48,390 nucleotides of DNA, from positions 1-48,390 of the forward strand of contig DATKWJ010000003.1 in NCBI GenBank assembly GCA_035529635.1, given 5' to 3'. The notes below the pieces were generated by a model. It worked only from the letters and a program-made list of their open reading frames with translations. It did not search any database and was not told where the DNA came from. Source of the DNA: Patescibacteria group bacterium (GTDB taxonomy: Bacteria > Patescibacteriota > Minisyncoccia > Minisyncoccales > RBG-13-42-11). Positions 1-48,390 of this stretch are shown here, piece after piece (position 1 is the stretch's first letter; every line of letters starts with the position of its first letter). The position numbers were made by a program, and so were the translations under genes.

Positions 1-1953
1 AACCGTAAAAGTTGTTGAATTGCTGTAAACAAGACCTCTTTCTCCGGCCGTCACCGTGGCGCGCAATTCCATTTCGCTGTTAGCCACGCTTTGCGGTCCG
101 TTGTCGCATTCATACCATTTCAACGGATCCAACTCGGTTCCTTCAAAATGGTCAAAAAGCTCGAAGGTACTATTGCCGTCGCCAGCAGTGGATGCATCTC
201 CGTTGCCGTAATACATAAAAATATTAACAGTAGACAATTCCGGCAAAGAAGGAATTTTCACCCAAAAAGTGGAAGTAGCCGAAGCTATGTAGGATTCCCG
301 CCAAAAAGCCAAAGGGGTTATTCCATCATCTGCCGTAAAAAAAACATCGTCAAAATCGGGCTGGCAGTTGCCGCCGCAAGTAACGTTGCCGCCCGTGGAA
401 TTTGCCACGATTATTTTGGCCTGATAATTGGTTAAAGTTGAAGTTGAATTGACCACGGGCACGAGTTTCCTGTAAGGCCAGCCGGCGTCGTACCAAGCAA
501 CGCCTTCGCCGCCATTGTCGTTCCGCCAGCGATAAGCATATTGGTCAAGCGATACTGGCGGCTGCTGTTGAATCGTGCTTTCTCCAAGATTGACGGGAAA
601 ATCGCCGCCAATCGTGCCACTTGAAACCGTCACATCGCTCGACGAGTTGATTTCAATACTTATTGTTTCACCTTCGCCTGCTTCAGAACCAATATCCAGA
701 ACAATATAAAGACAGACCTGCGAAGTACCCACTACCATGGTATCGCTGTTAAAAACCGCCTCTTCTCCGCTGAAACTCTGCGTTGTGCTGAATTGAGTTT
801 CATCGCCATCGTAAGTGCAGGTGCCGGCGGTTTCGTAAAAAAGTTCGGCGTTGTTGAGATTATCGTCGGCAGTTACCGTACCGGTTTCAGTCAGGGTGAT
901 TGAAGTGACATTAACAGTGCCTATATTTGCTTGAAAAGTAAAGGCGCCGCCGATATGATTGTCAGCAGTGTTTATATATAAAGTCCCAACCTGGCTGCCT
1001 TGTTTGGCAATAGTTGTCACAGCCGGCGTGTAGGTGATAACTATCAAACCCTGTTTGCCAGCCGTGCCTGCTCCGGGACTGGCACTTCCTCCGCCAGCTC
1101 CGCCACCTCCTGCGCCGCCTGCGCCATAAGTTCCGCTCGCTCCTCCATTAGTTCCGCTGACGTTTCTGCCAGTTCCGCCCTGCCCGCCACCGCCTCCGCC
1201 GCCGGAACCGTAAGCAGGACTCACCTGCCATTCAGTTCCATTACCGCCTACCCCGCCGTTAGCAGTGCCGCCTGTGCCGCCACCACTGGGACCACCTGAA
1301 CCTCCGGCTCCTCCAGTTGTACCCGAACCCGCGGAACCTACATTACCCTGACCATAAGGTCCGCTTCCGCCAGCTCCTCCGCCGCCTCCGCCGCCAACTT
1401 GAGCCGAAGCGCCGCCGCCGTTACCGCCGTTTCTTCCAGCATAAATCGTATTGCCCACTGAACCGGCTTGGGCGGAACCTCCTGTGCTTCCCGAAGCGCC
1501 GCCGCCTCCTTTTCCGCAAACAGAAGAATCCGCACAAGTTGCGGCGTTAAAATAAGTGTCGCCTCCTGCAGTGGCCACTCCGCCAGCTGTACCAATTTTG
1601 ATTGTTACCGAGCTATCCGGTGTAAGCGAAAGATCGTTTTTTATGGCATAGGCGCCAGAAGCCCCTCCTCCGCCGCCGGCACTGGGATTACCAGATAAGC
1701 CGTTTACTCCGCCTCCGCCTCCGCCGATAACTTCAATAGTATTGCTGTTCGGATTCCAGTTGCTGGGAACAGTCCAGCTGGTTGAAGCCGTGTCGGTGAT
1801 ATAAATAACAATCGGCGCTGCCCGCACCTCCTGAATTTTCGGCGGAATCGGCGGATTTAGCCAAATAGGCGGCCAGCCGGAAAAAATCCAGCTGAAGATA
1901 ATCAAAAAAACAAAAAGAAATTTAAAAAATTTTTTAAAATCAATGCTCGTCAT
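1..1953 (-). CDS. Large secreted/surface glycine-rich protein (partial, runs off the left edge)
   Basis: Manual translation from ATG at 1953 gives MTSIDFKKFFKFLFVFLIIFSWIFSGWPPIWLNPPIPPKIQEVRAAPIVIYITDTASTSWTVPSNW...IEVIGGGGGG, a signal/TM segment followed by Gly-rich repeats. The same frame is open at 1-60. It is absent from the ORF track because no stop lies in the window. Confidence 0.85.
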   Translation of the reverse strand, partial: MTSIDFKKFFKFLFVFLIIFSWIFSGWPPIWLNPPIPPKIQEVRAAPIVIYITDTASTSWTVPSNWNPNSNTIEVIGGGGGGVNGLSGNPSAGGGGGASGAYAIKNDLSLTPDSSVTIKIGTAGGVATAGGDTYFNAATCADSSVCGKGGGGASGSTGGSAQAGSVGNTIYAGRNGGNGGGASAQVGGGGGGGAGGSGPYGQGNVGSAGSGTTGGAGGSGGPSGGGTGGTANGGVGGNGTEWQVSPAYGSGGGGGGGQGGTGRNVSGTNGGASGTYGAGGAGGGGAGGGSASPGAGTAGKQGLIVITYTPAVTTIAKQGSQVGTLYINTADNHIGGAFTFQANIGTVNVTSITLTETGTVTADDNLNNAELFYETAGTCTYDGDETQFSTTQSFSGEEAVFNSDTMVVGTSQVCLYIVLDIGSEAGEGETISIEINSSSDVTVSSGTIGGDFPVNLGESTIQQQPPVSLDQYAYRWRNDNGGEGVAWYDAGWPYRKLVPVVNSTSTLTNYQAKIIVANSTGGNVTCGGNCQPDFDDVFFTADDGITPLAFWRESYIASATSTFWVKIPSLPELSTVNIFMYYGNGDASTAGDGNSTFELFDHFEGTELDPLKWYECDNGPQSVANSEMELRATVTAGERGLVYSNSTTFTV

Positions 1954-2031
1954 TATAATATCGCCTGCTGTTTCTTATCGTCTTCATTATACTATAATTT
2001 TATTATAACAAAAATAAAAAAAGAAAATAAC

Positions 2032-2062
2032 AAAAAAACGCGACAAGTATCGCGTTTTTTTT
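2032..2062. terminator. Intrinsic (bidirectional) terminator downstream of 16S
   Basis: AAAAAAACGCGA-caagta-TCGCGTTTTTTTT hairpin flanked by A and T tracts. Confidence 0.75.
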
Positions 2063-2064
2063 GC

Positions 2065-2090
2065 TATCAGTTGCTTAAAGTTGTTCCGAA
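2065..2090. repeat. 3' arm of the pre-16S processing stem (pairs with 4031-4056)
   Basis: TATCAGTTGCTTAAAGTTGTTCCGAA is an imperfect inverted repeat of TTCGGAACAACTTAAAATAACTGATA. Confidence 0.75.
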
Positions 2091-2191
2091 GGCCAGCCTT
2101 TCAGGTACGCTGGCCAGCACCTTGAAATTAAAAAGAGAATTCTCACTTTTCAATTTCAGCCGACACTCATTTTTCTAATTTAAAAAATTAG

Positions 2192-3990
<1,799 letters not shown>

Positions 3991-4030
3991 TACCGCAGTA
4001 CCTAAAAAACTTAAGTACGCGGTGAATAGA

Positions 4031-4056
4031 TTCGGAACAACTTAAAATAACTGATA
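4031..4056. repeat. 5' arm of the pre-16S processing stem
   Basis: Inverted repeat of 2065-2090. Confidence 0.75.
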
Positions 4057-4259
4057 TTTAATGCTGAATTTATTTGTTTCGTTATTCAATTTTTAAGGTT
4101 CTTCGCCCAATCCTACAAGAATTAAAAAACCAGGAAAGAATTCCTGACTTTCAGTTTCTTTCTGTTTTTCCAACTTTCTTCAATTACAACCGCAACAGCT
4201 TGATTTCTTTTTCTTTTTCTTTTCTGCCATATATCTATTTATAATTTATTCTGAGTTTA

Positions 4260-4288
4260 ATTTTAGTTTGTTTTAAAAAATCTGTCAA
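4260..4288 (-). promoter_or_regulatory. Sigma70 promoter of the 16S gene
   Basis: TTGACA-17 nt-TAAAAT on the minus strand. Confidence 0.75.
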
Positions 4289-4348
4289 GAGCCGACGAAG
4301 ATGAAATTTATTTCATCGCCTGGCTAAACTCCATAACAAAGAATCAAA

Positions 4349-4420
4349 AGCCGGGAGAGGGATTTGAACCCACGACCCACAGTTTACAAAACTGTTGCTC
4401 TACCACTGAGCTATCCCGGC
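4349..4420 (-). tRNA. tRNA-Thr(UGU), CCA not encoded
   Basis: Cloverleaf GCCGGGA...TCCCGGC-T; anticodon arm ACAGT-tt TGT aa-ACTGT; T-loop GGTTCAAATCC. Confidence 0.95.
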
Positions 4421-4441
4421 CCGGGTCCGTTTAAAACCTTT

Positions 4442-4783
4442 TTATTTTTTCGTCGAACTCCTTACTTTCCGCCAATAATCCCTGTTTTCTTCGAATTTCT
4501 TTTTGCTGGCTTTGGCCCTCAGTTCTTGCAGCCAGCTGGAAGTTTTGCTGTCTGTTTTCAAGGTTAAAATTCTGACTTTGGAAAGGATTTTTTGGAGAAA
4601 AATTTCAAAGGAAAAGTTCTTCAAGGGCGAGGAATTTTTAACTTTTGTCAATCGGCTCTTCCAGTCAATCTTGACGGGAACAGTCTCAGACAATTCCAAA
4701 AGAGTGGGCATATTTCTGAAAATAATGATACCCATTCCGGTTAAGCTGGCGATTAAAATAATCAGAACAACGAGTCCGAACAT
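4442..4783 (-). CDS. Hypothetical membrane-anchored basic protein
   Basis: 113 aa with an N-terminal TM helix; co-oriented directly after tsf. Confidence 0.75.
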   Translation of the reverse strand: MFGLVVLIILIASLTGMGIIIFRNMPTLLELSETVPVKIDWKSRLTKVKNSSPLKNFSFEIFLQKILSKVRILTLKTDSKTSSWLQELRAKASKKKFEENRDYWRKVRSSTKK

Positions 4784-4789
4784 AAATAA

Positions 4790-5236
4790 TTATATCTCGT
4801 ATCTGGCAAATCTTTTGACGACGATATTCTCCCCTGTTTTTGAAATGTAATCGCTGACTAGGTCTTTGATGGTTTTCCCTTGGTCTTTTATCCAAGGCTG
4901 TTCCAAAAACGGAATCTCTTCCCTGGTGGCGGCCAGCTGCAGGCAAAGTTCATGGGACAGATTCTGGAAATCCTGCGATTTGGCGACAAAATCGGTTTCG
5001 CAGGCCAATTCCAAAAGAACGCCTATTTTCTTGTTGGGATGAATGTAGCTGGTGATGATTCCCTGTTCCGTTCCCCGGCCGGCTTTTTTTACGGCCAAAT
5101 CCCTGCCCCATTCTTTTAGGATTTCTTTGGCTTTTTTCAAATCGCCGGCAGCTTCCAAAAGGGCTTTTTTGCAGTCTTGGACGGAAACAGCTGTTTCTTC
5201 CCTTAATTGCTTAATCTGGTCTATGGTGACGGTCAT
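4790..5236 (-). CDS. tsf: Elongation factor Ts (short form)
   Basis: IKQLREET..DCKKAL and ELACETDFVAK motifs; follows rpsB; ATG at 5236 preferred as start. Confidence 0.95.
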   Translation of the reverse strand: MTVTIDQIKQLREETAVSVQDCKKALLEAAGDLKKAKEILKEWGRDLAVKKAGRGTEQGIITSYIHPNKKIGVLLELACETDFVAKSQDFQNLSHELCLQLAATREEIPFLEQPWIKDQGKTIKDLVSDYISKTGENIVVKRFARYEI

Positions 5237-5255
5237 AAATAACAAGATACGAAAA

Positions 5256-5978
5256 TTATTTCGCTTTTGGTTTCGCTTTTAAAACGACTTCTTTGACTTT
5301 TTCCAAAATATATTTGACGGAAGACACGGCGTCGTCATTGGCCGGTATGGGATAATCAGCCAGGCTCGGGTCGGAATTGGTGTCGGTCAGGGCGATGATT
5401 TTAATTTCTTTCTTTCTTGCCTCTTTCACGGCCAAGAAGTCCTTTCTTACGTCCAAAACGAAAACAGCCTCGGGAAAACCCGCCAAATTTTTTATGCCGC
5501 CCACTTTTATTTCAAGTTCTTTCAATTTCTTGTCTATCTCGGCCCTCTCCTTTTTCGTGTATTTTTCCAGTTCGCCGGCAGCTTTCTTTTTTTCCAAATC
5601 CTTGAAATAATCGATTCTTTTTCTGATTGTTTCAAAATTGGTGAAAGTTCCGCCCAGCCAACGTTCAGAAACGTAAGGCAAATCGCATTCTTTGGCCGTT
5701 GATTTGACCATTTCTTTTATCTGCACTTTCGTTCCTATCAGAAGCAAAACTTTATTTTCCGAAATCAGCTGTCTGATGAAATTTAAGGCCTCTTTAAACT
5801 TTTCCGCGGTTTTTTCCAAATCTATGATGTGAATCGCATTTCTCGCTCCAAACAGATAAGGCTTCATCTTGGGATGAATTTTGGAAGTTTTATGGCCGAA
5901 GTGAAGGCCTACCTGAGCCATTTCCTCGACGTCTATGCCGAAATCCGGCTCCTTGGTTTTCTTTTTGGTTTCCGTCAT
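5256..5978 (-). CDS. rpsB: 30S ribosomal protein S2
   Basis: GLHFGH, RWLGGTFTNF, DTNSDP and PANDDA motifs. Confidence 0.98.
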   Translation of the reverse strand: MTETKKKTKEPDFGIDVEEMAQVGLHFGHKTSKIHPKMKPYLFGARNAIHIIDLEKTAEKFKEALNFIRQLISENKVLLLIGTKVQIKEMVKSTAKECDLPYVSERWLGGTFTNFETIRKRIDYFKDLEKKKAAGELEKYTKKERAEIDKKLKELEIKVGGIKNLAGFPEAVFVLDVRKDFLAVKEARKKEIKIIALTDTNSDPSLADYPIPANDDAVSSVKYILEKVKEVVLKAKPKAK

Positions 5979-6064
5979 ATTTTTAAATATAACACAAGGA
6001 AAAAATATGACAAGAGGTTGCCTAATAATTTATTTTGTGATAGATTAAAACAGACGAAAAAATC

Positions 6065-6304
6065 ATGGCGAAAAAAGACATCCATCCCAAATATTATCCC
6101 GATGCCAAAGCCAAATGCGCTTGCGGCAACGTTTTTACGGTTGGTTCTACTAAAGAATTCATCGAAGTGGAAGTTTGTTCAGCCTGCCATCCTTTTTACA
6201 CCGGCAAAGAAAAAAGCATGGATACCATGGGCCGGGTTCAGAAATTCAAGAAAAGATTGGCTAAAAAAGAAAACCTGAAAGGAAAACGGAAGGCAAAGAG
6301 GTAA
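6065..6304 (+). CDS. rpmE: 50S ribosomal protein L31 (Zn-binding type)
   Basis: [12 protein letters not shown] and [10 protein letters not shown] motifs. Confidence 0.97.
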
Positions 6305-6305
6305 A

Positions 6306-7352
6306 ATGCCGGACCTTGAAAACGTCAAAAAGGAATATCAAACTATTTTGGAAAAACTCGGCGACCCCGAGCTGATTTCCGATTGGGAAAAATTCGAAGA
6401 GCTCTCAAAAAGAAAAAGTTTCCTTGAAAAAATCATTGAAAAAGAAAAAGAAATCGAGGACTTGAAAAACAAAATTGAAGAAAACAAGGTGATTTTGAAA
6501 TCCGGCGAGGATGCGGAGCTCTCCTCTTTGGCTGAAACGGAAATAATCCAATTGACTGAAAAATTGAAAAATCTTGAGGAAGAAATGCAAAGAATGTCTT
6601 CAGAAACCGCGGCGCCGGCCGGGCCGAAAGCGATCATCGTTGAAATCAGAGCCGGCGCCGGCGGAGAAGAAGCTGCTCTTTTTGCCGCGGATCTGTTCAG
6701 AATGTATTTGAAATATTCCCAATTGAAAGGCTGGCAGCAAAAAACCCTTGATTCCCGGCCGGCTGAACTTGGCGGTTTCAAAGAAATTGTCTTTGAAATC
6801 AAAACCAATGGCAAAGAAAATATCTGGGGTTTAATGAAAAATGAAGCCGGCGTCCACCGCGTCCAACGGATCCCGACCACTGAAAAATCCGGCAGAGTCC
6901 ACACTTCAACCGCTTCGGTGGCTGTCCTGGCTAAGCCTCAAAAAGGAAAAATCAGCATTAACCCCCGCGATTTGAAAACCGACACTTACAAAGCATCGGG
7001 TCCGGGCGGCCAGTATGTCAATAAGAGAATGACGGCCGTCAGAATCACCCATCTGCCGACAAACACCGTGGTCACCTCCCAAACCGAAAGAAGCTTGCAG
7101 CAAAACAAGGAAAACGCCATGTCGATTCTGGAAGCGAAAATGCTAGAAAAGAAAATCACGGAAGAAGAAACAAAAATAAAAGACAAAAGAAAAACGCAGA
7201 TAGGCACGGCTGACCGGTCGGAAAAAATCAGAACCTATAATTTTCCCCAAAACAGGTTAACTGACCACCGGATAAAAAAAAGCTTCCATAATCTGGAAGA
7301 AATCATGGAAGGAAAGTTGGATCCTGTTATTGAGAAGCTTCAATCTGCTTGA
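6306..7352 (+). CDS. prfA: Peptide chain release factor 1
   Basis: GVHRVQRIPTTE (PxT), GPGGQ and RSEKIRTYNFPQNRLTDHR motifs. Confidence 0.96.
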   Translation: MPDLENVKKEYQTILEKLGDPELISDWEKFEELSKRKSFLEKIIEKEKEIEDLKNKIEENKVILKSGEDAELSSLAETEIIQLTEKLKNLEEEMQRMSSETAAPAGPKAIIVEIRAGAGGEEAALFAADLFRMYLKYSQLKGWQQKTLDSRPAELGGFKEIVFEIKTNGKENIWGLMKNEAGVHRVQRIPTTEKSGRVHTSTASVAVLAKPQKGKISINPRDLKTDTYKASGPGGQYVNKRMTAVRITHLPTNTVVTSQTERSLQQNKENAMSILEAKMLEKKITEEETKIKDKRKTQIGTADRSEKIRTYNFPQNRLTDHRIKKSFHNLEEIMEGKLDPVIEKLQSA

Positions 7353-8727
7353 TATCGCTCTCAAGCCGGCTGGCAATGCTCATAACAGAATCGCCGTAAA
7401 ATCTGTATTTCGTATTGGTGGTGCCGGAAAAATAAATCATAGCCGCTCTCCATTCACCGTTATAAGTCCTTTTGGCTGCTCCGTAATCAGCCAGATATAA
7501 GGCGGCGGCGATAAAAGCGTCTTTTATGCTCCAGGGGTCTGGAGCTTTGCCGATTATATTGGCCACCTTATTCCTATATGCCATCCAAGTCGTTGGTATG
7601 AACTGCGCCGGACCCATGGCTCCGCCGTATCCCCCAACGCTCGGTATGGGGCAGGAAACCGGAGTTTCGTTCCATTTTCTGCCCAATTCGCTGGTAATAA
7701 GAACAAAACTATCTGTGTCCCCTTTTCTTCCCGCCAATCCCATTGGCTTCATTACATTGTTGAGAGCAGCGCCGGTCCTGATATTCACTCCGGCTCCTGT
7801 CTGCAGATTCGTCAGATAACACTGGCCGACGTTTTTTCCAAGATTCGATTCTTGGGTTAAAACCGCCAATAAAAGAGCCGGTCTGACTCCGGTAAGCCCT
7901 TCGACGTATTTGGCGATATCGTAAGCTTCTCCGAAAGTCGGAGCTTCCGGAACTCCGACCAATTCAAAGATTCTCGCCCTGATTTCGGCCGCCGCTTTCT
8001 CGGCTACTGTTTTTTCTTTAAGATACTGCTGATACTGGGTTTCCGTCATTTGCAGCAATTTTTCCTGTTCACTTCTGGTTGTCTGGCTTTCCTGTTTCTG
8101 TAAAGTCTGCATTTTAACGACTTTTTCTAAATCTCCTTTTTCAGTATCAAGGGACTGTTTCTGCTCTCCCAAAGTTAGTTTGAGGGCTTTGATTTCTCCC
8201 AAGAATTCCCGGCTTTTCAGATTTAAGCTTTCCAGAGCCATCAGATTGTCGAAAAAATCTGACAAATTGTCGTTGGAAAATAGAACTTCAACGATTGAAC
8301 TCTGGTCTTCTTCGTAGATTGTCTGCAAAATGACTGCTAATTTGCCCTTCAAATCTTCTATTTTCAAAGACGTCTGCTCTATCGAACTTTCAGTGTCTCC
8401 TATTTGATAACTTAAGTCCTTTATCATCACGTTGCCCTGCTGGATTTGCAGGTCAAGTTTTTGGATAGCTGATCTGAGAGAGCTTATCCGGTTTTGCAGC
8501 GTCTTTTTCTCCTGTTCGGTTTTGCCGATAACCCCTTCCAATTTTTTGATTTCTTCTTCCCATTTTTTCAGCAGGGCCTCGCATTCTTCTTTGGTCACGC
8601 AGTCCTCTTGGGCGAAAACCCTCGTCTCCAGTCCGGCTGGGGAAATCAAAAATCCCGGCAATATTAAAGCCGATAACAAAATAAAAATGAGGAATTTATG
8701 GAAATTTGCTTTGTGGAACACGCTCAC
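7327..8727 (-). CDS. Secreted coiled-coil protein with C-terminal lytic murein transglycosylase (MltB/SLT-like) domain
   Basis: Signal peptide, long coiled coil, LTQESNLG catalytic Glu and GAMGPAQFIPTTW. Confidence 0.85.
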   Translation of the reverse strand: MSVFHKANFHKFLIFILLSALILPGFLISPAGLETRVFAQEDCVTKEECEALLKKWEEEIKKLEGVIGKTEQEKKTLQNRISSLRSAIQKLDLQIQQGNVMIKDLSYQIGDTESSIEQTSLKIEDLKGKLAVILQTIYEEDQSSIVEVLFSNDNLSDFFDNLMALESLNLKSREFLGEIKALKLTLGEQKQSLDTEKGDLEKVVKMQTLQKQESQTTRSEQEKLLQMTETQYQQYLKEKTVAEKAAAEIRARIFELVGVPEAPTFGEAYDIAKYVEGLTGVRPALLLAVLTQESNLGKNVGQCYLTNLQTGAGVNIRTGAALNNVMKPMGLAGRKGDTDSFVLITSELGRKWNETPVSCPIPSVGGYGGAMGPAQFIPTTWMAYRNKVANIIGKAPDPWSIKDAFIAAALYLADYGAAKRTYNGEWRAAMIYFSGTTNTKYRFYGDSVMSIASRLESDIKQIEASQ

Positions 8728-8733
8728 TTTGGT

Positions 8734-9393
8734 TTATTTTTCTTCTTCCTCGCCGGCTTCAGCTTCTTCAACAGGTTTCTTTTCTTCCACTTTTTCAACT
8801 TCTTCCACTTTTTCTTCAACCGGCTTGGCTAATTCTTCCTCCACTTTTTCCGGCTCAGCGACAAAGACGACGGTTTCATCGGGCTCTTTGAGAATCTTCA
8901 CCTCTTTGGGCACAATCAGATCTTTGACTAAAATATCGTCTTCAAAAGTTTTCAAACCGCTGATATCCACTTTGATTTCATGGGGAAGATTCTGGGGCAG
9001 AGCTTTGACTTCCAATTCATGGATATTCCTGACCAAAGTCCCTCCGAGATCTTTGACGGCCGGCGCTTCGCCCTCGAAAACCAAAGGCACACTTACCGTG
9101 ATTTCTTCGTCCAGTCTCGGCTGGTAAAAATCAATATGAATCGGTTTTTGGGCAATGGCGTCGATCTCAACAGCATGGATCAGCACCAGGAATTTTTTAT
9201 TGTCCGCTTCAAGCTGGATTAAAGAGCTTTCCCCGGCTTGTTTGAAGATCCTTTCAAATTCTTTCAAATCGACCGACAAAGAAAGGTTTTTTATTTTAGG
9301 GCCGTATAAAACCGCGGGAATTATTCCTTTTTCCCTGATTTTTCTTGTTTTTTTCCCGGTCTCTTCTCTAATTTTCGCTTTAAGTTCAATCAT
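8734..9393 (-). CDS. rplY: 50S ribosomal protein L25/Ctc
   Basis: GIIPAVLYG, HIDFY and LPQNLPHEIKVDIS motifs; acidic tail. Confidence 0.96.
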   Translation of the reverse strand: MIELKAKIREETGKKTRKIREKGIIPAVLYGPKIKNLSLSVDLKEFERIFKQAGESSLIQLEADNKKFLVLIHAVEIDAIAQKPIHIDFYQPRLDEEITVSVPLVFEGEAPAVKDLGGTLVRNIHELEVKALPQNLPHEIKVDISGLKTFEDDILVKDLIVPKEVKILKEPDETVVFVAEPEKVEEELAKPVEEKVEEVEKVEEKKPVEEAEAGEEEEK

Positions 9394-9395
9394 AT

Positions 9396-10217
9396 TTATT
9401 TACCACGCTTCGCTTGTGTGAATAATTTAATTTTTTCCTCGACTGCTTTCTGAACCGCCGAAACCGCTGTTGGCAGATATTTATAAGGGACGATTTCTCC
9501 GGCTTTTCTTCCAAGTTCGTTCCTTAAAGCTTTCGTGTAAGCGGCCCTTAATTCAGTATTGATGTTGATTTTTACAATTCCCAGCTTTATAGCTGATTTA
9601 ATGTCTTTGTCCGAAGTGCCCGATCCGCCGTGAAGAACCAAGGGCATATCTCCAATTTTCTTTTTGATTTCTTCCAATCTTTGAAGATTTATCGGCGGAT
9701 TCTTTCCCGATTTTCTTATTCCATGAATGGTACCGACATTGATTGCCAATATATCCACCTTCGTTTCTTTAATAAATTTCTGAGTCTCGTGGGGATCGGT
9801 CAATTTTCCGCCAATTACTCCGACCTCGCCTTCAACCAGCACATTTTTCTTTCGAGCGTAAACCACCACTTTTTTAGTAATCTCAATATTTTTTTCCAGG
9901 GGCAGGCCTGAGCCGTCGAAATGAACGGCCGGATAGCCGGCTTCAACCGCTTTTTTAATATACTCGAAACTTTTGCCGTGGTCAAGATTCAGAAAGACCG
10001 GCACCCGGAATTCCTCCTGAAAAGCCCGGCTCAAACAAACCGCCTGTTTCAGACCGATGAACCTGCTTTCATTCTCGGAAGTGCCGATAATGACCGGAGA
10101 TTTCAAATTGGCGGCGGCCTGCATGACGGCCCTGAAGGCTTCGAGATTCGAGATATTGAACTGGCCGATCGCCCACTGTTCTTTTTGAGCTTTCTTTAAA
10201 AAATTTTTGATGGTCAT
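9396..10217 (-). CDS. fba: Class II fructose-bisphosphate aldolase
   Basis: LNLDHG, FDGS, GTIHG, LVLHGGSG and KININTELR motifs. Confidence 0.92.
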   Translation of the reverse strand: MTIKNFLKKAQKEQWAIGQFNISNLEAFRAVMQAAANLKSPVIIGTSENESRFIGLKQAVCLSRAFQEEFRVPVFLNLDHGKSFEYIKKAVEAGYPAVHFDGSGLPLEKNIEITKKVVVYARKKNVLVEGEVGVIGGKLTDPHETQKFIKETKVDILAINVGTIHGIRKSGKNPPINLQRLEEIKKKIGDMPLVLHGGSGTSDKDIKSAIKLGIVKININTELRAAYTKALRNELGRKAGEIVPYKYLPTAVSAVQKAVEEKIKLFTQAKRGK

Positions 10218-11209
10218 AGATTGTCCGGCAAAAGTTTTTCTTTCGCCACTCTAACTTTTTTAAATTTTCGGCCGGCAGACAGCAGTCCGTTTTTCGCCCC
10301 GATTTTCTTGAGACAAGCGGAAGCATTGGCCACGGCCAGTTGGACGGCGTATTCCACATCGCCGTTCTTTTTAATCAGGCCTGAAACGAATCCCGAAGCG
10401 AAAGAATCGCCGGCTCCGGTCACTTCAATCTCTTTTGTTTTTAGGGCCGGGGCCCGGTAAAGGTATTGGCCGTCGGAAACTACTGCTCCGGCCGGACCTT
10501 TAGTCATAATGGCTATGCCGGGACAAAGCTCGTCAATCTTTCTGAAAATTTCTTTTTCTTTATTGGCGGGCAAGCCGGCCAGCAAAGAGGCCTCTTCTTG
10601 GTTTAAAATCAAAACATCGATTTTCTTAAGAATTCCGGTTAGTTTCTTTTCCGGCAGAGAAAGCTGGGAATTGCCCGGATTGGCCGCAATTTTCATTTTT
10701 TTCTTTTTGGCGAAATCAACCAAATCTTCAAAAAGCGGAACCGCTCGGCCGGAAAGAGGGGCCAGATAGAGCCACTTTGCTTTGAGCTTCTGCCAAGGAA
10801 TATCTTTTTTAGACAGTTCTCCGGAAGCTCCACGATAGGCCAGAATCGTTCTCTCCCTGCCGTTAAGACTTAAAATAATCGAATGATTGGTCGGTTTTTT
10901 GCCGGTCGTTGAAACGAATCCGCTGTTAATGCCCCTTTCTTTCAGTTCTTTGATTATTTTTTCGCCGGCTTCATCTTTGCCCACCAAACCGCAAAAAGCG
11001 GTTTTAAATCCCTGTTTTACGAAAGTCGCCGCTGTATTGGTCCCGCCGCCGCCGCTGTAAAAATAAATGCCGTCAACATTTATCTTTAAACCCAAAGATA
11101 AAGAGAAACCGCGGTCCGTAAAAGATTTTTTTTGCCCGGCCACCTTAAAATCCTTTGATTTGAGGAAAATGTCCCTGGTGGCTGAACCGAAAGTGATAAT
11201 ATCAAACAT
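10214..11209 (-). CDS. PfkB-family carbohydrate kinase
   Basis: GGGGTNTA, LILNQEEA and TGAGDSFASG motifs. Confidence 0.9.
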   Translation of the reverse strand: MFDIITFGSATRDIFLKSKDFKVAGQKKSFTDRGFSLSLGLKINVDGIYFYSGGGGTNTAATFVKQGFKTAFCGLVGKDEAGEKIIKELKERGINSGFVSTTGKKPTNHSIILSLNGRERTILAYRGASGELSKKDIPWQKLKAKWLYLAPLSGRAVPLFEDLVDFAKKKKMKIAANPGNSQLSLPEKKLTGILKKIDVLILNQEEASLLAGLPANKEKEIFRKIDELCPGIAIMTKGPAGAVVSDGQYLYRAPALKTKEIEVTGAGDSFASGFVSGLIKKNGDVEYAVQLAVANASACLKKIGAKNGLLSAGRKFKKVRVAKEKLLPDNL

Positions 11210-11232
11210 ATTTGGTTCTTATTTGATTTTTA

Positions 11233-11703
11233 TTATTGAAAAAGACACTGACTGGAGTAAAACGGTATGGAAATCGATTTGTGTCCGGCACAAGTTATAC
11301 TGTCTATCCGGCAAGGATTTTCGGAAAATTCCAATTCGTTCTCATCGATAACGTAATACTTTCCCCAAGGATCAAGTATGGCGCCGGGAAGACCCAAATT
11401 CTGGAGAGTGGTTTCCATTCTGATCCTGCAGGCCTCGCACTGATAATCGCATTCCGCCGGACTATAGCAGGAGCAAGCCGAGCAGCCGCTGCCGGTGATA
11501 TATCTTAAAACCTTGTCTTGGTCGTGCCTTGCCATCAAAACGGCGCGCAGTATCAAAGAAAGATCTGATTCCATTTTGGCGATTTTCGCTCTTTCCCTAA
11601 TTTCTTTCAAACTAACGAAAATAATAGAAGACAGCAGGCCGATAAGGGCAATAACTACTAAAAGTTCAATCAGAGTGAAACTTTTTTCCCGCCTTTTTGG
11701 CAT
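11233..11703 (-). CDS. Type IV pilin / pseudopilin-like protein
   Basis: KS|FTLIELLVVIALIGLLSSII prepilin N-terminus, DPWG motif, several Cys; ATG at 11703 preferred as start. Confidence 0.88.
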   Translation of the reverse strand: MPKRREKSFTLIELLVVIALIGLLSSIIFVSLKEIRERAKIAKMESDLSLILRAVLMARHDQDKVLRYITGSGCSACSCYSPAECDYQCEACRIRMETTLQNLGLPGAILDPWGKYYVIDENELEFSENPCRIDSITCAGHKSISIPFYSSQCLFQ

Positions 11704-11716
11704 CTTGATTTTATTG

Positions 11717-14095
11717 TTAATTGGTTCTGCTTTTAGCAAGGTTCAAAATCGTTTTGATAACCGCGTCCGGATTCAAAGATATTGACTCAATCCCCTCTTT
11801 AACCAGGAATTCGGCAAATTCAAAATCGTCGCTCGGACCCTGGCCGCAAATGCCGCAGTATTTCTTTTTCTCCCGGCAGGTTTTGATTATTTTTTTAATC
11901 ATTTCCTTGACGGCCGCGTTTCTTTCATCGCCGATGTAAGCTATTTTGGCGTTATCTCTGTCCAGACCCAGAACCAACTGGGCCAGATCGTTGCTGCCGA
12001 TGGAATAGCCGTCGAAAATCTTCAAGAATTCATCGGCCAGAACGACATTGGAAGGAATTTCCGCCATAACGTAAACCTTCAAATTTTTAGCGCCTTTTCT
12101 CAAGCCGAATTTTTTCATCAGCTCGATAACCGCTCTGCCTTCTGCCGGAGTGCGGCAGAAAGGAACCATGACTGAAATATTTTCCAAGCCGAAAATTTCC
12201 CGGCACCTTTTAATCGACTGGCATTCCATATTAAAAGCCGGCTGGAAATCCTTGTCCAGATAGCGGCTGGCTCCCCGGAAACCCAGCATGGGATTTTTTT
12301 CTTCTTCTTCGAACAATTCGCCGCCGATCAGATTTTTATATTCGTTCGATTTGAAATCGGAAAAGCGGACAATGACTTCTTTGGGCCAAAAAGCCGAAGC
12401 TATTTGGGCAACGCCTTCAGCCAATTCTTTAATGAAGAATTCTTTTTTATCTTTATGTTCAATGGTCAATTTTTCTATCTCTTTTTTTATTTTCCCGTTT
12501 TTAAGAGTTTTATAGTGATAAAGCGCCAAAGGATGGACTCTGACTTTCTCGGCGATGATGAATTCCTCCCGGGCCAAACCCACTCCGTCCGTCGGCAGAA
12601 AAGAAGTTTTGAAAGCGATCTCCGGCGCACCGATGTTAACCATTATCTTTGTCTTAAGTTTGGGGATTTTCTTTAAATCGTATTTTCTGACTCTGAACGG
12701 AACGCTGCCGAGATAAATTCTGCCGTTCAATCCCTGAGTGCAGTCCACGGTTATCAATTGTCCGGTTTTTAAAATTTCGGTCGCCTTTTTCGCGCCGACA
12801 ATGGCTGTTACTCCCAGTTCCCGGCCGATAATCGCCGCATGGCAGGTTTTGCCTCCTTCTTCGGTAACAATGGCTGAAGCCAATCTCATAACCGGCACCC
12901 AGTCCGGATCCGTCATTCTGGTGACCAAAACTTCCCCTTTCCGGAATTGGGATATTTTTGAGACGTCGGTGATTATCCTGACCTTGCCTTGATTGATTTT
13001 GTCGCCGATGGCTGTGCCGGTCAGAATCGGTTTTTTCTTAGTTTTTATCTCATATTCATGATAAGAGGAAATCTTCTTCTGACTCTGCACTGTTTCCGGC
13101 CTGGATTGAACGATAAAAAGCTGTCCAGTCTGGCCGTCTTTGGCCCACTCGATGTCCTGGGCCTTAGCGTAATGTTTTTCAATGGCCACCGCCCATTTGG
13201 CCAAGGTCAGAATTTCTTCGTCAGTCAAAGAAAACTTAAGCTGGTCTTTTTCCGCCACCTGGATTTCTTTTATGCCGCCGTTCCGGGCAAAAACGTATTT
13301 TTTCGTTTTCCTGCCCAGGTTTTTAAGGATTATCGACTTAAAACCCTTGGCCAAAGTTGGTTTGTGCACATAAAACTCGTCCGGAGTGATTTTCCCCTGA
13401 ACGATCATTTCTCCCACTCCGAAAACCGAGCTTACCAGGACCACGTCCGGAAAGCCGGTTTCCGTATCCAGGGTGAATATTATCCCGGAGCAGGCCGTAT
13501 CCGAACCGACCATCTTCTGGACGCCGATAGAAAGGGCGAACTCCAAATGGGAAATTTTCTTCTCGTCCCGATAGGCAATTACCCTGTCGCTAAAAGACGA
13601 AGCCAGACATTTTTTAACCGCAGCCAGCAGCTCTTCTTTTGCTTTGACGTTTAAAAAAGTTTCGAACTGGCCGGCGAAAGAATCTTTGGGGGCGTCTTCG
13701 GCCACGCCGGAAGACCTGACCGCCACCCCGCAGTTCTTCCCGTATTTCTTCTCCAACCCCTGATAAGCCTTGATGATTTCTTTTTTTAAATCATCGGGAA
13801 GCCTGGCTGCCAAAACGAGCTTTCTGGCCTGTTGACCAGTTTGCTGCAAGCTTTTAATGCTGGCTGGCTTGAAGTTGGCGAAAATTCCTTTCAATTTGCT
13901 GACCAAATTATTTTCTTCCAAGAAATGCCAATAAGCGGCGGAAGTCAAAGCAAAACCGTCCGGAACATTGATGCCCTGGCCGGACAATTGGTTGAACATC
14001 TCGCCCAAAGAGGCATTCTTGCCGCCGACTAAAGGAATGTCTTTTTTTGACAGTTCCTTTAGCCAAAGAACGAATTTTTCGGATTTCTCAATCAT
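11717..14095 (-). CDS. ppsA: Phosphoenolpyruvate synthase
   Basis: GGKNASLGE, VQSRPETV, GGKTCHAAI and IGSNDL motifs; all three domains present. Confidence 0.96.
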   Translation of the reverse strand: MIEKSEKFVLWLKELSKKDIPLVGGKNASLGEMFNQLSGQGINVPDGFALTSAAYWHFLEENNLVSKLKGIFANFKPASIKSLQQTGQQARKLVLAARLPDDLKKEIIKAYQGLEKKYGKNCGVAVRSSGVAEDAPKDSFAGQFETFLNVKAKEELLAAVKKCLASSFSDRVIAYRDEKKISHLEFALSIGVQKMVGSDTACSGIIFTLDTETGFPDVVLVSSVFGVGEMIVQGKITPDEFYVHKPTLAKGFKSIILKNLGRKTKKYVFARNGGIKEIQVAEKDQLKFSLTDEEILTLAKWAVAIEKHYAKAQDIEWAKDGQTGQLFIVQSRPETVQSQKKISSYHEYEIKTKKKPILTGTAIGDKINQGKVRIITDVSKISQFRKGEVLVTRMTDPDWVPVMRLASAIVTEEGGKTCHAAIIGRELGVTAIVGAKKATEILKTGQLITVDCTQGLNGRIYLGSVPFRVRKYDLKKIPKLKTKIMVNIGAPEIAFKTSFLPTDGVGLAREEFIIAEKVRVHPLALYHYKTLKNGKIKKEIEKLTIEHKDKKEFFIKELAEGVAQIASAFWPKEVIVRFSDFKSNEYKNLIGGELFEEEEKNPMLGFRGASRYLDKDFQPAFNMECQSIKRCREIFGLENISVMVPFCRTPAEGRAVIELMKKFGLRKGAKNLKVYVMAEIPSNVVLADEFLKIFDGYSIGSNDLAQLVLGLDRDNAKIAYIGDERNAAVKEMIKKIIKTCREKKKYCGICGQGPSDDFEFAEFLVKEGIESISLNPDAVIKTILNLAKSRTN

Positions 14096-14097
14096 TT

Positions 14098-14586
14098 TTA
14101 TTTTGTTTTTTCCTTTTCCACGGCCTTGGTAATCATTTCTTCAGCCGTTTTTTTGTCTTTGAATCCTTTGAGTTTGACCCATTTTTCCGGCTCCAAATTC
14201 TTGTAATTCTCGAAAAATTCCCTTATTTCCGCTTTCTGGTGCTCCGGTAAATCGTCGATATTATCTATTCCTTTAAATCTCGGATCGATCTTTTCCGCTG
14301 GCCTGGCCAAAATTTTATGGTCAATGCCGGCTTCGTCCTCCATCTCCAAAACGCCGATCACTTCGGCTTCGACAAGGCAGCCGGGAAAAGTCGGAAAAGA
14401 AGAAAGCAAAACGCAGTCCAACGGATCTCCGTCTTCGCCCCTGGTGGCCAGAATAAATCCGTATTCAAAAGGAAAATACATCGGGCCATGAAGGGTCCTG
14501 TCCAATTTTATCTGCTGTATTTCCTCGTCAAATTCGAACTTCTGTTTGGAAAATTTCGGAATTTCAACGAAAACTTTAATTTTCAT
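14098..14586 (-). CDS. ppa: Family I inorganic pyrophosphatase
   Basis: DGDPLD, MEDEAGIDHK and FFENYKNLE motifs. Confidence 0.95.
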   Translation of the reverse strand: MKIKVFVEIPKFSKQKFEFDEEIQQIKLDRTLHGPMYFPFEYGFILATRGEDGDPLDCVLLSSFPTFPGCLVEAEVIGVLEMEDEAGIDHKILARPAEKIDPRFKGIDNIDDLPEHQKAEIREFFENYKNLEPEKWVKLKGFKDKKTAEEMITKAVEKEKTK

Positions 14587-14610
14587 ATTTTTGAAAATAT
14601 CTGCTTTTAT

Positions 14611-15225
14611 TTATTCATCGGCGACCTTTTTAAAATGCATTTCGACAATTTCACCTTCTCCTTTGGTCTGTATATTGGCTGCGTTTCCTTCGTCAGTATC
14701 AAGATGCAGGCAAAACCGCGATTTCTTTCCCAGGCGGACTTTGACGTTATGGAAAGTCAAAGCGCAGAGACCGTTCACTTCGACTGAAACCGACATTTTG
14801 TCTTTCAAACCCAATTTTTCGGCTTTTTTGAAATCGGAATGAATGTGCCGCCAATTGTTGATTACTCCCCGTCTAATCTTAATTTTCCCTTTCGGACCGA
14901 CTAAAGTGGCGGCCGGCGTTCCTTTAAGGTCGCCCGAATCCCTGACCGGAGGCTTTATCCCCAATAAAATGGCATCGGTCTTGGATAATTCCACTTGGGT
15001 TTCTTTGCGGACAGGCCCCAATACCCTGAAATTCAAGCTTTTACCGGAATCGCCTCTGACTTCCAAAATTTCTTCGGCGGCGAATTCACCGGGCTGAAAA
15101 AGATTTCTCAGTTTTTTTAATTTATATCTTTTGCCGAAAAGTACCTCCAAGTCTTTCTGAGATAAGTGGATATGCCGCGCCGACACCTCAATGGGAATTT
15201 TTTCTTTAAGAATTTTTCCCCGCAT
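14611..15225 (-). CDS. pduL: Phosphate propanoyl/acetyltransferase PduL
   Basis: SARHIHL, RHIH and HLDTDEGNA motifs. Confidence 0.92.
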   Translation of the reverse strand: MRGKILKEKIPIEVSARHIHLSQKDLEVLFGKRYKLKKLRNLFQPGEFAAEEILEVRGDSGKSLNFRVLGPVRKETQVELSKTDAILLGIKPPVRDSGDLKGTPAATLVGPKGKIKIRRGVINNWRHIHSDFKKAEKLGLKDKMSVSVEVNGLCALTFHNVKVRLGKKSRFCLHLDTDEGNAANIQTKGEGEIVEMHFKKVADE

Positions 15226-17149
15226 TTTCCGTCAATATTTTCTTAATTTTATCAACACTTTCAGGATTGGACAAAGTGGACAAATCGCCGAGTTCTTCTC
15301 CGGTGAACAGTTTCTTCAAAATCCGGCGCATGATTTTCCCGGAACGGGTTTTGGGTAAATCTTCGACCAGATAAATTTCCTTGGGCAGGGCGATCGGCCC
15401 GATTTCTTTTTTAATCAGTTCTCTTATTTCCGTTTTTATTTCCGCGGCCGGCTTTTCCCCCGAGTAGACCAGAAAAACCGCCGGTACTTCTCCCTTTATC
15501 TCGTCATGAATTCCTATGACCGCGCATTCGGTAATATCCAAATGCAGGTTGACCGCTTCTTCCAATTCGCCGGTGCTTAATCTGTGGCCGGCCATCTTAA
15601 TGACGTCATCCACCCGGCCGATAATCCTGACCAAGCCGTTTTCGTCCGCCAGGGCGCCGTCCGAAGTGAAATAAACATTATGGCCGTACTGGCTCCAGTA
15701 AGTTTCCAGATATTTTGAAGGATTCTTGTAAATTCCCCTGAACATGCCGGGAGAAAACGGCGGCAGGATAACCAAATTACCCTGATTCCCCGGCTGACAT
15801 GATTTTCCTTTATCATCGAGAATGTCGATTTTTACTCCGGGAAAAGGCAAACCGGTAAAAGCCGGCTTGAAAGGTCCGATACCCGGCAGAGAAGTTATTA
15901 AAATCCCTCCGGTTTCCGTCTGCCACCAAGTATCAACCAACGGACATTTGCTTCTGCCGATTTTTTCAAAAAACCACTGCCAGGCAGCTTCGTCAATCGG
16001 CTCTCCCACTGAACCCAGCAGGCGCAAACTATTGAATTCATGGCCTTTCAGAATCTCCAGGCCGTTTTTTTCAAACATTCTGATGGCTGTCGGCGCAGTA
16101 TAAAAAATAGTTACCTTGTGTTCTTCGATAATCCGCGCCCAGCGGTCAGTCGATGGCCAATCTGGAGCGCCTTCGAACATCAAAGCGGTAATACCGTTCA
16201 ATAAAGGCGAATAAATCGTGTAAGTGTGGCCAGTAATCCAGCCCGGGTCGGAAGTGCACCAGAGAATGTCGTCATCATGAAAATCGAATATCCAGTGGCC
16301 AGTGATTTTCGCCTGGACAGCGTAGCCGCCGCAAGTATGGACGCAACCCTTGGGTTTGCCGGTCGAGCCGGAGGTGTAAAGTATGAAAAAAGGATCTTCC
16401 GCCTCCATCACTTCAGCCGGGCATTCTTCTTTTTCTTCTTTGATTATTTCTTCAAACCATAAATCGCGGTTTTCCTGCCAGGAAATTTCATTGGCCGTTC
16501 TTTTGACGACGATGACTTTTTCAATATCGGTTTCTTTGATCCCCTCGTCGGCGTTCCGCTTCAGATCAATGACCTGCCCTCTCCGGTAATAGCCGTCAGC
16601 TGTTATCAAAACCTTGGCTTTGGTATCCTGCAGTCTTATCTGCAAAGCATGGGGCGAGAAAGCGGAAAAAACCACGCTGTGGACCGCGCCGATTCTGGCG
16701 CAGGCCAGCATGGCGATTATTATTTCGGGAATCATCGGCATATAAATTCCCACCCTGTCCCCTTTCTTCACTCCCAATTTTTTCAAAGCATTGGCGAATT
16801 TGCCGACAACAGAAAACAGTTCTTTATAAGTTAAAATCCGGGGCGCTTCTTTGTCCGGTTCCGGCTGCCAGATCAAAGCGGTCTTATTCTTAATCTTATC
16901 CCAGCCCTTGGGATTTTCCTCAAAAATATTGGCGGTGATGTTTGTTTTCCCGCCGACAAACCATTTGAAATACGGCGGTTCATGCTCAAAAGCTTTTTGC
17001 CATTTTTCATACCAAAAAAGCTCCTGGGCCGCTTTTTCCCAGAATTTAACCGGATCTTCCGTTGCTTCCCGATATATTTTCTCGTCATTTACCAGAGCTT
17101 TTTTCTTGAAATCTTCGCTCGGATAATAAAGATTATTTTTCTTTAACAT
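15206..17149 (-). CDS. acs: Acetyl-CoA synthetase (AMP-forming)
   Basis: YTSGSTGKPKG, DTWWQTETGG and PKTRSGKIMRR motifs. Confidence 0.96.
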   Translation of the reverse strand: MLKKNNLYYPSEDFKKKALVNDEKIYREATEDPVKFWEKAAQELFWYEKWQKAFEHEPPYFKWFVGGKTNITANIFEENPKGWDKIKNKTALIWQPEPDKEAPRILTYKELFSVVGKFANALKKLGVKKGDRVGIYMPMIPEIIIAMLACARIGAVHSVVFSAFSPHALQIRLQDTKAKVLITADGYYRRGQVIDLKRNADEGIKETDIEKVIVVKRTANEISWQENRDLWFEEIIKEEKEECPAEVMEAEDPFFILYTSGSTGKPKGCVHTCGGYAVQAKITGHWIFDFHDDDILWCTSDPGWITGHTYTIYSPLLNGITALMFEGAPDWPSTDRWARIIEEHKVTIFYTAPTAIRMFEKNGLEILKGHEFNSLRLLGSVGEPIDEAAWQWFFEKIGRSKCPLVDTWWQTETGGILITSLPGIGPFKPAFTGLPFPGVKIDILDDKGKSCQPGNQGNLVILPPFSPGMFRGIYKNPSKYLETYWSQYGHNVYFTSDGALADENGLVRIIGRVDDVIKMAGHRLSTGELEEAVNLHLDITECAVIGIHDEIKGEVPAVFLVYSGEKPAAEIKTEIRELIKKEIGPIALPKEIYLVEDLPKTRSGKIMRRILKKLFTGEELGDLSTLSNPESVDKIKKILTENAGKNS

Positions 17150-17179
17150 GTTGTTTAATTATATCAAAAATTCAGAAAT

Positions 17180-17215
17180 AAACAAAATACAGGGGCGAAT
17201 CCCCTGTTATTGTTT
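17180..17215 (-). terminator. Terminator after gap
   Basis: ACAGGGG-cgaat-CCCCTGT hairpin with A/T-rich flanks. Confidence 0.6.
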
Positions 17216-17233
17216 AAATTTCAATAATTAAAA

Positions 17234-18259
17234 TTATAATCTTTTGCCAACGTATTCGGCGAATTCTGCCAAACGGCAGGCATAAGCCCATTCATTATCG
17301 TACCAAGCAACGACTTTGACCAGATTATCCCCGGCCATGGTCAATTCGGCATCAACCACAGCAGAAAAAGAGTTTCCTTTATAATCGGAAGAAACCAAGA
17401 GAGCGTCTTCTATACCCAAAATGCCGTTCAATTCTTTCTGCTGGGCTGCTTTTTTAAAGAGATAATTAACTTCTTGGGCATCTGTTTCTTTTTCCACCGA
17501 ACAAATCAAATCCAAGATTGAAACCGTGGGCGTGGGGACTCTTAAAGCAATGCCGTCCAATTTGCCTTTCAGTTCGGGAATTACGTTGCCGATGGCTTTG
17601 GCCGCGCCAGTCGTGGTCGGAATGATGTTAACGGCGGCCGCCCTGGCTCTCCTTAAATCTTTGTGAGCCAAATCCAGAATCCGCTGGTCGTTGGTATAGC
17701 TGTGGACCGTTGTCATAAAACCCTTAACAATGCCGAAATTCTGATGGAGAATCTTGGCAACAGGCGCCAGGCAATTGGTGGTGCAGGAACCCATATCCAT
17801 TATTTCATCTTTCTCTTTGTCGAATTTCTCTTCATTCACCCCCAAAACATAGGAAGGAATTTTTTCCGGATTTTTCGAAGGAGCAGAGATAATAACTTTC
17901 TTGGCGCCGGCAGTCAGATGTTTTTTCGCTCCCTCGTAGTCGGTAAAAGCTCCTGAACATTCCAGAACGATATCTATACCCAGGTCCTGCCAGGGCAGTT
18001 TTAAAGGATCGGTTTCCTGGAAAACTCTGATTTTTTTGCCTCTGGAAGTGCCGTCGATCAAAAGCTCGTTTTGGCCGAATTTGACGGTTTTATTGTAAAT
18101 GCCGTACGAAGAATCGTATTTCAAAAGATGAGCCAATATTTTGGTATCGCTTAAATCGTTGATGGCCGCCACTTCCAAATCGGGATGATTGTTTAAAATC
18201 CTCTTTAAAACAGGCCTGCCTATCCGACCGAAGCCGTTAATGGCGATTTTTGTCTGCAT
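17234..18259 (-). CDS. gap: Glyceraldehyde-3-phosphate dehydrogenase, type I
   Basis: INGFGRIGR, SCTTNCLAP and WYDNEW motifs. Confidence 0.97.
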   Translation of the reverse strand: MQTKIAINGFGRIGRPVLKRILNNHPDLEVAAINDLSDTKILAHLLKYDSSYGIYNKTVKFGQNELLIDGTSRGKKIRVFQETDPLKLPWQDLGIDIVLECSGAFTDYEGAKKHLTAGAKKVIISAPSKNPEKIPSYVLGVNEEKFDKEKDEIMDMGSCTTNCLAPVAKILHQNFGIVKGFMTTVHSYTNDQRILDLAHKDLRRARAAAVNIIPTTTGAAKAIGNVIPELKGKLDGIALRVPTPTVSILDLICSVEKETDAQEVNYLFKKAAQQKELNGILGIEDALLVSSDYKGNSFSAVVDAELTMAGDNLVKVVAWYDNEWAYACRLAEFAEYVGKRL

Positions 18260-18270
18260 AAAAATTACCG

Positions 18271-18501
18271 TTATTCCAATCCCAAAAGATTGGAAATTTT
18301 TTCCTTGTCGAAACCCTCCACGATTTCGCCGTTTATCTCCACCACCGGCACTTCCATTTTGCCGGTTTTTTCCACCATGTAATCCCGGGCTTTTTCATCC
18401 TTGGAAACGTCTATTTCTTCGAAACTCACCTTATTCTCCCTTAAGAATTCTTTCAGCGTAAAACAGTAAGGGCAGGTTGGCGTAGCATAAACTTTAACCA
18501 T
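18271..18501 (-). CDS. Glutaredoxin/NrdH-like protein
   Basis: MVKVYATPTCPYC...VPVVEINGEIVEGFD; start reassigned to ATG at 18501. Confidence 0.9.
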   Translation of the reverse strand: MVKVYATPTCPYCFTLKEFLRENKVSFEEIDVSKDEKARDYMVEKTGKMEVPVVEINGEIVEGFDKEKISNLLGLE

Positions 18502-18512
18502 AGAACTAAATC

Positions 18513-19511
18513 TTACTCGCAGCTGCCGCCGGCTAAAGGAGCAGCCGTGCCGGCGCCGAGCCCGGCAACAGGAGATTCGCTGGAAAGAGTTTGCGAACAT
18601 TCTGCGGGCGCATTGTTAAACGCCTGGCAGATAGCCTGCTTAAATGCTTCCGGAGATCTCGGATTGATATTGACCACTGTGTCGTTGATGACTATGGTCG
18701 GCGAACCCTGGACGCTGTATTTTTGATTGAGGTCAGTATGAACATCGAATTTCGGATAACTGCCGCTCAGCCAGGTGCTTTTGTCGTTATACTGGCTGGT
18801 AATTTTGTAGTCGGCGTCTGTTTTTTCCACGCAGGCCGAAATTTTCGCCTTATTTATGTTGGCTTGCGAAAAGCAGGCCTCCGAATCGCCGCTAACGACG
18901 AAACAGCTCAAATAAGCGCTGAATTTTTCGTTTTCCTCTTTCTGAATGCAATATTGATTCAGGTTTTCGTCAATCTCTTGTTTTTCGTGCATGATATAGT
19001 TGACGAAATAAACTCCCATCTCAGCTTTGTTTTTCAGCAAATCGTAAACCGGTAAAAACATCTTTTGCGCCTGCAAACCGTAAGGGCAATAGCTCATGAC
19101 GAAAATCTTGACGTCGGGTTTGTCGCTCTTGGGAACTTCAACGTTAACATTAGCATTAGTATTAGTATCGGCGCCGGCCGCTGCCACTTTTTCCGTCATA
19201 TTATAACCCTCGGGAAATAAATATACGCCGTCTTTGGAGATGTAAGAATCATACTCGTTTTCTTGAATTTTCAGGCGGATTTTGTAAACGCTTCCTATGT
19301 CCGAAACATCAACCAAAGAAGCGGTCATTTCCGGGGACAAAAGATTCTCATTAAGATAATTTATGGTCGCTTCGGCTGTTTGCTGAAGCGATTCCCCGGT
19401 TGCCGCCGGCCCTGTTGTTCCTTTCTGATTAACATAAATAACGGCTGCCGCTATTATTACGGCCGCGGCGATAACGGATGAAACGATTGTTTTGGTGCTT
19501 TTATCCCACAT
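18513..19511 (-). CDS. Membrane-anchored thioredoxin-fold (DsbA/GILT-like) protein
   Basis: N-terminal TM helix, FVMSYCPYG and VQGSPTIVIN motifs. Confidence 0.75.
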   Translation of the reverse strand: MWDKSTKTIVSSVIAAAVIIAAAVIYVNQKGTTGPAATGESLQQTAEATINYLNENLLSPEMTASLVDVSDIGSVYKIRLKIQENEYDSYISKDGVYLFPEGYNMTEKVAAAGADTNTNANVNVEVPKSDKPDVKIFVMSYCPYGLQAQKMFLPVYDLLKNKAEMGVYFVNYIMHEKQEIDENLNQYCIQKEENEKFSAYLSCFVVSGDSEACFSQANINKAKISACVEKTDADYKITSQYNDKSTWLSGSYPKFDVHTDLNQKYSVQGSPTIVINDTVVNINPRSPEAFKQAICQAFNNAPAECSQTLSSESPVAGLGAGTAAPLAGGSCE

Positions 19512-19532
19512 ATTTTTATTGTGTTTTAAAAA

Positions 19533-19739
19533 TTATTTTTTATTAATTTTATTCAAACCTTTTAATATTTTAACTATGTCCATATTATACATTTTACAAA
19601 TATCGTCAAGTCTCAATTCCTCCATCTCATTTTGGGCAAAAGGGCAAGTCAAGCAAGGCATCTTATGTTTTGTCAGAATTTCTTTCGCTCCCGGCTTCTT
19701 TAAAATCTCGGCTAAAGTCGTATTTCCGGTGATTTTCAT
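19533..19739 (-). CDS. DUF1858-like small CxxC protein
   Basis: KITGNTTLAEIL..P....IL..HKMPCLTCP pattern. Confidence 0.75.
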   Translation of the reverse strand: MKITGNTTLAEILKKPGAKEILTKHKMPCLTCPFAQNEMEELRLDDICKMYNMDIVKILKGLNKINKK

Positions 19740-19744
19740 AAATT

Positions 19745-20512
19745 TTATTGCGCCAGCCAGCCGCCGTCAACCACAACTATGGAACCGGTTATGTAAGAAG
19801 AATCATTGGAAGCCAGAAATAAAACCGCATTGGCAATTTCTTCCGGCTTGCCCATTCTGCGCATGGGAATCATGGCCAAGGTTTGCTCCAATGTTTTGGG
19901 GTCTGTTTTGACCGAAGCAGCCATAGGCGTGTCAATGGCGCCTGGAGCAATGGTATTGACTCTGATATTATGCGGAGCCAATTCAAGAGCCAGAGTTTTA
20001 GTCAAAGCCGCAATGCCTCCTTTTGAAGCCGAATAATGGGCCAGGCCTGCCATACCCATGCCTATCTGCCCCATAACTACGGAAGCGATGTTGACGATGG
20101 CGCCGGATTTTTGCTTGACCATTTCTTTGGCCGCCGCTTTGGCGCAAAGAAAATAACCTTTCAAATTGATATCCAAAGTTTTCTGCCATTCGTCTTCGGT
20201 TAATTCCAAAAAGGGCTTAAACTGGCAAATGCCGGCATTGTTAACTAAAATATCCACTTTGCCGAATTTTTCAACGGTTTTTTTGATCATTTCTTCGACT
20301 TCTTTTCCATTGCTTACATCGCATTTCACAGCTAAACCTTGTCCGCCGTTTTTCTCGATTTCGTCAACCACCAGCTGGCATTCTTCTTGAGAAATATCGG
20401 CTACCGTTACTTTGGCGCCGTTTTCGGCGAAAGCCAAAGCATCGGCTTTTCCCATACCTTGTCGGCTGCCGGTGATAATAACTGCTTTTCCTTTTAAATC
20501 TTCGTACTTCAT
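19745..20512 (-). CDS. SDR-family oxidoreductase (FabG-like)
   Basis: TGSRQGMG, LVNNAG and YSASK motifs. Confidence 0.92.
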   Translation of the reverse strand: MKYEDLKGKAVIITGSRQGMGKADALAFAENGAKVTVADISQEECQLVVDEIEKNGGQGLAVKCDVSNGKEVEEMIKKTVEKFGKVDILVNNAGICQFKPFLELTEDEWQKTLDINLKGYFLCAKAAAKEMVKQKSGAIVNIASVVMGQIGMGMAGLAHYSASKGGIAALTKTLALELAPHNIRVNTIAPGAIDTPMAASVKTDPKTLEQTLAMIPMRRMGKPEEIANAVLFLASNDSSYITGSIVVVDGGWLAQ

Positions 20513-20552
20513 TTTTTTACGATTATTTATTGCTTAAAAATGACCTTTTATA

Positions 20553-21125
20553 TTATTCTACAATTTTCCTCACAAATAGTCCACAAAGGCATTTGCCCTG
20601 CTGCTCGATTTCTTCAGGATGATAAACGCAAGGACAGATGATTTTTTTATCCTCTTCCTGGTTGCCGGTGATTTTCCGGCAAGGGCAGTATTTCTCTCCG
20701 AGCTTTTTCTTTCTGTCTGATAAACTCCTGATAATCGTTTCCGTTATTCTTCTGTCCGGATTGAGCGAAAAGCCGTTTTTTTCGGCATAGGCCCGATATT
20801 CCTGAAGCAGCAAATTTTCTGCCAGCCAAGTTCTGATTGCTTCTGCCGGCTTTAAGCCGAGAAAACCGCCGGCCGGCTTTCCATCCATAAAAAGAACTAT
20901 TGTCGGAGCCGCGTTAATGCCGTATTTCTGGGCAGTCAAGGGAGCGTTGTCCAGATTGACTTTGGCGAAGATTATTCTTCCCTCGAACTCTTGGACCATT
21001 TTTTCCAAAATCGGCGCCAGTAAAAAACAGGGACCGCAGCCCGGCAGCCAAAAATCAACTAACAGCGGCTTGTCCGCCTTGAGAATTTCCTTTTCAAAAT
21101 TTTCATCCGTCAGATCGATAAACAT
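20553..21125 (-). CDS. Thioredoxin fused to a ferredoxin:thioredoxin reductase catalytic-subunit-like domain
   Basis: N-terminal VDFWLPGCGPC; C-terminal YCPCR...ICPC...KCLCGLF. Confidence 0.85.
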   Translation of the reverse strand: MFIDLTDENFEKEILKADKPLLVDFWLPGCGPCFLLAPILEKMVQEFEGRIIFAKVNLDNAPLTAQKYGINAAPTIVLFMDGKPAGGFLGLKPAEAIRTWLAENLLLQEYRAYAEKNGFSLNPDRRITETIIRSLSDRKKKLGEKYCPCRKITGNQEEDKKIICPCVYHPEEIEQQGKCLCGLFVRKIVE

Positions 21126-21877
21126 CAGAGTGATTTTATTAGAAACATAATGGCTATGCCCGATAAGAAGACGAGGAAATGAAGTAGCGATTTCTGCGGG
21201 CTGACTTTATGCTTGATTTCCGGTATCAAATCCGAACAGGCTATATAAATGAAACTGCCGGCCGCGAAAGGCAAAAGAAAAATCATGGAGTCTCCCATTT
21301 TTTCCGACAATAAAAATCCGAAAACCCCGCCGAAAATCACGGTTATGGCCGATAAAAAATTCAGCAGCAGGGCTTTGCCTCTCTTAAAACCGCTGTAAAT
21401 CAAAATGCCGAAATCGCCGATCTCCTGCGGGATCTCATGTAAAGCCACGGCCAGGGTGGTCACCATACCCAAAGGCAGGGAAACAAGGAAAGAGCCGGCA
21501 ATAATCAGCCCGTCAATAAAGTTGTGGACTCCGTCCGAAATCAGAATCAGATAAGAGAACGACTTTATTTCCGGATGCTTTTTGGCGTGATGGTGGTGCC
21601 ATTTGATGGAATTTTCCAAAAAGAAAAAAGCACAGAAGCCGAAAATCAGAAACAAGAATATTTTCAAAAGGAAACCCTCTCCCATACCTTTCTCTTCTAT
21701 GGTTTCAGGCAAAAGATGCAGGAAAGCGCCACCGATTAAAGCGCCGGCCGAGAAAGAAACCAGGATCAGTAGAATCTTATCCAAAAATTCTTCTTTCAAA
21801 AACAAAATTATCGCTCCGACAAAAGCAATCAAGCTGATCAAAAAAGTGCTGATTAAGATATAAAAAAAGACGCTCAT
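21125..21877 (-). CDS. ZIP-family metal transporter
   Basis: HLLPE, His-rich loop, DGVHNFIDG and HEIPQEIGDF motifs. Confidence 0.92.
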   Translation of the reverse strand: MSVFFYILISTFLISLIAFVGAIILFLKEEFLDKILLILVSFSAGALIGGAFLHLLPETIEEKGMGEGFLLKIFLFLIFGFCAFFFLENSIKWHHHHAKKHPEIKSFSYLILISDGVHNFIDGLIIAGSFLVSLPLGMVTTLAVALHEIPQEIGDFGILIYSGFKRGKALLLNFLSAITVIFGGVFGFLLSEKMGDSMIFLLPFAAGSFIYIACSDLIPEIKHKVSPQKSLLHFLVFLSGIAIMFLIKSL

Positions 21878-21926
21878 TGGAATTATAATTATTTATTATA
21901 ATTTTATCTCAGCTGTTTGTAAAGAA

Positions 21927-23012
21927 TCAGCTGATTATTCCTCCGCCCAGAAGTTCCTTGCCTCTGTAAAAAACCGCTGATTGGCCGGGAGTGATCGCCC
22001 TTTGCCGGGTTTGAAGCTTTAAAAAACGGTTGAAGATTGCCGCTACCGGCTCCTGGCCGTATCTTATCTGAATTTTAATTTTAAGATTCTGCTTCGGCTT
22101 TCTGCCCGAAAGCCAATTAATCTTCCTGACTTTCAGAATCTTGCTCCAGAGCGCCTCGTCCTTCAAAACAGAAGCCACGACCAAAGTGTTTTTCTTTTCA
22201 TCCTTTTTAACCACGTAATAAGGGCCGCCTGACAATTCTATCCCCTTTCTCTGGCCGATGGTATACAAAGGCAGGCCCTGATGGCAACCGATTATCTTTT
22301 TATTGTCCGCCAACAGAATCGGACCCGGCTTGGTTTTAATGCGCTTTTTCAGAAAATCTTCCAATTTGCCGGGAATAAAGCAAATTTCCATGGACTCCGC
22401 TATACCTGAAACCGGCAATCTGAATTTTTTCGCCAGATTCCTGACTTGGCTTTTCTGGTAATCGCCGACCGGCAAGATAATTTTTTCCAGCTGTTTCTGG
22501 TTCAGCTGCCATAAAAAATACGATTGGTCTTTCTTTTTATCCTTGCCCCGGTATAATTTATATTCCATTTTCCCATCCTTTCCTTTTGCTTGTTTTTTTC
22601 TGGCATAATGCCCGGTGGCGATGAAATCCGCCCCGGATGCCAAAGCTTTTTCTATAAGTAAGCCGAATTTGATTTCTTTATTGCAGACAACGCAGGGATT
22701 TGGCGTAATCCCTTTTTCATAGCCGTCCAGAAAACGGTCAACCACCCTTTTTTTGAATTCTTTTTCAAAATTGAAAACATAGAAAGGGATATCCAATATT
22801 TTAGCCACTTTCCTGGCTCTGTTTTCCGATTCCGAAGAACAACATCTGTTCTCTCCTTGTCCCGCTTCTTTCCAGAATTTCATGAAAACTCCAATGACTT
22901 CGTATCCTTGTTTTTTCAAAAGAGCCGCGGCCGCGCTTGAATCCACTCCTCCGGACATGGCCACCGCCACTTTTATCTCTTTATTTCTTTTTTCTTTTTT
23001 CATAATCGTCAA
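21927..23012 (-). CDS. mnmA: tRNA 2-thiouridine(34) synthase
   Basis: AMSGGVDSS, PNPCVVCN, ATGHYA, KDQSYFL and TIGQRKG motifs; start may be 23003. Confidence 0.96.
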   Translation of the reverse strand: MTIMKKEKRNKEIKVAVAMSGGVDSSAAAALLKKQGYEVIGVFMKFWKEAGQGENRCCSSESENRARKVAKILDIPFYVFNFEKEFKKRVVDRFLDGYEKGITPNPCVVCNKEIKFGLLIEKALASGADFIATGHYARKKQAKGKDGKMEYKLYRGKDKKKDQSYFLWQLNQKQLEKIILPVGDYQKSQVRNLAKKFRLPVSGIAESMEICFIPGKLEDFLKKRIKTKPGPILLADNKKIIGCHQGLPLYTIGQRKGIELSGGPYYVVKKDEKKNTLVVASVLKDEALWSKILKVRKINWLSGRKPKQNLKIKIQIRYGQEPVAAIFNRFLKLQTRQRAITPGQSAVFYRGKELLGGGIIS

Positions 23013-23373
23013 CCGCCGCTTTTATGCCTTCTTTGGCTAAAACTGAACAATGGATTTTTATCGGCGGAAAATCGCCCAATTCTTTGATTATTTTTTTATA
23101 ATCGATCTTGAGGGCGTCTTTCAAGGTTTTTCCCCGGACCAGATCGCAAGCCATGTCGGAAGCGGCGATGGCGGCCGCGCAGCCCAAAGTATGGAATTTG
23201 ATATCCTTGATAATTTCCTTCTTCCCTTTTTTCTCCACCTTCACATATAACTTCATGATGTCGCCGCAGCGGGGATTGCCGACCTGGCCGATGCCGTCGG
23301 CATTTTTTATCTCCCCGAAATTGGCGGGCTTGGTGAATCTTTTAATCACCTCTTTTGAATAATAGGGTTTCAT
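22981..23373 (-). CDS. iscU: Fe-S cluster scaffold IscU/NifU
   Basis: GNPRCGD, GCAAAIA and KIHCS motifs. Confidence 0.92.
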   Translation of the reverse strand: MKPYYSKEVIKRFTKPANFGEIKNADGIGQVGNPRCGDIMKLYVKVEKKGKKEIIKDIKFHTLGCAAAIAASDMACDLVRGKTLKDALKIDYKKIIKELGDFPPIKIHCSVLAKEGIKAAVDDYEKRKKK

Positions 23374-23382
23374 ATATTAAAT

Positions 23383-24540
23383 TTACAGTTTCCCTGATAT
23401 TTTTCTTAAGTTTTTTATTACGGACGGCAGGACCTTTAAAAAATAATTTATTTCTGATTCTTTCGTCCACTTGCCCAGAGTAAGACGCAAAGAGCCGTGG
23501 GCCTGTTCATGCTTCAGCCCTATGGCCAATAAGACATGGTTCGGCTCCAGTTTGGCCGAAGAACAGGCCGAGCCGGTCGAAGCAGCTATGCCCCGCAAAT
23601 CCAACTGAATGATGATTGATTCGCCTTCAACGCCGTCAAACCGCAAATTGGCGTTGTTAGGCAGCCGGTTTTTCTGATGGCCGTTCAAGTAGGAACCGGC
23701 AACGGACTTTAAAACTCCTTTTATCAGCTTATCTCTTAATCTGCCCTGCCCGGCAGCGTTTTCTTTCATTTCTTTTTTGGCGATTTGGCAGGCCTCGGCA
23801 AAGCCGACAATAGCCGGAATGTTAATAGTGGAAGACCTTAAGCCGGATTCCTGGCCGCCGCCGTGCAGCAGCGGTTCGATCTTCACTCCCTTTCTGACAA
23901 AAAGCGCGGCCGCGCCTTTTGGCCCGTACATTTTATGGGAAGAAGCCGTTAACAAATCGATTTTCATTTTATTGACGTCAATGGGAATCTTGCCGAAACT
24001 CTGGACTGCGTCAGTATGGAAATAAACTCCTTTCTGCCGGCAGATCGCCCCGATTCCCCCGATGGGCTGGATGGTGCCGATTTCATTGGAAGCGTGGATT
24101 ACAGAAACCAAAACCGTTCCTTTCTTGATCGCCTTTCTCACCTCTTCCGGATTTATCAAACCATATCGGTCAACCGACAGTCTGGTTATTTCAAATCCCT
24201 GCTTTTCCAGCCATTCGGCTGAAGCAGCAATGCAGGGATGCTCTATTGAAGAAATGACGAGATGCCTGCCTTTCCGGCGGTTGGCCAGAGCCACTCCTTT
24301 CAAAGCCAGATTATTGCTTTCAGTGGCAGACGCGGTGAAAATTATCTCAGCCGGCTTGGCTTTGATCAAAGCGGCAACCTTTTCCCGGCTCTCTTCCAGA
24401 GCCTGTTTCGCCTGCTGGCCGAAATAATGCAAAGACATGGTGTTGCCGAATTTTTCGTTGAAATAAGGCAGCATGGCCCGGCTGACTCTGGGATCGACTG
24501 GCGTAGTGGAAGCATAATCAAAATAAATTTTCTTAGTCAT
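23383..24540 (-). CDS. iscS: Cysteine desulfurase
   Basis: YFDYASTTP, SSHKMYGPKG and STGSACSS motifs. Confidence 0.95.
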   Translation of the reverse strand: MTKKIYFDYASTTPVDPRVSRAMLPYFNEKFGNTMSLHYFGQQAKQALEESREKVAALIKAKPAEIIFTASATESNNLALKGVALANRRKGRHLVISSIEHPCIAASAEWLEKQGFEITRLSVDRYGLINPEEVRKAIKKGTVLVSVIHASNEIGTIQPIGGIGAICRQKGVYFHTDAVQSFGKIPIDVNKMKIDLLTASSHKMYGPKGAAALFVRKGVKIEPLLHGGGQESGLRSSTINIPAIVGFAEACQIAKKEMKENAAGQGRLRDKLIKGVLKSVAGSYLNGHQKNRLPNNANLRFDGVEGESIIIQLDLRGIAASTGSACSSAKLEPNHVLLAIGLKHEQAHGSLRLTLGKWTKESEINYFLKVLPSVIKNLRKISGKL

Positions 24541-24806
24541 ATTTTTAAAGGAATTCTTAAAATAAGGCAGTTTTTACACGGATATTTCTTGTTCAAATGA
24601 TAATAAACTTCCCTGCCCTGCTTTTGGCTTAAAATTATTCCTAATTTTTTCAATACCTTCAAATGATAGGAAATGGTCGGCTGAGTCAAGGAAAAATTCA
24701 CCTCAAGGTCGGAAACCCGGCTGGGCTTTTTTTTCAATTGCTGAATTATTTTTATTCGGGTGCCATCTCCCAGTAAACTGAGACAATGCGGACATTTTTT
24801 TGTCAT
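24537..24806 (-). CDS. ArsR/SmtB-family transcriptional repressor
   Basis: LGDGTRIKII, LTQPTISYHLKVL and GREVYY motifs; CxxC at both termini. Confidence 0.9.
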   Translation of the reverse strand: MTKKCPHCLSLLGDGTRIKIIQQLKKKPSRVSDLEVNFSLTQPTISYHLKVLKKLGIILSQKQGREVYYHLNKKYPCKNCLILRIPLKI

Positions 24807-24813
24807 AAATTAA

Positions 24814-24841
24814 AAATACATAGATAACTATCTATGTATTT
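24814..24841. promoter_or_regulatory. Putative ArsR operator (13-2-13 palindrome)
   Basis: AAATACATAGATA-ac-TATCTATGTATTT lying between the -10 box and the arsR start. Confidence 0.8.
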
Positions 24842-24870
24842 ATGATATAAAACATCCGCCGGCCTGTCAA
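24842..24870 (-). promoter_or_regulatory. Sigma70 promoter of the arsR-iscS operon
   Basis: TTGACA-17 nt-TATCAT. Confidence 0.75.
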
Positions 24871-24873
24871 GCG

Positions 24874-25512
24874 TCAAAAGTCATATTCCCTCAAACCGCC
24901 CGTTGTTATCTCCAGATTGATCACTTCTTCATCCGAAATTTTTTCCAAATATTTTACCAAAGCCCGTAGAGCATTGTGGCTGGCGACAATTAAAACATTT
25001 TTCCCTTTTTTCAAGTCTTTCTCAATATACTTCCGGTAAAAAGGCACCACTCTGTTGAAAACGTCCTTCAAACTCTCCCCTTTCGGCGGCGCCTGATTCC
25101 AGCTTCTCCGCCACAACCGAACCTTTTCTTCCCCATATTTCTTTATGGTTTCTTCTTTATTGGAACCCTGCAGTTCGCCATAATATCTTTCATTCAAATC
25201 TTCCGAAACATAAACAGGAATGTCATATTCGCTCAAATCCTTAAAATGTCCCCGTTTTTTCATTTTGCCCGGATCAAGATGGATAAAAAGAGGATATTTT
25301 TTATCGTATTCCAGAATCTTGGCCACTGTATCCATATTTCTGAAAAGACAAGAACAGAAAATCTCATCAATCTTAAATTGAGATAATTCCTGCGCGAGGT
25401 TTTCGGCTTTTTCGGCATAGCCTTCAAGCAAGGGCGTGTCAATCCAGCCGTTAAACCTGTTTTCCTCGTTCCATTGCGATTCGAGATGACGAAGCAAAAT
25501 TAATTTTGGCAT
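24874..25512 (-). CDS. gpmA: 2,3-BPG-dependent phosphoglycerate mutase
   Basis: LLRHLESQWN, LNERYYGELQG and SHNALRAL motifs. Confidence 0.88.
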   Translation of the reverse strand: MPKLILLRHLESQWNEENRFNGWIDTPLLEGYAEKAENLAQELSQFKIDEIFCSCLFRNMDTVAKILEYDKKYPLFIHLDPGKMKKRGHFKDLSEYDIPVYVSEDLNERYYGELQGSNKEETIKKYGEEKVRLWRRSWNQAPPKGESLKDVFNRVVPFYRKYIEKDLKKGKNVLIVASHNALRALVKYLEKISDEEVINLEITTGGLREYDF

Positions 25513-26717
25513 AACTCTTTTTCTATTTTCAATAATCTATTATATTTTACCATTCTTTCTTTGGGAAAGGGAGCTCCGGTTTTAATGAAATCGGCTCCGC
25601 TGCCTACGGCCAAATCAGCGATGAAATCATCCTTGGTCTCGCCCGAGCGGTGGGAAACTATTATTTTCCAGCCGTACGACTTGGCTAATTTGACTGATTC
25701 AATCGTTTCCGAAACCGTGCCGATCTGGTTCGGCTTAATGATCACGGCATTGCAAGCTTTTTTCTGATGGGCTTCCTTGATTCTTTTCGGATTGGTGGCC
25801 GTCAAATCATCGGCCACAATCAAAACTTTCGATTTTTCGCTTTCCTTTGTTAATTTTTTCCAAGCCGGCCAATCGTTCTCGGAAAAAGGATCTTCAATCC
25901 CTCCGATTAAAGGATAACTTTCGGTAATTTCGGAATAAAAAGCCGATAGTTCTTCCCGGCTCATTTTTTCACCTTCAAAAAAATAGCCGCCTTTTTGAAC
26001 GAAAGAAGAAGCGGCCGCATCCAAAATAATTTTCATTTTATCATTGCTGTTAACGCCGGCTTGACCGCTGATTTCCGTAATAACCTCGAGTACTTCTTTC
26101 GTTTTATTTATCGGCGGAATAAAAGCGCCTTCAAGTCCTAAAGCAACGGCCGGCCGGCCGTAATTTTCAATTAAAAACTTTTTAAGGAGATGGTAGATTT
26201 TGACCGATTGAACAAAACTCTTTTCAAAAGAACCGGCTTGAAAAATTGTCATGAATTCCTGGATATCCAACTCCCCTTTGCCGTGCAATCCCCCTTCAAT
26301 CTGCAAAACGCAGGGATAAGGAAGCTTGGGCCGGTTGCCGGAGATTTTGGCGATCCACTGCCACAAAGGCGTTTTTTCCGCTTTGGCGGCAGCCCTCAAA
26401 ACAGCCGTGGAAACAGCCAAAATGGCATTGGCTCCCAAATTGGATTTGTCTTCCGTCCCGTCCAATTTTATCAGCAAATTATCTATCTCCCGCTGTTCAA
26501 CCGGATTTTTACCGGCAAGATTTCGGCTGATGATTCCTTCAATTTTTTTAATCGCGGCTTGCGGAGAACCGGCCTTGGCTTCAAATTCTCCTTTTGAGGT
26601 GCCGGACGGCACGGCTGCTGAAAATTCTCCCGAATCCGTGATAACTCTGGCTTCAATGGTCGGCTTGTTCCTGGAATCCAAAATCTGACTGGCTTTGATT
26701 TTTTTGATTTTAGCCAT
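25500..26717 (-). CDS. eno: Enolase
   Basis: ILDSR, LGANAILAVS, IKPNQIG and SHRSGET motifs. Confidence 0.95.
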   Translation of the reverse strand: MAKIKKIKASQILDSRNKPTIEARVITDSGEFSAAVPSGTSKGEFEAKAGSPQAAIKKIEGIISRNLAGKNPVEQREIDNLLIKLDGTEDKSNLGANAILAVSTAVLRAAAKAEKTPLWQWIAKISGNRPKLPYPCVLQIEGGLHGKGELDIQEFMTIFQAGSFEKSFVQSVKIYHLLKKFLIENYGRPAVALGLEGAFIPPINKTKEVLEVITEISGQAGVNSNDKMKIILDAAASSFVQKGGYFFEGEKMSREELSAFYSEITESYPLIGGIEDPFSENDWPAWKKLTKESEKSKVLIVADDLTATNPKRIKEAHQKKACNAVIIKPNQIGTVSETIESVKLAKSYGWKIIVSHRSGETKDDFIADLAVGSGADFIKTGAPFPKERMVKYNRLLKIEKELCQN

Positions 26718-26725
26718 TTTTATCC

Positions 26726-27646
26726 TTAGTTTTGTTTGAATAAATAATTGGAAACGGACAAAGCGGCTTTGACTCCTTCTCCGGCGGCAATGACGATTTG
26801 CTTGTAAACGACGTCAGTAACGTCGCCGGCTGCGAAAAGGCCGGCTGTCTTGGTCTGCATGGTTTTAGGGTTTATTGTTATCTCGTCTTTCTGATTGAAG
26901 TCAACCAAGCCTTTGACGAAAGAAGTGGCCGGCTGCGAACCTATTTCCACGAAAATCCCGTCAACCTTCAAAGAAACGATTTTTTTAGTTTTATTGTCCT
27001 GATAAGACGCCGATTCGACGAAGTTTTTTCCTTCGATTTTTTTCAGGACGGCCGAAGTTATGATTTCGATTTTGCCGGTTTTTTCGGCTTTTTCTTGAAC
27101 AGCTTCTTCAGCTCTGATATGGTCGGCGCTTTCCAAAATATAAACTTTTTTAGTCCAAGAAGACAGAAAAATGGCAGCCTCAAAACCGGAATTTCCGCCG
27201 CCGATGACAGCCACTTCTTTATTGGCGAACAAAGGCCCGTCGCAGATAGTGCAGTAAGAAACGCCTTTACCGATGAATTTCTTTTCGCCGGGCACTTCCA
27301 AAGGCCGGGGGTCGGCTCCCGAAACGATAATAACCGCTTTCGCCTTGAATATGTTTTTGCCGGCGGTTTTGACCAGAAATTTTCCGCCGATTTTTTCCAC
27401 TTTTCTCGCTCCATCCCTTTCAATGTCTATTTTCTGCTTTCTTAAATGCTTTTCGAATTTCCTGATCAGATCCAAGCCGGAAATCTTTTCGAAACCGGGA
27501 TAATTCTCGATGCCGACGGCTTTTCTGGCGATCTGGCCGCCGAAAGATTTAGTAATCAAAAGAGTATTCAATTTTTGCCTGGCAGCGTAAATGCCGGCCG
27601 CAATTCCGGCCGGCCCGCCCCCGATAATGATAAGGTCGTAAAGCAT
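26726..27646 (-). CDS. trxB: Thioredoxin-disulfide reductase
   Basis: GGGPAG, SYCTICDG, GGGNSG and FAAGD motifs. Confidence 0.92.
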   Translation of the reverse strand: MLYDLIIIGGGPAGIAAGIYAARQKLNTLLITKSFGGQIARKAVGIENYPGFEKISGLDLIRKFEKHLRKQKIDIERDGARKVEKIGGKFLVKTAGKNIFKAKAVIIVSGADPRPLEVPGEKKFIGKGVSYCTICDGPLFANKEVAVIGGGNSGFEAAIFLSSWTKKVYILESADHIRAEEAVQEKAEKTGKIEIITSAVLKKIEGKNFVESASYQDNKTKKIVSLKVDGIFVEIGSQPATSFVKGLVDFNQKDEITINPKTMQTKTAGLFAAGDVTDVVYKQIVIAAGEGVKAALSVSNYLFKQN

Positions 27647-27655
27647 GCGATTATT

Positions 27656-28519
27656 TTATCGTAAAACTTCCGGTATGGCTTCGATCAAATCGTTGACCGT
27701 CATCGCCTCCCCGAATTTCTTGGCAGCGATTTCCCCGGCTTTGCCGTTAATATAGGCTCCGGCCTGGCCGGCTTCGAAAATATTCACTCCCCTGGCCAGT
27801 AAAGCTCCGCAAATCCCGGCCAAAGTGTCGCCGCAGCCGCCGCCTGTCATATAAGACGTACCGGTTCTGTTCACGGCTGTTTCTTTGCCGTTCGAAATAA
27901 TGTCCAACTTTCCTTTGAGCAGAATCGTGGTTTGCAGTTTGTCGGCTTCTTCTTGAACAGCTTTTATTTTTTCTTCGTCCGTCAATTTGTAAACTTCCCG
28001 GCCCGTCAGAATGAAGAATTCATAAGTATGCGGCGTAATTAAAAAATTCTTGCCTGAAATGATTTCCGGGTTTTTAGCAATAGCATGAATGGCGTCGGCG
28101 TCTATCACTGCCGGAATTCCAATTTGAGCGAGATATTCTAAAATAGCTTCCTGGGTTTCCGCTGTCCTGCCCATGCCTCCTCCGATGACCGCGGCTGTTT
28201 TTCCTCCGGATACCTGCTTGGCTGATTCGGTCATGGAAAGCAAAACCGCCAGATGTTCTTTGGTCAGCCATTTGCCTTCCAAAGGGTAAGCGGCCAGAAT
28301 CGGCGAGAAAGATGCGATGATGTCAGCCGCCCTTTTGGGAGCGACAATTCTTACCATGTCGACTCCGGCTCGGAAAGCGGCCAAAGCCGACAAAGCCGGG
28401 GAGCCGGAATAAAAATCCGAGCCGCCGATAACGGACAAAAGACCGAAATCGTATTTCCTGACCGTGGCCGGCCTGGCCGGATAAATGTTTTTTAAAATAT
28501 TCTTGGTTACCTCTTCCAT
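27656..28519 (-). CDS. nnrD: NAD(P)H-hydrate dehydratase
   Basis: IGGSDFYSGSP, IDADAI, ITPHTYEF and GGCGDTLAG motifs. Confidence 0.9.
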   Translation of the reverse strand: MEEVTKNILKNIYPARPATVRKYDFGLLSVIGGSDFYSGSPALSALAAFRAGVDMVRIVAPKRAADIIASFSPILAAYPLEGKWLTKEHLAVLLSMTESAKQVSGGKTAAVIGGGMGRTAETQEAILEYLAQIGIPAVIDADAIHAIAKNPEIISGKNFLITPHTYEFFILTGREVYKLTDEEKIKAVQEEADKLQTTILLKGKLDIISNGKETAVNRTGTSYMTGGGCGDTLAGICGALLARGVNIFEAGQAGAYINGKAGEIAAKKFGEAMTVNDLIEAIPEVLR

Positions 28520-28545
28520 AATTCGTAATTCATTTAAAAATTACT

Positions 28546-29940
28546 TTAATTGGTTTTTTTTCTTAAAAAAGCCGGCGTTTCCCAGAATTTTTCCTTTTCC
28601 ACCATTTCTTTTTCAAGCTCTTCCGCTTCCCTTTTGATTTGCAGGGCGTTTTTCCTGACTTTATCACCAACAAGCGGCGTTTCCTCTTTGATATTTTCCG
28701 CTTCTTGAGGTTTTTCTTCTTTCTTGACCATCCTGATTTTCACTTTTTTGGCAGCCGGTTTCTTTCTTTTCTTTTTCGCTTTGGCTTTCGGTTTCTCGAT
28801 TTTCTTGTCTTTAACCGCCACTTTTTCCTTTTTCACTTTCCTGACTTTTTTCCTCGGCTTGGCCGGTTTGGCGGATGAGGAAGAAATCTTAAATCCCAGT
28901 CTTTCGCAGCCAGTGGCCAGCAAAACAGTTTTTATGACGTTGGAATATTTTTTATGCTGCGAAATACCAAAAATGATTTTCGCCTCAGGGCTGGCCAGAT
29001 CGGAAATCGTCTTTGATATCTGATTGACATCGTTCAAGGAAAGGTTTTTTTCTCCGGCGATATTCAATAAAACGCCTTTGGCTCCTTTGATAGTATAAGG
29101 ATATAAAGGGGAACTGAGCACTTTGGTTGCCGCGTTTTTGATTTTATTGTCTTCTTTCCTTTCTTCTTCAACAGTGTTCAGATAAGCCAGCCTGCCCCTG
29201 CCTTCCATAATGGTCCTGAAATCGGCGAAATCGATGTTTATCAGGCCCGGCTCGTAAATGGTTTCAATCAATCCCCCCAGACTTTCGGCCAAGAATTTAT
29301 TGATGGCGGACAAAGCCTCTTTAAGAGGAGTGTCTTTGTCGATAATCTGGAAAATCCTTTCATTGGGGATAATGGTCATGGCGTTCAAATGGTTTTTGGC
29401 CTCTTTCAGGGAATCAAGGGCAATTTCCATTTTCTTTTCCCCTTCGAATTTGAAAGGCAAAGTGAAAATTCCGTAGGTGAGATTGCCCAAGTTTTTGGAA
29501 ATCCTGGCGAAAGTCGAAACAGCTCCCGAACCGGTTCCGCCGCCCAGAGCCACGACCAGAATGCACAAATCCTGGCCTTCTAAAATCTTTTTGATTCTTT
29601 CTTTTTCGGCCTGAGCCGCTGTCTGGCCCAGAACCGGATTCATGCCGGTGCCCAAACCGCGGGTCAGATTCTGGCCGAATTGGAATTTCATCGCCTTCCG
29701 GCCGCAGCTTCTTAGCGATTTGGAATCGGTGTTGGCTATGACAAAACTGGCCTTGGATATTTTTGAAACTATTTCGGAAACGATATTGCCGCCGCCGCCG
29801 CCCAGGCCGATTACCCTGATTTTGGTCTTTTTTATCTTTTCCTCTTCTGCTGGCGGCAAAGCCGGCTTAGCCGCTTGCTTGGCGGTTTTTTTAGCCGGTA
29901 AAGCCATTTTTTTGGTTTTTTTCTTGAGTTTCTTAACCAT
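28546..29940 (-). CDS. ftsZ: FtsZ-family GTPase (divergent, Lys-rich linker)
   Basis: GLGGGGGN, LGGGTGSG, GLINIDFAD and C-terminal ETPAFLRK motifs. Confidence 0.9.
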   Translation of the reverse strand: MVKKLKKKTKKMALPAKKTAKQAAKPALPPAEEEKIKKTKIRVIGLGGGGGNIVSEIVSKISKASFVIANTDSKSLRSCGRKAMKFQFGQNLTRGLGTGMNPVLGQTAAQAEKERIKKILEGQDLCILVVALGGGTGSGAVSTFARISKNLGNLTYGIFTLPFKFEGEKKMEIALDSLKEAKNHLNAMTIIPNERIFQIIDKDTPLKEALSAINKFLAESLGGLIETIYEPGLINIDFADFRTIMEGRGRLAYLNTVEEERKEDNKIKNAATKVLSSPLYPYTIKGAKGVLLNIAGEKNLSLNDVNQISKTISDLASPEAKIIFGISQHKKYSNVIKTVLLATGCERLGFKISSSSAKPAKPRKKVRKVKKEKVAVKDKKIEKPKAKAKKKRKKPAAKKVKIRMVKKEEKPQEAENIKEETPLVGDKVRKNALQIKREAEELEKEMVEKEKFWETPAFLRKKTN

Positions 29941-29987
29941 TATTTCAGTATACCCCGCGCCTTATTTCTGTAAAGAGAAAGCTGGGG

Positions 29988-30074
29988 CTATTTTCTCTTC
30001 GATTTACTCCTTCTTCCTTCTTTTTTTCTTAATTTTTTATTGAGACGTTTTCTGTTTCTCCATCCTATGCCCAT
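29988..30074 (-). CDS. Small highly basic peptide (28 aa)
   Basis: MGIGWRNRKRLNKKLRKKEGRRSKSKRK*; the ATG lies 4 nt after the upstream gene's stop. Confidence 0.45.
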   Translation of the reverse strand: MGIGWRNRKRLNKKLRKKEGRRSKSKRK

Positions 30075-30078
30075 TTTT

Positions 30079-31080
30079 TTATTGTTCTTTATTTGTTAAT
30101 TCGGTTATGACCTTTATTTTTTCTTGGACGAATTTTAAGTACTTTTCAGCTATTGCCGACTTGCCCAGATCGTAAAAACACCACATCTGAATTAAAGCAG
30201 CGTCAGCCTCGTAAATGGCTTTAACTCCAGGCGGTATCGGTTCAGCCAGTTTTTCGTAAGCCCGGTAGATTGCTTCGGCTTTTTCTTTTGACCATAAAAC
30301 TGCCACATCAGTAGCCAAACGGCAGATATTGAAATTCAAATCGCCCACCCGCCAACTTTCTTTCGGCGGCAGCACGTCGATAAATTCCACTTTGCCGTCC
30401 AAAAGCATTATATTGTCGCTATGGTCGTCTATCAGCAAAGACAATTTCTGATGGCTGAAATTCCGGAAATAAGGATTCTTGACCGCTGCTTTTTTAAGGA
30501 ATTCCACCATTTCGTCTGTCTTTTCTTTGGCGATAGAAGAAGGAACCAGATAAAGCAGATTCCTGTCGTCCTCCAGTTCAGCCAAAAGGCTCTCCAACAA
30601 ATTCTTGCTAAAAATTGCTTCTGATTCCCTTCTCTTTTCAGTTGTCAATTCTCCGAGCCGCGAAGTCAGTTCCAAAACGATTTTCGCCAAATCTTCTTCG
30701 CTTGCTTCTTTTTTCAAAAGAAGGTTGGTCAGGCTTTTGTCAGCGTCAAATTTTTCCATTTCAATGAAGAAATCTTCTGCTTCCGTCATATCCGCCAGGC
30801 GATATTTTTCCCCCTCTGCTTTGATCCCTCTTAAATTCAGATAAACATGGGGCGCCATGGTTTTGTTCCAACGGAAATCTTCGCAGTAAAAATTCCTTCT
30901 GAAATCCGGCGAACCGAAATCGCCGAAGAAAAACTTCTCGTATTTGTATATCTTGTAAACTTTGTTCCCGTAAAAAAATATTTTGGAAACAGTTGTCTCG
31001 ATGATTTTATCGGGAGAAGAAGTAGCCAAACCTTCTATGAGATTTTGTTCGAAAACCCGGAAAAGATTCATTGAATTCAT
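30079..31080 (-). CDS. COG2187-like aminoglycoside-phosphotransferase-fold protein (degenerate)
   Basis: IIETTVSKIFFYGNKVYKIYK..FGDF...RRNFYCEDFRWNKTMAPHVYL and DDHSDNI resemble the COG2187 N-terminal domain. Confidence 0.65.
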   Translation of the reverse strand: MNSMNLFRVFEQNLIEGLATSSPDKIIETTVSKIFFYGNKVYKIYKYEKFFFGDFGSPDFRRNFYCEDFRWNKTMAPHVYLNLRGIKAEGEKYRLADMTEAEDFFIEMEKFDADKSLTNLLLKKEASEEDLAKIVLELTSRLGELTTEKRRESEAIFSKNLLESLLAELEDDRNLLYLVPSSIAKEKTDEMVEFLKKAAVKNPYFRNFSHQKLSLLIDDHSDNIMLLDGKVEFIDVLPPKESWRVGDLNFNICRLATDVAVLWSKEKAEAIYRAYEKLAEPIPPGVKAIYEADAALIQMWCFYDLGKSAIAEKYLKFVQEKIKVITELTNKEQ

Positions 31081-31134
31081 TTAAACAGAAACCGGAGCAA
31101 AAGAAAAGACCCTGTTGCCTCGTTTCAGGATCTT

Positions 31135-31815
31135 TCAAATTACTATGGTTTCCTCTCGGCAGTTGAAAAGCGCTCTGGCGGTTTTCTTTCTGAAGATCGC
31201 TTCAATTTCCGTTATTTCATCGCTTCCCGAACCGTAAAAAGAAAGAATAATCGGTTCGCCGTGAGCCAGCGGCCTATCTGCCGCGTAATTCAGTTTGAAA
31301 ACAACTTCCGCAAAATGGTACAAAACTTCGTAGTGTGAAGTATGAACAACGCAGAAATTCGACAGGCAGTTTGACAACCGACGCACCAAGACAGCTAAAT
31401 ACTTATAAAATCTCTTTCTTACTTTCGATCTAGGCTCGATAATGCTGCCGTCTTCGAAACACGACTGGCAATTATAAGCCAAGGAAAGCTCTTCCGTGCC
31501 GCCTTGTCCGTACTTGTTAAAAAACGCTTTAGCCCGTTCGACATCTCTGATAACCGCCGCGGCAATGGCCGGTTCTATAGTAATTCCGCCGTTGCAGTCC
31601 AATGCATCCGCTATGATAACTGCCGAGCCCAGAGCCCTGGCCGAAGAGGAAGACACTATCTCGCAATAGTCATATTGATCGACAACGTCTTTTATTCTCT
31701 TCGAACTGTCTCTGATTGTTTGTTGTCCTTCCTGGGTCAAATCCGGGAATACTTCGGTATACTCGCTTTGGCCGTGACGAAGAAAAATCGCTCCGCCTAT
31801 ACAGCGTTTTTCCAT
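31135..31815 (-). CDS. Histidine phosphatase family protein
   Basis: FLRHGQS, SSSSARA and TSH motifs; GGGAGG SD upstream. Confidence 0.8.
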   Translation of the reverse strand: MEKRCIGGAIFLRHGQSEYTEVFPDLTQEGQQTIRDSSKRIKDVVDQYDYCEIVSSSSARALGSAVIIADALDCNGGITIEPAIAAAVIRDVERAKAFFNKYGQGGTEELSLAYNCQSCFEDGSIIEPRSKVRKRFYKYLAVLVRRLSNCLSNFCVVHTSHYEVLYHFAEVVFKLNYAADRPLAHGEPIILSFYGSGSDEITEIEAIFRKKTARALFNCREETIVI

Positions 31816-31931
31816 TTCAACCTCCCAAGATAGAAAAAAAATGATTGTTAAAGTCCTGTTATTCTGTTAATAAGATAACACATTTTAATATAAAAGTCAA
31901 GATTAAACCCATCGCACCTTATTGTTATCCC

Positions 31932-31960
31932 TTGACATAAATTAAAAAATGTGCTATTAT
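31932..31960 (+). promoter_or_regulatory. Sigma70 promoter
   Basis: TTGACA-17 nt-TATTAT with an extended -10 TG. Confidence 0.7.
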
Positions 31961-32031
31961 TTATTCAGTACGTTCTTAAATTTTCTTCTCGGTCAAAAGT
32001 AGTCCGGATAAACTAACTAAAGGAGAAAATC

Positions 32032-32403
32032 ATGTCTCGCTGGTCACTGCTTCTTTTCAATCTTATCCTGGTCATTTCCATCGCCAGTTGTTCTTCAATC
32101 AGCAAAATGGCTGGTCCGAATTACGACATTCCTTCGTGGATCAACGGCCCTTCGCTTTTCGAACAAAACGGCTATATCTATGCCGTTGGCTCAAGTCCTG
32201 CGACGGAAAGCATCAATTTGGCCTCCGTCACGGCCGCCGCCCAAGCTAGAGAAACGATTCTATACTTTCTCGACAGCAAGCCGCTGATTAACGGCCAGTA
32301 TATAAATAACACTTTGATTCGTTCCGAAGTAACCGCTCAATGGCGGAATTACGAAACCATGATTACCTATGCTCTGGTTATTTGGAAAATTCCGGAAAAA
32401 TAA
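32032..32403 (+). CDS. Putative lipoprotein (LPP20-like)
   Basis: Lipobox-like IASC, PSWING, YIYAVGSS and AAAQAR; AAGGAG SD. Confidence 0.7.
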   Translation: MSRWSLLLFNLILVISIASCSSISKMAGPNYDIPSWINGPSLFEQNGYIYAVGSSPATESINLASVTAAAQARETILYFLDSKPLINGQYINNTLIRSEVTAQWRNYETMITYALVIWKIPEK

Positions 32404-32422
32404 GTTTCCTGAAACCGGAAAC

Positions 32423-32457
32423 AAAACAGAGATTCTCAATCCGAATCTCTGTTTTTT
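32423..32457. terminator. Bidirectional terminator between convergent genes
   Basis: AAAACAGAGATTC-7 nt-GAATCTCTGTTTT. Confidence 0.7.
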
Positions 32458-32498
32458 ATTTCAATCTCCGGTATCCCTATTCTACTGCGATCGAAATT

Positions 32499-33185
32499 CT
32501 AAGATTTAAAATTAGTGATATCCTTGAAATTACACGTACACGGCGCATTTTTACAGACATGACAATTATTAGAGAACATAACGGAAAGTTCTTTTGCTAC
32601 ATTCATTCCCAATGAATTAAAAACGCCCATTATGCAGGAAAACAAATCCGCGGCTTCCAATTCGATATTTTTAAAATCTTTATCCTCGTGTCCCCCACGA
32701 TAGGTTAATATTGCTTCTGAAAATTCACCCGCTTCTTCTGCTAAATGAACCCCTGTATGCTCTATGGTTCGTTTTTCAGCCGGATATATTTTATTCAGCA
32801 TATTTTGAAATTCTTCGAGCGTTTTGGGCTTTTTACCTTTATTTATGGAAACTTTTTTTCTTTTTTTGCATTTTTTTTCACTGCAAGAACACGGACATAT
32901 TGCACAGTAAGAACATAAGTAAGGGAATCGTTTCCAAACCTCGCTCTCTATATCCACATGAAGTTGATTCATTATGGAAATAAACCAGCTGAAGGCGATT
33001 AGTAAATTAATTTTAGTTTTTTCTCTGTCTCTTTTCCTGATACCTTTAAGCCCTCTCATCATAAAACGTTCCATATTGGTAATCATATCCCACAAGCTAA
33101 AAAATCTGTCATTGGACAACCCGTATACCTTCTTGGTAAAATCCTGGTATTCTTTTATAGTTATGTTTCTTTTAATGGAAGCCAT
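32499..33185 (-). CDS. Tandem MazG-like NTP pyrophosphohydrolase with Cys-rich tails
   Basis: LAEEAGEFSEAI...ELEAADL in the second half; each half ends in CxxCxxxPCxC; ATG at 33185 preferred (track start 33197). Confidence 0.7.
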   Translation of the reverse strand: MASIKRNITIKEYQDFTKKVYGLSNDRFFSLWDMITNMERFMMRGLKGIRKRDREKTKINLLIAFSWFISIMNQLHVDIESEVWKRFPYLCSYCAICPCSCSEKKCKKRKKVSINKGKKPKTLEEFQNMLNKIYPAEKRTIEHTGVHLAEEAGEFSEAILTYRGGHEDKDFKNIELEAADLFSCIMGVFNSLGMNVAKELSVMFSNNCHVCKNAPCTCNFKDITNFKS

Positions 33186-33193
33186 ATTAAAAA

Positions 33194-34150
33194 TCAATCG
33201 CGTTCGAACATCGGCGATTTCAGCTGTCCGTTTTCTTTATAGAGTTCCGGGTCGATGGTCCTTTCAAAACAGGTTCGGCCGGTTTCATGCTGCCAATTCT
33301 GTTGGAATGGACCGTATTTCGACCCTTGGTAAGCGTCGACGAAATCCTTGCTTGACGTTTTAAATTCGGCGCACAATTCAAAAGAAAGATCGCTTAAAAC
33401 ATTGTATTCGTAGGGAGCTTCGCTCTGAGGATCTTGAGGTACGGCAAATCCGGAAATGCTGTTTTCCATCTCGCTGAGTTTTGCAGGAAGAGTTTCTTTC
33501 TGTATCCAGTAATTAATAATCTCGTTTTGTATCATCTGAAGATTGGCTATCCTTTGTTCATCAAACCTCCTTTCCCGCTGGGCCGCCGGCGTGCCGACAA
33601 TGAGAAATCCTCCGAAAACGCTGACCAAGACCGCCAGAGCAACGACCCAGCCGAGAATTTTCGGGACTTTTGAAGATTCTTGGTCTTTTCTCTTCAAATC
33701 CCAAACATAGTATCCGAAAACCGCGGCAGCCACGACCAGCACGACCAAAGTTTTCAAAAAGAAACGGCTGGTCAATTCTCCGCTCAAAAAATTATTGACC
33801 AGCACGATAAGGTCAATAATCATGGCCACGGCCGCCAAGAAAAGAGTGAAATAAATCAACGACTTCCTCAGATTCAGCCCGCGTTTGCCGATGTTTTTTT
33901 TAAGGTCTTTTCCCAAAAGCCAACAAGTCAGTATGTATACGGGCACGGCCACCAAAAGGACTGAAGAGGACGTGCGGATCGCATCTGTTATGCCCGTGTA
34001 ATAAAAATTAAGAGGATCGGGGAAAAGAACGTTAACATACTGGATAAAAAGCGTTATAAAACTGATCACGCTGATGTAGAAAGTAAAAATATTCAAGAAA
34101 TGCAGAAAAATATCTCTGGGCGTACTACGCAAATTTGTATTGTTTTCCAT
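33194..34150 (-). CDS. DUF5671-like multi-TM membrane protein
   Basis: Five TM segments, GTPAAQRERRFDEQRIANL, DPQSEAPYEY..FELCAEF; family assigned by recall of the pattern. Confidence 0.75.
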   Translation of the reverse strand: MENNTNLRSTPRDIFLHFLNIFTFYISVISFITLFIQYVNVLFPDPLNFYYTGITDAIRTSSSVLLVAVPVYILTCWLLGKDLKKNIGKRGLNLRKSLIYFTLFLAAVAMIIDLIVLVNNFLSGELTSRFFLKTLVVLVVAAAVFGYYVWDLKRKDQESSKVPKILGWVVALAVLVSVFGGFLIVGTPAAQRERRFDEQRIANLQMIQNEIINYWIQKETLPAKLSEMENSISGFAVPQDPQSEAPYEYNVLSDLSFELCAEFKTSSKDFVDAYQGSKYGPFQQNWQHETGRTCFERTIDPELYKENGQLKSPMFERD

Positions 34151-34180
34151 GTTTTTATTTTGTTAGGTGAATAATCGAAT

Positions 34181-34213
34181 GCTGACCATCGTGGACAATG
34201 TTAGAACTATTTT
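34181..34213. repeat. Family-1 tRNA-3'-like repeat, divergent distal copy
   Basis: GCTGACCATCGTGGACAATGTTAGAACTATTTT aligns ungapped with the family-1 consensus. Confidence 0.7.
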
Positions 34214-34275
34214 TATAGACAAAGATGAATATGTTTATATCCCGGATATGGTTTTTTAATATCTACCATACCCCG

Positions 34276-35799
34276 CTACTCATTATTTTTTTTCAATATT
34301 CTTACCGTTCCTTTATTCGCATCAACTTCTACTAAATCTCCATCTTTTAGCGCCTTTGTGGCTACCTTAGTGCCTACCACGCAAGGCTTGCCTAATTCCC
34401 TGCTTACTATCGAAGCGTGAGATAATAATCCTCCTTCATCAGTAATAATAGCTATAGCGTTTCTCATAGCCGGAACATATTCAGGACTAGTCATGGAACA
34501 AACAAGAACATCTCCAATTTTTACTTCCCTTAATTTATCAACCTTCATAATAATCTTTGCTTTACCTTTAACTATACCAGGGGAAACAGCTTGGCCTGTT
34601 ATTATATTCCCTCCTTTATTTAATGTCCCTATATTTTTATCAATAGTGTTAGATAAAGATCTGCCATTCCTCCCAAAAATTATAGATGGCTCTCTTTTTT
34701 CAATCAGAAAAACATATCCCTGGCTTCTTTTTTTAAACTCTTTTAACTCAATTTTTTTACCTGACTTTAAACTATCTAATATTTCCTGATAAGTTAATAA
34801 TATAAATTGATGATATTTCATGTCAAGCTCTTTCACAATTAAATCAAGAAATCCTCGCATTCCCCTAAATAAGAATAGAGCTTCTTCAACGCTCCAGCTT
34901 AAAAGCCAACCAAAATCTCTTGCCCGTTTAATCTGCTTTATTAAGCTTTTATCATTGGATAATAATTTCAATAATTTATCAGCTAGTTTTTTATTCCTAA
35001 GTTGTTGAATTTTCTGTAATTTATATTCTTTAATTCCGTCTTTTTTAATAAATTCTTCCAATCGTTTTGATAATTCTGGCAATGTTAATAGATTAATTGA
35101 TGAGAATAAAAAGGTTTTTGTCCAAGAATATTTCTTTAAATATTTAGCGCTTAGTATTAAAAATTTTCTATTCTTTCTAAAATCCTTTTTATTTTTAATA
35201 AAATCTGCTAATTTGTAAAAATTATCTTGTTCTTTTTGTATTAAAACCTTTCTAACCGGATAAGATAAAACCATTAGAGCGTTATTAATATCAGTGATTT
35301 CTTCAATTTCATCTCTGTGTTTTATTAGCCCGGATTTAATTCTGTCTGTTATTAAATTATATTCAATCACATACCAGGGAATAAAGAACCAAGGAATTAC
35401 TTTTAAAAAAACTTTATCAAATTCTTCCCATAAATTTGCTAATTCTTTATTATTTAATTTCTTTTTTGTTTTTATATTCTTTCCAATAATTTTTATTATT
35501 CTCTCCAAATCTTTTAATCTATTTTGAGTTGTAGAAAATACATAATTCAAATAACTTTCTTTCGGGATGTTCTCCCTTAACTCTTTTATAATCTTCTTCT
35601 TTTGTCTTTTTTTAATATATCCTCTTCCAAAAGAACCTGTAATCAGATAATCGATTCTAGGAATTGGTAATTTAAATTCGTCCTTAAATTTATTCGACAA
35701 AGAACGGCACCATTGATCTGCCATTAAGATCGGGTGATTATTCCTTTGTTGAAATTCAAATTCCCATTCTTTTAAATTTATGTCTGATTTCTTAAGCAT
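34276..35799 (-). CDS. Protein with C-terminal PEP-utilizing phosphohistidine (swivel) domain
   Basis: GDVLVCSMTSPEY..IITDEGGLLSHASIVSRELGKPCVVG; unrecognised helical N-terminus. Confidence 0.85.
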   Translation of the reverse strand: MLKKSDINLKEWEFEFQQRNNHPILMADQWCRSLSNKFKDEFKLPIPRIDYLITGSFGRGYIKKRQKKKIIKELRENIPKESYLNYVFSTTQNRLKDLERIIKIIGKNIKTKKKLNNKELANLWEEFDKVFLKVIPWFFIPWYVIEYNLITDRIKSGLIKHRDEIEEITDINNALMVLSYPVRKVLIQKEQDNFYKLADFIKNKKDFRKNRKFLILSAKYLKKYSWTKTFLFSSINLLTLPELSKRLEEFIKKDGIKEYKLQKIQQLRNKKLADKLLKLLSNDKSLIKQIKRARDFGWLLSWSVEEALFLFRGMRGFLDLIVKELDMKYHQFILLTYQEILDSLKSGKKIELKEFKKRSQGYVFLIEKREPSIIFGRNGRSLSNTIDKNIGTLNKGGNIITGQAVSPGIVKGKAKIIMKVDKLREVKIGDVLVCSMTSPEYVPAMRNAIAIITDEGGLLSHASIVSRELGKPCVVGTKVATKALKDGDLVEVDANKGTVRILKKNNE

Positions 35800-36829
35800 T
35801 TTTCTTTTTTATGATCTTAACGATTCCTTTATTAGCGTCCACCTCCACCAAATCCCCGTCTTTTAATACTTTTGTCGCTATTTTAGCGCCAATAATGCAT
35901 GGAATTTTTAACTCTCTTGCAACAATGGCTGCATGACAAGTGATACCGCCCTCATCTGTAATAATTCCTTTGATTTTTTCAAAAACAGAAGCATAATCTG
36001 GACTAGTCATTTCGGCAACTAAAATATCTCCTCTTTTAATTTTATTAAGCTCACGTTTATATTTTATAATTTTAACCAATCCGCGTATTTTACCTGACAT
36101 CGCAGAAATTCCTTTGAATTCATTTATTCTTTCTTCGATCTCATTGTCATCTAACTCGATTAAAAGATTATTCATCTTACTCTTAAAATCTGATAGTAAA
36201 TAAAATTTATTATTAAAAATACAATATCCCTCCTTTCTTTTTATAATATTTTTTACATTTTTCTCATCCATCTCTTTCTGATTAAAAACCTCTAATGGTT
36301 TAATTAAAAAAGTTAGATTATTAAGCTGAGGATATTTTTTTCTCCAAAAGTCTATAAAAATATTATCTTGCTGATCAGAATATTTTTCACTCAGTATGCG
36401 TAAATTAAGTGATTCTTGGCGAATATTTTCTGAAATACTTTTAAGATCTGGGATTTCAAATAAAATAACCATTGCAGACCACCATCTGGTAATATTTCTG
36501 TAATATTCTTTTAATTGATTAATGTTTTTTATTTTTATTTTTCCGCTTAGAAAAAGAGAAATAGATCTCTCTTCTTTTTGTAATTCTTTTGCTAATTTAT
36601 TTAAAAGGAGTTCCTGCTTAAATTTTCGCGCTATTTTATCTCGAATTTGATTAAATTCTTTATTTTGATACCAAACAGAAACTTTATTACTCCCTTTTTC
36701 TTTCAAAAATAAACTGTTTTTTAAATTATGATTAAGCCATTTTTTAAAACCCAAACGATCACTTCTATTCCACATATAAGCATAAAAAAGAGTATGCTCT
36801 CTATTGAATACTTTAGATAATTTAATCAT
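35792..36829 (-). CDS. Second protein with C-terminal phosphohistidine (swivel) domain
   Basis: GDILVAEMTSPDY..IITDEGGITCHAAIVARELKIPCIIG. Confidence 0.85.
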   Translation of the reverse strand: MIKLSKVFNREHTLFYAYMWNRSDRLGFKKWLNHNLKNSLFLKEKGSNKVSVWYQNKEFNQIRDKIARKFKQELLLNKLAKELQKEERSISLFLSGKIKIKNINQLKEYYRNITRWWSAMVILFEIPDLKSISENIRQESLNLRILSEKYSDQQDNIFIDFWRKKYPQLNNLTFLIKPLEVFNQKEMDEKNVKNIIKRKEGYCIFNNKFYLLSDFKSKMNNLLIELDDNEIEERINEFKGISAMSGKIRGLVKIIKYKRELNKIKRGDILVAEMTSPDYASVFEKIKGIITDEGGITCHAAIVARELKIPCIIGAKIATKVLKDGDLVEVDANKGIVKIIKKKNA

Positions 36830-36830
36830 A

Positions 36831-37820
36831 TTATAATGTAGTTATCGGCCTGCTTTGGGTTATATAAATCTTATTATTCTCTATTGCGAATTCTATATCT
36901 TGAGGATATTTATAATGATCTTCTATTTTTTGACAGAGTTTAGCCAATTGGATGATTTGCTTATTAGAGAGTTTTTGTTTTGATTGTTTAGATTTCGGAA
37001 CCCTGGTTTCTTTAATGCCATTACCTTGTCTGATAATCATCATTTCTTGAGAACTGATATTGCTATCTATAATCACCCAATCTCTTTTAGATATAACATA
37101 AGTGTCAGGAGTAATCTTCCCTCCGACAATAGCTTCTCCTAAACCCCAGCCAGCCTCAATAACCATCTGGTTTCTATCTTGAGTAACAGGATGAACAGTA
37201 AAGCAAATGCCAGACACATCTGATTGAATCATTTTTTGAATTACTACTGCTACTCCTACTGGATAGCAATAAGCTAATTTCTTACAGGTTTTAGCTCTAA
37301 TCTTTTTTTGTCCTGTTTGAGTAATTACCCCCTTTTCAAAAGCATAAAATAAAGCTCTGGGAGTAAATAAAGAAGACCAGCATTTCTTAATGTTTTCTGC
37401 TAAATTAGATTGAGAAGTATTTAAATATGTTTCTAATTCTCCTGCCCAGGAAGCTATTGAAGAATCTTCTGCTGTTGCTGAAGAACGAACTGCCACATAT
37501 TTATTATTTAGCTTCTTAAACTCTTTTAAAAACTCTTTTTCTAAATCTTTTGGAATCTGAGTGTCAGATATTAAATCTCTGATTATATTAGAAGCCTTAT
37601 CTACAGAATTGATATCTTTAAAATTAATAGCCTTTATCTGAGAAGCTATTTCTACTACTAAATCTGTTTCTTCTAAAAACTTATCAAAGGCCTCAACTAA
37701 AATAATAAAACCAGGAGGAACTGGAATTTTGGCTTTAGTCATCTCTCCAAGCGAAGCTCCCTTGCCGCCTGCCAAAAACACGTCTTTTTTAGATATATTT
37801 TTAAAAAGTTTAATAAACAT
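36831..37820 (-). CDS. Stand-alone PPDK/PPS N-terminal ATP-grasp domain protein
   Basis: GGKGASLGEM and VAVRSSATAED motifs; ends at QSRPITTL. Confidence 0.88.
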   Translation of the reverse strand: MFIKLFKNISKKDVFLAGGKGASLGEMTKAKIPVPPGFIILVEAFDKFLEETDLVVEIASQIKAINFKDINSVDKASNIIRDLISDTQIPKDLEKEFLKEFKKLNNKYVAVRSSATAEDSSIASWAGELETYLNTSQSNLAENIKKCWSSLFTPRALFYAFEKGVITQTGQKKIRAKTCKKLAYCYPVGVAVVIQKMIQSDVSGICFTVHPVTQDRNQMVIEAGWGLGEAIVGGKITPDTYVISKRDWVIIDSNISSQEMMIIRQGNGIKETRVPKSKQSKQKLSNKQIIQLAKLCQKIEDHYKYPQDIEFAIENNKIYITQSRPITTL

Positions 37821-37835
37821 ATTAGATTATCTTTA

Positions 37836-37868
37836 TTCTACCAAAAAACCGCCGTAGTGGCGATTTTT
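37836..37868. repeat. Promoter-plus-hairpin module, copy 1
   Basis: TTCTACCAAAAAACCGCC-gtagt-GGCGATTTTT; the minus strand reads TGGTAGAAT (extended -10). Confidence 0.6.
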
Positions 37869-37905
37869 TGTTAAATTATTGCTGGTGTATTCTGGGGTCT
37901 TAATT

Positions 37906-38697
37906 TTATTGGCCGCTTTTGTTTTCCTCCTCCTTGTTTTCTTCGGCTGATTTTTTACCAAATCCTTCAAAAGCTTTTAGAACTTCCAGGGGTACCGCAA
38001 AAATAATCGTATTTGACTGGTCAGAACTTATATCATTAATCGATTGAAGCGTTCTTAAATGAAGAGCTCCTTTGGCTTCCGATAAAGTTCGAGCAGCTTT
38101 GGCCATATTGTTAGCGGCAATTACTTCTCCTTCAGCTTTAATAATCATTGATCTTTTTTCCCTTTCCGCTTCAGCTTGCTTGCCAATTACTCGCTTCATT
38201 TCTTCTGGCAGAACGATATCTTTTAGTTCAACGTTTAAAACCTTGATACCCCACGGGTCGGTCGCATCGTCAATAATTTTTCTAATGTTTTCAGAGACTC
38301 TGTCTCGCTGGGAAAGTAGTTCGTCTAAATCAACTTGGCCGACAACGTTCCTCATTGTTGTCTGCGCCAATTGAGAAATGGCATAATAGAAATTTTCCAC
38401 TTCCAGAATCGCCTTGTCTGCCTCGGCCACTTTATAATAAATAACCGCGTTGACGCTAACCGAAATATTATCTTTGGTAATCGCTTCTTGGTTCGGCACA
38501 TCAACCGCTTTTACTCTTAAATCTACCTTCTGGTAAGATTGAATAATCGGAAAAACCAATCGCCAGCCCGGCTTCATTAAACCGATATATTTACCCAGCA
38601 TTAACTTAACTCCCTTCTGATACTGATTAATCTGTTTAATTGAAATTAGAATAATAAATAATATTATTCCTAAAATTGTGTAAATTGTTATTGACAT
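37906..38697 (-). CDS. SPFH/band-7 (slipin/stomatin-like) protein
   Basis: VDLR..DVPNQEAITKDN, AQTTMRNVVG and QAEAERE motifs. Confidence 0.92.
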   Translation of the reverse strand: MSITIYTILGIILFIILISIKQINQYQKGVKLMLGKYIGLMKPGWRLVFPIIQSYQKVDLRVKAVDVPNQEAITKDNISVSVNAVIYYKVAEADKAILEVENFYYAISQLAQTTMRNVVGQVDLDELLSQRDRVSENIRKIIDDATDPWGIKVLNVELKDIVLPEEMKRVIGKQAEAEREKRSMIIKAEGEVIAANNMAKAARTLSEAKGALHLRTLQSINDISSDQSNTIIFAVPLEVLKAFEGFGKKSAEENKEEENKSGQ

Positions 38698-38781
38698 GTT
38701 TATGAAGGCTAATGATTAATTATTTTTTTGACTCTTTTATATTATCATAACAGAAATTTCAGGGCAACAACTCTCAGACAT

Positions 38782-38814
38782 TTCTACCAAAAAACCGCCT
38801 TCTCGGCGATTTTT
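38782..38814. repeat. Promoter-plus-hairpin module, copy 2
   Basis: TTCTACCAAAAAACCGCC-ttctc-GGCGATTTTT. Confidence 0.6.
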
Positions 38815-38849
38815 AATGCCACTCGGTCTCTCGATACTTTGAGCTGACT

Positions 38850-38998
38850 GCTGTATATCCCGGTCTTGAACCGAGATTTTAAGGGAAATTCCGGGGTGTT
38901 TCCGGGTGTCTCAGTGACCCGTCTCGGTCAGGGCATTTTGAAGCTAAAATGAGACAAATGAGACACTATTTAGGGGTGTTTCGCGATGTCTCATTTTT
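38850..38998. repeat. Family-2 repeat copy A (tRNA T-arm mimic plus GAGAC boxes)
   Basis: 99/118 identical (hand count, ungapped) to 39750-39867; contains an AAAATGAGACA/TGTCTCATTTT inverted pair. Confidence 0.85.
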
Positions 38999-39313
38999 TA
39001 TCTTTTTCCAACTCCTCGCTCCGAAGAATCCGAAAAGACCAAAGAGACCGTAAAACCCGGGGCTGGCAATCAACCCGATTAGTCCGAATAATCCCAAAAA
39101 GCCGATTTTCCACAAATCTCTTGGTCCGCCCTTCCTAAAATAAGAGATGATATTTTAAATGACGGAAATGACAAAAGAAAGAAGGAAAGCAAAAGTTAGA
39201 ATAAAAAATACCGGCTCTTCAATTTTGAAATAAGCGGAAATGGCATTGTGTAAAACAACAGAAATTACACTTAAGCCAAATAGAATATAAGTTATTTTAG
39301 TTTGTTTTTCCAT
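38966..39313 (-). pseudogene. Small membrane-protein gene with an in-frame TAA at codon 53
   Basis: MEKQTKITYILFGLSVISVVLHNAI...VISVI*NIISYFRKGGPRDLWKIGFLGLFGLIGL...; the hydrophobic frame continues past the stop at 39155-39157. Confidence 0.7.
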
Positions 39314-39319
39314 ATTATT

Positions 39320-39703
39320 TTATTCCGTTCCCATCAAAATCTTCCCGCATTTTGGCTCGGCGGCTATTGCCAAATCAATTATGTCATTAAGTTCCGGTTC
39401 AACGGCAGTCAATTCTTCTCCGTTTTTCAGTTTCGCCCATACCGTTCTAGCGTGTGTCTGCCAAACGCTTTCAACCTCGCAATTGGCAATCGCTTGTTTA
39501 ATGGCCGGCCATTGCGGAGCATCTGGACAAAGCGCAAATTCACAGTTGGGACCTACGCGGCCGACATAGGAGCCGTCCGGACAAAGCTTGACGTCCTGGG
39601 TGCAGGCAACTGGCTCTTCGCCGCCAATTAAAAACCTCAAGCCAAACCAAATCCCAGTCAAAACAACCAATAAAACAATTAAAATAATAAATGTCTTCTT
39701 CAT
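39320..39703 (-). CDS. Small membrane-anchored Cys-motif protein
   Basis: N-terminal TM helix, then ACTQDVKLCPDGSYVGRVGPNCEFALCP, a motif I recall as common in CPR surface proteins. Confidence 0.8.
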   Translation of the reverse strand: MKKTFIILIVLLVVLTGIWFGLRFLIGGEEPVACTQDVKLCPDGSYVGRVGPNCEFALCPDAPQWPAIKQAIANCEVESVWQTHARTVWAKLKNGEELTAVEPELNDIIDLAIAAEPKCGKILMGTE

Positions 39704-39749
39704 ATTTTTATTCTACCAAAAAATCGGCCAAAAGAATAGGCGGCAATTA

Positions 39750-39899
39750 GCTGTGTCCCTCGGTCTAGAACCGAGGTTTTAAGGGAAAAATTGGGGCTTT
39801 TCGGGGTGTCTCATTGACGCGTCTCGGTCAGGGCGTTTTTAAGCTAAAATGGGACAAACGAGACACTGGTTGAGAGTATTTTTTTTGTGTCTCATTTTT
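39750..39899. repeat. Family-2 repeat copy B
   Basis: The minus strand ends CTCGG-TTCTAGA-CCGAG-GGACACA-G-CTA, the same geometry as the tRNA-Gln 3' half. Confidence 0.85.
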
Positions 39900-41222
39900 G
39901 GCTGAATTTTTATTTTCCCTTGCAGAAACAATAATCCTGGAAACAGATATTAAGTTGGAAATTAAGGCAATTAATATTAATACAAAAAATATTAAGCCTG
40001 TTATCCCTGCGAACATAATAAGAAGAAGTCTTCCTGGTCTTTTAAACTTAGGACCGTACCATACAAGTTTACGATCTGTTATGTCGCGATACTTAGTAGG
40101 TAAATAGTTAAGAAGTGCAAGTCCCATGACCGCAAATGCTGCAATGGGCCAAACTAATGAATTTTGACTAATTGCCCAATAGCCGTAAGCCATGCCAATT
40201 ATAATTAACATATCTATATAACGATCAAATGCGTCATCGAGCCAAGCACCAAATTTACTTGATAAAAACTTGAGTCTTGCAATTTCTCCGTCACAACCGT
40301 CGGTAATCGAAGTCAGCTGGGCCAATATTCCTCCTATAAAAATCCAGGGGAAACTTCCTTTTGCAAAAAGAAAGGCGGATGAAATCCCAATCATTAAATT
40401 GAGTATAGAAATTTTATTAGGAGTAAGCCCGGTTTTTACTAAGTATTTTGAAATAAATATAGAAATTTTTCGATTAATTATTTTTGATACAATTCCATCC
40501 TCGGATTTATTAAGATTCTTAAGAAGTTTTTTTTCTGCAAATTTGATATCTGCATAAGTATCGCAGTCTGACCAAAATCTTCCTTTAATGTTAAATGCCC
40601 TCAGTTTTCCTTCTTTTACAATGACTCTCATCCCATTAGTCAATGAATTTTTATGCTCTGAAATAGTTTTTTTTAGAACTTTAAAAATATAGGGGGAACA
40701 CAAAAACATTCCAGTATCGTAGGCATTATAGACATCGAGATTCTTGCTTATTGAATCAATTTTGTTATTTTTAACTAAAACTTTTGTGGTATCGCCTATA
40801 TCTAAAACGGAATCCATATTTTTATCTATAGCAAGAGCACACTCGTCCTTTTTTAATTTTATTCTCTTAAGCCTAAGGAGTGTTCTCCAGTCAAAGACAT
40901 GGTCAGACATTAGAAGAATAAAATTTTCCTTAAAATAATCTTTCGCTTTAAGGACAGAAATTCCATTTGCCTTCTCCCATTCATCATTCTGAATACAAGC
41001 GATTGAAACACCAAAACGACTACCGTCGCCGATAGTTTCCTTAAGTTCTTTTCCTTTATAGCCGGTAATAATTACAAACTCAAAAATACCTGCCTCTTTT
41101 GCTCCAAGAATAACTCTCTCAATGATCTTTAAGCCCAATAAGCTCATAAGCGATTTATGTCGCCCACGAGTTACCGACTGCATTCTTGTGCCATTACCGG
41201 CTGCAATAATTAATGCTTTCAT
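39828..41222 (-). CDS. Bifunctional NTP-transferase / CDP-alcohol phosphatidyltransferase (IPCT/DIPPS-like)
   Basis: MKALIIAAGNGTRM and LMSDH in the N-half; DGCDGEIAR...GAWLDDAFDR in the C-half; start reassigned to ATG at 41222; the C-terminus reads into repeat B. Confidence 0.85.
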   Translation of the reverse strand: MKALIIAAGNGTRMQSVTRGRHKSLMSLLGLKIIERVILGAKEAGIFEFVIITGYKGKELKETIGDGSRFGVSIACIQNDEWEKANGISVLKAKDYFKENFILLMSDHVFDWRTLLRLKRIKLKKDECALAIDKNMDSVLDIGDTTKVLVKNNKIDSISKNLDVYNAYDTGMFLCSPYIFKVLKKTISEHKNSLTNGMRVIVKEGKLRAFNIKGRFWSDCDTYADIKFAEKKLLKNLNKSEDGIVSKIINRKISIFISKYLVKTGLTPNKISILNLMIGISSAFLFAKGSFPWIFIGGILAQLTSITDGCDGEIARLKFLSSKFGAWLDDAFDRYIDMLIIIGMAYGYWAISQNSLVWPIAAFAVMGLALLNYLPTKYRDITDRKLVWYGPKFKRPGRLLLIMFAGITGLIFFVLILIALISNLISVSRIIVSARENKNSAKNETQKKYSQPVSRLSHFSLKTP

Positions 41223-41248
41223 GGTTGTTCCCAAATTAAAAATAAAAA

Positions 41249-41363
41249 GGCTGAGAACACGCATTCAACTGGCTTAAACCGCTTTGTATATTGCCTCCAA
41301 AAAGACAAAATTGACTGGTCAATAAACAGTTTATGTCGCCCACTTGTTTGCTCGGTTCCAACC
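41249..41363 (-). ncRNA. Candidate structured RNA / 5' leader (long imperfect hairpin followed by a U-tract)
   Basis: Lies downstream of TTGACA-17-TATTCT (41374-41402); nested complementary segments; followed by TTTTTATTTTT. Confidence 0.35.
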
Positions 41364-41438
41364 CATCCATCGTAGAATAGCTTAAATTTGGACTTGTGTC
41401 AATATAAAAACCCACTGATAAGTGAGTGAAGTAAGATT

Positions 41439-41546
41439 ACTGCGTACCTCAGTGCCTCAGTTTTGGACTCCAGTTTTAAGGGAAAAATTGGGGGCTTTTC
41501 AAGGTCTCTCACCGACGCGTCTCGATAGGGACTATTTAAGATAAAA
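41439..41546. repeat. Family-2 repeat copy C (degenerate)
   Basis: GTTTTAAGGGAAAAATTGGGGGCTTTTC..TCTCA..GACGCGTCTCG..AGGG..TTTAAGATAAAA aligns to copies A and B; internal CCTCAGT duplication. Confidence 0.75.
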
Positions 41547-41569
41547 CCTGTCCCATAGCAATCCTTGCT

Positions 41570-43384
41570 TTACTTCTGGGATGAGAACTCAGACTTTTCC
41601 TGCCTTTTAACACGGACACGATCAATTTCTGTAAGAAATTGCTTTCTTAAACGAATGCTTCCGGGAGTTATTTCAAGATATTCGTCGTCATTCATTATTT
41701 CTAACCCTCTCTCAAGAGTAAGTTCTGTCGGAGGAGTTAATGTTATCGCCTCGTCAGATCCTTTCGCCCGCATATTGGTAAGTTCTTTTCCTTTTGTCGG
41801 ATTTACCGCCATATCTTTCCCCTTTGAAGTGTTGCCGATGACCATACCCTCGTATACTTCTGTTCCCGGACCTATGTAGAGTATACCGCGCTTTTGAAGA
41901 CCCCACAAAGAAAACCCGAGAGATTTACCCGCCGCCATAGAAATCATTGAACCGACCCTCCGCCTGCGGATTTCTCCCACGTACGGCTTAAATCCCAGAA
42001 AGCGCGAAGAGAGGATGCCGTCACCTTTCGTATTCATTACAAATTGATTTCTGTATCCGAGAAGCCCCCGCGTGGGACCCTCTAATGTAAGCCTTACCGT
42101 ATCGCCTTTCCTGATAATATTTTTGAGGATGCAAGCTCGCGTACCGAGACTCTCAATGATCGTGCCTTGATATTCCCGGGGAGTATCGATAACGACTTCC
42201 TCAAACGGTTCTGTCTTGATTCCGTTTTCTTCGCGGATAATCACCCGCGGCTGGGAAACTTGCAATTCGTACCCCTCTCGCCTCATATTTTCAAGAAGTA
42301 TAACTATATGCAGTTCGCCTCTGCCATACACCTGAAATACATCCTTTGAGGTAAAATCAACCCGCAAACCGACATTTACTTCCAATTCTCTTTTTAAATA
42401 CTCGTGCAATTCGCGGGACGTTACGTGTTTTCCTTCCCGCCCCGCAAAATTTGAGCTGTTCACTAAAAAGTTAAGGGTAATAGCTGGTTCATCAATCGCG
42501 ATAACTGGAAGCGGTTCAGCTTTTTCATCAGTTGTCACCGTTTCTCCAATGTCTATGTCGGGGAGCCCTGAGATGAGTGCAATATCACCGGCACTTGTTT
42601 TTTCCGAATCTATTCTTTCCAATCCGTTGAAAGTAAAAACTTTGGTAATTTTTCCTGAGCGGGTTTCTCCGTTCGGTTTCTTAACGAATACGTCAGCTCC
42701 CGACTGAAGGACGCCTTCATACACTCTCCCTACCGCCATACGTCCCATAAAATTGTCGTAGGCAAGATTAAAAGGCTGGAATCGCAATGGTTTTTGTTCC
42801 AACGCCTCTGATGAAGCACAGGGAACATGAGAAAGAATGGTAGATAGGAGCGGCGTGAGATCTTTTGATTCATCGGCAAGTTTAAGTTTCGCGATTCCCT
42901 CGCGACCGATGGCATAGACGACCGGAAAACTTGATTGTTCATCGTTCGCGCCAAGCTCCAGGAAAAGTTCAAGCACTTGCTCTTCGGTACGCTTCAAGTC
43001 CGCAGCCGGTTTGTCTATTTTATTTATTACCACAATAGGTTTTAACCCCAATTCCAGAGATTTTTTTAAAACGAATCGGGTCTGCGGCATTGGCCCTTCC
43101 TGAGCATCCACGACAAGAAGTACGGAATCAATCGAACGCAGAACGCGCTCCACCTCTGATCCGAAATCGACATGGCCGGGAGTATCAACAATATTTATCT
43201 TGGTGCCTCGATAGGTAATCGCTGCATTTTTCGAGTATATCGTAATACCGCGCTCTAATTCCAGTGCGTTTGAATCCATTGATACCCCTTCTTTACAAGC
43301 CCCCGTTTGACGCATCAAGGCATCCGTTAAGGTTGTTTTGCCGTGATCAACGTGGGCAATAATAGCAATATTTCTTATTTCCAT
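41570..43384 (-). CDS. typA: Translational GTPase TypA/BipA
   Basis: IRNIAIIAHVDHGKTT, DTPGH, GRGELH and LEITPGSIRLRK motifs. Confidence 0.97.
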   Translation of the reverse strand: MEIRNIAIIAHVDHGKTTLTDALMRQTGACKEGVSMDSNALELERGITIYSKNAAITYRGTKINIVDTPGHVDFGSEVERVLRSIDSVLLVVDAQEGPMPQTRFVLKKSLELGLKPIVVINKIDKPAADLKRTEEQVLELFLELGANDEQSSFPVVYAIGREGIAKLKLADESKDLTPLLSTILSHVPCASSEALEQKPLRFQPFNLAYDNFMGRMAVGRVYEGVLQSGADVFVKKPNGETRSGKITKVFTFNGLERIDSEKTSAGDIALISGLPDIDIGETVTTDEKAEPLPVIAIDEPAITLNFLVNSSNFAGREGKHVTSRELHEYLKRELEVNVGLRVDFTSKDVFQVYGRGELHIVILLENMRREGYELQVSQPRVIIREENGIKTEPFEEVVIDTPREYQGTIIESLGTRACILKNIIRKGDTVRLTLEGPTRGLLGYRNQFVMNTKGDGILSSRFLGFKPYVGEIRRRRVGSMISMAAGKSLGFSLWGLQKRGILYIGPGTEVYEGMVIGNTSKGKDMAVNPTKGKELTNMRAKGSDEAITLTPPTELTLERGLEIMNDDEYLEITPGSIRLRKQFLTEIDRVRVKRQEKSEFSSQK

Positions 43385-43489
43385 AAAAAATAGGCCCTTC
43401 CCAGGCCGAGAATCCTAGATTGAATATAAACTAAAAAAATTCTTTTGTCAATAAAACAGAAGTCCGCTAGCCGCCCAATCGGGGTTATC

Positions 43490-44065
43490 CTACACAAAAC
43501 TCGCAATCTTTCGGGTTAATTCTTCTTTTCCTTCGTTTGTTTTGGCAGAATACTCCAAGACCGGTATATCTCGCACTTCTTCTCGGATCAAGGAAAGCTG
43601 TTTTCCTGCATCACTCTTAGTTAATTTGTCAATTTTGTTTGCAATGATGATAATTTGATGTTTATTTACCTTGAGAATTTTTATCATATCCCTATCTAAG
43701 GCAGTCAAGCCGACATTAGCGTCAATAATTAAGAAAACCGCTTTGGGCCTCGCACTGGAAAACTCCACATACCAAAAAATCCTTTTGATCATTTTGTTGC
43801 GCTCCAATATCGAACGCTTCGCATATCCATATCCGGGAAAATCCACAAAATAGAAAGAATTATTAATGCGGAAAAAATTCGCTTCACGTGTTTTCCCCGG
43901 AATTTTGCTTGTTTTTACAAGATCTTTTTTACCGACTAAAGAGTTTATCACGCTTGATTTTCCCGCATTGGAACGGCCAAAAAAAGCGATGTGCGGAAAA
44001 TTATCTTCCAGACCATAATCGTCTCCGATAACACCTTTAGCAAATTCTGCTTTTGATATTTTCAT
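43490..44065 (-). CDS. engB: Ribosome biogenesis GTPase YihA/YsxC/EngB
   Basis: GRSNAGKSS, PGKT, VDFPGYGYAK and NKIDK motifs. Confidence 0.95.
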   Translation of the reverse strand: MKISKAEFAKGVIGDDYGLEDNFPHIAFFGRSNAGKSSVINSLVGKKDLVKTSKIPGKTREANFFRINNSFYFVDFPGYGYAKRSILERNKMIKRIFWYVEFSSARPKAVFLIIDANVGLTALDRDMIKILKVNKHQIIIIANKIDKLTKSDAGKQLSLIREEVRDIPVLEYSAKTNEGKEELTRKIASFV

Positions 44066-45045
44066 AATTCTTTCTTTCCTTCTGTTTTTCCCAAAATTAA
44101 ACCATTGAGTATTTTCTTGACGAGTTCAATACTGTCCCGGCTAAATATGGAAATTGGCGTTGCGTTCTTATTTAACTCTTTGAGTTTCTCTGCTGCCCTG
44201 GCAACAATATCGGAAGAAACTGCGTCCTTTTTGCTTATAAAAAGATATTCCGGCTTTTCCAGAAGCAGTTTATTGTGTGTTTCTAATTCGCTGCGTACCG
44301 TTTTATAATCTAGGACCGGATCGACGGAATCTGCGGCGACAAAATGAAATATAATCTTTGTGCGTTCTATATGCCGTAAAAATTTAATTCCGAGACCCTT
44401 GCCCTTAGACGCGCCTTCAATAATCCCAGGAATATCAGCAAGTATCAAATCATAATACGCGCCTAAATTCGGCTCCAAGGTCGTGAACGGATAATTTGCC
44501 ACTTTGCTTTTGGCGTTGGTCAGTTCATTAAGCAAACTTGATTTCCCGACATTAGGCAGCCCCACAAATCCCACGTCAGCAATCATTTTTAACTCAAAGC
44601 GAACCTCAAGTGATTCTCCCGGCTCTCCGTATCCAAATTCTTTAGGTGTCGTATTGGTTGATGACCGAAAATTAAAATTGCCCTTTCCTCCACGTCCGCC
44701 TAGGGCAATCTGTACCCGCTGGCCGATTTTAGTGATTTCAACATGTTGGCCTATTGCCAAATTGCGAGCAACGGTTCCGACGGGAACCGTTAAGATCAGG
44801 TCCTTTCCGTCTCTGCCGCTGCGAAGTTGCGAGCGGCCGTCCTGTCCGTTTTCAGCCCTGACTTCTTTTTTGAAACGGAATTTCTTCAATGCAGTCAAAT
44901 CAGAAACACCTTCAATATAAATACTCCCTCCTTTGCCACCGTTGCCGCCGACAGGACCTAAAGACATTTTTGTTTTATTAAACGCCACTATTCCCTTTCC
45001 TCCATCTCCCGCCATTGCTCTTATTGTTACATCATCAACAATCAT
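44062..45045 (-). CDS. obgE: GTPase ObgE/CgtA (no C-terminal extension)
   Basis: Gly-rich Obg fold, GLPNVGKSS, ANYPFTTLEPNLG and DIPGIIEGAS motifs. Confidence 0.95.
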   Translation of the reverse strand: MIVDDVTIRAMAGDGGKGIVAFNKTKMSLGPVGGNGGKGGSIYIEGVSDLTALKKFRFKKEVRAENGQDGRSQLRSGRDGKDLILTVPVGTVARNLAIGQHVEITKIGQRVQIALGGRGGKGNFNFRSSTNTTPKEFGYGEPGESLEVRFELKMIADVGFVGLPNVGKSSLLNELTNAKSKVANYPFTTLEPNLGAYYDLILADIPGIIEGASKGKGLGIKFLRHIERTKIIFHFVAADSVDPVLDYKTVRSELETHNKLLLEKPEYLFISKKDAVSSDIVARAAEKLKELNKNATPISIFSRDSIELVKKILNGLILGKTEGKKEL

Positions 45046-45211
45046 ATCATCAGTATAAGCTATTTTAATTCATATTAAAAATTAAATATCATGCTTATAA
45101 ACAAAAAAACCGCCCCTTCCTGAAAAGTAAACTAATCCTGAAAGATAAAAAAATCCTGCTTCAGTAAAAAAAATTCCCTTTCAGGCAGTTTTTGAAGCTA
45201 AATACCTCAGC

Positions 45212-45265
45212 CACCTGACTTAGCATATGACTGCTGGCGCTATGGGACGATGTTAGAACCTGTTT
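45212..45265. repeat. Family-1 repeat with an extended left arm shared with the tRNA junction
   Basis: CACCTGACTTAGCATATGACT-GCTGGCGCTATGGGACGATGTTAGAACCTGTTT. Confidence 0.9.
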
Positions 45266-45278
45266 ATTATTTTCTAAA

Positions 45279-45731
45279 TTAAGAATGTTTACTTAAAATA
45301 AAATTTTTAAGCCAATCGCTATCTTTAACAAAAAGATCTAAACTACCATCTGGCTTGTGGGTAGTCGATCCTTTATGGGCAGTTATTTGCTCAGGAGAAG
45401 ATGTCCAAATGTTTACCTTAGAAAGGCCAAATACTCGGTGCAGTATCCCTTGAACATTATCTACATTTTGAATAATTGTGAAGGGAATAGACTTAGATTT
45501 CTTAATAATAATTCCTGAGTTTATTGTAATTTTATTATCTTCAACTATAAAACTAAAAGCATTATAAAAGAGGAAAAGATATAAGGTAAAGGGTAAACCT
45601 ATAAAAATAATTAGAATCCAAAATAACGAATGCCAAAATAAAGATGCTAATAATATTAATCCAAAAATTTTAGTTAACCAATACCATTTAAATTGTTTTG
45701 GTAATTTATTTGGAGTGTTGAGGTTTATCAT
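45279..45731 (-). CDS. Bacterial PH-domain (bPH_2/YdbS-like) membrane protein
   Basis: Two TM helices, then ITINSGII...IPFTIIQNVDNVQGILHRVFGLSKVNIWTS. Confidence 0.8.
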   Translation of the reverse strand: MINLNTPNKLPKQFKWYWLTKIFGLILLASLFWHSLFWILIIFIGLPFTLYLFLFYNAFSFIVEDNKITINSGIIIKKSKSIPFTIIQNVDNVQGILHRVFGLSKVNIWTSSPEQITAHKGSTTHKPDGSLDLFVKDSDWLKNFILSKHS

Positions 45732-45793
45732 ATTGAATTAAAATTATTTATAATTAATTTTCAACTTGGTTTGATGAATAGTACTAGATGATA

Positions 45794-45826
45794 GCTGGGG
45801 CTATGGGACGATGTTAGAACCTATTT
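45794..45826. repeat. Family-1 repeat
   Basis: GCTGGGGCTATGGGACGATGTTAGAACCTATTT, preceded by ATGATA as at the tRNA junction. Confidence 0.9.
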
Positions 45827-45852
45827 AACCCTATGCCCTAGTACAATTTTTT

Positions 45853-46461
45853 TTACTTAAGACAAAAATCTAGAAATCGTTTTCCAAATTCACTCAAGCT
45901 TATACTCTCATGGATTCCACCGTCTGATCCGCCAAGCGCTATGGAACCCAATGTAGCTGTAATTATTCCCCATGATTTTAATTTATAAATAGACCCCTGT
46001 ATTATTGATTTTTCTATGCCAGGTTTATTAATTGATAATGAATCAACTACGCCGGTCTGTTCGTTTAAAAATTTTATTACTTCTGCTTCTAGTAATGAGA
46101 TGTCAGTTAAGATATCTAAAAATTTCTTACGTTCATCGTAATTTCTATTAACGGGTTGAATTAAAGTGTTCTTAAAATAATTTTTGAAAAATTCTCTCTT
46201 TTCAATTAATGGTTCTTTTTCAATTTTTTCATGCAGTTGCTCTATAATCGCCGCTAGTTCATCAGAATTATGTTCTCCAATATCTTTAATTTTATTCTTA
46301 ATTAAAGCAACCTCTTCTTTAATCTCCTTGTAAAAAGTTTCGATTCTATGAAATTGTCTTTTTTGTTTACTACCAAAATACAGAGTGGCAAGCGAACCTC
46401 CAATATACGGTACAGCTTCTACTAATGCTTGGATTGTTAATTCTTTATCGACTTTAGACAT
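45853..46461 (-). CDS. Hypothetical protein (possibly DUF4393/Abi-alpha-like, with a C-terminal winged helix)
   Basis: VPYIGGSL N-terminus and LSEFGKRFLDFC C-terminus; family resemblance only. Confidence 0.7.
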   Translation of the reverse strand: MSKVDKELTIQALVEAVPYIGGSLATLYFGSKQKRQFHRIETFYKEIKEEVALIKNKIKDIGEHNSDELAAIIEQLHEKIEKEPLIEKREFFKNYFKNTLIQPVNRNYDERKKFLDILTDISLLEAEVIKFLNEQTGVVDSLSINKPGIEKSIIQGSIYKLKSWGIITATLGSIALGGSDGGIHESISLSEFGKRFLDFCLK

Positions 46462-46484
46462 ATAAAATTTATGAAGTCTTATTA

Positions 46485-46517
46485 GTTGCGGGGCCTGGAC
46501 GATGTTAGAACCTGTTT
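46485..46517. repeat. Family-1 repeat, tRNA-hybrid copy
   Basis: GTTGCGGGGCCTGGACGATGTTAGAACCTGTTT; the left half matches the tRNA-Gln 3' end. Confidence 0.9.
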
Positions 46518-46851
46518 AATAGAGTTTTCCGCCAATTTCAGCGATATCCTTGTCGGGAACGATTAAAACACAATTCCCCTCTTTATCAGGAACGCCCAGA
46601 GTTAGTACCTCTGATAGAAATGGACCAATTTTTCTTGGCGGAAAATTCACTACACCTAAAACTAATTTATCTTTTAACCCTTCTTTCGTGTATAAAGCAA
46701 CCAGTTGGGCGGATGAGCTTTTGATGCCGATTTCCGAACCGAAATCAATCTTAAGTTTGTAAGACGGTTTTTTCGCTTCGGGAAAATCTTCAATTTCAAT
46801 TATTTTCCCGACCCTGATATCTAACTTTTCAAAATCTTCCATCGTTGCCAT
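46516..46851 (-). CDS. csaA: tRNA-binding / secretion chaperone CsaA (Trbp111 family)
   Basis: FEKLDIRVGKI, KPSYKLKIDFG, SSAQL and VVNFPPRKIGPFLSEVLTLG motifs. Confidence 0.92.
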   Translation of the reverse strand: MATMEDFEKLDIRVGKIIEIEDFPEAKKPSYKLKIDFGSEIGIKSSSAQLVALYTKEGLKDKLVLGVVNFPPRKIGPFLSEVLTLGVPDKEGNCVLIVPDKDIAEIGGKLY

Positions 46852-46863
46852 ATTTTTTATTTA

Positions 46864-46896
46864 GCTGGGGCTATGGGACGATGTTAGAACCTGTTT
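46864..46896. repeat. Family-1 repeat
   Basis: GCTGGGGCTATGGGACGATGTTAGAACCTGTTT. Confidence 0.9.
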
Positions 46897-46921
46897 TAAC
46901 GAATGTCTAATATAATTTCTA

Positions 46922-47605
46922 CTATTCTTTAATTAATTCTTGAATTTTCTTTTTTCTATATTCTGGATCAAGTTTTGTTTTTAACAAAAAATACCATCTT
47001 ATCCAAAAAAATGATCTTATGAGCTTTAACGTCAAGCGTATTTCTGCTATTAACGGACTAATATCTTCTCGAGCTTTCTTCATATTAGTCAAAAATTCGC
47101 TAGTTTCATTTCTAATTTTATCAACATTTTCTCTTGCGGTTTTTAAAAAATCTTGTTCAGCTCTCTTTAGCATAGTATCCTTTGAAAGATCAGAGTGAAT
47201 TTTGAGATATCTATTAAACGTCATCACATTAGTGTTGAATAACCTTAATTTGATAATAAATTTAAGTATATTTTCTGAAACTTTGAAATTGCTTATTTTT
47301 TGATATATGAATTCTTCTATCGGAAAAAAATATAACTGATTTAAACAAATGCTTATGGGTTTGAGCTTAAAACCTTTCATTATTACTTCATAGTTTTTAA
47401 TATTGATTTCTAAAAAATAAATCTGTAAGGCAATATATTCTTCTATTCTTTCTAATTCTGCAATAACTTTTTTTTTCTTTCTTAATGAAGAAATTATGGT
47501 TTCTCCTAAAATAAAAAAGCAAAAAGCAAAAAAAGCGCCAAAAAAAGCCGCGATTATTTGAATGTATCCTTGTTGTGTATTATTTATTATTTCCATGCAA
47601 ACCAT
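46922..47605 (-). CDS. Hypothetical protein with N-terminal TM helix
   Basis: AT-rich ORF of up to 227 aa, coupled to the upstream ORF; start may be the second Met. Confidence 0.7.
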   Translation of the reverse strand: MVCMEIINNTQQGYIQIIAAFFGAFFAFCFFILGETIISSLRKKKKVIAELERIEEYIALQIYFLEINIKNYEVIMKGFKLKPISICLNQLYFFPIEEFIYQKISNFKVSENILKFIIKLRLFNTNVMTFNRYLKIHSDLSKDTMLKRAEQDFLKTARENVDKIRNETSEFLTNMKKAREDISPLIAEIRLTLKLIRSFFWIRWYFLLKTKLDPEYRKKKIQELIKE

Positions 47606-48174
47606 TATTGTAGATCGTTTAATTGAGACAAAATTGTTTCAATCTGAGCACCTAACTCAACGGCAGTTAAACCATCTTTTGTTTCTTTACTCATATCATC
47701 AACAATAAAACCCTTCATGTGTTTTCCCGATTCATATACTCCCTTAAGCTCCTCGTCTAATTTGTTTTTGTCTTTATATTCTAAAAGACCATGAATAACA
47801 TCGTTCCTTTTTTTACGATAGATATTTAATTTTTCATATAAAGTTTTTTCGATTTTTCCAGAAATAAATAATTCATCGATAAGCCGCGCCAGTTCAAAAC
47901 TTTTAAATTTTTTTTCTAGGATAGCATTTTGTAAAATTAGTGGTAAAATTTTTTTAAAAGCGTAATCTTTTATTATTCCTTCAATTATACAAGATTGTAT
48001 TAAAAATGCTTCTAAATAATCTTTTTTAAGAAAGGCTCCTTCTGCTCGATCTACTAAATCTTCGTAATTTTTATTTTCAATAACCTCCCGAGATATCTTT
48101 TTCAACTCTTGTTTTTGCAATTCTAAATTATCTTTTAATGATTTTATTTGCGCCTTTAATTCTTCTGTAGTCAT
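47605..48174 (-). CDS. Hypothetical helical protein with an RxxxxH (HEPN-like) motif
   Basis: YLEAFLIQSCIIEG...RKKRNDVIHG; the HEPN resemblance is an inference. Confidence 0.65.
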   Translation of the reverse strand: MTTEELKAQIKSLKDNLELQKQELKKISREVIENKNYEDLVDRAEGAFLKKDYLEAFLIQSCIIEGIIKDYAFKKILPLILQNAILEKKFKSFELARLIDELFISGKIEKTLYEKLNIYRKKRNDVIHGLLEYKDKNKLDEELKGVYESGKHMKGFIVDDMSKETKDGLTAVELGAQIETILSQLNDLQ

Positions 48175-48250
48175 GTTTTATAAAATTTTCTTAATTTTTT
48201 CTTTCATAGATTTCTGATGCGTTTCGGTCACCTGGCTTAGCATATGATAG

Positions 48251-48321
48251 CTGCGGGGCTTGGATTCGAACCAAGATACACGCCTCCAGAGGGCGCGGTC
48301 CTACCGTTAGACGACCCCGCA
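48251..48321 (-). tRNA. tRNA-Gln(CUG), CCA not encoded
   Basis: TGCGGGG...CCCCGCA-G acceptor; GCGCC-ct CTG ga-GGCGT anticodon arm; CTTGG-TTCGAAT-CCAAG T-arm. Confidence 0.95.
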
Positions 48322-48390
48322 AGATTAAACTTTGAGATATTTTTTGACGGCGATAAAACTGGAAACAATCCCTAAAATTACGCCGCTCAG

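Follow-up and report, generated by a model that had tools for sequence, protein, structure and literature searches.

Organization of the gene array behind tRNA-Gln

The window analyzed here is a whole 48,390-nt stretch of a Patescibacteria group bacterium (GenBank assembly GCA_035529635.1; contig DATKWJ010000003.1, positions 1 to 48,390), and it holds an array of cargo genes, repeats of two families (hereafter family 1 and family 2), and right-end arms, with a tRNA-Gln gene as its anchor (Table 1). No large serine recombinase gene was found within the window. As a previous sequence-only reading of this DNA had noted, cargo genes end within the repeats, i.e., the 464-aa gene stops at 39828 in copy B and the membrane-protein gene stops in copy A. 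The latter contains an internal TAA (39155-39157) in GCA_035529635.1 and is open in locus L132 and in sequencing runs X1 and X2. The 127-aa gene matched no Pfam or NCBIfam family, and its homologues elsewhere adjoin family-1 or family-2 sites. The 464-aa fusion is IPCT/DIPPS-like (under the NCBIfam cut-off), and in L094 and L027 it likewise lies after a family-2 site. The typA, engB, and obg genes, with the typA stop 10 bp past copy C, are putatively a cargo unit as well; family-1 or family-2 sites flank engB and obg in other genomes, and identical cargo is found beside differing site types across genomes.

Table 1 Features of the array in the window
Feature	Position	Strand	Basis or detail
Terminator-like inverted repeat, right end of the unit upstream of A	38789..38815		Motif family D13
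Right-end arm (CTCGGTC, 4 nt, GATAC), unit left of A	38822..38847	+	Motif comparison
Family-2 copy A	38848..38998	+	BLAST, motif scan
Copy A, head	38848..38875		Core GCT 38850-38852, GGTCT-GAACC block; then TTTTAAG-GGAA spacer
Copy A, second CTCGGTC motif	38916..38929
Copy A, direct box pair	38950..38965
Copy A, inverted box	38987..38993
Small membrane-protein cargo gene	38966..39313	-	Stop inside A
127-aa cargo gene, N-terminal hydrophobic segment	39320..39703	-	ORF
Family-2 copy B	39748..39899	+	Head 39748-39775, motif 39816-39829, boxes 39850-39865, inverted box 39888-39894
Nucleotidyltransferase and CDP-alcohol phosphotransferase fusion (464 aa)	39828..41222	-	Stop inside B
Family-2 copy C	41445..41559	+	Head degenerate, box pair gone, 3' inverted box variant 41549-41555
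typA, engB, obg GTPase genes, between copy C and right-end arm	41570..45045	-	Annotation
Degenerate right-end arm, directly ahead of family-1 site 45231	45205..45230	+	Motif comparison
Four family-1 sites (45231, 45792, 46483, 46862)	45231..46900	+	Motif comparison
Right-end arm touching tRNA-Gln 3' end	48216..48247	+	Motif comparison
tRNA-Gln(CTG), array anchor	48250..48321	-	ARAGORN, Rfam

Besides the four family-1 sites in the table, a fifth, degenerate one lies at 34179; family 1 differs from tRNA and family 2 in that its GAACC is set 5 nt farther away from the core. A conserved right-end arm (CGGTC, 4 nt, GA-), which the sequence-only reading had missed, occurs before copy A, at 45205-45230, and beside tRNA-Gln. 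The arm at 38822..38847 appears from its sequence to be an attP-spaced half-site, and its motif also flanks the tRNA 3' ends of islands that encode a short recombinase (see below). The arm touching tRNA-Gln is nearly identical to the arm between the short recombinase and tRNA-Gln in L241 and L139.

Family-2 repeat copies

The starts of copies A and B are separated by exactly 900 bp, and the two are identical at 99 of 118 ungapped positions, which agrees with the earlier count, and BLAST extended the repeat beyond its previous limits to 150 bp (38850-38998 vs. 39750-39899, 79% identity, E 3e-31). Copy C was rightly described as degenerate, with 75 bp at 84% identity to B (BLAST, E 2e-15) and its hairpin lost. 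Five box-like 7-mers were found in A (38907, 38920, 38950, 38959, and 38987) and five in B (39807, 39820, 39850, 39859, and 39888), again as proposed, and the heads of both copies have the tRNA-3'-like spacing that had been given (5-bp stem, 7-nt loop), with one wobble pair in the stem of A. A fourth, partial copy, previously missed, is located on contig C18 of the same genome. The 10-nt match to the family-1 core reported next to copy C (41550-41559) does exist, but part of it falls in TGTCCCA (41549), a variant of the box in inverted orientation, and it thus need not be a family-1 core. Readings of the 10-mer as a palindromic att arm or as a family-1 core in inverted orientation were dropped, given this overlap and because a longer pattern around it occurs only once more among the loci, on C18.

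Across relatives, family-2 copies were detected in 17 of 60 genomes as co-oriented single-gene arrays behind tRNA-Gln, interspersed with family-1 sites. This search, which the sequence-only reading had suggested, located copies beside recombinase genes and tRNA 3' ends. The profile search gave 169 matches, of which 117 extend to the arm start and 113 yielded a head; a terminator-like inverted repeat precedes 24 of these 113 heads. A genome scan gave 42 matches, of which at least four (L054, L070, L083, and L088) lie in non-Patescibacteria records, lack the remainder of the repeat, and appear to be chance matches. In viral contigs, the box pair was present in three stretches of two contigs and the head pattern had no matches, so no free-phage form was found among them. 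Between 38000 and 48390, Rfam (E up to 5) and ARAGORN gave tRNA-Gln as the sole match above the gathering score or threshold; the repeat was rejected as a tRNA gene or fragment or Rfam RNA because it has no tRNA fold or Rfam match and its head loop violates the purine-57 and pyrimidine-60 rules of tRNA. Coding constraint on the head (GGT-CTN-GAA-CC, i.e., Gly-Leu-Glu-Pro), a candidate prompted by variable position 20, was likewise set aside, as we saw no conserved open frame and the pattern is explained equally well by a base left untouched within a protein-binding motif.

Family-2 ends cap islands with a short large serine recombinase

In complete islands, the order is family-2 end, cargo, short recombinase, right-end arm, and tRNA. 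The genome studied here carries one such island on C18, with a family-2 copy (about 2930-3101), an HTH-like gene, type I restriction-modification genes, a ParB-methylase gene, TerS, TerL, and a 451-aa recombinase, followed by tRNA-Asn. The same layout was found in L139 and L241 (both at tRNA-Gln) and in G023, L288, L306, L114, L301, and L310; on contig C1 of G023, for example, the family-2 end, recombinase, and tRNA-Gln lie at 489.7, 507.9, and 510.0 kb, respectively. The suggestion of a second recombinase is thus borne out: the repeats end tRNA-targeted mobile units and are paired with a clade of short large serine recombinases distinct from the long enzymes.

These short enzymes (about 420-450 aa) contain PF00239, PF07508, and PF13408, in the order Resolvase, Recombinase, and zinc ribbon. 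They do not have the full zinc-ribbon coiled coil, as about 45 aa of its tip are absent: of 70 sequences, 42 have a tail of 95-112 aa past the zinc-ribbon cysteines and the others one of 157-262 aa, and the distance from the last cysteine to an EKRELL motif is about 45 aa less than in long relatives. In a predicted structure, short helices occupy the coiled-coil position, and the best PDB matches of the fold are serine integrase-att complexes (E 5e-20). Most short sequences were retrieved by similarity to the C18 enzyme, and with this sampling they form one clade with support of 0.976 (0.733 when L045 is included). Pfam recombinase matches in the order are mostly in frames longer than 500 aa. 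The best NCBIfam match is CcrB, at 98-139 bits vs. a cut-off of 900. Gene ends also differ, since 26 of 26 short genes stop before the tRNA while 18 of 19 long ones read into it, in a scan where a few tRNAs were mis-anchored (e.g., L139, L312, L326, L362, and L363).

The box pair was detected in 47 of 301 genomes of the phylum (reversed control, 0 among the rows listed). We took 40 loci on the box pair alone; the first recombinase downstream was short in 13 (all co-oriented), long in one, partial in two, and absent in 24. An antisense tRNA followed in 24 of the 40. When the search started instead from recombinases, 7 of 33 short genes and none of 16 long genes had the box pair upstream (p 0.08), and a head with attB-type spacing was found in 6 of 19. 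The right-end arm closes 15 of 44 units that start with family 2 vs. 14 of 97 that start with family 1 (p 0.012), and the unit adjoining tRNA-Gln in the window is one of the latter 14. The two site types are not cleanly separated. No short recombinase was matched in four of five family-2-rich genomes searched. A search for an accessory protein found an HTH-like gene after the boxes in a minority only, and a 60-aa protein family showed no steady association with short recombinases; the HTH-like and 60-aa proteins are leads only for a recombination directionality factor (RDF), the protein that reverses the otherwise unidirectional reaction of phage serine integrases.

Possible variation of the A-B unit within the population

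In runs X1 and X2, contigs across the A-B unit had depths of 7.5 and 6.9, compared with 27-34 on the flanks, which suggests that the unit varies within the population, although contig depth gives no share of cells. The 900-bp A/B circle or empty site that the sequence-only reading had looked to was not seen, i.e., no excision circle, clean A/B empty-site joint, or 900-bp skip joint was listed in the contigs searched from X1 and X2, from which rare forms drop out. An 890-bp skip (38814 to 39705) was unusable because of unknown letters between its sides and a side of only 22 nt. No RNA run was among the listed sequencing runs that contain the region.

Alternative explanations for the head and the boxes

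It had been proposed that the head is recognized by tRNA shape rather than exact sequence. In the form considered here, a folded T-arm (a single-stranded DNA hairpin or RNA) would be read regardless of sequence, much as integron integrases read attC, and the heads make this very unlikely. Copies A and B each fold into the 5-bp stem and 7-nt loop, the outermost head pair is formed more often than in shuffled heads (0.65 vs. 0.54), and the stem covariation score exceeds shuffles (0.180 vs. 0.132; 0 of 500), a weak signal that persists. However, all five pairs are present in only 41 of 113 heads but in 96 of 98 T-stems of real tRNAs, the middle pair forms at chance level (0.52 vs. 0.52 shuffled), position 26 is random opposite a partner that is C in 100 of 113, a slid control already scores 0.153, relatedness inflates the covariation score, and the linked enzyme is a serine recombinase, a class that acts on duplex DNA. 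What is constant are two sequence blocks at set head positions. Moreover, head positions 4-6 equal those of the tRNA that follows in 9 of the 15 loci scored (mean of 1.4 in shuffles, none of 10,000 of which reached 9), a test that began with 24 loci, lost three without an anchor, left out 6 of 21 below the head score, and includes a few mis-anchored tRNAs; positions 7-14 have 26% identity to the next tRNA. Island ends and the target tRNA share head positions 3-6, with about 6 bp of tRNA identity. This tracking of the neighbouring tRNA, together with co-oriented copies clustered behind tRNA 3' ends and no terminal inverted repeats, leaves next to no probability for a dispersed MITE/REP-like repeat unrelated to tRNAs, for which the multi-copy, non-coding character would speak; dispersal with no link to tRNAs or recombinases, named earlier as counter-evidence, was not what we observed, as both links were found. 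The comparison of the boxes with arm-type sites of a tyrosine integrase beside an att core was also misplaced, because the enzyme associated with the repeats is a serine recombinase. Boxes in direct and inverted orientation, about 100 bp away from a tRNA-like core, do recall such sites, and a Xer-like gene occurs in three family-2 loci (L031, L119, and L130), but the only PF00589 match of the genome is Xer-like and lies on C10, where no family-2 copy exists, a single protein query gave no Xer-like match in the 40 box-selected loci, and tRNA identity is only about 6 bp; we consider a tyrosine integrase slightly less probable still than the folded T-arm.

Two other explanations accept a recombination site at the head. 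The boxes might be unrelated to recombination and serve as an operator, a pac site, or a replication/partition site of a phage-satellite-like element, i.e., as a passenger or packaging signal in the cassettes, which we regard as rather unlikely yet the most serious of these alternatives. Of the short recombinases, 8 of 33 have TerL within 3 kb upstream, compared with none of 16 long ones, and TerL recurs in many box-selected loci; the box pair is 53-63 nt ahead of an HTH-like gene in seven of the matches listed and immediately 5' of the recombinase gene in L114, L123, and L144, and some ends (L288, L289, and L303) carry three or four box modules, iteron-like. On the other hand, 25 of 33 short-recombinase islands have no TerL nearby and most also no HTH gene, and the boxes stay close to the head (27-117 nt among 15 well-scored heads) and are kept in recombinase-less cassettes with opposite-facing cargo. 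It is less probable, and indeed improbable, that long and short recombinases draw on one promiscuous pool of family-1, family-2, and tRNA half-sites, with family 2 not private to either. All three site types share the GCT and T-GAA blocks, mixed units are common, and in L167 a long recombinase runs directly into a family-2 head, with a second non-short recombinase next and no junction found. Yet box-selected loci yielded 13 short vs. 1 long recombinases in spite of the mostly >500-aa matches in the order, and in L125 an arm and a P-spaced junction stand between the family-2 unit and the long enzyme. Our best guess is that the boxes are putative accessory sites.

Proposed mechanism

Copies A, B, and C correspond in sequence to left ends of islands that adjoin a tRNA and encode a short-tailed large serine recombinase, and we consider it likely that they are attachment arms of recombinase-less cassettes stacked behind tRNA-Gln by such an enzyme, probably acting in trans. 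Because they match island ends that travel with the short recombinase, the repeats probably serve as docking sites for a second gene-cassette system, one in which two short sequence blocks are read. Crossover would take place within the GCT core at the last bases of the tRNA, and the enzyme may read about six target-specific bases at the core in addition to the near-universal T-arm block via its zinc ribbon. The family-2 head, with the T-arm block at the distance seen in tRNA, is likely an attB-spaced half-site, and family 1, 5 bp farther, would have attP-type spacing. Instead of two attP-spaced half-sites per element, the family-2 head thus has tRNA spacing if its presumed centre is right, so the circle formed on excision of a family-2 unit would have a hybrid P-left/B-right site in place of a true attP. 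The arm offset is 5 in Gln-type arms with a CT centre and 7 in Ser-type arms unless a GC centre is taken; both the point of crossover and the P-type spacing assigned to the right arm were fitted post hoc. Most speculatively, since the site-discriminating coiled coil is cut short, the CTCGGTC motifs and TGAGACA boxes may be candidate sites of an accessory protein that aids synapsis or direction. As the sole short recombinase of the genome sits in the C18 tRNA-Asn island, the builder of the tRNA-Gln units was probably a Gln-specific relative that is now absent or unassembled.

Comparison with known systems

SCC/SCCmec elements are serine-recombinase (CcrA, CcrB, and CcrC) islands in tandem arrays at one site, rlmH. 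The islands here are similarly tandem and their top NCBIfam match is CcrB, but they fall far under the Ccr cut-off, target tRNA, and have one recombinase gene. Integron arrays consist of co-oriented units of one or two genes between repeats, with the newest presumably by the anchor and polymorphism in populations, and their integrases read attC as a folded site. Units of this kind parted by repeats are also seen here, whereas no IntI is present, the pairing of the site is unconserved, and the linked enzyme is a serine recombinase.

Phage serine integrases (LI/A118, SPbeta, Bxb1, and phiC31) share the domain order and fold, and in the available text on them the zinc-ribbon motif is shifted by 5 bp between attP and attB and coiled-coil loss leads to lost site selectivity (PMC3783163, PMC5499577). 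The 5-bp offset between family 1 and tRNA fits this shift; in contrast, the short enzymes lack the coiled-coil tip, the element end is attB-spaced, the circle junction would be hybrid, and 150 bp are conserved vs. a 40-50 bp att site. The ssrA islands of Dehalococcoides, in the available text of McMurdie et al. (2011, PMC3146451), are tandem behind a tRNA-like gene and carry a recombinase module with ParB-domain and methylase genes; many are without this module and keep their att ends, with a conserved motif beside the repeat. Their enzyme DsiB (540 aa) overlaps its att site and targets tmRNA, with a 20-bp direct repeat and T-loop crossover (PMC3146451). The tandem islands, the serine recombinase with ParB/methylase genes, and the module-less members with att ends are all alike, and the att overlap resembles the long family-1-linked enzymes; our islands differ in their many tRNA targets, about 6 bp of 3'-end identity, a 150-bp boxed arm, and a short enzyme (420-450 aa) that stops ahead of its site (26 of 26). 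Tycheposons of Prochlorococcus are also tRNA-targeted cargo and satellite-like elements; they carry terminase and excisionase genes, build hypervariable islands, have tyrosine recombinases in 910 of 937 cases, and leave partial tRNAs of about 40 nt, and the available part of that preprint describes neither a boxed arm nor a short serine clade (bioRxiv 10.1101/2020.12.28.424599).

Implications for Patescibacteria

We found no paper on the box-bearing end or the short clade in the mainly open-access literature searched, and no cassette system in tiny Patescibacteria genomes is known in the literature searched. The main text of Durrant et al. (bioRxiv 10.1101/2021.11.05.467528), as available, does not mention tRNA, and its supplementary lists could hold such short enzymes. 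In the available text on large serine integrases, the coiled coil is the accepted source of selectivity and direction, and its deletion in the laboratory gives a promiscuous enzyme with poor intermolecular integration (PMC3783163, PMC5499577). With a widespread, naturally truncated clade and a long boxed arm, how efficiency and direction are regained becomes testable. We tentatively raise a wider interpretation, which is possible and on the whole doubtful: a phylum-wide clade of Patescibacteria enzymes with naturally truncated coiled coils may have abandoned the attP x attB rule and recombine hybrid sites, like with like, at the final bases of many different tRNAs, retargeted by a core of 3-6 bases and using a boxed arm and an accessory protein for synapsis and direction, resolvase-style, as a second cassette system interleaved with family 1 that takes even typA, engB, and obg as cargo. 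Because only about 6 bp are common to the tRNA, methods based on tRNA duplication likely miss these ends, and the head plus box pair provides a sequence marker for calling them. Overall, such a system offers a mechanism for the turnover of accessory genes in Patescibacteria.

Organization of the repeat copies

The window corresponds to contig C3 in a genome of 546 kb, and its array is a minus-strand row of genes ending at tRNA-Gln and punctuated by three sites of family 2 (a 150-bp boxed repeat) and five of family 1 (the other repeat type). The 900-bp spacing of family-2 copies A and B and their 99/118 identity, both reported in the sequence-only reading, were reproduced, with an alignment that spans 150 bp at 79%; copy C matches over 75 bp, and contig C18 of the same genome holds a fourth, partial copy. 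In a full copy, a head with the spacing of a reverse-complemented tRNA 3′ end is followed by the spacer TTTTAAG-GGAA, a second copy of the CTCGGTC motif, two TGAGACA-type boxes in direct orientation, and one box in inverted orientation. The right-end arm, a CGGTC-type motif, is found at three places in the window.

Coordinates of features in the window (unprefixed) and in other contigs, loci (L) and genomes (G; G000 is the genome studied); X1 and X2 are sequencing runs
Feature	Coordinates	Remarks
GC-rich repeats	1090-1730	near contig start; 9-bp period; Gly/Pro/Ala-rich coding-like; no long ORF listed
Array	34179 to tRNA-Gln (48250)	
Split PEP-synthase-like set	34276-37820	low-GC block inside the array; one PPDK_N gene, two PEP-utilising mobile-domain genes
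Terminator-like hairpin	37836-37868, 38782-38814, 39705-39745	recurs at cassette starts, adjoining a minus-strand TAGAAT -10 box
Family-2 copy A	38848-38998	
Membrane-protein gene	38966-39313	internal stop in window assembly; open in L132, X1 and X2
Family-2 copy B	39748-39899	
IPCT/DIPPS-like fusion cassette	39828-41222	inositol-phosphate compatible-solute or lipid pathway; 92-94% identity in L094 and L027
Family-2 copy C	41445-41559	degenerate
typA, engB, obg	41570-45045	normally core GTPase genes; here within the array, between copy C and right-end arm
Right-end arm	45205	others beside tRNA-Gln and before copy A
Second tRNA-Gln(CTG)	G000:C6:2249-2320	identical, at C6 end; probably assembly overlap with window contig end
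Hairpin ATGGGA-TTTAGAACCTG-TCCCAT	C18:18480-18575 (L319)	within right end of tRNA-Asn island
Heads with atypical core	L031:2330-2400, L119:6390-6430, L130:10090-10130	common context (CCTAGCGCCATCCCC)
tRNA-Gln 3′ fragment joined to family-2 head	L031:9990-10030	sense strand; relative orientation opposite to usual
Cassette block (~5 kb)	L022:14800-19700, L023:1270-5900	present twice within one array of G008
Inverted spare P-spaced junction	L125: 1576-1899, 3134-3527	upstream of the gene in a long-recombinase element, copying its own junction

Sequence blocks rather than tRNA shape

The proposal that the family-2 enzyme recognizes tRNA shape rather than exact sequence was not borne out. Across 113 heads, gathered by means of a profile that covers the downstream arm and was seeded from a head pattern, two elements were fixed: G-C-T (positions 3-5) and the block CGGTCT-GAACC. 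All five stem pairs were kept in 41 of the 113 heads (all Watson-Crick in 14), compared with 96/98 real tRNA T-stems in the same data; the middle pair of the heads was at chance level, and the head loop violates the purine-57/pyrimidine-60 rule of tRNA. At head positions 4-6, 9 of the 15 scored loci carried the same bases as the next tRNA (1.4 on average after shuffling), and positions 7-14 were 26% identical. The only point in favor of the shape reading is a residual covariation score of 0.180 (0.132 when shuffled; up to 0.153 in a slid control). Given the loss of stem pairs, the fixed blocks, and the tracking of the tRNA by positions 4-6, the mimicry therefore consists of two sequence blocks placed at tRNA spacing.

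A short serine recombinase accompanies the repeat

Two PF07508 recombinases and a single Xer-like tyrosine recombinase are encoded in the genome. On C18, the family-2 copy opens an island of 15.6 kb that continues with an HTH-like gene, restriction-modification genes, a ParB-methylase, TerS, TerL, a 451-aa recombinase, and tRNA-Asn. The same order of family-2 end, short recombinase (a large serine recombinase of ~420-450 aa), and tRNA recurs in L139, L241, and G023 (tRNA-Gln) and, at other tRNAs, in L288, L306, L114, L301, and L310. Of 70 recombinases placed in a tree, the 42 short sequences, most of them retrieved by similarity, formed a single clade, with tails of 95-112 aa beyond the zinc-ribbon cysteines versus 157-262 aa in the rest. 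Short enzymes lack ~45 aa of the coiled-coil tip, where a predicted structure places two short helices (mean pLDDT 82, pTM 0.42); structural matches of this model were serine integrases. Each of the 26 short enzymes that have a tRNA downstream stops before it, leaving a non-coding right-end arm, and 18 of 19 long enzymes (relatives with the longer tail) run into the tRNA.

The association of family 2 with a second recombinase, also proposed from sequence, was supported by 40 loci chosen by the box pair alone. Counting related and thus non-independent loci, the first recombinase encountered downstream was a co-oriented short one in 13, a long one in 1, and a partial one in 2; 24 loci had none, and an antisense tRNA lay downstream in 24 of the 40. 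The reverse test, which likewise includes kin, was weaker, as the box pair lay upstream of 7/33 short versus 0/16 long enzymes (p 0.08). In a count that again includes kin, the nearest half-site was B-spaced for 6/19 short versus 0/11 long enzymes. Right arms close 15 of 44 family-2-started units, yet also 14 of 97 family-1-started units, among them the unit nearest tRNA-Gln in the window, and in L167 the reading frame of a long enzyme enters a family-2 head; both observations count against a tidy split of sites between enzymes. A short-enzyme match was absent from four of five family-2-rich genomes.

Two further features were seen around these islands. A family-2 copy in L033 is preceded by a stretch related to the C18 hairpin, and a family of ~60-aa proteins, akin to the N-terminal part of the HTH-like protein on C18 and a candidate directionality factor, recurs inside islands (L025, L031, L049, L068, L106, L107, L127, L128, L130, L133, and L140).

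Distribution and activity

In related genomes, the repeat was present in 17/60 relatives, with at most 11 matches per genome. Family-2 arrays are co-oriented and interspersed with family-1 sites, and lie behind tRNA-Gln in seven loci (L022, L026, L034, L035, L039, L008, and L017). Most of the named records that carry the repeat belong to Patescibacteria, Nealsonbacteria and Minisyncoccales among them; full copies in L060 and L079, labelled outside this phylum, may reflect misbinning or transfer. The box pair alone occurred in 47 of 301 genomes sampled across the phylum (none for a reversed-pattern control among the matches listed), and at least 121 stretches of metagenome sequence contained it as well. 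The three loci with atypical-core heads also contain an Xer-like gene, and these heads may have a target other than a tRNA 3′ end.

In runs X1 and X2, which may include the source sample, a contig over 38859-39790 had depths of 7.5 and 6.9 versus 27-34 on either flank, although contig depth is not cell fraction. In X1 and a third run, X3, the left contig stops at 38849, at the core, and further contigs with other left sequence join ahead of B; family-1 cassettes were likewise reduced (14-23). No excision circle or clean empty site was found among the joints listed. These data fit the A-B unit being a variable slot.

Possible mechanism and relation to known systems

In attP, the zinc-ribbon motif of LI integrase covers positions 16-24 of the half-site, and in attB positions 11-19 (PMC3783163). 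With the crossover putatively set at the CT of the core, the T-GAA motif falls at 11-19 in tRNA-Gln and family 2, and at 16-24 in family 1. Family 1 thus reads as the ordinary attP half of long enzymes, for which a half-site scan gave weak direct support (3/11; control matches 2); family 2 reads as a half with attB spacing that is borne by the element. The right arm's inverted motif would sit further out, so that the site on a family-2 circle would be a hybrid. An integrase without its coiled coil recombines every site pair and integrates poorly, according to PMC3783163 and PMC5499577; we therefore propose that the additional motifs and the boxes, as putative accessory sites, would aid synapsis or direction. 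That the boxes are instead an operator or packaging site is a live alternative to this accessory role.

Family-2 units work like Dehalococcoides ssrA islands (PMC3146451) and have an outcome similar to that of integrons, yet membership tests placed them outside both; the short-recombinase system likewise fell outside SCC and the canonical coiled-coil serine integrases. We found no prior description of the boxed end or the short clade in the literature searched.

Cargo

The window's cargo reappears in other orders and next to other site types. Its nucleotidyltransferase fusion follows family 2 in L094 and L027, engB is flanked by family-1 sites in L025 and preceded by family 2 in L084, and the DUF5671 gene lies between family-2 sites in L073. 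A block similar to the PEP-synthase-like set is located ahead of a short recombinase in L123, and in G023 (L024/L025) family-1 sites separate obg from engB. The units in the window contain no recombinase gene and would be mobilised in trans, and typA, engB, and obg may move as cassettes.

Follow-up and report, generated by a model that had tools for sequence, protein, structure and literature searches.

The window, by which the whole analysed stretch of 48,390 nucleotides is meant, raises the question how a bacterium with a genome of 546 kb comes to keep a row of small gene units behind a single tRNA gene, each of them bordered by a copy of the same short repeat, and which enzyme may have put them there. 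The sites concerned are, from left to right:

34181..34213, + strand: older R1 half-site
38820..38885, + strand: older site with a canonical T arm and an R2-type arm, core at 38850
45207..45232, + strand: outer copy of the T' arm, forming the left half-site of the outermost att site; an older unit probably ends here
45233..45265, + strand: repeat 1, core GCTG and attP-type half-site (R1, GCGC variant), motif 18 bp from the centre; distal end of a 3,017-bp block
45794..45826, + strand: repeat 2, R1 half-site without a T arm to its left
46485..46517, + strand: repeat 3, R1, inner part tRNA-like, core GTTG
46864..46896, + strand: repeat 4, R1, consensus copy
48224..48249, + strand: inner copy of the T' arm, which closes the block on the proximal side and adjoins the tRNA (attL-like site)
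48250..48321, - strand: tRNA-Gln(CTG), the 3' end of which provides the core and an attB-type half-site, motif 13 bp from the centre

The repeats follow each other at distances of 561, 691 and 379 nucleotides, and the last one lies 1386 nucleotides from the GCTG at 48250. The first-pass annotation had described them as four near-identical direct repeats, which is right for the positions and spacings but not for the copy at 46485, which deviates at 7 of 30 positions and is tRNA-like in its first part. A weight matrix of the repeat finds 10 sites in the genome (the four array repeats, the one at 34181, three on contig C18 and two on contig C19) and none in the reversed genome, and as a 15-nt core motif is present in 16 of 41 relatives and, at the level of the order, in 144 of 401 genomes, the own one included, with a single control match, the repeats cannot be ascribed to chance. 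It also holds true that each unit contains one or two genes that all face away from the tRNA (five minus-strand ORFs), and that these are tightly packed, with stop-to-repeat gaps of 13, 26, -2 (an overlap, in the case of csaA) and 25 nucleotides and with the csaA start codon 12 nucleotides from a core. The GC content of the array is 0.26-0.35 vs 0.42 for the contig. The tRNA gene begins 3 nucleotides past the ftsX stop codon, too little to accommodate a separate promoter; a promoter scan of the array remained at chance level (13 vs 15.7), and no terminator was found between the units. Expression of the cargo would likely depend on read-through out of the prfB-ftsE-ftsX operon, on a predicted ftsEX-tRNA transcript.

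What had been overlooked at first is a second arm, T', the two copies of which are 83% alike (45207-45236 vs 48224-48253, family D8). They give the 3,017-bp block its matching ends, and such a left arm is absent from the three inner repeats. Further to the left of the array are the older sites with cores at 38850 and 34181, and obg, yihA and bipA lie between the older site at 38820..38885 and repeat 1.

The nature of the repeat becomes apparent from the position of a TT(A/C)GA motif. In serine integrases, such a motif is 5 bp closer to the centre in attB than in attP, according to PMC3783163. Counted from the T|G of GCTG, which arm symmetry suggests as the centre, the motif starts at 18 in 54 of 65 R1 arms, and at 13 in all 45 tRNA-Gln arms and all 11 R2 arms, and the array repeats follow the attP/attB rule in that their motif is 5 bp further out than in the tRNA. 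In T-class arms, the motif is at 18 in 6 of 18 cases under a strict pattern, and T' shows no recognisable copy of the canonical 18-bp motif. R1 closes 10-14-kb elements with long large serine recombinases (LSRs) in L115, L152 and L246, at tRNA-Gln or tRNA-Asn, the one in L246 being located at the orthologous ftsX-tRNA-Gln(CTG) site, and on the phage contig L048 an intact gene for a 512-aa LSR reads across a tRNA-like core and the motif. As these elements, the phage gene and the motif geometry all point the same way, R1 can be regarded as the attP arm of long LSR elements, and the repeats are, as far as their sequence tells, attachment half-sites of LSRs, R1 being of the attP type. The first-pass annotation had seen a T-loop/acceptor look-alike in the repeat, and this likeness to the tRNA persists, but it is more than a look-alike if the repeat is the attP-type half-site of a serine integrase. 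Similarly, the idea of a recombinase with a C-terminus that overlaps its att site has gained a basis, as 13 of 30 LSR loci of this order run into or abut a tRNA 3' end, besides the case of L048, but the short LSR of the T' clade does not overlap its site. The proposed tail, taken literally as DDVRT, is not found among 120 homologues of the C19 enzyme; look-alike tails occur only in L154 and L190, and the frame in which the L048 gene passes through the repeat differs from the DDVRT frame. Viral contigs gave no match for the Gln-type repeat, and of 23 matches for the short core there, two resemble att sites (L038, L048), the rest looking like chance.

Of 401 genomes, 37 contain T' (control 1), and all of the 49 distinct sites examined continue with a GCTG-like core, followed by a tRNA in 24 cases and by another arm in 25. 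Its sequence is a variant form of the module that ends a non-coding segment of about 110 bp, a segment with a 35-bp period. Synonymous-looking changes had suggested that this T segment could be an LSR tail, but no protein was found in what is a weak test, the open frames have 20-131 aa except for one tRNA-only match, and indels do not come in threes. In four genomes (G065, G257, G289, G379), short LSR genes at tRNA-Gln are followed by T' at a distance of 0.08-0.85 kb, and the T'-associated LSRs fall in one clade (8 of 19 proteins, support 100/100, with kin that are not independent). T'-like arms, located at tRNA-Trp or tRNA-Lys, are also present in three clade members that had been chosen without regard to T', the arm of L188 being more diverged. 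In relatives, T' marks this clade of LSRs, with 431-440 aa and about 58 coiled-coil residues missing, in 8 of 8 members; the short LSRs have 77-81 residues where their long relatives have 136-137, and they retain the catalytic Ser and the four-Cys zinc ribbon. In the structure model of the genome's own short LSR, one 21-residue helix replaces the long hairpin (pLDDT 80). A T'-clade LSR was not found in this assembly, whose own LSRs are 56% and 27% identical and stand outside the clade, which is why the enzyme for the block would have to be supplied from outside; the LSR homologues are labelled Patescibacteria, which points to a CPR bacterium as the host. An engineered coiled-coil deletion of the LI integrase carries out excision between all four site pairs in cis and no integration. 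The literature search, with most subscription journals outside its coverage, returned nothing on LSRs that naturally lack the coiled coil.

Evidence for movement comes from three sequencing runs, which may be the source of the window and need not be independent. In all three, the contig that comes from the obg side, with a 1.2-kb flank that is one shared sequence in the runs, stops at 45236, where one branch leads into this array and another into a different arm. The alternative branch joins the tRNA in X1 and X2, with depths of 7.9 and 5.2 vs 15-20 for the array, depth not being a share of cells. A 982-nt record of X2 contains the exact 30-mer 45207-45236, continues with other sequence and ends on the tRNA, and by the length of this record the minor allele measures about 0.93 kb as a unit and could not accommodate an LSR; arms similar to its own are found in L197 and L123. 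The end of contig C6 coincides exactly with the core. In another organism, the sequences of L073 and L078 agree fully over 1,617 nt and separate after GCTG, where the one continues with tRNA-Gln and the other with a new arm, so that the two, judged by this comparison, are an unfilled and a filled site. The switch of the minor allele after GCTG and the addition in L073/L078 bear out that the array is anchored at the tRNA and grows in a polar manner at the tRNA end, and the strain variation that had been anticipated exists as well, in that a co-occurring minor strain has its different unit at the very same junction. It is thus likely that the locus is an integron-like hotspot of gene pickup, and likely too that its builder is another enzyme, provided from outside. 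Circles of 379, 561 or 691 bp, empty sites and losses of single units were not seen in the runs, the contigs of which drop rare forms and the k-mer graphs of which hide deletions between identical repeats. A joint of 45236 to 48250 that resembled an empty site belongs to the 982-nt record and hence to another unit; other repeat-to-tRNA joints (depth 6-13) exceed the flank depth, probably stem from other organisms and were left uncounted; and a 54-nt record at 45212-45260 is no circle, as it has 2 differences where the predicted circle gives 3. When the ends of the 3,017-bp block are joined, 60 of 63 positions agree with the site that occurs naturally in L069/L080. Of the proposal that minimal cassettes are serially integrated, the addition at the tRNA end can thus be kept, but the best-supported mobile unit is the whole block and not each single unit.

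Tandem units of this kind are widespread in the order. A 23-nt Gln-type repeat was found at 12 loci in genomes (5 contigs) and at 27 in metagenomes, and 179 distinct units could be delimited across 251 non-viral sources, with a median of 1.0 kb and 152 of them not exceeding 3 kb, counts and proportions that are biased because loci were chosen by motif or LSR, not as a census, and kin are not independent. In line with the first-pass annotation, scanning the relatives for the repeat did reveal tRNA-adjacent arrays with variable cargo. Of the ORFs in the units, 199 of 207 face away from the tRNA, with a median stop-to-repeat distance of 52 nt, 84 of the 152 small units have a single gene, and a given gene may recur in the same position in units that belong to different families, such as a 75-aa gene in L195, L231 and L005. 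An LSR is present in 7 units, which are all tRNA-proximal; the 144 inner units are all without one, as are 28 of 35 tRNA-proximal units. Genomes with at least 3 motif copies have an LSR match in 12 of 25 cases vs 63 of 151 overall (a hand tally which assumes that the LSR-searched set is the genomes up to G170), and together with the LSR-free proximal units this indicates that arrays need no resident enzyme; G008 and G045 have large arrays although there is no LSR match. That a recombinase acts in trans, from outside an array whose units have no LSR gene, had already been assumed and is thereby strengthened.

Among known systems, the array is closest to ssrA islands and CIMEs, in miniature and deeper. 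Like the array, the ssrA islands of Dehalococcoides are tandem islands behind one RNA gene, and according to McMurdie et al. (2011, PMC3146451) they have DsiB, an LSR of about 540 aa whose gene overlaps attL with its 3' end, and a module with ParB and methylase genes that 15 of 31 islands lack. Their target is ssrA, the dsi module has six genes and the repeat is a 20-bp copy of the gene end, whereas here the target is tRNA-Gln, and also Asn, Trp, His and Lys, the helper module consists of ParB-methylase, HTH, terminase-like protein and LSR, the units are mostly 0.3-2 kb in size with one gene, the repeat corresponds to the attP arm, and there is a second, coiled-coil-short LSR family with an arm of its own. 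CIMEs and microCIMEs, as portrayed in PMC7563491, have att sites without a recombinase, stand in tandem behind an active element and are moved by accretion; classical ones have 1.2-13 kb, gene-less microCIMEs 130-220 bp. Kept att sites without a recombinase gene are found here, too, but CIMEs have been described from ICEs/IMEs of streptococci in stacks of 2-3, in contrast to stacks of more than 10 units here. The att sites of the LI/A118 serine integrases (Rutherford et al. 2013, PMC3783163) show the same 5-bp shift of the zinc-domain motif, and the candidates here have the catalytic Ser and four-Cys ribbon; unlike that model, the short LSR family lacks most of the coiled coil, and hybrid pairings, which wild-type integrases mostly reject, are repeatedly found here (T-tRNA as target, T-R2 as ends). 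In Prochlorococcus tycheposons, new tRNA elements push older ones inward, as is proposed here, but these, according to bioRxiv 10.1101/2020.12.28.424599, mostly have tyrosine recombinases, multi-kb elements and partial-tRNA repeats. A paper on such arrays in Patescibacteria/CPR was not found in a search outside whose coverage most subscription journals lie.

It is moderately probable that recombinase-less, CIME-like units have been stacked at the 3' end of tRNA-Gln by visiting LSR elements. Helper LSR elements of 10-17 kb would integrate at tRNA-Gln, with strand exchange centred on the T|G of GCTG, and would probably introduce or acquire small neighbouring units; an excision at a farther or inner site may leave small units behind or carry them along. 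The newest DNA would enter beside the tRNA and displace older units outward. The 3,017-bp block with T' at one end and R1 at the other would then be the unit still able to move, most likely by means of a T'-clade LSR of 431-440 aa without most of the coiled coil, and the inner repeats are predicted to be attR-like junctions that a relaxed enzyme could excise in cis and that are probably not self-sufficient.

Integrons and CALIN elements consist of small gene units of the same orientation with a site at the 3' end of the gene, and they grow at one end. The array shares the small same-orientation units and the one-end addition, and one may therefore see an integron analogue in it, in which every single-gene unit would form a circle of 0.3-2 kb and return to the tRNA through an LSR that acts in trans and needs only the core and one arm. 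The size, single gene and orientation of most units, the recurring gene at the same place in different unit families, the LSR-free proximal units, two alleles in the population that are both small, and the behaviour of the LI integrase without its coiled coil agree with this, but inner left arms have no common motif, 87 of the 152 small units have neither T arm nor hairpin, no circles were seen, and the 35 loci compared showed no unit reordering and one addition only, which makes it a rather doubtful reading. Equally doubtful is its generalisation to a CPR equivalent of the integron on serine chemistry, in which a large natural family of LSRs, having lost the coiled coil that controls directionality, would recombine any pair of tRNA-type sites, and single-gene cassettes of 0.3-2 kb, among them captured housekeeping genes like csaA and yihA, would excise, travel and re-insert at tRNA-Gln in trans in at least a third of the order's genomes. 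That the sites are literally attC, or RNA-processing signals, is largely refuted and highly improbable. A TTCTAAC in the repeat resembles the attC inverse core, and the arm mimics a tRNA 3' end, but the chemistry here would be that of a serine recombinase, hairpin folds stay inside the shuffle range, paired boxes are missing, GTTRRRY follows downstream in 1 of 4 copies, and no IntI is present (integron models scored 44.8 of 435 and 81.9 of 265, and the only tyrosine recombinase found is Xer-like), which agrees with the earlier statement that the repeats are not attC; RNA processing, an earlier alternative, finds no support, as the only Rfam match is the tRNA and the arm is tied to LSR elements.

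The array could also be inert, each repeat being the attR of a large element that was later trimmed, with alleles spread by homologous replacement between conserved flanks. T segments are indeed trimmed to varying lengths, LSR fragments are present, arrays persist without an LSR, and CIMEs are described as decay products. Relics would nonetheless not be expected to switch exactly at the core in two cases or to keep arms that are nearly invariant across families while the cargo has diverged, and four cycles of insertion and trimming would be required while the obg flank stays one shared sequence, so that this explanation is improbable. If units are stacked by visiting LSR elements, as we prefer to think, ultra-small bacteria with genomes of 0.5-0.8 Mb would have a testable route to gain or swap accessory genes singly or few at once. 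The T' arm, paired with a clade of naturally coiled-coil-short LSRs, would allow the coiled-coil model of directionality to be tested on natural enzymes, and LSRs of the T' clade are candidates for compact, possibly bidirectional integrases that target tRNA genes.

The cargo genes are the following:

45279..45731, - strand: unit 1, membrane protein of 150 aa with a bacterial PH domain (PF03703, E 6e-12)
45853..46461, - strand: unit 2, protein of 202 aa with a weak likeness to Abi_alpha (E 3e-4, below cut-off)
46516..46851, - strand: unit 3, csaA, chaperone / tRNA-binding protein of 111 aa (TIGR02222, above cut-off)
46922-47605 and 47605-48174, - strand: unit 4, proteins of 227 and 189 aa without a family match

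A search of the unit 2 and unit 4 proteins with defence models gave nothing convincing. csaA is an ordinary gene elsewhere, occurring in 17 of 400 other genomes and in none of 21 of the own family. None of its 18 homologue loci has an arm beside it and two are directly behind tRNA-Gly, and this context suggests that genes which follow tRNAs get captured, an explanation that leaves the 3' arm of csaA unaccounted for. The 189-aa protein of unit 4 has a 34% match in the array locus L079, and the PH-domain protein of unit 1 has a 56% homologue behind a T-plus-R1 site in G270.

The tRNA-Asn gene of the window's own genome carries a 17-kb island, which lies within the stretch given here and has the following contents:

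C18:640-18648, island at tRNA-Asn: restriction-modification-like cargo, a ParB-methylase, an HTH gene, a terminase-like gene and a short large serine recombinase (LSR) of 451 aa

Three R1 sites, the attP-type half-sites that form the repeats of the array, come after the island and bound small units, and this locus is a putative helper together with cassettes within one genome. The same genome also has two copies of a 546-aa long LSR (C19:1993-3633 and the 3' end of C20), one of which reads across an attP-like join, while the other, 96% alike, lies at a contig end and is joined to tRNA-His.

In the window, att sites also flank the GTPase genes obg, yihA and bipA (38850-45232). As repeats also enclose yihA in G023 and at locus L062, and as a search for full-length matches to obg gave one in only 18 of 41 relatives, these genes may be old cargo. 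In two genomes (L210, L211), the start of csaA is directly preceded by the 3' end of a tRNA-Gly.

Arrays in relatives can be large. The one behind tRNA-Gln(TTG) at L004 (G008:C5) has about 18 sites and contains a tandem duplication of about 6.46 kb, and a search of this genome for LSRs gave no match. At L231 (G055:C1), 11 R1 sites lie within 6.4 kb and single-gene units measure 0.3-1 kb, with no tRNA-proximal unit recorded there.

Every repeat contains the -10-like hexamer TAACAT on the minus strand, directed toward the next gene (46881-46886 in the window, and the other repeats), with the overall scan at chance level. The left-arm T segment (L073:1497-1626 and relatives) is non-coding, about 110 bp long and built of three modules with a 35-bp period, and it also has a short inverted repeat. 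It may provide accessory sites for protein binding or be a mini-element that carries no genes. At L136 and L140, inverted repeats spaced about 2.5 kb lie just upstream of long LSR genes, and the segment between them is possibly invertible.
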